A DNA stretch of 64,000 bases from Spizellomyces punctatus DAOM BR117 (lineage: Eukaryota): the NCBI GenBank assembly GCA_000182565.2, contig KQ257454.1; one strand, given 5' to 3'. Positions 1 to 64,000 of the stretch are shown piece by piece; position 1 is the first letter of the stretch, and every line of letters begins with the position of its first letter. A program made the translations under genes and the position numbers. The notes beneath the pieces are model-generated. The model had not been told where the DNA came from. It was given only the letters and a program-made list of their open reading frames with translations, and did not search any database.

Positions 1-37
1 CGTGCGCCTTTCGTTGAAGTTCTAGTATTGAATTCAT
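1..37 (-). CDS. PRP9: Splicing factor SF3a60/Prp9, N-terminal fragment (gene runs off the window start)
   Basis: Minus-strand ATG at 37 reads MNSILELQRKAH, resembling the SF3A3/Prp9 N-terminus (METILEQQRRYH). Only 12 codons are visible. Confidence 0.55.
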   Translation of the reverse strand, partial: MNSILELQRKAH

Positions 38-278
38 ATTCAGTGGCAGAGGGAAGCGATGGGAGGGTGGTTTGTGCGAGGCGGATGTCAACGGTGGAGA
101 GCTCTTTAATGAGATGAAGCTTCGATCGCAGATCGCAGATCAACCAGCCTTGCAAGAGCACTTGGTCTGCGCAGCGATTGGTTGCCATAGCAGCAGCTGC
201 ATCCCAATTCAACTGTTCACATCGCAAATTGCTCCATTGCTCCTATTTGACTAGCTACCCAAGAAACATACCTTCAAA

Positions 279-692
279 ATGAGCATGGGTTCGAGGTAGA
301 TATCGTTTGTTAGCTCGTCGCTTTTTCCTATCTCACACAAGAACTTCTCATTTATCAGCTGGCAACGCTTTTCCCGGCCGGACCCACCGGAACGCGGGGC
401 ATTCCCGCTGGACCTCAACGGCGAATGCAAAGACCTAGTAAAAGTTTACTTGAGCTGCGTGAAACAAGCAAAAGGAGATAATACGAAATGCAAACCCCTA
501 GCTAAAGACTATTTGAAATGCCGAATGGACCAGTTGAGTGATTTGAATATGCTCTTGTTACTCCAGTGTACATATATCTCAACGAGATATGTCATATCTA
601 GCGGTTTAATGACAAAAGACGAGTTCACAAATCTAGGATTTCATGATGAACTTGCAGCACAGAAGAAAATACCTAGCGAATCAACGTCGTAG
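279..692 (+). CDS. COX19: Cytochrome c oxidase assembly factor Cox19 (twin CX9C), 3 exons
   Basis: Spliced product contains PPERGAFPLDLNGECKDLVKVYLSC...CKPLAKDYLKCRMDHGLM..LGF, the typical Cox19 motif set. Confidence 0.9.
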
Positions 693-829
693 TCACCTAA
701 TCCCCGTGTACATAAACCCTTGTAGATAGAGCAATTGTATGTAAACTAATTCACTACTTGATCTTGACTCGAGATATCGAATATACAGTCTATTATGAAG
801 CAACGTGAAGTATCTACATTATCTCAAGC

Positions 830-3694
830 TCAAGCTTTGCTACCACTACCAAGGGCCTCCAATTGCTTCATAAAAGCCTTTGGCGTGACCAATTCGGTTG
901 ATCCATATGTAATCCGCTTTCGCTGCACGGACGCTCGCTATTCAAAACACATTCATTACTATGGCCAACATGTTTCGGTCATCAACGTACTAAGCGTACC
1001 TGAGTGTACTCTGTTAGGTTTTGGTACTCCAGATAATTTCCACCCCCCACAACAAACACGATGGCCTCCTGGAAAGGCGTTCGACTACGCTGCTGCTTAG
1101 GAGCAGCACCCCGTGGCAGTTTGGGGTCCAGATAAAGATACTCCTCCGTGTCGGGTCCATCTTTGTGTTCCATCATCGCATCCACTATCCGAGTCGCAGG
1201 GCAGTCCTTGCGAAGAGGGAGCAAATTCTTCACACCAGACACCAAGTTCTCAAAATGGCCAGACACCCCCGCATCTTTCAAATGATCGGTAAGCTACAGT
1301 ATCGTTACACATTTAGTCCGTGAACAAGAAGTGCACCATAACATACGCCTGCACCTTAGACCCAATTGAAGTAAATCTGCCCAGTAGATCATTAGCCGCT
1401 GATTGCTGTGGTGGAGGCACATTCGCAACAGTATTCATTCGGGAGAATGCCCGTACCCTTGTAATATCACAAAGCCTTGGTTACACGGGTGACGGTCGGC
1501 CAGCACAGACTGTTTACTCACTGTTTGAGATAGTGAACGGCGTTCACGTTACAACCCGCTTCTGCTAAGGCAGTCTCGTATTCGCCCAGATCTTCTTTTG
1601 AGACAGCTTCGGTAGACAGATAGTAGACACTGAACAGTCGAAGTTTATCGTCGGGAGATTTCTTCGGATCTCTTATGGCTTCCATTATGTTGCCCTTACT
1701 CTGCATATTTCGGTGCCATTGTTACAGACAGCTTCTTATTGCCAATTTCTCAGTCTACGACGATACCTGTTTTGAAATGGACTCCTCCATGGAGAAGAAC
1801 TGATCGAGATGTCGCTCCTGAATCGTCCGTAGCAAGGCCGTTGCAATGTTCATATGCATATCCAATAGCCTCTTTCGCTCCGTCAATTCCGGCAGTTGCT
1901 TAATTGCTGACGTCAGTCCTTTGGCACCGCTGCTAAAATCACTATAGACGATGGAAGTTAACAACGGTCATGTCGCCAGGCATTTGATAAAGCCCTCACT
2001 TTGGATCTACTTCATCCAAAGAGTTCACTCCACATGACTTTGTGACTTGATCCACGTCTGCCTTATATCGATTAATTTCGACATCGACGTCCTCTGGTAG
2101 GCGAGATCAGTTGACAGCTAGCAAAAAATCTGCTGAGGCAAGTGGCCCTTCCTACCAGCGACTTGTGGGAACGGATTTGACGCGTTCTTTCTCCAGAAAA
2201 AGTCGTTGACGTCGATGTCAAAGGTTTTACGCTTTCGCTGCCCACCCTCTTCATCCTTTTTGCATAGTTCGCAATGGTTATTTATATGAACCCTGTCAGA
2301 TGAGTAGTGCTGAACAGGTCTTACCACTATAGTCACCCTGTTCAACTTCATGTCAAAGATGTCATGCACCAGCGTTGCATATGTCCATGTGTGATTCAGC
2401 ATCATAGTCAAGTCAAGATTTCGATCGAGGATAATCAGCACTGTCGAGCACATGTGGCACCGTTAGGTGCGCATTGCCGCCATAGCAGCTCCATCTTTGC
2501 CTTACCTGGTCGAGACAAATTCCTTGTCACAGACAGGTTATCCATGAAGAGATTTGCACGGGTATTCAGCATATGATCGCGTAATCTACTCTCAAGTTTC
2601 GTTGCGACCACTTCTGCCGCATTTCCTCGTTGACTACGGATAATAGGCACGACACCTATGGTGTAAGAGCCAGGAGCTCAGAGAAAAGTCATTGTTCGAT
2701 ATCAGGTGATATCCCATACCAAGCGTGACCAAAACGGAGAACAGTGAGCCGACGATTTTGTCCAGCAGTGACTCTATACGGGATTCGGATGACGTTGGGT
2801 CGTTAAGGCTTTGGTACGAATCCTCCATTTGCAGTGAAAACATGTTGTTATCCAAACAGACATAGTCGAGATATTGGTCATACACCTGTAGCATGAACGG
2901 GGATTTCTCAACATTGAGCGATCACGTCATTCAAGACAGGCTTTACTGGTAATGCAATGTACAAACCTGCGCAACGTCGCCCGACACACCCGTGGAAATA
3001 GCGGTCGCAGCGAGATCCTCCAAAAGAGGTCGAGGAACGGAAGACAAGAAGTTGATGTAATATGACTCGTACAATTGCTTTCCGAAATCCTACAAGCACC
3101 ACAGCAATGCGGACCACACTTAGCGCACACTTATGAAAAGTGTTCCATTCCGGCCGCTTTGTCTTACATCGCCTATTCTCTTTATATTTTCGGCTGTGGG
3201 TTGGACCAAATAGATTGCGGGCACATCCGGAATCGGGAGGCGGTCACTGTATAAGGGCCTGGAGAAAGCTTTGCGATCAGCTTTCTGAAATACTACGCAC
3301 CCGTGCTCAAACAGCCCCACAAAGCAAGGTTGCAATCCAAGAGTGTGTCAGTCAGGCTGAACATTAACTCACATATGGACGGTAATTCCCTGTTCGCGTA
3401 AATCGTTCACCTTTACCAACGGCGATATGACATCTTGCCCTAATTTGTCATAGATGAGAACCTTCCAGACGGGATCTGTTATCGCAAGCGTTGTGGTAGA
3501 AGACGCAGTAGCAGCCGACGCGGTATCTGGCAAAGCACTATCTACAATCGCATCCCTGGTGTTGAGGTTGAGCAAAGTGAAAAGGGCCTCTAAATGAAGG
3601 GGAACGCTTAGAGACCCGGACAACAAAACCATCGCTCGACTACATCCAAAATGTCACCTTTTTGTTGTTCCCTCAAAGACTTGGGAGCGCTCAT
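830..3694 (-). CDS. SLY1: Sec1/Munc18-family vesicle trafficking protein Sly1, multi-exon
   Basis: [11 protein letters not shown] start, then [67 protein letters not shown] and ITYGSTEL near the end; stop at 830-832. Confidence 0.93.
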
Positions 3695-3916
3695 TGCTAG
3701 AGCTAAGGTGTGCAGTTTCGACCTTCGAGCCCGTTGACCGATAGAGCCACGGACACTTGGCTGCGCATCGCCACACCCGCCTGTGGCACAGTCAGCTAGG
3801 ACAATTGAAGCTGCGATTTCAGATGCCTCTGCATCCAAACTAAAGGCCTACTAGTGATGACACCGTAAGACAAATCAAAGAAAACAAAATACAAATGAGA
3901 TCTATCGGCGCTTCAG

Positions 3917-4298
3917 CTACGCAGGACACAGCAGAGTGATGTTGTCCCCTTTAAGAAGGATCCTTCCTAGCTGCTTTGTAGTCTTGTCAGGTAAATTATG
4001 CTCTTCGGCATCATCCAACACCAAGTTCATGAATTCATCAAAACCCTACATGAAAGGAACATACTAAGCCTTGACAGGATAACATTAGACCAATACCGAT
4101 CTTTTCACATACGAGGATCTGACCTTCCATCCTGATATCAACCTTTTCGAAAAGCCAGATCTGAACTCTTACTTTCTATCGTTCGTACATGAGCTAGGAA
4201 ACGAGAGATTGTGCTTCCATCTGTCATACCTGCTGCAGCAACCGGAATATCAGGTTGATGGGTGCAACCATAATCTTTTGAGCTTTTACTGATGACAT
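3917..4298 (-). CDS. SME1: Small nuclear ribonucleoprotein Sm E, 3 exons
   Basis: [23 protein letters not shown] / [21 protein letters not shown] / [15 protein letters not shown]...[14 protein letters not shown], joined across two GT-AG introns. Confidence 0.95.
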
Positions 4299-4480
4299 TT
4301 TGTTAGATGGCACTTTGGTCTGCAGCTTTGGGGAGGCAAGATGGAACAAAGTCTGTAAAAACACAGATCGCATTACGTACATTTCATTTCGGCTCAAAGA
4401 GGCTACATGACGTGGCTTAGGATCTGAATTCTTTTTGGCGGACGACACCGTCGACTTGCTGCATTCAAGAATGTGAATTC

Positions 4481-7400
4481 ATGTCTCCGGTAAAGAAAAT
4501 GACGATAAAAAAAGAGAAGAACCCTGGCCGAACGACAGGATCTGAAACACAGTCCATGTCTACGAGTGAGCTTCCGCAATCGGAGAACAGCAACCTCGAG
4601 TCGGATGCACCAAGAATCCCTGCTGACTCCACTGCAGCAACTCCACCGACAACACCCACCGCATCTACTAGCCAGCTACCTCCACATCCCGCCGACCGCT
4701 CCCGCACGACCCTTTTTGTCTCGACTATTCCTTATAATGCCACAAACGAGCAACTCCAAGAGTTCTTCTCGGAGATCGGTCCAGTACGGACCAGTTACGT
4801 TGTGGCCGATAGAGAGGCTAGCGAATTCAGGAACAAGGGTTATGGATATGTCACTTACGCCCTTCCTGAGGACGCACTCAGAGCCATAAAAGAGTTGAAA
4901 AAGACAAAATTCATGGGCGTGCGTACTTTGAAGATAGAGTACGCGTACAAAAAAAAAGTCGCAGAGGAAAGGAAGGCAGCTGGTCTTCCCGTAGAAGGGG
5001 AGACGCAGCCCATAAAGAAGATGAAAGCTGACGGAAATAAAACCGGATCCACTCCATTCAGTAAACCGCGAGACCGACCGACAACGATTCTGATATCCGG
5101 CCTTGGTGTGGATATCAACAAGAAGCAAATTTACAAGAAGAGCAGAAAGTTTGGTGACATCAAGGAAGTCATTTTTCCAGTATTAAAAGGCGACGTACCG
5201 GTTCCTGGTCAGGCCCTTGTTGTGTACTCCAGCGGAAAAGATGCGGAAAATGCGATCAAGCATCTTGACGAGCATCAGTTTAAAGGACACAAAATACAGG
5301 CCAAAAATGTAGCTGAAGAGCAAAGAGAAGCGAAACGAGCACGGCTGATTGTTCGCAATCTTCCATGGCAGTGTACAGTGGAGCATCTTCGCAAAGTATT
5401 TGGCAAACACGGCATTATTGTGGAGTGTTCTGTACCGCAAGGCGAGAACGGAAAAGCACGTGGCTTTGGATTTGTACAGTTTGCTACACCAGGGGAGGCG
5501 GAAAAAGCCACCGAAGCAATTAACGGGACCGAAATTATGAAGCGGACGGTGGCTGTTGATTGGGCCTTGCCAAAAGCACAGTATGATCGGGTAGTGGCGG
5601 AAGAAGAAGTTGGGGATGAAGAAGACATAGAACAAGATGACCAAGAAGAAGAAATTGGGGATGAAGAAGACATAGAAGAAGATGACCAAGAGGGAGAAGA
5701 AGAAGATGCCGAAGCCAGTGTCTACATTGATACCGAAGGAAGGGAGGAAGAACCAGAGGAAGGACAAAACCAGTCAGAAGAAGACGATGGGGACGATGAT
5801 GGGGAAGAAGATGAGGATGCAGACGGAAGCAGAAGCGAAAGTGGTGAAGAAAGTGCGAGTGATGACATTGAAGTATCTTTTGATGACCGGAAGTCGGACG
5901 TGGAAAATGATATACAGGAACAACCGGTCCCAAAGCGACGAGATTCCGCAAACAAAGGATTGAGCGCTAATGTCACCGAGAGTTGTACATTGTTCATTCG
6001 AAACCTGTCCTTCGACACTTCTGAGGAAGAGCTGTCTGCCGCGTAAGTGCCTTGTATACAAAAGCCTGGCCTGTCATGTTTATCTTACGGTGAAAAACTA
6101 GATTGTCTACGTTTGGGCCTCTCCGGTACGCCAGGATTACAGTTGACAAAAGTACTGGTCGATCTCGTGGAACTGGTTTTGTCTGCTACAAGCGGCAGGA
6201 AGATGCTGCTGAATGCTTAGCCGCATATGATAAGGCAAGCAAAGCAGCGGCGCTACTTGAAGCGGAAAATCATGTTGGCGATGCGGATGCAAAAGCCGCA
6301 AAACGTCAGAAAAAGCTGCAACCTTCCAAATCGATTCTAATGCCAGAACCGTCTCTGACCGCCGGTGCCACTCCATTCCTTGTCGGTGGTCGCTTCCTTA
6401 ATATCACGCTGGCGGTTAATCGCAAGCAAGCTGCTGAGCTTGCGGAAGAAGGCAAACTGCGCCGGCGGGCAGAAGACAAGCGGAATTTATATCTCATGAG
6501 GGAGGGTGTGATCTTCCCAGAATCCGACGCCGCCAAAAGCATGACACCTTCCGAGCTTTCAAAGCGACAGGAAAGCTTTGCTCAAAGAAAGCGATTGCTC
6601 ACGATAAATCCTAACCTATATATATCCCGTACGCGGTTGAGTGTACGGAATTTGGGGCTCAAGGTAGACGATAAAGAGTTGAAAAAAGTCGCGTTGCTTT
6701 CAGTGAAAAAATTCTGGGACGAAGTGAAGAAAGGGGAGCGCGAGGGAATGGAGCCTGAGGTAATCAAAGAGGAAGAGGATGAAGGCCGGGCAGCTCCATC
6801 TGGTACCCGAAAGACAGTTCTGAAACAAGCCAAGATCCTGCGGAGCAAAGATCGCATCGACGGAACTACAAAACTGCCACGGTCTAAAGGTTACGGTTTC
6901 ATTGAGTTTGAATCACACGCGGACGCACTTGCATGCCTTCGATGGTTGAATAACAACCCACGGGCATTTGCACCACCACCTTCGAAGAAGGAAGATGCTG
7001 ACATGCAGGCCATTGAAGAACCGACTTCTTCGCGCGGTAAGCGCCCCATTGTGGAATTTGCTATTGAGAACCGCCAGGTCATGAAAAGAAGAGAGGAGCG
7101 CGAGGGACAGCATAAGAGTGCTAAACGTAAGCGTCAGGGTGAGGAGGATGGTGAGAGCGGTCAACCGGCGAAGAAGCGATTCGGCGAGACATGGAAAGAA
7201 AGAAGGTTGGCTCAAAAGGCGAAGAAACTGTTGAAACAGGGCGATACGCCGAAAGAGCAAGGTGTGGCCGCTGGAGCTGCGGTTGAGACCCACAAAAATC
7301 AAAATGCGGCGAAAAACAACAAGCGAAAGCGGGATCAGGGCGGCTCAGAGAAGATAGGCCCTGCGGCGAAGAAGAACGCGAAGGAACCAGGGAAGTCTAA

Positions 7401-7665
7401 GGATGGCAAATTGACTCCCAAGGTAGCGGCAGAGATCAAGCCCAAACCAAAGTCCACTGCGGTCCCAGCACCTCCAAGCGAGGACAAAAAGAAAAAGAAG
7501 AAGCCAAAAACCACTAAAGTCGAAAGACGAGACCAACGAGAAGAACAGAATTTCGATAACTTAGTGCAGAAGTACAAGAAGAACTTGTTTGGCGGTGCCA
7601 GCAAGGAGGCATCACGGGGAAGTACAACAGGTGGGGAAGGTGGGATCAAGAGATGGTTTGCGTAG
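4481..7665 (+). CDS. NOP4: Nucleolar RRM protein Nop4/RBM28 (60S biogenesis); intron 6043-6101
   Basis: Multiple RRMs (TLFVSTIPY..KGYGYV; LIVRNLPW..RGFGFV; TLFIRNLSF..RGTGFV), an acidic linker, DKRNLYLMREG, NPNLYISRTRLSVRNL, RSKGYGFIEF and RPIVEFAIEN. Confidence 0.92.
5600..5689 (+). repeat. In-frame 45-bp tandem duplication in the Nop4 acidic linker
   Basis: EEEVGDEEDIEQDDQ (5600-5644) and EEEIGDEEDIEEDDQ (5645-5689) differ at 2 of 45 nt. Confidence 0.9.
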
Positions 7666-7817
7666 TCTTACATATATCTATCATGTTGCAATTTGTGTTG
7701 GAATCGTAATCGAATATGCTTATTAAGATTTAAAGATATGGCACATGGCAATGATCATACCAGATGGCTAACTGCGGAAAAGCACATCTCACAGGGGTCA
7801 CTTCCAACAAAATGGAA

Positions 7818-8966
7818 TTATGCCCAACGCCCAATGATGGCCATGGCCAATGCGCCTAACCACAGGAAGAAAAAATGAAGAAGCGTCTCCTTGCTTGCTG
7901 TCCGCCACGTCTGTGCCTGGAAATGGGGGACGACGATGTTTACCAACCCATCATAAAGTAATATCCCTGCAGATAAGGCATCGAGGACCCCAGTCGAGAT
8001 GAGGGCCTGCGTAGCATTCTCATGATCTAATGGCGGAACAGTCGTTCATCATTCGTTGCATCAAATTGAGCAATATGAAAATGATCGGGTAACTTACAAT
8101 TGTGATTCAAAGCGATTCCTATAATGATGCCCACGGGTGTAGTCAGCGAATAGAACAAGACCATGCCGATTGCTATCATCTTTTTCTTAAGGTCAGCGTC
8201 CATGACGACAGTAGACACAGCAAGGCCTTCAAAAAACTGGTGGAAGCATAACGCAATAAGGAGACCTTTAAACTCCTCCCGCGCGGCACCTAAAGTAACT
8301 CCGATGATGATAGAGTGGGAGGCGATCCCAAGTTCAAGAACATAGGTCATGACAGTTTTCTCTGCGTCTGCTAAGATCAGACTGTGAACATGTGCTTCGT
8401 CTGCATGGCTGTTCGCATACTGGTGTATCATATGAGGTTCAGGTTGGCCCCGTTCGAGGGTTCTGGTCCTGACATCGTTTGCATACGCGGTGGTTGAAGT
8501 GTCGGAGGCCTTGTGCTTCCCATGATGTAGAATTACCATGGCGCTGTATTGCATGAAATGTGCAAAAAAGGCGCCGAGGAGAGCAATGGCGCCAGCCCAT
8601 GCCGAGTAATCCTGAAAATGGGCTGGCAGGCAGGGATCGGTTAGCTGCATCTGAGCAGGCATCAGCATGTGGATAAAGGCAGTGGCGAGAATTACGCCTG
8701 CCCCAAAGAGCTTGAGACATTGAAATGGGAGCTTCCCAAACTTTTGACGATGGGGAAGATGGTGTTTATGGTTTGCGTTTCCTACCACAACACTACAATA
8801 ACTTGCTCACCTTCTCTTTCGCCGTCCTTCTTCCCAAAATTGGTAGCATGGTTCCCAGAAAGGACAGTGCCATAATGATAAAGATGGCAGCAATATGAAG
8901 TGCCATGTTGTATTCTCCTTCAACCTCCGCCGCACACGGATCTGCCGCATTATCGGGAGCGTCCAT
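7818..8966 (-). CDS. ZIP-family zinc/iron permease (Zrt1/Zrt2-like), 3 exons
   Basis: DPCAAEVEGEYNMALHIAAIFII, FGAGVILATAFIHML, a His-rich loop, LELGIASHSIIIG, LCFHQFFEGL and the MAIIGRWA* terminus. Confidence 0.92.
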
Positions 8967-9412
8967 TGGATCGTTAGAGAGTGGTCAAAGTGGATCTTAT
9001 TTGAAATTGCGAGAGGAGAGGTAGTTGGAGTTGAAGAAACGAACACTTATTGACGCGAGAAAAGGGGGGTAGACGGAGAGCTGGCCTTCCTTCCACAGTA
9101 GGGGCGGTTGGCAAACGCTTTTGAAAAGTTAGCGAGGTCATGACCGTGTTTTATCGACTAATTGAATGTGTCATTACCTACTGAAGAGTATAGCTTATTC
9201 AATTGACGAGTGAGCCGAGCGATAAGACACGTAAAGCTTTAGAGACAAAAGGCCGAAAGACAGTTCGGAGGGGCGGGGATTCTAGATTACTGAATTTCGA
9301 GTGCCTCACCGGTTACTGCGCCTCACACGAGAATTAAGGTTTGGCTGGTACCTCGGGTCGCGTTGGCAAATCGTCTATTAGCGAAGGACAGTTTTGCTGG
9401 TGACAGTGAACG

Positions 9413-10166
9413 ATGGCTTCCGCCTACGGTGCAATAAGTGGCCCACAGTCCAGAGCGGAGCTACCCCTTCCAATGCAGCTAACACTCAAGGATGGCTTCA
9501 CCGCAACGCTCAGCAGGGTCGAATCCTTTGACACCGAGTTGACCGAACGCATTCGTTTGCTTTTGAATGCAGAGATAGAAGCGGGAAATACCTATCCTCA
9601 GGTGATGGATTGAAGCTGAAGCCACGTCATTCCCCAGCTCTACCTTGTCGCAGTTTGCTGATATCTTGTGACACAATCAGGAAGAAGCGTTAGATGAGGC
9701 GTCTTTTGCAAACTATTTTTTATCTGGGGACGCTTTTGCTGTTCGCAGGAACTCTGACCATGAACTGCTTGGGACTTTTTACATCAAACCAAACTTTCCT
9801 GGTCGTTGTTCACACGTGAGTGCATTCTGTTTCCCCGGAATGCCTCCGCCGCGTGCCTAATCCCTCCGTGGCTGTTAGATATGCAACGGGGGATTCATAG
9901 TCTCAGGAGCATCGCGCGGACTAGGGGTAGGTAGAGAGATGGCAAAAGCTTTCTTGGTCTTAGCGCCAATACTTGGATATCAAGCATCCATGTTCAATCT
10001 TGTATTTGAAACAAACACTGCCTCGGTGAACCTCTGGCAATCGCTGGGATTCCAGCAGATTGGAAGGGTTCCGAAAGCCGGTCGTCTCCGACGGAGCGAT
10101 GGGGAAGGAGAAGTGTATGTAGACGCATTAGTTTTCTACTACGATTTTACAAACTTAGCGTCCTGA
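9413..10166 (+). CDS. GNAT N-acetyltransferase, Mpr1-like (L-azetidine-2-carboxylate acetyltransferase family), 3 exons
   Basis: MASAYG start, then GNTYPQE, GTFYIKPNFPGRCSHICNGGFIV, RGLGVG, GYQASMFNLVFETN and LGFQQIGRVPKAGRL. Confidence 0.85.
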
Positions 10167-10245
10167 GGCTCTCTGAGAAAGTGCGTGGGCAATCATATAT
10201 ATGTATTTAGTTCTTGTGCCAAGAGGTCAAGAAAGGCTTGACTCA

Positions 10246-13200
10246 CTAAATAGCAAATTCGGCAATTCCCTCAACATCTATCCTTACACGCCCATCGCTA
10301 TCCAAACGCGCCCATTCTGTCGTCAATTTCACAGCATCACCCACTGCATCCTCCACCTCCCGCCGAATACCTGCTTCGGCCATTCCGTACATGTCCTTTG
10401 GAATCCAGAGAGTCAAGGGTGCCGAACGCGCAGATGGGGGCGCCAGCTGTTCGGTAAAGTCTGAGGGTCCAAGATAATGTCGCTGCGGATTGGCCATTGC
10501 GGAAGCATTCACCCGCGGGGAAGTTGAAGGCACTGACTCCGGGTCCATATCAGAATCGTCATTTGAGGCATTTGATTCGGAATCGTCGCTGGCTGCTATC
10601 GACTCGGACCTCAGTATAATGGGGTTTTCTAAATATAGCTGATCCGTTTGCGGTGCTGGATGTTCGTTAGAATGCTCCTGTTGTTGTTTGGACTCGGAAA
10701 TTGTTTCCGCACTTGTTCCAGCTTTTCTTGACTTGTACCTCTTCTTCACCTTTGCAAGCACCTTGTGTATGCGCTCAGCCGTCTGTCTAGTTATCCGTTG
10801 ATTCCATTTCAAGATCTCGGCTGAGCCTTTGGCAATTTTGTTCTCGTTTCGGCGCACCCGATCGCGTACATACATTCCCTGCTCCGCATCCTCTACCGCA
10901 TCCGTCCCAATCATTCTTTCTTCCATTTTTAACACAGCCTTAGCCGGGGCCGCGGCCATAAGGGGTTTGTAGAGATCGGCGTGACGGTGGCATAAAACGG
11001 TTATAGCCAGAGCAATCGCCATGATTGCGCTTTGAGCGAATGCCCTCTTCAAAAGAAAAAGACCCAGCAGCACGAGCTGGTGAAGGTACACGCCCACAAA
11101 AAGCTGACGAGCGGCTGTATGCAGGTATAGTCCACCGGTTTGAGCCAAATGGCTGTAGACATATCTGTGGAAAACCGCAAAAAATGAATCGCATGCATAG
11201 ATAACATGAAGAATCCTTACTTACTGCATCTGATACCCATAAGCAACGGCGTAAGATCCAAAGTACAAAACTACAAAAACGAGTACCAGCGGTGCAACTG
11301 TACAATAGGTCAATCCAACTGTCGCCACGAACGAATGCTGAGCCATGATTGGTCCGGGCATGAACACATTTGTCTTGGACCATTCCTTGATACCCCGCGG
11401 TGTGACTCCGAACAATCTCAACATAGTTGGCTTAAGGATTAGAGTGGCGAGTTGCAGCAACTCTCCGGATGGACCACCGAGAGCGAGCAGCATGATGTAG
11501 TTGACGAAAAAATTTGAGACGGTCGGAATTGATGTGGCTAAAATGGAGAGAATCCGGGAAGGATATTCTATCATGTTGACAACGGCTGTGAATAATGAAC
11601 CGGATATTGTTATCACTAGGAGAATGTTGAAAACCTGTTAAGTGTCAGACGATGAATAGGATGAAGAAGCTCTGGTACGACAAATAGTAAGTTACCAGAA
11701 ATATGTAATAGAAGACCAACAATCGCCTTTCGATCTGTGTATATGTTGGTTGTCCAGCAAAATGTGATAAACCTGCCCGACCGACGAACTTCAGTGAATA
11801 AAGCAAAACGACACGAGCGATAGAAACACAGAAACTGACGTCTCATGATTATGGGAATCAGCTGAAATACCACAGATACTGCGACCGTCGGGACAACACC
11901 TTGAATGACTCCTCTGACAGCAGGACTAAAATTGTTGAAGAAGCCCAAGAAAGGGGCGTACTGAAGCAGAGATAAATCCAACTTATCTCTGTAACTGTGG
12001 TACTTTAAAACTTACGTAGATCAACTTATCAAGAGAAGCTAGGGAGGATAAAAAGGTAGCTTCATGATGGGAAAAAGACGTCAGCACCCAAGCTATGAAT
12101 TCAGTACAGTCTGGATACTCACTGATGGTAGCCCAGAAAACTGTCACGGTTAACGTTACTGCCGTTGCAAGCAGCATTCTGCCACGTCTTTGCAAATACG
12201 GCACATCCAGATTCTCCCAGCTAGATCGATTGAGGAACGTTTAATGGCCTCGAATATGATCTTTTACTGACAACATCTTACATAACGTCATCAGGGTTTA
12301 CACATGCATAGCGATCGGCCATTACTCCAGGCCTGTCGTGTATATGGGCAAGAGCGGCAACGTGAGGTGAAAATATGTCTGTAAAAAGGACGAATGCGGC
12401 GCCTTGGTAAGATTTTTCCGAAGAATAGAGTCGGAGACGCCTCGTGGTGTGCTTTCTGCACACTGCCTGAAGTGTTTGGAGGCTTGTGCTTATGGCGTCT
12501 GCTTTATGCCCGAGAACGTACATTTTGCGACGTGTTGGACGGCGGACGGAGAGAGGAGATGGAGACGGTGGCAATGTCTTGGACGATCGCCCTGCGGCTT
12601 CTGTCTCATTGTTGGGTATGGGTGAATCTATACATTCATCCCACACGAAAGATGAATCAATGCTGCCCACAAACATCTCTCGCCGTTCTTCCAGAGAGGT
12701 GTCAGAAGCGATCTGAATGGCGATTGAATTGTCCACTTTTTTATCGGGGCATGGATTATCCGTTTGCTCGTCAGAGGAACCTTTGACATCGTATTCGTCT
12801 GGCGATATCTCCATTTCCGTTAAACGATTTGAGTCTGAAGCGTGAGGTCGTTCGACGGGGCCTTCCTCATTGTCGCGATGATGAATTTCTTGCATCTACG
12901 GTGGAATAACAATTATGATCAAAACATACGATAGCGTGCTTTTATCGTGCAAGTCCTGTAACCGCACCTCTGTGCCAATTTCTTCCTCATGTGCTCCCTG
13001 TTCCAGATCTGGCGTGATACTACCCTTTCGTCTATTGCCCCCCTGCTTTCGCATAATGTTTTGCAAGTATTTTGTTATCTCCTTCTCGACGGTATCTCTT
13101 GCAGTACGACGTCTCTCCGCATATCGCTCCAATGTTTTGCTTCTTTTCAATGCCACCACTGCGTGGACACATCCCGGCTGAACCCGGTCGAATAACCGGT

Positions 13201-26120: not shown

Positions 26121-28215
26121 TCAGATCTTATTGTACCGCATGTAGACTGGCTTAGCGGGCCTCTGGGTGTGGATGTTATTGCGATTCGGCTCAGGTAATT
26201 CCGCACCCACCAATACTTTGCCATTGGCATCAGCTACAGCAAACTCGTAGTTTGCGAGCGCTAGAGCACAGATTATCTTCATTTCAAGCTTCGCGAAGCG
26301 CATCCCAAGGCACGGGTGGCGACCTTCAAAAGACGCGGATATAAGTAAACATGATAGAGCTCATTCAAACTGCGTGGTTGAAAAAGCCTTACCAGCTCCC
26401 CAGCCTAAAAAGGCAAACGGTTCACCATTCTTGTCCTCCAAGCGAGGGGGATCATACCGCTCAGGGTCGAAGTCGAATGGGCGACTATAATTTTGTGGAT
26501 TAAAGTGCGCATCCCCTAGTATATTGATCATCAGACCTCGCGTTGCCAGTAGCTAACTGAAATCTGCCAATACCTGGAGAATAGGTGACAAATGAGCCGA
26601 GGGGGAGCTCGTAGCCGTCGACAACGAAGCCTTTCGCCATCACCCTGCGCAACGTGGCACCTGTAAGAGTCATGCGCACTACTTCTCTCAAGCATTTTTC
26701 GAGCACTGGCAGTCCGTCCTCCCATGAATCCAAAGGTAGTTTAGTCAATTCCTCATTCAATGAAGTTATCTGGACCGTCTCATCTCCGTTGTAGTTGTAG
26801 CGGATAACCAGATCCCGGAGTTCCCCTAGAACACGTTCTCTCCAAACAGGTTTCTGAGCAACTTGAAGAAGCAGCCAGGCAGAGTTGATGCCGGTATTGA
26901 TTATTCCGGCGAATAAGCTGCCCATGACAAATTGCGCAATATCAACGTTGGAATCACCAGAGTCCATGAGAAATTGCACGGCATCGTTTTCCTTAGTGCC
27001 AAGTGCTCGCCTGGTTTCGATCACTCCGATCACGAGTTTAAAAAGCTCCATGCTGGCGGCTTCATGCCGCTTCTTTGCTTGGGACGGAAACCAGGGAAAG
27101 AGCACTGGCAGGACGCCGGATCCTGCTTCCATATCCCAGTATAATTTGGTTAGGTGTGCAATCTTCCCCTCATCCTCAGCGATCTCGCGGCAACCCAACA
27201 TCCGACAGGTTAACTTGAACACGAGCTGCATTGGTACTGCTTTAGGTCCCAAGTGGTTGTTGCGTTTATGATTTTCACTGGTTGACTTACACCGTATACG
27301 TCAACAAACGGATCCATCACACCCTCACGTCCCCACTTCGCCATTTCCTTCGATATGTCGCTGAGCATGACCGGGAGACCTGTTTCATATTTCAACATTT
27401 CTCGCTTACTTCCAATTATCGCGCCAATTCGTACCCTCTGCAAGCCTTTCTTTCTTGGCAATGAGGGCCAGCAATCGCTTGTTGAACTGTGGCATATTGG
27501 CGGGGGCCTCAGCTGTGCCAACGGCCTCTTTGGTAACGACGGGGACACCGCCGAATAGGACTTTATATCTTAACATTCGACTTAGACTCGTTTTGCGAAA
27601 GTGTTTTGACTATAAATGCTGCTTTGTCCATACCCTTCTGTGAAATTCAGCTGAGTATGGTTTGAGAAGTATTGTACTCTCGCAGAGGCGCCGCCTAGGG
27701 CAAAGACACGATGCTGCGTGCAAATGGTCAGCGCGGAAACGAGTTGAGCGCCATTGCTACTTGGCCCACCTGCAGCAAGTTAAACTCGAAAATGTTACCA
27801 TACTTGCGGCGGTTTTCTGTTAAGAAATCGTAACGACGAGTAAAGAAATCGACAGCGCCAACGATAGGAAAACTAGAAGAAAGGTCATTCAAATTCAAAC
27901 AACAGCCATCAATGATTCATAATATCAGCATTGTAAAGCAACTGTATAAAGGACGCCATACCCAGTAACCTGTCATGAAATAAAGCGTGTGATCGAGATG
28001 TTTGAAAGTTAATGGGACAAGGCACATTGACATACCTTGGGAGGCCCCGAGCGAACCACAGAGGCAAAATACAATAACGTCGCCCCAGCTGCCCCCAAGA
28101 TGACGGCAATAGGGGTAACACCTGTGATGAGCAGCGCAAAAGCTGCGATTAGGATGCTGGTCGTGGCAGTCTCAACTGCAAAAGGGAAGGACAGGACAGA
28201 AGTAGATGATTTCAT
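26121..28215 (-). CDS. Cytochrome P450, CYP51-clan-like but not a canonical sterol 14-demethylase
   Basis: N-terminal hydrophobic anchor, FPIVGAVDFF..RYDFL, I-helix GSLFAGIINT, EVVR (ExxR), FDPERY and heme motif FLGWGAGRHPCLGMRFA. Confidence 0.9.
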
Positions 28216-28966
28216 TTCAATGCCAAAGATTTAGTAACTCCACTGGGAAATGTAGCAAGATGAACACTGCGCAAACCCAGTTGGACCTTCTTATACGATA
28301 TTCGCTTGTATGTCAATTGCACCAGAATCGAGGGTGTACTCAGAGGAGGCGAGACGAAGGAATTCCAGCCTTCCGCGGAAGAAACAGTGGTTTCCCCGGA
28401 GCATCAGGGACAGCTATGCAGCTTTTGGAGCTACACTATGTACGTCAGGTCAATGATCGTGTGATACAAACGAACCGGGCGTGCTGCTTGGCGAACAGGC
28501 CACCAAGAGCCGAGCAGACGCAGAATGTGTCTTCAGTCTACTATGCATTTCACTGGACGGTGTGAGGGCGTATGTCAGACATTATTGGTTCAAGATGCTT
28601 CGCCCAGGCATCCACGCCCCGAAGCTACGTATAAATATGTTAAATCTATCTAACATGCTTCCAATTACTTGGATTATTATCGCAATATCGTTTGGGGTGG
28701 AAGATTGCATGTCTAAAAGCGCTTTTACAAGTTGTTTAGCTTAAATTTGCAAAGTGTGCAAAGGCATCGCGGTTTTAAAACTACGCAACCGAAATGGCAT
28801 TCTTAAGTAACGAAATCTAAATGACTATTGTTCCAACAACGCTGCTAAGATACTAATGTATCCAATCTGGACAAGGCCAAACTAAGGGGGTAAAGATTTA
28901 GAGTACAGATTTAGCACAGCAGTGCACGGACGGCCTGATCCGACCCATCTTCTGAAGAAACACATT

Positions 28967-30944
28967 CTAAACCGGAGACTCTGCCTCTTCCTCTTCCTCC
29001 TCACGCACCGTCTCCACGAACGCCTCATCATCTGTCATCGCCTTAACCATTGCGCCGCTTCCCAGTTCCCCTTTCAACCCGGCAATTAAGTCTATCTTCC
29101 AATGCAAAACGTCTGCCCATTCGCGACCAGTAGATTCAACTAATGCTTTCAACTTAATACGTCTAAGTGTCAGTGCCTGATTCTGACGCATTATCTCCGC
29201 AAATTCCTTTTGCGAAAATCAAAATCAGATTAGCGACAGAGGCTCTGTGGCGTGAAAAGATATGCTGCGACCCACTTCATTGCTTTTCACTGGTATACCA
29301 CATCTACGGAGCTCATCCAGATCCGGTAACGGCGGAGGCATAACGTTATTTCTCACCGCATGGTGGCGATTGAATGCTTCAAGATAGAGCGTTACGCCAT
29401 TGCGTATCTATAAATTCGAAAGCGGCGGTGAGTGGAAGAGCCCAGCTTATATTGTTAAAAGACGTCTGACGATACCGATGCCAGCGTCAGATGATCAGGC
29501 CGCATTTCCGGAGGGATTGCCCTACATTTGAGGTTAACGCACGACATGCTTTGTCTGGCCGCAACATCTATGAATAGCTCACCAGAAGAGAATGGTCAGG
29601 GTCTCATCCAATGCCGCGATGCGCGGGGGAGCGAACGACATGATCTCGAGGTTATGATTATTGAAGAGGACAGGAAAGACCTTATGCTTTTGGGCTTCAT
29701 GGCAGAGACGCTTACAAGGGCATAAGGGTTAGTTGAAATTGGAGGACATAGTACCTACATCAGGATTATATCCACGTACCCGAACTTGGCCACTAAGTAG
29801 ATTTTCCAATCCATCAAAACTTTCGCCGTTCCAGGAGCATATCAGAATGTCGTTCGGGGTTCCTCCCATCCAGCTCAACTATGGATGGGTGAGAAACCAC
29901 CTGTGCGGAGATCCTGCATCATTCTACGCATACCTTTGAGCCAAAAACACGAGACGCTTTATCCAGAAATTAATATCAAACAAAGCTACAATGTTAGAGA
30001 CATAAGGCATACCTGCGGCTGCTTGGACTGCCATAAAGACGTACGTTGACGCCACAGACACTAACAGGTAGCCAACGCCACTGCATACCGTTGTCAATAT
30101 CTCACTGTCATACGTCAGTTACGGCATTGAGATGTGTAACATTTGCCTTTGACCATACAATATCTTATATTTCGGGTTAGGTCGCAGATCACCCATCCCC
30201 ACACTGTAGTGGAATTACAGTCAAAATGTCGTAAGGACACAAAATGTATACCTCAAACTCCTCGAAAGATGACGTACGTGAACAGACAGAATCCGGTATA
30301 ATAGATCAATTCGCCAATATCGGCGGGCCTTCCGTCGCTATCTGAGATCACCGCGTCGTCCAGCCACGAGAAGAGGAAAGTGAATCCAGTCCAAATGAGA
30401 GCGAACCACACCACGATGGTCATTACTAACGTGAGAGAAGATATTATTCCAGGCATCCTTACATCCCACAGGATATGGGAGGCTTTACTCAGGCTTAAGA
30501 GCCCCAAAAATCGCATAACATGATGCGCAAACCATTGACTCCGAGCGGTCGTCCGCACAAGATGCCTCAATTCTCCAATGGCTGCTCACCAGACTATCCT
30601 TGAGTCAAAACACCTTGCAGTATGTAGACACATCGCAAACGCACCTCGTATCAGAACTTTTGTAATAGGCCCAGATCTGACAATACCCCCAGCATGAGTG
30701 CCTAGCGTCAAACCGTGAATTTTTTGAATCTTACGTTCTGATTGAAAGTGTGGTCAATATCACATCTTGCAACGTGAAGATCTGTAATCGCGATCAATTC
30801 ATTTCTGTAAGGCTAACGTCTTGTCTTATATTTTGCGTTGGCACTCACAACAATGATTATACCGATAACACCTAAGGACAACTGGGTTAAATGGAATACA
30901 TCCAATAATCTTTCCATCCACGACGCACCTGTCAGTACCGTCAT
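28967..30944 (-). CDS. Prokaryote-type potassium-channel-family (Ion_trans_2-like) membrane protein, about 12 or more small exons
   Basis: Spliced segments DVILTTLSIRTSGPIT, TM helix WFALIWTGFTFLFS, pore helix and filter IYYTGFCLFT|VGMGDLRP, inner TM, then GGTPNDILICSWNGESF, HKVFPVL, IAALDETL and GREWADV. Confidence 0.75.
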
Positions 30945-31173
30945 GGTCGTGAACTTGAGTGACGGGACATTGAAAGATAGCAAGAAGAGCGCCTTGTCAA
31001 CAGGAACTTTGCCATGGAGGTCACGGACCAAAACCAGCGATCGGGGGATGAGTGTGACATCATCAGTTGCTTACGTAACATTTCGGAAATTTTGGGTGAT
31101 TTTTTGGATGACGATCAAGAGCCTACCAGTTCAGTTGCGACGGCGTTTCAAACTCACACAGCATTCATTCGCA

Positions 31174-32744
31174 ATGCCGTTAGCACGGTCGATGCCGTTG
31201 ACTGCGAGATTGCAGCGACCAATTGGGCTAGCATCACCATGGGTCTCCATCCCGAGGACACTGTTCGCAGTTGGAATTCCTCCAAACAGATACCGATCAT
31301 GTGGGGTTACTGCCGTGTCCTCCGACAGTAAGCTAATCGAGGGACAAAAAAGACAATATGCGTCTATTTCCACTCGGCCCATCCCACCTACTGTCGCACC
31401 CCGGTCCGCCAACGTGGACACTTCTTCGGCTTCAACAGCAGTCAGTTCCTCCTCCCCCCAACCGCAAAAAAACAGCATTCGAGCCCGACTACGAGAATAC
31501 GCACGCAAATCCCGCGAAATGGTTCGTCAGTTTATTACGGGATCTCGAGATTATCTGCGCGAAACACGAGAGGCAAAAGAATTGAAGAAGCGAAAGGTGG
31601 TTAATGGCTACGAATGGACAAGAAAGGAATACTTTTTGGTGAGATCATTAAAACTTTCTTGAATATCGGATGAAAACCCCTAATGATTTGTCCTACAGGT
31701 AAAGAAGAATGAGCAAGACTTCTGGCGTGCAATACCTTTCATGTTCTGCTGTGTCTTCTTGGGCGAAGCGATACCTTTTCTTCTTATTCGGGGCATAGTG
31801 CCAAGCACGTGTCTTACAGTCGAGCAACTGGTATAAACATTAGTGCTTTCCAATTTACACCTAATCTGAGTGCATCTGCTGTAATCATTCAGGATGCACG
31901 CTGGAAGCGTCTTGCGGGAGTTAGGAAGAAATTAGCGGCAGCAGCTGTGCAGAGTGTTGATTCGGGCGAAGCGGTGCGTGGAACCAACGTGCGTGCGGTC
32001 GGCCAATTCATTCTTATTCATATGTTAGCTAGTCTGGGTTGATATCTAATGAAACGTCATACCTTTTTCCTACCTCTCAAAGATGCCGGCATCCGCTTTC
32101 CTTTCGGACGATTTTGTCCTCCGTTTGGCTCATACGCAACCTCAATACTTTCTCATCGACAACCTAACCGGTCCTCAACTGCGCGCGTATAACAAGTACC
32201 TTGGTATATGGCGTGTTGGCCCAGCCCCTTACCTTCGCCGCGTTTTGCGCCAACACGTAGATTACATTCGCGGTGACGATCTGGTATGCTGTCGGCATAA
32301 TTATGCTTCACGTGAGAATCCATGTTTGACGAAGCTATCATCCAGTTACTTAAGAAGGAAGGGCTAGAGAGTCTAACACCGCTTGAGCTGAAATGGGCTG
32401 TCGAGGCGCGTGGATTGTAAGTTTGCCTGGAAATCAGCTGTTCGGGAGGTCCTTTTATTTTGCGTACTTAAATGTGTGATTTCAGGCCATCGACTGACGC
32501 CACTCCAGAGCGAATGCGGGAAGATCTTAGCTCTTGGATAAGGCTTCACATTAACGATGACCAGGAAGTACCTTTCTCTTTGATGCTCTTGACCGCGATT
32601 ATTAGAGTTGAGTTGCAAAGTCAGATGAAGGAGGTTGTGAGAGTAGGGAGCAGTCGGATGAAGGAGCATCCTCATTTGACAGTCTCGACGGATTCGGTAA
32701 TATTCGCTGAAGAGCAAAAATCTACAGCGGTCGCAAGTGGATGA
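31174..32744 (+). CDS. LETM1-domain mitochondrial inner-membrane protein, multi-exon
   Basis: Arg/Ser-rich presequence, WTRKEYFLVKKNEQDFWRAIPF..LGEAIPF..VPST, LRRVLRQHVDYIRGDDL.LKKEGLESLT..ELKWAVEARG and LSSWIRL. Confidence 0.75.
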
Positions 32745-32996
32745 ATTTGTGCTGTTGTTGTAAATTAAGCATGGAATTCTCAGAACTCTCTAGAGATAGC
32801 TAGATAGATAGCTCATGTAAATCACTCATCCCATCTGAGCTACACATGCTCCATTTTCACATATCTAACTGGATTGAAAACTGCTCGTTGCTATTACACT
32901 GAACTGCCAACACATCTACAGCCACGGTACACGTAGCCGGTGGGGTAAACCGCTCGCAGCTCTATCTACCTCTTGCATGCGCGCGAATGCTATATG

Positions 32997-33828
32997 CTAA
33001 TCCTCCAGACTTTTGCGAACGGTCCTCTGCACACGCCGTTTGAAACCTTTCGGATCTTCCCGCCATTGTTTCTAAGAAAAAAAGGACATGAGCGATTCGC
33101 CTCTGTGGTCGGTCACGCTACGACACTTCAAGAACTCACAGCCGCTTCAATGTTTGCAGGAGATTCGTCATTCGGCCCCGATAACATACTGATTACAGAC
33201 AACACGATAGTCTCAACTGTGTGGATTGGCAACCATCTCTCTGATGCTGACTCATAACCCCATTTGTCATCCCCTGGTGGTATACAAATGAGTACGGTAA
33301 CGTTTTGTAAACATTCTACATCACACACCTGGAGGATGAAGTATAGAAATGCACACTTCTCCGTTCTCATATACATTTGGATGCCACATGTCGCTGATAA
33401 ATCTCATCTTAGGGGGCATCTGTGGATAATTTGTGGGAAACGAGAGGCGCGCTTTGAAGAAGCCTCCCTCGCTGCAAAAACGATCTCACTAGGTCAGGAA
33501 ATGAAGAAATAGGCATACAAATACCGTCAAGGATAATACTCACTAAAGAGTGCCTTCGGGGCCGACCATCATGACATCCCTAAGGGCGAATGAGGTCGAG
33601 CTGCTTTCAACTAGCGAGCAGCCATTCACAACACACACATACCATTCATATATGTTATCATCTGCTAACCCCGCTGAAAACCCTTCAACAGGATTCTTGG
33701 TTAATTCTACACAGAGGAATGGAGTCGTCAGCTGTCTAGTCCAGCGGAAACCGTTAGAATGCAACAGTCAAAAGACCTTTCAACTGCTTTCTCAGAAGTA
33801 GAGCCGATTGAGAATCGTCGTTCGCCAT
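32997..33828 (-). CDS. Ubiquitin-conjugating enzyme E2, UBE2G1/Ubc15-type
   Basis: [67 protein letters not shown] (catalytic Cys with acidic insert) and [12 protein letters not shown]. Confidence 0.95.
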
Positions 33829-34064
33829 ATCCCAGAGTTTGGCTAGCGCGTAACTTTGGTTGTTAAAAAAGATATTCAACTGCAGAAGCCAACAATGACA
33901 GAGGATAAAGGGCAAAAAAGGAACTGCGGGTTCGGAGTCTCAAAGGTCTCAAAAGTGCCATGGACCAGCAAGTGAACGCGATGCTTCATATCATGTGACC
34001 AATGAAATTCCTTACCTGCCAGATCTGAGATTTGTGCGAAGATTCTTAGATCACATTCAAGAAA

Positions 34065-37000
34065 ATGCCGGCCCTTTCCGGTAGTGACCTGGCACCGTCG
34101 TCGGCGGAGGCGGTGACTAGGACTCTTCGATCGTCAAATGAGAGCCCTATGCAACGGCTTAGTTTTGCGCAAGATCTCTGGAATTCTAAGCATATTTTCA
34201 TTCCTGGAAAGGACGAACTTTTACTTGATTGGATAGTTTCAGAGCTGTTCAATGCTACAAAGGGGAAAAGCTGCAAGTACATATCGAACTGGACGTCCAT
34301 CACATTATATCCTACGTTTAACGAATTGACACTTTGGTACTAGGTTTGGAGAAAGTCCTCACTTGAATTACGGGCATTGGCAGTTTCTTTGCACCTTGCT
34401 AGATCACTTTACGGCAATAAAGCGTCGATATGAATCCGGCGGTGCGTGGACGAAAACTGGAAGCTCCAAAAACAAAGTTGCTCGGACTCCTTCAGTAAAG
34501 GCGAGGGTGGGAGATATCTTTGTGGTTGTTTTGAACGACGTGTCAGATTCTCTATCTGAGCGTATCAATAAACATGCTCCGAATGATCTCCTTGCCATTG
34601 AGAGCTTGACACGGATCACTTGCGAATGTTTCCGCAGGCTTACCGCGGACCTGAACGAGATTCTACGCCCGACCCTGGAGCTCTATGTTACACTCACGGA
34701 CTCTGCTGTCCGCTTCTTCGATATTGCGTCCTCCTCAGACATCTCCATCGCTGCCGCATCTGGCCAGTTTCTCCAAATAGTTCTGTACCACTTGCAAAAG
34801 ATCTCCCAGCAGTCTCCCAATAGAAAAAAGGTTATACCAAAACCCCTTTGGCTAATGTTTCCTTGACAATCAAGTATTAATCACTTGGCCTGATTTCAGA
34901 CATTCAGCATCACCGTGAGCAAACTTTTCCTTCCCATCCTTACCCTACGATATTCTCTGAAGACCTCACCGGCAAAATCGTCGCCTGAGGGCTTTGAGCA
35001 CCATTTTGAGGTTCTCGTGAAGGACCTTCTGCAGCACAACCTCTTTCATCGCGAACATATGCAGGAGTTTGCCAATGTGCTACATCACCTAGAGGGGAAA
35101 GCGTCAGTTACCGGAGCTGAAAAAGCAGGCTATCCAAAACAATTTTTGGAACTTTTGCGAGGCTCCCTTGCTACAGGAGCAGGCGTACAATTTAGAGCAG
35201 GTACGTTGTCTCAAGGAGTTCTAGTTGTGATCGCCACACTGAAGAGAAGTTTCTTGGGTCCATTGTAGTCCTGAACTCCTTGCCTTTCATATATGAGCTA
35301 TTCATTCAGAGTTCTCAGGAATTGACAAAGAGGCGGCCATTATCCACTGAGCCTACTTTTCCTCTCTTCCTCGAGTTTCACCAAACATTATCAGATTTGA
35401 TGAAGCGAATGTTAGAGACGGGAACTGACGTGTCAATGAGAACCGCTCAGAACGTGTTGGACGTTCTCGTGGATTTGTTGAATCTTGTGCAGCGCTCTGA
35501 CATCTATCGTCCGACCAACGATGAAACATCTAAAAAGCAGCTCCAGTTTTTTGAGCAGCTGAATCGGTTTTTTCTCGACCTGGGTGGCACACTTCCATGT
35601 ACGTGAAACCTTCTGTTCTGTGCCCATTTTGATATTTTGACTTCTTACGACATTGCGGAAATGATAGCGACCTGCCACAGCAGGATTATTCAAGGCTGGC
35701 ATTGTCTGTTGCTTTTAGACTACACCATCATTGAATCACATCTGGCGGAGGTGTGGCCTTTCATTTTGACGGTAGGTACTTGTCAATGCCCAGGGATCTG
35801 TGTCCGCATTGCCTAAACCCTTCACACTCTATCAGCCTGTAGCAGCAGCAACATTGCAGGCGGAATTATTCACCCGCGAGTTACTACGAACATTTACAAA
35901 ATGCAGGCGCTTAGATTACCTGATCGAAAAGTACCTGGAAGCTTTGCGGCATGTTCAGCTAACACGGGGGGCCAACGTCACAAATCAAGCCATTTTCTAC
36001 TCCACTTCTTGTTTATCGGAGTATGTACATTGTTCTAATGATCGTTCCTAGTATTGTTGACCAACCTGCTCTGTGGTTATAGGTTTGCCGCATGCATTGA
36101 AAAGCTCTTACCCGCGCAGGCCATTGCACTAATGCAGTTACTTCGCAAAGAGCTGGAGGAACACTGCCTTCAACCACAGGCAACAGGACGATCAGCCAAG
36201 AGGCAGAAGCGTGAGAAGGATCCTGCGCGAGGAAAAAGCCGTGACTTTCATCTATCGGCAGAGCTGCCTGTTATACTCCTCTCACTTTTACTGGAAAATG
36301 CACACATCTCCCAAGGCCAGCAAAAGGCGTTCGAGGAACTCATCGGAGAGTTGCAAGCCAATTTCATTGATCCGGTCCTCGCTCGATGCGACGCGGGGAG
36401 GAAGCTGGAGCTGCCCGAAACGGATGCGCTTTTGCTACCAGCGCTTTCACTGAAGCTTGCCTTATTGAGAGCTTCCCCGGCGTATTGGGCCATGCATGTG
36501 ACAACAGTCTCCATTGATCGCATGCTTGGACTTCTGCGGAGAATTTCGCTGAGTGATCCGAAAGTGGCCTATTTACAGGTATATCACCGCCTTGCTCAGA
36601 GCCCGTCTTTCAATTTCGTCCTTTTCTTTACACCGTTGTTCACCAGAATGAAATTGTGCTCTCCCACATCGAGCGCATCGCGAGTACTACCGTAGATCCT
36701 CGCCAAGATACGAACTGTGTGCGAATGATGACTGATGTTTTGAGCAACCTGAGCTTGCGAGCCTACGACCTTGCTACGACATGGGATATGCGGCTCAAAT
36801 CGTTGACAAGTGCCAATCAAATTGTTGGCTCCTGGTCGATGATTGCGAACCATCTCGTGCCTATCAGGTAAGTATTCACGTAGCCAACCACCTGCCACCT
36901 ATGTTGACTTGTTTTCTGCATAGTCGTTTGGCGGAAAGATCCCAGCTTGAGGACATCGTCCGGCTGCTGATCGACAGCATTGAAAAGAGTCCTATTGAAG

Positions 37001-39998
37001 CCGTGTCACGAGAGGGCACGCTGATAGCCGTTACCAAGCACCTACTGAGTAGCACGGTTTTTTACGAGCTGAAACCCGTTCGCGGTATGTTAAGCAGTCT
37101 ACCTTCATCGTTGTGCACAGCCTCATTCTACGTTGCAGATGCATTCGTTCCTGTTCTCTTGCAGCATCTGGGACAAGCCGTTACCGCAGGGATTATGTCA
37201 CCGTCCTCGCTAAACAGTCAGGAGATCTCGATTCTCTTGGATTTAACCAACCCTGCAGATGCCGAAGCTAAGATGAATGCCTATCAGCGGCTTGGGGAAT
37301 TATTTGAGGACAGTGCATGTGCCCAGCCTCATCTCAGTCCCGACTCTCTACCTCGAGTTCTAAGGCTGTTGGATACTTTGCATACACTGCCAACTGCTTA
37401 TTTCTCACAGACGGAGAGGGACATGATAGTTGGTACACTGCTTGTTATGGAAAGGCTGTTTTATAAGTCGCTTTCCGCGGACACGGATAACTTGGACCGG
37501 CGGGTAAACGGGCTACGACTTGCCGCTCTCACTCGGAAAATTGGGCTACGTCTAATGCTCAGTCGGCAAAACAAGCTCTTGACTGTAAGTTGATGGTTTC
37601 AGGTCTTGTACGATCAAGTGTACTGATGACCTTATCTATTCAACAAAAGTTTCTATCACCTGCGATTATGGAATGGTACCTCGTGTCCTTGGACCAGTAT
37701 GAGCAGTGGCAAGATGCTGAAACGACCGCGACATTATCCTACAATGATATGATCGTTGCTGCGACATATGAGATTCAAGAGCTAACCTGCCGGTAATTCT
37801 TATTGGTGCTGCAGGTGCGCTTCACAGCTACACATGCTAATCCTGATTTGCAGAAAACTGCTCCAACGACTTGCCGATACCTCACCGAAAGATGCTGGCG
37901 CGACTCCTGGAGAACATGTCAAAAGGTTGCTTGCGTTCGTGCAAGATTATTGCCCGAAGTCGTATAGCATCAATCGTTTTCGACCAGCAAATGCGTTAGC
38001 GAAATCCATTACTGCTTGGACTGAATCTCGTCCTGAACGGTAATTACAACAAGCACACGTATATCCCGCAGATTGAGAGAAGCCTGACCTCGTTTTTAGG
38101 TTACACTCGCTAAATACCTGCTGCGAAGGCCTGGGTGATGCGGTGAATGACTTCGTTGAGCGATTGCAAGCGATGGTTTGCCATAATCTGCAGGACTTCA
38201 CTTTGGATGGGGAGACCATGCAGCAAGATTGCACTGAGATTGTAAATGAGCGTAGTTGCAAGGAGGCACAGTTTGCTTTTGAAGTATACTGCCATCTATT
38301 GAGGTTCTATAAATTTGGAGGAGGTACGATTAACGGTGTTTCATGTGAAATTGTCTTTTCACTTAAGTTTGCCATCATGACGTATCTACAGATGGGGCCA
38401 AGTACTCAAATGGCTTGGTGTTTCTGGCCGGTCTCGTTACCGGAAGTATTCGCCTTATTTGCGACATCTCCAGGACTGGAAATAGGCTTGATGGACAACA
38501 CAAAGCCTTGCCCCATTTAGCGTCACTTTGTGCCGATTTCGTCGCCGCCTTTGCCGCTAATTTCAGGGATATTACACCAGCTGTTGAAGCAAACTCGATG
38601 CGAAACCTTGTGACGTTGATGTGGTATATCATGCAAATCAATTCTCAGGATGCACAGTCCGCCACCCTAGAAAGTGAATGTGCTAAGAAGATGACATCGG
38701 CCTTGTCATCGTTGGTGCGTGACACGTCGCAAAAGCAATATACGGAGCTGCTGGCATGCCATTTGGATCGCCTGGAGGGTGAGCCAGCGTCGCTAGCAGT
38801 TTCGATCGAGAAAAATACCCTGCCATCACGATATGAAGATACGACCTTGCTGGTGAGATGCCTGTCTTTGGTGATCAATGGGGACAATAGAGAAGGCAAG
38901 TATCATTGATCTTATCCTTGCTGTCAAGTTAAGCTCATCATGGACCATGCATAGTCGGAAGGGGCCTTGTTCGTAAAGAGCTCCCCCGTATTTTAGTGAA
39001 ACTCAGCCAGATAATACAAGTCACCACCTCAGTAGAAACTGCTTTGGAGATACTGCAACTACTGACGCAAATTGTTGCCGATAAGGTACTGCCGGTTTAC
39101 CGAATGGAAAACTGCTGGATAGTCACTAACCGTCGACATATATAGTTTTTGAGTTTGCGGCATTCAGATGTAGCGTTGATTCTCCATTCGGTTGCTGCTG
39201 TTATTTCTACTTCCTCCCCGTTACAGACGACCATGCCTCCGGTTACCGTTGATGCTACCCATCCAGAAAGTGTGGGTCCACCCGAGGCATTGCAGTTATT
39301 TGATGCAGTTTATCGATTGCTACTTGGACTACTGCGATCACGCAAAGACCTTGTAGTGGAAGTCATACCGTGCTTCACAGGCGTTTTGAAGGAACTTTTT
39401 GCTGTACGTTCTTCATTTTAGTCCCTTTGCAGTACTTATGTATCCGCACATTCTTGGCTAATGATGCAAAACGTACCACCAGTGCTTCCGGATCCGACCC
39501 CGCATCGATGCACCTGCACCACGACTGAATCGTAATTCGACAAATAGTGCGCACAAATTCCCGTCACAGTTTGAAACACCATCTCTACTGGCCCGATACG
39601 CTCCATTACCCGTCACTTGTGCTGAGAACTTGTCCCGACTATTGGTGGCTATCGGTCAAAAGGCTCTCACCAGGAAGCACGCGGCAGGAAACCGCACTGA
39701 TGGTGGTATAACGATGACAACAATGGGAACGTCAGCCTCCACCACTGTCAAGCCCTTTTCTAAACACGTTCCGTTCCTGCTCTCCACCATTGTTCACATT
39801 CAGTCCTCCGCTCGCCCTTTCACACCAGCCGCCAAATCCGCGTTAATGGAAGGGGTGTATGCACTTCTGGACTTGTGCGGAGACCACGGAAGGGATGCTG
39901 TACTGGCTGGCCTCGATGCCCACGGCGGAGGACGACCATTGTTCAAGGCACTGGTAGGCGATTGGGAGAAGTACCATAGATTTACGGGTAAAGTGTAA
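34065..39998 (+). CDS. URB2: Nucleolar pre-ribosomal protein Urb2/Npa2, multi-exon
   Basis: N-terminal FIPGKDELLLDW; long helical exons; C-terminal Urb2 domain KPFSKHVPFLL..LMEGVYALLDLC..LFKALVGDWEKYHRFTGKV*. Confidence 0.85.
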
Positions 39999-40200
39999 AT
40001 AGCATGGTAAATCAAGTAGTGCAAAGGAACTACAGAATTTAGTTTCGAAAGTAGTGAAATGGAACTTTCAGAATTTAGATTCGAGAGACATGAAACTTGT
40101 TACAATATATATAGTACAATTGCACCTTCTAAGGAAAACACAATAATTGCGGTATAGACACAAAGAGCAAGCGCATGAGGCTAACTAGTTTCGAACAGAT

Positions 40201-41553
40201 CTAAACCCCTTCGTGATTCTCGGGGACGAGGGACGTGAAAAACATGTATGCAATATCCTTGACGTCCGTCCACAAAGACCGCTGCGAAGGTTGCTGTGCC
40301 TCTGAGGGTACGTCAGTTTCTCCACCTTCCGCTTGCCCATCATTAGGATTCGCGTATGCTTGTCCAATATTATAACCCATAGCTTCAAGTTCATGTCTCC
40401 GTATTAGTCTCAGTCGGCCGGTTTGGACTAGGAAGATGACCAGCGCGACAAGATTCATGAGAATAATCTTTGTCAAGCTCGAATTATGTGAGAAGATATA
40501 GACCAAAAATGTGAGTTTCACAAGGAGCCAAAATGGATTTTGTGGCGCATTACGTTGCCGATCCCCAAATTCGTCATCCACATTACCACCGATGGCACCA
40601 GGCGCAGCATTAAGTACGGGCGCTGCGGGTTGTACCGGTGCAGGAGCAGGAACCGGAGCGGCCGCCTCTGCCGGCAAGTTTGGCGGCGGTGCGTACTGTT
40701 GCGGGGCTGCAAGGTGCGGTTGCCCGGCCTGGGGTTGGTATGGTTGTGGAAACACCGTCGGGTGCATGGCATATGGTATTCCGCTATGATGTGTCCAAAA
40801 GTGTAAGGTCTTTCATACAAATAACAATTGCTTTGACCTGGATACGTACTTGATCATGACAATTTGATATGGAACCGCAAGGTGCATGAAGGGTTGTCCA
40901 GCAGGGGCGTTTGGAACAAAGTGAGTAGTGGCGGGTGGAGTAGATATGGGGGGTGCCGCAGTAGGTGTCGCGGATGCTTGGCCTTCTCCTGTCTCATCTG
41001 ACCTTGCTAAACCCGTCTTACGTTGACGCAAGCCTGAGTGCAGATCCTCTGGCGAAGGTGATATGGCAGTGCTAGGTCTCGCAGGTGACGAGGCATCCAA
41101 AGATACGGATCCACTCTTGATGACGAGGTGAACCGTTGGAGGAGTCGGGAGACTTGAACTATTCAGTATCTCTCGTACTACCATCTCGTCCCCTAGCAGC
41201 TTTCCAGCATGTATGAGTCTCATCTCGTCCACTCCGGGTTGTCCTGGAAACTGTTCAGACATCATGCCCTTAAGCTGAGCAATATTCCACTCGGGCATGA
41301 CGTCCACAAAGTACGTTTCATTTGGGTAACTTGGGCAGCGTATGCATAATTTGTGGGACCTCGCACTTTCCGGTATAGTATTGAGGTCCTTATTGATGGA
41401 TGCGTCGTTGATAGCGGTCGATGGTGGTTGGTGAACTTGAAAGGATCCCGGTTGAGGAGCATCGCGCTGAGTAAAGGTGCGTTGAGGTGAAGGAGAAGGC
41501 GGAGCCATAGGGCTCCTTCCAGTGGGATTGGAAGAATGACCGAAATCTGACAT
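40201..41553 (-). CDS. Ubiquitin-like-domain ER membrane protein (HERPUD/Usa1-like), 2 exons
   Basis: UBL region WNIAQLKGMM..FPGQPGVDEMRLIHAGKLL, GLRQR, Pro/Gln-rich linker, hydrophobic hairpin WLLVKLTFLVYIFS..LVIFLVQTG and terminal FFTSLVPE. Confidence 0.8.
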
Positions 41554-41936
41554 TAGAGAGCTCGCGGGATCTGGTACAGCGGCGTGCTGACTCTGCCTAC
41601 TGGCAATACACAAACAAATCCAAACGGGGAATACGGTATTCAAGTAAGAAATTCGAAGCAGCGATAAGACGCTTTGTAGGAAATGGGTGGAAGACTTGAC
41701 ACGGGCGCTGATGGCGGTCCCCGCAGCTGGAATGACACCTCCACTTACGCAACATGGCAGGTGATGATTGGTGCATATAACGTGACTATGCCACACATGG
41801 CTCCAGAGATCTCGTGTACCTCCACGGTTACGCCGAATCTCTTTCCAATTCCATCTCGGTTCCCCCCATGCTCTTTGCATCGCCCCGACGTCTGTTGCTT
41901 TGTAACAAAACTCAAAAGTACTCGAGTCTTGCTAGA

Positions 41937-43311
41937 ATGATGTCGTCGCCAATAACCTATTCTTGGCGCCGTTTGGCAAACGCCGACGCTTCTAGTGTAG
42001 ACACCCCTGTTGGGCGTTCGTCTCACTCGCTGAACATTATTGGCGACCGCGCATATATTTTCAGGTTTGTGTGTTGGTTTCTCCAATTTATTTTTTACAA
42101 GTTCATATCCATTTTTAACCAGCTTTGCTTCAATCCTAGTGGAGAACGGGAGCCCCGTAAGCCGATTGATGCCCGTTTGCATATCTTTGATCTTGTATCG
42201 CAGCAATGGGCAGGTGTCATTGAACCTTTAGCAGCCACTGCTCCCACACCTCGCGTGGGACATGCTACAGCAACGCTGGGAGACTGCATATACTTGTTCG
42301 GTGGTCGTGGAGGACCGGAGATGTCGCCCATGGAGGCAGATATGTTTGCTTTTGACGCAACCTCCGGCACCTGGACCAAATTGCAAGTTAATGGAGATGT
42401 ACCTGCACCTCGTAGCTATCACAGGTTAGTATACGTAAATTTGCTCAAGAGGTACCGATAGGCCAAAATGTCTGATGCGTTCAACGCCTACAACGGCAAG
42501 CATGACGGCAAGTGAGGTGAGTTCGGTTGCGTCAAAATTTGATATACATTGGCTCTCATTCTCCTTTGACAGCACCACGTATACCTTTTTGGAGGCTGTC
42601 TGGAAAAGGGACGCGCAAACGACTTGTACCGCTTCAGCCCTGAAAACTCCACCTGGGAGCGTCTTCCGTCGAATCCTGACCTCCCAGTACGTGGTGGTCC
42701 TGGATTGGCATACCTTAAGGACCAAGTAATCGTTTATGGAGGCTTCAACGGTACGGAGCTCAATGACATCTGGGCTTTCAATATCAAGACTAGCACCTGG
42801 GAGCGTATCAATCCAAGCGAGTCTTCGGATGCCCCTTGTCCGAGAAGTGTTGCCGGTTTTGTTGCCTTACCGGCGATTGGAAAGGTGGTCACCTTCATGG
42901 GCGAAAAGGATCCTTCGCCCACCGGACATGCTGGTGCTGGAAGGTAATTTCATTATGCAGTGTTCAGGATTACCTTTGCATAGTGTTATGCATGTTAATG
43001 TGTACTTGTCGCATTGACATGAACAAGATATGCCAAGGACGTATGGATTCTTGACATCCACTCGAATGCCACTGCCACTTGGATACACATTCCTCCGGCC
43101 GACCCTTCACAGCTCGATGCGCCCACGCCTCGCGGTTGGATGACTGACGCTGTTTGGCGTGGAGAATCGATCATTATGCATGGAGGGTGAGCCGATAATA
43201 TTCGTCACTTACATCTCCGTCGTGTACTCTTTTGACGCAACAGAGTCTCTCAGGTACGATGGGGAAAAGCGAGATGACGGCATTTTCCAGTTGCGTTTCG
43301 AAGGCAAATAA
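41937..43311 (+). CDS. Kelch beta-propeller protein, nitrile-specifier-protein-like
   Basis: RSSHSL..AYIFSGEREPR, PRVGH..YLFGGRGG, PRSYHSM..YLFGGC..GRANDL, RGGPGL..YGGFNGTEL, PRSV..GEKDPSPTGHAGAG and PRGW. Confidence 0.82.
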
Positions 43312-43508
43312 ATATTGCCATAGAGGTTCAATTCCTTTCGTTTCTTAGTCTGGTGGATTGAACCTCCATTCTTACCAAAAAAAGCAACGTAAATTCAGAA
43401 ATATATGTATATAGATTTTCGTACAAGAAAATCCAACATTCTGGCTCAAAATTTGCTTATGAATAGTAAAGTTTCGGTCCCAAAATCATTCAACGGTCTT
43501 CTAGTCGC

Positions 43509-45555
43509 TCATTTCATCATACGCGATCCTGTAACTTTTAGCCTAATAGAAGGGCCGCGCGATTCAATAATTACGCCGCGCACTCCTTCTTACCCAATGG
43601 ATATCATACTTACGAGGGGTTGCGCCTAGTTCCGCTGTGGCAGAGAAGGTCTGAACCGAGACGTGTATTGTTTAGGGGGTATTACAGACGTCGATTTTGG
43701 ATTCATACGTGTGGAAGGAGAATCTAAGCGAATATAATGTGGAGACTGAGGTCATGTACACGTTGGAAAGTACCAATAGGTCCGTGTGTACACTTACCCG
43801 GGTGAAGAGTCGATCGTGCGATTCTGGAAGGCACTGGCATAGCTTTCGGAATGGATAGTGTTGTCTTGCCGGGCAGAGGCAAACGCGTGTTTCCTCTGCT
43901 GTACTTGAGGCGTGTGCGGTCCAAGCTGGGACTCTCTTCAAACTTGTCTCCCACCTTACGTTTAGATAAATCGACGGCAGTAGGGCTGGATATTTTGCTT
44001 GGTGATGCGCGTGGGAGACCAGATGGTTTTCGGAGGCCCATGGAGGAATTGGATGAAGTCTTCGTAATCGGCATGGGTTTCACAGACGGTGGTGTAGCGA
44101 GTGGGGAGTATGATTGAATTTCCATTGGATCGCAGCGAACGACGGCCAAGGTAGGTTCAACAGCAGGCGGGACGCTGATGGTGACGTCTACATTCATTTC
44201 TAGAATGTCCTTCTTACTCTGCACGATTAAGGGAGTTACAAAATCTGGTCTTCACTAGTAAATGACATGCTAGCTTACTTTATTCAATAATGTCGTGGTT
44301 CCTTTCGGACCGAAAGCCGTTTTCGGCCTTCCAGCTGTTCGTTTTGAAGTAACCTTGGCAGAGTTTGCGGGTGTGTTGTTTACCTTCGGGGAAAGTACTG
44401 TGCTTGCACTAAATCTAAAGACAGAGGAAGGAGTTGTGAACGATGAGTAAGCTGGCGTAGACAATATATTCTTGGCTGCAACTGCATCGTCGCGAGATTT
44501 GGCGGTGAGTGATGTGATCGGGTGACGTTGTCCAGTAGACGAACGGGGTAAAGCTGGTGACCTCATCGACGCCCGAGACTGAGCAGGGGTTTGAACGGAG
44601 GATCTAGGGCCCGTGGAAGTGCTGGTTGACGACCTAGGGAAAGTAGGGGATCTCGTGGACGACTTTGGGGTTGTGTATGTTGTGGTTGACAGCCGAGGCG
44701 AGGTAGATTCTTTGACAGTTGACCGCGAGGGAGTAGGGCTTATAGAAGACTGAGCTACAGATGACCGAGGCGACGTAGAAGCTTTGACAGCTGACTTCGA
44801 GGGAGTGGCGTTTACAGAAGGCTGAGATCCCATCGTGGCTCTTACAGATGACCGAGGCGAAGTAGAACCTCTGATGGATGACCGCAAGGGAGCATGGGAC
44901 TTTACAGAAGACTGAGGAGTCATAGTGGCTCCTACAGATGACCGAGAAGATGTAGAACCTCGAGCAGAAGATCTAGGCGTCATGGATGTTCTCATTGAAG
45001 GCTTAGGAGATATTTGTGCACTGAGAATAGATTTAGAAGAAGTTGACTGCTTTACAGAAGATTTGCTTGTCATGGGCGTTCGTGTCGAAGATTGAGGAGA
45101 CGTAGGAGGGCTTTGAGTTAAGATGAACGGCTGAGCAGGCGATGCCAGCGTAAATTCTGAAAAATCTGGCGATGCACATCGATCACTCATTGGTGGGGAA
45201 GGAATATCTTCAATCAAGAAGAAGGGATCTATGCTCTCTAGTTTATCAACTATTGAATGAATGGGACTTTAGGAGAACTTCTCGATGGTATTAGAAAGGA
45301 AACAGGACACTGGAAACAATACGCACTGCCAGCAATAGCTCTAAAGAGTGCAATACTCTCTCTTCTCTCACGTTCAGGACGACTGAAGCCCCACTGAGGG
45401 GATCGTCTAGATGAACCTAAAAGAGTTGATGGGGTCTGAACTTCTTTTGGAGGTGATTCTAGTGACAGCGCGGTCATCGACGCGTCCAAATCAATCAGCA
45501 TTGGGTCGACTGTACTGGTTTGTTGATTAATATCGGTAGCAATTACGGTGTCCAT
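43509..45555 (-). CDS. Hypothetical basic Ser/Thr/Pro-rich disordered protein with internal 10-aa repeats, multi-exon
   Basis: Consecutive same-strand ORFs (45250-45555, 44270-45217, 43724-44224) can be joined by GT-AG introns. No recognised domain; both ends are uncertain. Confidence 0.6.
44540..45110 (-). repeat. Degenerate 30-bp (10-aa) coding tandem repeat, consensus about [ST]PRSS[VT]R.S[TM]
   Basis: TPRSSARGST/SSRSSVGATM/TPQSSVKSHA/PLRSSIRGST/SPRSSVRATM. The DNA motif (aca/gga)gatgaccg recurs on the plus strand at about 44757, 44845, 44875 and 44934. Confidence 0.75.
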
Positions 45556-45956
45556 GATGAAGATGATATGTTATGGAGATGGTACACTGAATCGTCCGAG
45601 GGAAAAAAGTCCCGCTGGGCAAGTCCGCCGAGAACAATAAGAGCCAGGGGTCGTTGCGTAAGCGGAATCACGTGGGTAGCCCTCCAGCTTTCAAAGCGGT
45701 TGTTGCCATAGTGGCAGTAGCTGCTGCCGATCTCGATCTTCGATCCCACCAGCGTTCCGCTGGGTGGTGCCTGCCCACCTTTTTTGCAGACTTTAAAAGC
45801 AGCGACGGTTCTGAGCATCAATGTCTACAGCAGTGCGCCGCACTGAGATATCGGAATAGCATACGTTCAAGGATCAGGGTTTTCTGTCGGGCAGCTTTGT
45901 TGGCCAACCCTGCTGACACTTGTATCAACCTGTATCAATCTAATATCCTGTCCGAC

Positions 45957-46785
45957 ATGCAAACCGTCAAGCTTCCCCCTCTATTCACACCTCCTACACC
46001 AGACTCGCCTGTCCCGTCAGTTCCGTTTGCAACTCCCCTTCCCGACATACACGTTACGCTGTTTAGGAATATTCGGAATGCTGTTGACGTGAGGAATCTG
46101 GTCATCAAGGGAGATCCTCGCGTTCCGGAATGTGTTTTGATAAACGCTGCAACGGTAAGCAACAGCACTTGTTCTGAAAGCCTCTAAAGTTTGTTGTTGA
46201 GTAATGCGTTGGGAAGAGGTGGGACAAACCGACACTGAAAAACTCACTTTTGTAGATTGTCGACGTCTTTCAAATTCAAATGGCATGCACGAAAGCGCTT
46301 CTACATCAACAACAAGGCATCATGCGAACACGATCACTGTACTCTGAAATCCTTTTCAATCTCTCCCCAACAAACAATATTAGCGATGCTATAAGACAGT
46401 TTGGCATATCAGATACAACGACAGCCGTAGCTGTGGTCATGGTTGGCATGCAAGCACCGCCCGAGGAGGTGAGGATTGTATAAAAACATTCTGATAATGT
46501 TATTTGCGTTAGCTCATTGTGGAATGCGGTATATTCAATAGGTACGCTTGCGTCTGTTGACTTTGATAGAGGGCGAACCAATACCGTTGTCACACTTGCC
46601 AGAGTTCACAGATTTACCACTGATAAATAGGGTAAGTGAATGAATACCCGTCGCGCTCCTTTCCCGGCCAAAATTCATATTCAATACGATGTTAGATATA
46701 TAAAACTGGCAATGTTGCAGCTGACAGAGGGCAGACATTGGCGTTGGTGGTTGGGGCAATGGCGCTCAAAGGGCATTTGAGTTAG
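45957..46785 (+). CDS. CGI121: EKC/KEOPS complex subunit Cgi121
   Basis: VTLFRNIRNA, LINAAT|IVDVFQI, MRTRSLYSEILFNLSPTNNISDAIRQFGI and LVVGAMALKG. Confidence 0.9.
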
Positions 46786-47160
46786 CACCTATACTCAGAA
46801 GCAGATATACCTAACCCATTATGGCAGCGTCATCTCAAAGCTAGTTCTGCAGAATAAGATTGGCCACTTTTTCCCGGCCTGGCGTTATTATCATAGTGGA
46901 TACAGTTGGTTTCACGCCGGAGGAAGGACGGGTATAGGTAGCAAATTCAACCGTTGAATATAATGGCGCTAATTTACGTGACCTTTTTCCAACCACCGTT
47001 TGTTTATGTTCGCGTAAAATTGTCTATCCGCTACCCCGTCCATTACCTAACCCTTTAGTAACGCGTCGCGGGTCGGACGTTCCTGGCTGGAACACTTTGC
47101 CAAAGCTCAGCATTTCGTCTTTCTCATTGTCATTCAAGAGTAGCTTCACATTCTAGCATT

Positions 47161-47511
47161 ATGTACACACGTCTTCCCAAGAGCTTTTGGTGGTGTCTGT
47201 TTCTCGTCCTGAGTGCTTTTGTTGCCACAATTGACGCCCTCGAAGTGAGTTTCTAACTCTTCTCGTTGTCCTATCCTATTCCACATGATTGTGCTGACAG
47301 AAGTACACAGGCGTTTCAAGCTATGGTTCCACCTTCTGCGGCCGGCCTAAGTAATGGCATCGGCAAGAGATTTGCCCGTGATATCCCCGAGGAGCTCCCA
47401 GTGCTTCCTGCTCTCCACAATACTCGTCACACTCACCGTCGCCGAAACGCTGCTCCGGATTCAGAGCAAGTTCGTCGCAGGGAACGCAGAGATTATCCGG
47501 AAGAATTGTAA
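47161..47511 (+). CDS. Small secreted prepropeptide (94 aa), 2 exons (47161-47244, 47311-47511)
   Basis: Exon 1 is the signal-peptide-like MYTRLPKSFWWCLFLVLSAFVATIDALE, ending at a GTGAGT donor. A GCTGAC branch point and CAG acceptor give an in-frame exon 2 with GKR, RRR and RRRERR sites. Confidence 0.62.
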
Positions 47512-48329
47512 AGGGGAACTGCGAGTGTTTGATTTGGTGATCCGCCATGGAGTGTGAATCCAGCGGCGGATACTTGCAGCGAATATCCTCGGGAAGTCCT
47601 GGTTCTTTACTTTATAAAATAGAACTATATCCGCCTATATAAGAAACACTCATCATCTGCACATCAATGGCCATTTCTGGGACGAGACGTCTGGTACTTG
47701 GCAGGACCTCATCACATGCTATTCCCTTAGAATACAAAATGCGTAAGGTGTTGAGTGACCGATGGTGGTAAACCGACATCATGCAACCGGAATTTTGTGT
47801 TTGCCTTTAAATGGGTGGAACACAGTATCCACAGAATTGCTCGGACTGAAGTTCATATTTGACATATCATATCCATTTCTAATGAGTCGGAAGCGTGAGC
47901 CACCTTCTTTGGTCTTCCAAATCGCTATCGATACCGCTGGCATTAGTACCGGATTACACCCAAGAAGATGCGGAATAATGACTGTTGTAACCGCGATATT
48001 GTGAACACTCATGCAAGGAATAAATAGATACACTTGGAATGATCGTCCGCAGCTATACAATTACTGCTGAGACATAACTGAGTACCGCTTATCCAGAGAG
48101 GCATCACTTTAGCTACATTATTTGACTGTAAATGCGCACGATGCTGTTGTTGTGTAAGTGTGGCAGGTTAGTTTCCAACAACTTGAGAGCTTTGCAGATA
48201 GTGCTCACACGCTGCTTCCCGCTGCGGCGTAAACAAATACCCTAGCTGGAACAGAATTGAACCGTTGCAGCCACGCAAGACAGTTGTTAGTGAAGAACAG
48301 CGCGTGGCAGGTTTGTGATCCAGGTCACC

Positions 48330-49199
48330 ATGTCACATCTGCAGCAACGTAAGACCGCCAGCTCCCAAGGCGCACCACAACAGGAGCCTACCTTTCAGAG
48401 AAATTCTCCTCGGAAGCGAACGACAACGTCTTCAACAAGCGGTGTAGGGACTTTTCTCTTGACTCTCGGCCTGATCATTGTCACTGGACTCGCAACAAGT
48501 TGGATAGTCACAGATTCGCTGACTTTCGGGTATCCCATACCCAATTGGAGAAAACTTCTTCACGTACGTTTCTGTAATTGCGCACCGGCCTCTCAAGCGT
48601 GGCTTGCCCTATAACTGACAGTGATTCATATTCAATTAGCGACACGAGATTACACTGACCACCGCCGAATTGGCCCAATATGATGGCACAGATCCGAGCA
48701 AGCCCATATATCTAGCTATTAAGTAAGTCACGAGAAAGGCGAGCTTGACTGTTGACGGATTATTCTCTTTTGCTGATATGCCACTCAGTGGGAAGGTGTA
48801 TGATGTCAGCGCCGGCCCGCAGTATTATGGGAAGGTAAGGACCGTTGATCCCAGAAAAGTCTGTCCCAGTGACTGATTCTATTGAGTAGGGTGGAGGGTA
48901 CAATTTCTTTTCAGGAAAGGACGCTGCCCGGGCATACATCACCGGCTGTTTCCAGACCCACCTCACCCACGATCTACGAGGATTGAGTGAAGCTCAAATC
49001 AAGGTAGGCACAGTAGATTAAATATAGGCCACTGGCAGTACTAATAACCGTCCTCCTTCAGACGCTTGATCAATGGACAGACTTCTATGCAAAGCACGAC
49101 CAATACTTCTATGTTGGCAAGGTCATCCATGATCCAATACCAGAGGACGCACCAATCCCTGAAGACTGTAATGCTCAAACGAGTGAATCAGCCTCCTAA
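48330..49199 (+). CDS. Cytochrome b5-like heme/steroid-binding protein (MAPR family)
   Basis: N-terminal TM segment, LT.AELAQYDGTDPSKPIYLAINGKVYDVSAG..YYGKGGGYNFFSGKDAARAYITGCF..HLTHDLRGL and W..FY...YFYVGKV. Confidence 0.9.
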
Positions 49200-49389
49200 G
49201 AACTCCCAGGCTACTACGATATAATGAGGTGGGATCATCAGTAAAGTGCAAGCCGGTTATCGCCCCCTAAGCTGGCACATCGGAAGTTTTCCAATTCAAA
49301 ATCTCGACACAGATGAATAAATACACATGTTCGCAATCTCTATCTGCCTGTACCTATCTATAGGACACTGTCTACATGTAAACGGTGCC

Positions 49390-50277
49390 TCAAAAGGATG
49401 GTAGATCAAACAATTCAGGTTCAAAATCCTCTAGAGTATTTAGTACCAGGGTGGCACCAATTTCCCTCCCGACGACATTAACCATCTGTTCATCCGGCAC
49501 CCACACCGTATGCATACCCGCAGCATTACCTGCTTCTACACCATTCACGGCGTCCTCAAAAACTAAGCAGGCTTCGGCAATGGGGGCATTCAACGCTTTC
49601 TGGGCCGCAAGAAACAGATCCGGTGCCGGTTTGCCCCGAAGAATGTCTGGATCGTCACCACAAGTCACGGAGGCAAATAGGTCGAAGAGGTGTCGATGAT
49701 TCTGTGTCTTTAGCAGGTATTTTTGGCGGGTTGACGATGTTGCGACGGCGATAGGGATCTTGTGGTGGTGCAGGTGACGGACCAGGCGCTAGAAAGATCG
49801 CCGCGTAAGGCTAGCACCAACGATGGAAACGACAGTCTCATTTCACACCTCGACACCAGGCAGTAACGCACACTCTGGCCACATCTTCTCTTGCATTTCA
49901 GAAGTCTCTAGCAGGTACTCCTCAACGCTCATGGGTAGATTATAAACTTGCACAACAATCTTGGCGCTCTACAAAGGAAGTGACCTGTACTTCAGCCCCA
50001 AGCACATGCTCAGATATGAGTTTTGGCACAAGAGGTTGGTACCTCAAACGACGTTGTCCCCATTAGTCGACTCTTAACATCCCACGTGAAGGTCTTTCCT
50101 GGGGCATACTTGTCGAGAATGGTTTGGGTGACCTTGGTATATATGCTTTCGGTGTCAAGAAGCAGCCCGTCCTAGACCAATATTCGGAGAGCTATTTATT
50201 TTTGAGTAGTAGAGGACGCTTGTTCCGAATAGGCCTACCATGTCGAATATGCAGTGTGTTATAGATCTTTTCAACAT
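49390..50277 (-). CDS. HAD-superfamily phosphatase (pseudouridine-5'-phosphatase/HDHD1-like)
   Basis: ITHCIFDM|DGLLLDTE motif I, IPIAVATSS, GKPAPDLFL, CLVFEDAVNGVEAG and VWVPD. Confidence 0.9.
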
Positions 50278-50440
50278 TTTGGTGCAGTTGCAGAGAAGCG
50301 AGAGCGTTCAGAAAGCCTGATCATTGGGCACCCTTAATGTAAGCGCGTCGATCACTGTTTAATACGGCCGCCACCATCTTGCGACCATCGAAATTGCAAA
50401 GGACCGAATTTAATCCCATCTCCCACAAACACGTTACAAG

Positions 50441-52050
50441 ATGCCTGTCGATTTCCAAACCATTCGTAATAAGTTCATCGAAGCTGGGCAAGGCCATGTT
50501 TTCCAGTTTTGGGAGGAACTTTCAGCTGGAGAACGGGAGGAGCTTCTCGCTAACCTTGCAAAAATCGACGTCGACCGAGTAAATCGAATTTACCACAAAT
50601 CCACGACAACACCACCCAAATCGCAGCTCGCCAAGCTTGAGCCTCTTCCTGAAGCGGCCTTTGCCTCTACCATTGCAGGGACTGGAGCAGCCAAAATTAA
50701 GCATTGGGAGGAGAAAGGACTGAAACTTATTGCCCAAAACAAAGTGGGTGTTATTCTCCTCGCTGGGGGACAAGGTAGGTGCAAATATTTCCTGCAATGC
50801 ATATCGGTCTTCGTGTGTTCTTTTCTATGGGATGCAGTGCTATAAGACGTATTGGGCACGAGCATCTTGAAAGGTCAAAAACTCATATTAATTCTGTCCC
50901 AGGTACTCGCCTCGGATCTTCCGCTCCAAAAGGTTGCTATGATATCGGACTTCCGTCACATAAATCTCTGTTCCAGCTACAGGCTGAGCGCATCTTGAGA
51001 TTACAAAAGGTGGCCGCATCTTACGCCTCTGGAACAGAGGCGATTGTTATTCCTTGGTACATCATGGTTTCCGGACCAACTAAGCAGGCCACCACAACCT
51101 TCTTCAGGGAGCACAACTTCTTTGGTTTGAATCCCGAGAATGTAGTGTTCTTTGAACAGGGAGTGTTACCTGCATTTACAAACGAGGGTAAGATATTTAT
51201 GGAAACAAAGAGTGCCCCAGCCGTGGCACCAGATGGCAATGGTGGAATATATGCTGCGCTTCGTCGGGAGGGTGTCATCGCCGATTTGGAACGTCGTGGT
51301 ATTCCGTACGTGCACACATACTGTGTGGACAACTGCCTCGTCAAAGTAGCGGACCCGGTCTTCATCGGGTACTGCGTGGAACAAAATGCTGATTGTGGAG
51401 CCAAAGCAGTGCCGAAGGCGTCTCCCGAAGAATCGGTGGGCGTCATCTGTCTACGCGATGGTAAATTTGCGGTGGTAGAATACTCGGAAATCGATAAGAA
51501 TTTGGCAGCTCTCCGTAAGGACGACGGAACGCTCGTGTACAATGCTGCAAACATTGCGAACCACTTTTACACCGTTGATTTTCTTCGTCGTGTTGATGCA
51601 TTGGAAGGGGAGCTGGAATACCATATTGCACATAAGAAAATTAAGCACGTGGACCTTGCCACTGGAGAGCAAATTGTTCCTCAGAAGAACAATGGTATCA
51701 AGCTCGAAATGTTCATCTTCGATGTCTTCCCGTTCACCGAACGAATGGCGGTTCTGGAAGTTGCTCGCAAGGAAGAATTTTCTCCATTGAAGAATGCCCC
51801 TGGAAGTGGCAGCGACTCTCCCGAGACTTCGCGCGCGGACATTCTCAGCCAATGTGTGCGGTTTGCGGAAGCCGCTGGAGCTAAGGTTGTTAAAGGTGCT
51901 GGTCAAGACCCTACGGATGTCCCTGTGCTTGAAATTAGCCCGCTAGTATCATACTCTGGAGAGGGTCTCGAAACTCTCAAGCACGCCACCATTACAACTC
52001 CCAAAATATTGGATGGTCCACAGGACGTTCGGGAGATTCATATTGTCTAG
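50441..52050 (+). CDS. UAP1: UDP-N-acetylglucosamine pyrophosphorylase, 2 exons
   Basis: LLAGGQG|TRLGSSAPKGCYDIGLPSHKSLFQLQAERI, APDGNGG, YCVDNCL, VVEYSE, NGIKLEMFIFDVF and EFSPLKN. Confidence 0.96.
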
Positions 52051-52314
52051 TTTTAGTTACTTAGATACACGCGTAGCATCGGATTGGAGGCCAGATCCTC
52101 TCGGGTATGGACACTCATTTTAATCGTGTATGGTATAGTGAACATTAAAAGAGATTTAACAGCGAGATGGCTCGCAGCATAGAATATGAAGGCATTGGGT
52201 TTTTAATTTGCACTCATAGCCATATTCATGAGATCCAATGTAAATTTCATTTGAGTTTCTATGTGTATACATAGCGGGCTGGAGCCGCAGCCTCAAACCA
52301 CTGTCCGGCCACCT

Positions 52315-53038
52315 TCATACTCGTGTCTTTCCACTTTTGTTGAAGAGGGTCTGAATAACAAAAACCTGGAAAAGACTCGTGCCCACCACCATAAGCACTT
52401 CTAAAGTCCCAAACCAAAACAGCCTATTCTGGGTACTTTTCACAGTATCGAAGTTTCTGTTTTCTCGCGTTCGAAAGTACTTTTGCTGCTTTTGAATACC
52501 ACCGAGTGTGTCGCTCAGATTCTCAATACTCTCCTCCAATGGGCGAACTTGCTTCTTAGCGTCCTCTTTCCCACTTAGATCGTGTCCGACCGGAGACGTA
52601 AGGTGGCTCTCGTGTTCGGCAGTGACATCAAAGTCAATAACTTTCTCTGTGAACGTTGACATGCGGTTCGAAAAGCAGAAAGAATGCTCTCCGGGACCGG
52701 ACGCAGAGAATACAAAGTCGCCTTGACGCTCTTTTTGGCCTTGCAAGATTTGCACATTGTTTGGTCCCACTACTTCGTAATCGATATCAAAAGAACCTCC
52801 AGACTGAACCTAAGTTACGAATGGAGTGCAGATCGTGTCAAACAGAGCACACAATGGAAATCACACCGTGTGTTCAACGTACCGCAAAATAGAACGCAAT
52901 CTTCTCGCCGGCACTTTTGGCCGCAGTATAAAAACATGCACGCTCATGTGGGTCCATTTTGTAGGTCAGCGTCGTGGCGCTGGCTCCCGCTATGAGCACG
53001 AAGAAGCCTGCTATGGCTGCAGTTATGTTCGCCTTCAT
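52315..53038 (-). CDS. p24/EMP24/GP25L cargo receptor (Erp3-like), 2 exons
   Basis: Signal peptide, TLTYKMDPHERACFY, VQSGGSFDIDY, HSFCFSNRMSTFTEK, YFRTRENRNFDTVKST and a C-terminal TM segment. Confidence 0.92.
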
Positions 53039-53568
53039 GGTGGAACAGGAGCTTGTGACGGGGCAGATTGAAGGGCCAGATGGGCAGGCGAAGGTACCAC
53101 ACTCGTGTATTTGCAGCTACTTCAATTAGTGGGTGGCTTAGTGGTGCTTAGCTGGGTGATCGTCTGGTAATTGTGCTCCGACAGTGTGTGTGTGCTGTCG
53201 CAAGTCAGAGTATTGTGCGCATAACACCAAACACAACGCATCATGTGAAGGATGGGCATGAATTCATCCACAAAATATCTGTAATCCATTGTGATATACG
53301 ATTCCTTCAGATCTGAGGGATGACAACTTTCACAGATCAAGGCTACCACGGCGATTAGGACAAAGAGACACGACGTAGAAATGGGCAACGGAATGCACAT
53401 AGAGGTTGCTGTCGCCTGCTGTTTGCAAAGCAGCCATTCTCATCCGTAGCTAGCTATAGCCATGTGAGGCTTGAGGCTTACCTCATCATTGGACGAACGC
53501 GAGGTTTGTCCCAATTGTCTTCCTGGCTGAAGTATAGCGCCCGCCCCTACACGGCAGCAGAAGGGGCT

Positions 53569-54429
53569 ATGACGGGACTTTCGTATCAGCAATCTCCAGC
53601 ATCTTTTGACGCGAAGGATGTTGGTAATACTCTGATCTATCCAAGGGCATCAAAGCGTTCCCGCCCCGGATCTTATCATCAAAAAGGAAATACGGAAGTA
53701 GATCCGTTGATACGGGAGCTAGAGGAGCTATTGAAGGAGTCCAACGTACCAAATCTCACTAAGAAATCCCTGGCTCCTAACGCTCATGATCAACCTGCGG
53801 TCCCGCGTCGACCAACTACACCATCCGCGAATCTGTCTCATCCTCCCCTTTCCGAACCGCACCAACCAACAGCTCTCATCTCCGCTCGTCTTCTGTTTCT
53901 CCTGAAAGCTCATTTGAAGACCTTAACGCATGCTACAAAATCACAGGCATCCCAGATCAAATCTCTGGAATCTGCACTCAGAGCATCTCAAAGTAGGGAA
54001 AATGCCCTTCAAACGTCATTGGAATCATGTCAACTGGACTCGGCAAAATCGATCGCAAATCTCCAAAACCAGATCCGGAATTTGAATCGGCAGCTTGTCA
54101 GCGTTAAGGGACAAGCGGCCAAGGAGTTGCGTGCAAAGTGTCGAGCATTGGAGCTGGATCTCTTTAGAGAACGTGCGGGGAGGACGAAGGTCGCAGTCGA
54201 GCTGGACACGGTTGTTGAGAAGGAGCGAAAGGAGAGACAACAGTTGGTATTGCTTTTGGTTAATCAACTGGAGAAAATGAGCAAGATTCAGCATAAGCAG
54301 GAATTCAAAGAAGCTGAGAATGAACAGCTAGGGTTTTTGTATAAACATGCTAACGAGCGGATATGTCAGACACAGCAACATCTGCAGCAATTGACCCTAA
54401 CACTGCGACAATCATTGACTGGTCAATAA
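53569..54429 (+). CDS. Hypothetical coiled-coil protein (intronless)
   Basis: Uninterrupted ORF of about 286 codons from the first ATG. The C-terminal half is heptad-like and Leu/Glu/Gln/Lys-rich. No recognised family. Confidence 0.6.
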   Translation: MTGLSYQQSPASFDAKDVGNTLIYPRASKRSRPGSYHQKGNTEVDPLIRELEELLKESNVPNLTKKSLAPNAHDQPAVPRRPTTPSANLSHPPLSEPHQPTALISARLLFLLKAHLKTLTHATKSQASQIKSLESALRASQSRENALQTSLESCQLDSAKSIANLQNQIRNLNRQLVSVKGQAAKELRAKCRALELDLFRERAGRTKVAVELDTVVEKERKERQQLVLLLVNQLEKMSKIQHKQEFKEAENEQLGFLYKHANERICQTQQHLQQLTLTLRQSLTGQ

Positions 54430-54695
54430 AATAACAATATCATGGAGCGACATTTCTGAGCTCACATCCATTTCTATTCTGGAAGAACGGACATTCTTCC
54501 GCCCACATCCCTTTCTTGAAAACTATCCCTTGCATTTTCTTTTTGCGATCGTCATAGTCTGTTGCCCTTTCAGCAGCATTCTCTATGCCGTCATCCATGC
54601 GATTATAAACACAAAAGTATACAACGAACAACAGTACCCCTCCCTCCATCTTTACCTCCTCCTAACTAGTGCCCCATGCAATATACATAAATAGG

Positions 54696-57600
54696 TCATC
54701 CCGAAACCAACAATCGTGGAGCAATATTCATTGCCATTAACTCCTGGAACAGTAGCTTGGCAGCATACGGTATATGCAACTGTGATATCTCCGTCGTATT
54801 TTGGCAGGATCGGCATTCGTATTTGTTACGTTTAAGATCTGCAATCACCATGAGACCGCAACGGTCGCAAACATGAACACGATAGGCGTCTGATGCATCA
54901 AAAAGACGTTCCTATGCGAAGCAAAAACATCAGGTTGACCATAGAACTGTTTGACCAAGAAGACGATAGGTTACCTTCAAGAACTGTGCAGCTCCATGAG
55001 CAATGAAACAATCACGTTCCATCTCTCCAAACCGTAGACCTCCATCACGGGAACGACCCTCCACCGGCTGCCGGGTCAAAATCTGCACGGGCCCACGTGC
55101 ACGACTGTGAATCTTGTCATCTACCATATGCTTCAGCCTCTGGTAGTATGTCGGTCCAAAGAAAACTTGCGCTTGCAGCTTCCGGCCAGTGTGTCCATTG
55201 TACAATACTTCAAAACCGCGCTTTTGGTACCCAAACTGCTCCAACGCCCTCGATATCTGGTCAACTGTAAGATCGGTGAATGGCGTCGCATCGCCTTCCA
55301 CACCGGTCAAGGTTGCGAGTTTGGATAACAGACATTCGACCAAATGCCCAATTGTCATACGTGATGGAATAGCATGTGGATTGATAATCAAATCCGGACT
55401 TATACCTTCCGCTGAGAAAGGCAGGTCCTCTTGCCGATATGTTATACCTACAGTACCCTTCTGACCGTGACGTGACTGTGCGGTTGCATAAATTTTAAGT
55501 CAAACAATTTGATAGCTTAACACAGCACCGGCGGCGATACTCACAGCAAACTTATCACCCATCTGCGGCACACGAACGGAACGAACGCGGACTTTGACAA
55601 ATTTAAATCCTGCCTCGTTTGTAGTTACATTACCCGATCAATAATGCCGTTTTCCGTACTCTTCAGCGGAGTAGATGCATCCCGTTTGGTGTGAGCTGCG
55701 GTACGCTGACCCATCTCAGCGCTGTCTTCTTTGATTGGCACAGTTTTTCCGATAATGATATCCTCGCCGCCGACTCTGACGCCCGGTGCGATTAGCCCAT
55801 CGTTGTCCAGCTTTTCATACGTTCCATGCTTAAGCCGCAGACAGCTGTCCCTTGACGGCTTTTCGAACGTTTCACTGGCCATCATTCCGACCTTCTTCTC
55901 GGTGTCCATGTACACTCGATAATACATACTTCTAAAAAGTCCTCGATCAATGGAGCTTTGACTCATGATCAGGGAATCTTCCTGATTGTAGCCGGAGTAC
56001 ACAGCAATAGCCACAACCGCATTTTGACCAGCAGGTAGTTCTCGGAAATGCATGAACTCCATAGCACGGGTAGTCGCAAGCGGCTTTTGCGGGTAGAACA
56101 GAATGTTTGCCATTGTGTCCATACGGATTTGATAGTTTGTGAGGAAAATGCCCATAGCCTGTTTACCCATAGCTGACTGATAGGTGTTACGTGGAGACTA
56201 CAAGAAACCAGATCAGTTCCTGTCAAATGCATGAAAGTATATTGCCCACTTACTTGGTTATGATCCGGAAACGGAATAATACTAGCGCAAATGCCAAGGA
56301 TCATGCTAGGATGAATCTCACAATGCGTGTAATTTCGCGCATATACAGCATTGGATCTCAAACGTGCGAATNNNNNNNNNNNNNNNNNNNNNNNNNNNNN
56401 NNNNNNNNNNNNNNNNNNNNNNNNNNNNNNNNNNNNNNNNNNNNNNNNNNNNNNNNNNNNNNNNNNNNNNNNNNNNNNNNNNNNNCTTCCGTATCCAGAT
56501 ATTCCACCACCCTTCTTCAAGCAGATAATTCCAGTCACACTGCCGCATTTGGGTGTCGGGCTAGGCAATTAAAATTTAGCTCAGTGATTACGGGCAAACA
56601 CATCTATGATGTCTTCTTACATCAGTCTTTGTTTTCAAAGCAATTTCCTTGGTCAAGGAGAGTGTCTGATCCTCTTCTACAATGAACAAAGGACGTGATA
56701 TACGTCCCCCATCAGTGTAAAGACGTAGTTCCTTATCCGCAACGTCTCGAACAATTGATAACTCCGGAGTTACGTCTACATTTCTTCGCAAGTTCCTCAA
56801 AGTCTTGACTAATGTATCTGGATCATCATGAATACCTAGCCATTGACCATTGACAAATACTTTCGTGGCTTTGGGAATTCGATCTGGTGTAATTTCCTCC
56901 AAATTTTCCATATTGAACTCGTTCAAGAAATCAAGAATCGGGGCCACCGAATGTCCAACAGTCACATAAGACATCAATGACAAGTTCTTGACAAGACCAC
57001 AAGCCTGTCCCTCGGGGGTTTCGGCTGGGCATACCTATAAGGTTCCGGTAAAGAAGTTTATAAATTAACTATTTCTGATAGTATTTATCTCCTACCCTCT
57101 TCATTAGCTGTTCTTACATACCATACCCCAGTGGGTGTTATGCAGCTGACGGGGCTTGGCCAATTTCCCGTCTCGCCCTATCGGTGTGTTCAAACGACGT
57201 AGATGCGACAAGGTTGACGCATAGGTATATCGGTTGAGTACTTGACTGACACCCGCGCGTGCTTGCATGAATTTTTTTTGGTCGCCCCAGTTACCAGTAG
57301 CAAGAGAATACTGCAGCCCTCTCGTTATGGTACCGCCCTTAATTGCCATTGTCAAGTTGAACTCGCCGCGTGAGTCTACCACTTTTCTTGTATATCTGGT
57401 CACGTCATTCGTAAGCTTCCTAAAGAGCATCCGGAACAGCCCACTAAGTAGTGGACCAGCTAGATCCAGACGCTTCTTTCCGAAGTGATCACGATCGTCG
57501 AGTTCACGTCGCTCCAACGCCGCCAGCAGCAGTCGGTGAATCATGTAACCAAAGAAGAACGCCTTCCGTGTCTGATGATGCGCGCTAGTGCTTACATGAG

Positions 57601-59085
57601 GAAGCATCTCCTTTTGCAGAATGTCGGCAGCATATCTGGCGAACGCTATGTCAATCGTGTGTTCCCAATCTAAAGTAAAACATACCTCCTCTCACCTTAG
57701 ACGCTTATCTCTGGTGACACCTATCGTAGTTCCTCTTCTCCCGATATAGTCCAAGGCAATATCCCTATCCTGAATTACGAACGCTTCTTCAATTGATGGT
57801 TTCAATAGCTCCAGCATTTCGCGGTCATTGAAATCGTAGCAAATCTGGGCAAGAATATCCCGATCTGTAATGGAGCCCAAGGCTCGGAACACTACCATAA
57901 TCGGAATATCGGATTTGATATAAGGTAGAGATGTGCGGATGACGTGTCCTGATGTCTACCATGTATCATGAATTTTTAACATATTTAAAGCATAAGGACC
58001 AACAGAACCGCCATAGGACGACTTACCCCTTTTCCTCCCTTCGCAAGCATTTTAATGAATAGCGTGGACGCTAATTTCGATCCTTTTTCTGGCTGACTTC
58101 TAATTTCTGCACTGAATAAATATGGTGCTGGCTGTGCTTTGGCAAAGACGTAGACGGTGTTTGTAGCCATCCGTTCTTGGGCGATAAGGACTTTCTCGGA
58201 ACCATTAATCACGAAGTAACCACCCTAACGCAGCATGAAGATTAGTATCTACCAATGACACAATGAAACCGATGTAACACCAACCTGATCATATGGACAC
58301 TCTCCAACAGATTGCACATCAAATCCTTCCACATCGTTTGCTCGCAGCAAGTCAGTCAAACTGCAATAGCTCGATCGCAACATAATCGGAACTTTTCCAA
58401 TGAAGACTTTGTCCCAATCACTTTCCGCATGCTCCACTTCCCAATACATATCTGCTGCCGAAGTAACATCCTGATTTAGGGGATTTGCTGGGTCTGCTAT
58501 TTCCACCTTCTTTCGCATGTCCACATATAACGGGGCAGAATACCTAGATTAAAGGAGCGGTCAACACCCGAAGTGAGAAGCACGCCTCGAGTCAGCGCAT
58601 ACGTCAAGTTTCGCAAGCGGGCCTCCTGTGGGTAAAGTTGCTTTGTTTCTCCTTCAGGTTCCGAGTGCGTTGGCTTACTGAGGTAAATTTGGCCGAACTG
58701 GATCGAATATCGTCTCTGGTACAAAACGAATATATCAACAGGAGGCGCACCCAACATCATGACAGAGAGTTGTACTTTACCGTGACATCGCTATGCGTGC
58801 CGCTGTGCTGACCCTGAGTAATGATTTGAAACTCTCCATTCTCACTGACGATCTCTTGGATTGTATTTTGCACGAACTCGTCGAATGAGTCCAGCTGTTG
58901 CCGCACTAGACCCTTGTCATCGAAGTATGTTTCTATAACTCCCCAGCAATCCTCTTGTGTAATCTCATCGCTGAGTAGTCCGGCTATTCAACAAGACAAG
59001 AACCTGAATCAGGAAGGACCGCACGAACCACTCAAGACACCCACTTGATCTCACCATCATAATCATAGGAAGGGTTCATCATCAT
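54696..59085 (-). CDS. RPB2: RNA polymerase II second-largest subunit, multi-exon, spans an assembly gap
   Basis: [103 protein letters not shown] and [16 protein letters not shown]. Confidence 0.97.
56372..56485. other. Assembly gap (114 N) within RPB2
   Basis: Run of N characters. Confidence 1.
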
Positions 59086-60019
59086 GAAAAAGAGACAAGC
59101 GGGATGGATGGTAAAGTGGAGAACAACAAGTAATCTATTCAAGTCTTTGAAGGAGATGTTACGATCCTCGCCACCACGCGATCAAAACGTATGGGCCAGT
59201 ACTGCACCAATTCAGGAAAGAATAGCACAGAGGCCGCTGGAAAATCAGCAGTAATCAGCAGCAAGGGTAAAGTCGGCAGTTCAAAACGACGGTGCTGACT
59301 ACTCCTTGCAAGATGAATGGTATCTAAAAATCATGAATTGTTAGTCAAAGGCACTTCATGAAGGTCGGCGGTAACAGGCCCGGCCCCTCAACTGTCGTCA
59401 ACTCACGGAAGACCACCACTCGCAGGTTCAGTAAATGCCAAATCAACCTCGTCCAAGCACACTATTGACTGAACGCTGGTTGGGTCAAGGAGATCTGTCA
59501 CAATCTCACCAACAGTTTCGAGCTGCAACCTGACCTGCAACTGCATGGCAATCATGATCCCAACATCCGTCACGTGAGAGTATCACGTGCCAAACAGCTT
59601 CAACCCAGCGTAGGAAAGGCTAAATATAGGGGAAATTCTGAAAAAGCTTAAAGATGAAATAGCTGTGCACAATCGTACGCCTACGGATATTGATGATCTC
59701 TTAATAGAAAGGTAAACTTGAAGGCGATTTGTTTACGGCCAGCTGCAATATGAGCCAGTATAAACAATCATCGCTTGTAAATAAAAGTAAAAAGTGATCG
59801 AGTATTACCTCAGGGTCGTCCCACGCGTCCCCGTATTGACACTTTGACAGCTGTGGACGAGATCTAGTGGGTGTCCCCAGTTCCGCCCCGAGAGGGCAAT
59901 CTGTTCCAAACATTACCCTCTAAGCAGTGCCAGTCTGTCATTCCTGTTGCTTACAGTTCACAAGGCAGGACCGACGGAGAATTTTGCCTTGTTTCTCCTC
60001 AGGTCTTCACTTGAAGGAC

Positions 60020-61844
60020 ATGACTGGCGGCGACAATAAATATGGAGAGGGGTCCTCTTCCTCAAATCCTGCCGAGCAGTCCACCTCAACCTCTTCCTCC
60101 TTCCTTTTTCCAGCTCCTCCCCGAACACCCAGAAAGCGAAGACGTTCAGAAGTCGACGAGGATTTTACAAAGCGCGGTCGCTTCGACCGATTTGTCGCAT
60201 CGAGTATAAGTCCTCACGCAACTCCAGAACTAAGGAGTGCCTTTAGACACAATACTAGGCGTATGTACTATTGCGGCATTTGTCGTTATGTCGAATAATT
60301 CGGCTCTTTTGCTTACCTACCGAGAACTCCAAGCAGCCGACTCTCCCACTCGCTGGTCGGGAGCATCTGTGGCATTTCCAACGCCGAGCACGAGCAGCAG
60401 TAGTAATAAGGGCTCACCTTATGCGGAGGCTCTCGGGCTCGGTGGAGAAGGTAGATTCTTCCGTCATGGACCGTCCCCCACACCGCAACAGAAAACGGAC
60501 GCTGAACTAACTTGGGAGCGACTCCGAATAACGCCAACGAAGCAAAGTGATAGCTCTATCCCACATACACCTCGTAGTATCAGAAAAGAGCAGCGAGTCA
60601 TTCCGCGACTTCCAGAGAGGGTTTTGGATGCTCCTGGCCTGAAGAATGATTACTATATCAATGTCCTGGATTGGTAGGTCCACTCTGTCAAAGCATGTTA
60701 AATTAACAATGTCACCAACCTGTAGCATACATGTAGGTCCGCTAACAACATTCTAGCTGTTGGATTGAACAACAAGGTTTATCTGTGGGATGCGGTAAAG
60801 TCAATCATGGTTAACGTCCTGTCGCAATGTCTTGCGCTGACGCTTAGCGGGTACCAGGCAACGACTGCTATTCATTGTATATGGACAGTCGAAGAGCCAG
60901 ACTACGTAACCGCGTGCGTCTTTTCCCCATGTGGACTTCGAATTGCGGTTGGATCAGAGGAGGGTCGCTGCGAGATTTTTTCTGTTCCTCGTCACAACTT
61001 TAAAGCTGGCAAATGTAAAGCTCGAATTCGTCATAGGAATGGTCTGGCAGCTGCTACCTGGTGTCAGAAGGACCATAGTCTGCTTTTGACTACAGGAGAC
61101 AAACTTGGAGTGATCAGAGTATACAGTACATCTGTACGACGTCCAAACGACCCACATCCCTCGCGAACACATTGTGAGCTGTTACGAGAATGGGCACATA
61201 CACATTCTGATCGCATTGTCGGGCTGCAATGGTCATCGGACAATCGTACGCTCGCTAGCGGAGGTAATGACAATTTGGTTTGTTTATGGCAATTAGAGCG
61301 AACCGAAAATCCCAAAAAAATCATCCGGGACCACACATCCGCTGTACGAGCCTTAGCGTGGTGCCCATGGAATCCTGAGTTGCTTGCTACAGGTGGAGGC
61401 CTAGAGGATCGAAGAATACGTGTTTACAATGCTAGTGGTAGGTCTGAGCAGATAACATTGGCCGCATTGCTTAGTGTACTTGTGATAAGCGACTGAACTA
61501 CATTCTTAGGGGAGAAAAAAACAGAAGTAGAAACGGGATCTCAAGTGTGCACCGTCCATTGGTCCAAGGGCTATAGGGAGCTGATTTCATCCCATCACAC
61601 TACAGGAGATCAGCTCATCATCTGGAGTTGGCCGAGCATGAGGGAAATCGCACGATTACCTGGACACTCATCTCGCCCTTTGTTCTTCGCCATGAGTCCA
61701 AATGGCGAAACGATAGTGACAGGAGCCGGCGACGAAAACCTCAAATTTTGGAAGTGCTTCCAATTGCAGGACGGGCAGAGACTACTGAAGGGCCCTGAAC
61801 AGGACATAGAAGAGTATAGGCGACGGGCGTCAGATGTTCGTTGA
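60020..61844 (+). CDS. Cdc20/Fizzy-family WD40 APC/C activator (divergent)
   Basis: C-box-like [81 protein letters not shown] and terminal VR. Confidence 0.9.
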
Positions 61845-62162
61845 GGCCTCCACCGGCCTGAGACACGCCGCAGCAGTGATGGATTGTATAGTGTATAGTT
61901 TATGCAGAAGGCAGTTTTTAATCTTAATGGTAAATAGATCTGTTGCTAAATAAGTGGGAACCGCAAGATATTTCATGCTTGGCGTGCATCGAATGAGCAT
62001 CGGCGTTTGTTTACTCAAATGAGCAGCAAATCGACCTCTGCTCGTCGCCAACGGAACTGTACGTGTAATTTTGATCAAGTCATGGATAAGGCATCCTTAA
62101 ATATATTTACACAAAACCACGACACTGCTGGGTCCCATACTCGAGTATCTGCTCCAATACCG

Positions 62163-62894
62163 TCAGTAGTAATATACTCCGAAAGCTACGTTCGCGTTAG
62201 TTCACGGGAATTCCGTTCCTAAAAATGCAATCGTACTTACCCACGGCCACACAAAACAGAGAATCCTACAATCCATTACAAGAAAAGCGTCAAGATTGTA
62301 CATGCAGCATATGAGTCCCAGTGGCTCACTCACATTGATGAACGTGTCTTGAGCCACGTTGTCAGTATCCGCATCCCAGAAACAGCGACATCCCATCCTA
62401 CATGCAAAGTCCCGAACTAAATACCATCTCTGCCGGCTCGCTGTGCTTGCATCACCTTCTTACCTCACCCCTTCACCCCTCATTTCCCCAATTACCACAT
62501 TAACAAGGTATTTGTATCTGGGTAAGTCGAGTTCTGGGCACATAAGGATGAGCGAGATCACACAGAGAGGTCACACTATTAGTAGCTGACTGACCTTTTA
62601 GTCGATTTTTTATCTCATCTGCTATTTCTCGCGTCCATTGTGAGCAAGTGTCTGGATGATATGTCGCACCAGTTAGTCGATCCGCAAGTATCTGATGTAT
62701 GAGTTTTGTGACGATCGCTGGTCGAAACCTGCACAACGATACGCTCATTAGACTCCGTGTGAAACCTGTAAGCTCCTAGTGTGTTTTACACACGGCGAGC
62801 ACACTAGTATCGGCCGCTCTTACACGTACTTTTGTTTGAAGTTGGGCCGAATGCTATATACTGCGCTGTCGTCAGCCGGCTTGTCCGTCATCAT
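62163..62894 (-). CDS. TCTEX1D2: Tctex-type dynein light chain, TCTEX1D2/DYNLT2B-like
   Basis: YSIRPNFKQKFRP, IADEIKNRLKELDLPRYKYLVNVVIGEMRGEGVRMGCRCFWDADTDNVA and SLFCVAVAFGVYYY*. Confidence 0.88.
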
Positions 62895-63038
62895 TTTCAG
62901 TCAACGTCGCTGGGCAAAACACGCCAACGCTGTAGTAAGCGTCAATTGCGCCTCGACACGTGAGTTCATTTGGATGGCTTAGTAACTGCACCCACAGTAG
63001 CTAACGCACCTTACCTTGTGCCAGAGATCAGAGGAAGG

Positions 63039-63620
63039 ATGGCTTTTCACGACGATGCAAAGGGAGGGAAAGCAAGTTTCCGGTTCTGCACAGAATGGTG
63101 AGGAAACCTCTAGAGGCCGCGGAGAGAAGTTTTATCTTTGCAGAGCTCATTGGCTAACCATCGTTCACAAAATAGTGACAACATGCTGTATCCCCGAGAA
63201 GACCGAGGAACACGAGCTCTTCTTTACGGCTGTCGACACTGCAACCATGTAGAGGAAGCAGACTCGACGTGTGTTTATCAACATATAGTATCAGCAACAG
63301 CGAAGTACGGAGAAGTCGAGCGACGATAGCAACCGGACATTTCTAAATCATTGTTATAGAGAGCAAATCGTCGGCACCAAAGACCTTGCAAGCGATCCCA
63401 CCTTCCCGAGAATAGACAAGACTTGTCCCAGGTGTGGTTATCACGAGGCAGTATTCTTTCAATCTAGATCAAAGAGCCGAGACGCGACAATGAAAGTGGG
63501 TGATTTGCTATTCTATCATACTGTCTTTGTCTGTGTTCCGATCGAATTCATCGCATCTTCTTGTAACAGCTCCGCTATGTATGCTGCAACACCCAATGCG
63601 GACATCGATGGACCGAGTGA
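63039..63620 (+). CDS. RPB9: RNA polymerase II subunit Rpb9, 4 exons
   Basis: FRFCTECDNMLYPRED..LLYGCRHC, DLASDPTFPR..CPRCGYHEAVFFQS and YVCCNTQCGHRWTE*. Confidence 0.93.
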
Positions 63621-63893
63621 GCGACTGCATAGTTACCCACAGACATAATCCATGACCTGCGAAGGTTCCTCTGTACAAATTCGTATATATTAGATATTGC
63701 TCTATGACAGAGCACTTGGTTATTACCATTGATTAATTCCACTGCAACAGATACTATCACGAACAGTAACGTACATTGTTCCGGCAAGAGGATAAAGAAA
63801 TTGAGATCCATCTTATCAACATGTAGATTTGATGCAAAGTGCTGCTGCTTTATACTGCTGCTTTATATATTTTGACCACAGCGTCAGCTCAGT

Positions 63894-64000
63894 CTAGTCG
63901 ATTACCATCGTTTCTTGAGAGTTTTTTGGCTGACCTGCAGCCTTCACAGCCACAGGAGGAGGCAAGTGGATGATTTTACCAGAGAATTCATCACCATTGA
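63894..64000 (-). CDS. C-terminal fragment of a gene entering from the window end (possibly SUMO E1 subunit Aos1/SAE1)
   Basis: Open frame NGDEFSGKIIHLPPPVAVKAAGQPKNSQETMVID*. The resemblance to the Aos1 C-terminus is weak. Confidence 0.35.
   Translation of the reverse strand, partial: NGDEFSGKIIHLPPPVAVKAAGQPKNSQETMVID

Follow-up and report, generated by a model that had tools for sequence, protein, structure and literature searches.

A spliced, genus-restricted gene of Spizellomyces punctatus encodes a putative secreted precursor with multibasic sites and a repeated RD(I/Y)PEEL motif

The question raised by positions 47161–47511 of the DNA analysed here, a 64,000-nt stretch of contig KQ257454.1 of Spizellomyces punctatus DAOM BR117 (hereafter, the window), is whether they hold a gene and, if they do, whether its product is a precursor that is cut into peptides. 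A reading made from the sequence alone, before any database search, had proposed a small spliced gene at this place and had interpreted its product as an animal-style prohormone, in which a ...GLSNGI-Gly-Lys-Arg site would give rise to a C-terminally amidated signalling peptide. We examined the transcript, the protein and its relatives, and weighed this interpretation against several others.

The coding part of the gene lies on the + strand and consists of two exons. Exon 1 (47161–47244, 28 codons) opens with an ATG that has an A at −3 and that, since no other ATG occurs between about 47100 and 47161, is the first AUG in the transcript. It is followed by a 66-nt intron (47245–47310, +; GTGAGT...CAG), with a branch-like GCTGAC at 47293–47298, 13 nt upstream of the acceptor, and by exon 2 (47311–47511, +), which comprises 66 codons and a TAA stop at 47509–47511. 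The joined exons encode a 94-aa product made up of a 28-aa and a 66-aa part. The sequence-only reading had drawn the exon and intron coordinates and both translated parts correctly, and the junction is present in RNA. It had also described this product as missed, but the product is annotated: the translation is identical to SPPG_09113 of S. punctatus DAOM BR117 (KND01605.1 / XP_016609644.1), an 'uncharacterized protein' at NCBI that bears the name 'Secreted protein' in UniRef, so the gene model was already public.

RNA reads were mapped to the region 46300–48700, and splice joints were listed from 3 reads upwards. Run X10 consists of raw RNA reads under the same species label and comes from a strongly 3'-biased library, whereas run X1 is RNA labelled as root metagenome. 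In X10, the joint 47244/47311, which skips 66 nt between GT and AG, is carried by 30 reads with 12 start places. Two other products were computed, one of 45 aa from the nearer acceptor at 47300 and one of 31 aa from intron retention; no joint to 47301 occurs among the X10 joints of at least 3 reads, so the nearer acceptor, whose use had been named as one of the findings that would refute the earlier interpretation, has no place among them. X1 yielded one 387-nt contig (window 47173–47625) with the same splice joint and no other letters, which indicates that the transcript was abundant enough to be assembled from an environmental sample. This contig covers SPPG_09113 alone, and the neighbouring genes are absent within the 2.4 kb compared.

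The transcript spans 47110–47661 on the + strand, its first mates being almost exclusively +, with the 5' end bracketed within 47110–47160. At the other end, 55 X10 reads with A-runs behind 47661 mark a poly(A) site, and the 3' untranslated region (47512–47661, +) is covered at a depth of 277–550 up to the poly(A) loose ends at 47661. Depth in X10 is 48 in the bin 47110–47190 and drops to 0.09 in the bin 47029–47109, which makes SPPG_09113 a transcription unit separate from the upstream gene. The peak bin reaches 690 in one direction versus 0.8 in the other, the direction being the same as that of the upstream + strand gene, and its depth is about four times that at the 3' end of that gene (690 versus 168), a ratio that, because of the strong 3' bias of the library, we take to mean 'well expressed' and nothing more. 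Together, these reads show that SPPG_09113 has a promoter of its own and that its transcript carries the proposed splice and a poly(A) tail. Two further runs did not enter this evidence: nothing from X11 was placed on 46300–48700, and X4, whose contig runs through part of the intron and through intergenic space, looks like genomic DNA and was rejected.

With regard to the neighbouring genes, the upstream one was rightly named as CGI-121 (PF08617, E 1.7e-20). It is polyadenylated at 46981 (32 reads), about 180 nt ahead of the start codon of SPPG_09113, and it contains short introns of 73 and 64 nt (46466–46540 and 46630–46695, 3 reads each). The assignment of the downstream gene as MAPR/cytochrome b5-like is more doubtful, given that one exon piece matches PDB entries 1j03 and 1t0g at E 0.12 and that a Pfam search with three pieces of this putative gene gave no match. 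X10 reads are almost absent from 47677–48700, that is, from the downstream space and the 5' part of the putative MAPR gene, and with a 3'-biased library this near-silence says little about the expression of the latter.

Several other features of the window were recorded in passing. On the − strand, a frame of 306–332 aa at 44273–45268 consists almost entirely of Ser/Thr/Pro/Arg-rich repeats of the S-P-R-S-S type and has no Pfam family. A large gene occupies 15257–20542 (−), with a leucine-rich-repeat part in its upstream ORF (18836–20542); its 1192-aa ORF (15257–18832, −) has no Pfam family, is 92% identical to an ortholog of 1627 aa in Spizellomyces sp. 'palustris' and is 31–43% identical to proteins of six other chytrid genera. 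A 356-aa frame at 53359–54426 (+), likewise without a Pfam family, has as its sole match in a collection of 5.8 billion proteins a 286-aa protein of 'palustris' with 91% identity and is, as far as these matches indicate, another genus-restricted gene. Besides, a run of 114 N at 56372–56485, probably an assembly gap, falls within a − strand gene of the RNA polymerase Rpb2 type.

The N-terminus of SPPG_09113 has n, h and c regions like those of a signal peptide, as had been suggested. The signal-peptide-like segment (residues 1–26; 47161–47238, +) carries R4 and K7 in its n-region, followed by a hydrophobic core (F9–I24) in which 9-residue hydropathy means rise to 2.9, and small residues fit the −3/−1 rule at IDA|LE, with LEA|FQ as an alternative cut. 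An AlphaFold2 model built on a two-sequence alignment (mean pLDDT 63.5, pTM 0.28) is confident only for a helix at residues 7–33 (pLDDT 77–93), and the ESM Atlas model has a pLDDT of 0.49. Because the basic residues lie on the N-terminal side of this helix, the tail is expected to be lumenal whether or not the segment is cleaved. The tail itself, the 68 aa after A26, contains 11 Arg, 1 Lys, 7 Glu, 3 Asp and 7 Pro, with a net charge of about +2. The description of the mature region as free of Cys and of domains also held: there is no Cys, the 94-aa protein matches 0 Pfam families, a PDB sequence search gave nothing below E 0.42 (its sole match, at E 0.42), and no part of the tail takes a confident fold.

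Relatives of the protein were sought in several collections. A word-indexed protein search returned one candidate, SPPG_09113 itself. A phmmer search against 1.84 billion representatives gave three matches at E ≤ 0.001, two of which (P0004 and P0005) are perfect tandem-repeat translations and were discarded as artefacts of summed repeats. The 90% cluster adds one member, TPX72976.1 (SpCBS45565_g00081) from Spizellomyces sp. 'palustris', which also has 94 aa, is 95% identical (5 of 94 residues changed: T3A, A22V, A38S, S42I and T69S) and keeps all basic residues, the GKR site and both RD(I/Y)PEEL motifs. For comparison, 'palustris' g00070 and g00086 match two further ORFs of the window, themselves poorly conserved, at 92% and 91% identity, and the numbering of these genes (g00070, g00081, g00086) points to conserved gene order. 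No homolog was found outside the genus, in a collection that includes proteomes of Powellomyces, Geranomyces, Thoreauomyces, Gaertneriomyces, Phlyctochytrium and Blyttiomyces; the presence of these six related proteomes makes the silence there real for annotated proteins. Considering, however, that the 1192-aa ORF used as a calibrator is only 31–43% identical in other genera, a disordered protein of 94 aa would be undetectable at that distance, and 'orphan' may simply mean fast-evolving.

Within the window, tblastn at permissive settings detected no paralog (next best match, E 0.027), and the pattern D.PEEL occurs in SPPG_09113 only. A metagenome scan gave 493 pattern matches, three of which passed tblastn, and all three were rejected as seeded chance matches. 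Two of them (L001, 3001–3159, and L003, 1387–1527) fall within long bacterial ORFs that we take to be sigma-54 (RpoN), at their acidic linker, and the third (L002) is inside another bacterial ORF; the stretch DIPEELPVDSAWDD, common to the acidic linkers of L001 and L003, accounts for their chance matches to DIPEELPV. The motifs are all kept in 'palustris', and no conservation is detectable beyond the genus in the protein collections or the metagenome scan.

The tail also has a particular arrangement of basic residues and of a short repeat. Its basic sites are G46-K47-R48 (47362–47370, +), proposed as an amidation-type site, which we read as an I-G-K-R kexin-type site and which is kept in the ortholog; R71–R73 (47437–47445, +); and RRRERR at residues 83–88 (47473–47490, +), with an R-x-R-R pattern at 85–88. 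In 100,000 composition-keeping shuffles, dibasic pairs in the mature part (P=0.003) and basic clusters (P=0.02) exceeded chance, in agreement with the multibasic character attributed to this region, whereas the G[KR][KR] pattern alone did not (P=0.09). The repetition of RD(I/Y)PEEL is also real. RDIPEEL and RDYPEEL are identical at 6 of 7 residues (P=0.0014, 5,000 shuffles), and the likeness extends to KRFARDIPEEL (residues 47–57; 47365–47397, +) and RRERRDYPEEL (residues 84–94, the C-terminus; 47476–47508, +), identical at 7 of 11 residues with the dibasic site in register (P=0.0004, 5,000 shuffles). The two 11-mers use different codons at 6 of the 7 identical residues, which indicates that the likeness has been maintained in the protein and does not stem from a recent DNA duplication.

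Taken together, these features are best explained if SPPG_09113 is a genus-restricted secreted pre-pro-protein whose multibasic sites are cleaved to give short acidic peptides, with RD(I/Y)PEEL common to two of these; the targeting and the cleavage are what we infer here, and we give this reading a probability of about 0.45. The N-terminal hydrophobic segment would take the chain into the ER, where it would probably be cleaved near A26, and the tail of about 68 aa without a confident fold would then pass through the Golgi. There, a kexin-type (Kex2/furin-like) convertase might cut after IGKR48, HRRR73, VRRR85 and RERR88. Presumably, IGKR offers the aliphatic P4 residue that Kex2 prefers, and RERR corresponds to the furin pattern R-x-[KR]-R. 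Cutting at the clusters in silico yields LEAFQAMVPPSAAGLSNGIG, FARDIPEELPVLPALHNTRHTH, NAAPDSEQV, E and DYPEEL. The short acidic peptides so released would include two with the RD(I/Y)PEEL core, both situated four residues after a dibasic site, and two of the four clusters stand directly before an X-Ala or X-Pro dipeptide (FA; NA-AP). The logic would be that of fungal Kex2-processed repeat precursors, such as alpha-factor and the KEPs, reduced to a minimum of two copies. As for the enzyme, Li et al. list two kexin-like genes in Batrachochytrium, which were dropped from their alignment (PMC5371821).

It is unlikely, but well worth considering, that the protein is secreted and stays whole, as a small disordered protein whose Arg clusters bind wall polymers, other polyanions or nucleic acids or, if the protein is of an effector type, act much like a nuclear-targeting element. 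A tail without a confident fold, in which 11 Arg and 1 Lys face 10 acidic residues, would suit such a role, and so would the pattern RR-x10-RRR at residues 71–85, which we take to be similar to a bipartite nuclear localization signal. The occurrence of the transcript in the root-associated run X1 is in line with this possibility, as is the genus-restricted orphan status, common among small secreted proteins. On the other hand, a dibasic site in register in both motif copies is left unexplained by a pure binding role, the net charge is only about +2, and we know of no host or target for S. punctatus, a saprotroph.

A second possibility, decidedly less probable, is that SPPG_09113 is a young lineage-specific gene without a selected peptide function, and that its motifs are by-products of an Arg/Glu/Pro-rich composition. 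This would agree with the lack of homologs outside the genus despite the search of six other Spizellomycetales and related proteomes, and also with the divergence from 'palustris', which is not significantly below that of other poorly conserved genes: the 5 changes in 94 residues are not significantly fewer than expected at the 91–92% level (P=0.14–0.23). For the processing model, too, the conservation seen in 'palustris' carries little statistical weight: with three changes in the mature part, chance alone would spare all 24 basic-or-motif positions in 26% of cases. Against a young gene without a selected function, both the repeat (P=0.0004) and the basic clustering (P=0.003) exceed composition-keeping shuffles, the two species share the frame, the first-AUG start and the splice, expression in X10 is high relative to the upstream gene (peak bin 690 versus 168), and fast evolution may by itself account for the apparent orphan status.

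We regard as improbable that the protein resides in the ER lumen, with its C-terminal PEEL serving as a KDEL-like signal for return from the Golgi. The x-E-E-L terminus would favour such a role and, in the study by Raykhel et al. in human cells, the −3 position of KDEL-type signals is described as tolerating all residues but proline, a PDEL reporter showed a mixed ER/Golgi location, and natural proteins ending in PDEL and PGEL were found in the ER (PMC2140024). Against it, PEEL fails the PROSITE pattern [KRHQSA]-[DENQ]-E-L quoted there, the Pro at −4 being outside the pattern, and it is not among the variants tested there. KDEL-type soluble ER residents are similar to SPPG_09113 in having a C-terminal x-E-E-L after a putative signal peptide, and differ in that SPPG_09113 has Pro at −4 and carries the motif internally as well. 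This internal occurrence, within the repeat, suggests a peptide motif instead of a terminal sorting tag. Were Golgi-to-ER retrieval through PEEL to operate, a late-Golgi protease would have little access to the protein, and this would count against processing by a Kex2-type enzyme.

Very unlikely, in our view, is a type II membrane protein, in which an uncleaved signal anchor would leave the tail displayed on the surface of the cell or of an organelle. In favour of an anchor, the core of about 16–17 residues (F9–I24) is on the long side for a signal peptide, and AlphaFold2 draws one continuous helix through residues 7–33. Yet small residues stand at −1 and −3 after the core (IDA|LE or LEA|FQ), the protein is named as secreted in UniRef, and even an anchored tail would still face the lumen and hence a convertase.

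The amidated-hormone interpretation, from which the present analysis started, fares worst. In its favour, a Gly directly precedes a basic site at G46-K47-R48, a single site that is conserved in the ortholog, and a search by ESM features placed SPPG_09113 nearest to clusters of animal neuropeptide precursors (scores 0.83–0.88), namely pigment-dispersing hormone, diuretic hormone, neuropeptide F, galanin, spexin, urotensin and GnRH, some of which, such as pigment-dispersing hormone, neuropeptide F and GnRH, are amidated-peptide precursors. Shuffled proteins, however, reach a score of 0.8 in this search a third of the time, and scores below 0.9 are a lead only; we read this likeness as one of architecture, not of kinship. 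The protein has no sequence relation to any peptide-hormone family in Pfam (0 families) or among the 1.84 billion representatives searched with phmmer, and none of the 58 window ORFs scanned for domains has a PHM, PAL, subtilase or carboxypeptidase domain. A review reports that the amidating enzyme PAM is present in chlorophytes and missing throughout fungi, chytrids included (PMC6529398). The peptide ahead of GKR, moreover, is the part that varies between the two species (A38S and S42I are two of the three changes in the mature region), while the RDxPEEL parts are invariant. Given that a G[KR][KR] site arises in 9% of shuffles, that fungi are reported to lack PAM and that the changes fall before GKR, we consider an amidated hormone hardly credible.

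SPPG_09113 is not named in the main text of the literature searched and has 0 occurrences in the supplements of PMC5364385, and none of the papers listed for small secreted proteins of Spizellomyces appears to concern it. A supplement of PMC12695648 lists a 6mA fraction of 0.0275 for this gene in the multinucleated stage versus 0.0271 in the zoospore stage; since file 1 of that study holds variable-6mA genes only, the absence of SPPG_09113 from it says nothing about expression.

Returning to the Kex2-type precursor, it could be asked whether the peptides would act as signals. A convertase that frees RD(I/Y)PEEL peptides (DYPEEL and an RDIPEEL... 20–22-mer) might provide Spizellomyces with a secreted signal to which its own cells respond; zoospore release, encystment, density sensing and taxis are examples of what it might affect, and we advance this proposal as a long shot. 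If true, the early-branching flagellated fungi, whose cell–cell signals are essentially unknown, would have their first peptidergic signal, one that evolved separately from the neuropeptides of animals and has no need of PAM. S. punctatus is reportedly transformable, as Medina et al. are said to have described in 2020 (cited in PMC12695648). If the protein is indeed cut into secreted peptides, it would offer a compact and tractable case of convertase-made peptides in an early-branching, flagellated and genetically transformable fungus. In any event, the record of this locus can be corrected: the gene is real and expressed, already annotated and confined to one genus, and its reading as a source of amidated peptides is without support.

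Among known systems, one comparison is with Chlamydomonas, a flagellated unicell with a PAM-dependent amidated ciliary peptide made from a small secreted precursor with basic sites; SPPG_09113 resembles it in belonging to a flagellated organism and in being a small precursor-like protein with basic sites. For animal prohormone precursors, which are processed by PC1/3 or PC2, carboxypeptidase E and PAM, the likeness lies in the putative signal peptide, the short Cys-free disordered chain, the multibasic sites and one Gly-Lys-Arg, and the difference in the lack of sequence homology; to our knowledge, neither a regulated secretory pathway nor a receptor has been described for chytrids. Both systems depend on the amidating enzyme that fungi are reported to lack (PMC6529398).

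KEPs provide the remaining comparison. In Le Marquer et al. 2019, they are defined by a signal peptide and at least three fragments in a pattern between KR/RR/KK(/RK) sites, with repeats making up at least 15% of the protein (PMC6339444), and Umemura 2020 requires at least three tandem repeats of at least 8 aa (PMC7329392). SPPG_09113 has two copies of [KR]RxxRD[IY]PEEL where both definitions ask for at least three, its segments between sites are unlike each other, and it lacks MF_alpha as well as any other Pfam family; its repeat share, 14–22 of 94 aa (15–23%), lies at or above the published 15%. The survey by Umemura included S. punctatus DAOM BR117 and listed nine KEPs for it (PMC7329392, Tables S1 and S2); KND01605.1 is absent from the nine in Table S2, as is to be expected of a protein with two copies only. 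Le Marquer et al. nevertheless mention natural precursors of alpha-factor that have a single copy or only few, and they also describe X-Ala or X-Pro after the sites as a Ste13-type signature of KEPs (PMC6339444). With these proteins SPPG_09113 shares a putative signal peptide followed by a domain-free region with KR/RR sites, a short motif that recurs after a dibasic site, and X-Ala or X-Pro after two of the sites. It likewise belongs to the stand-alone type without homologs, to which 2560 of the 7878 KEPs in the Umemura survey belong (PMC7329392).
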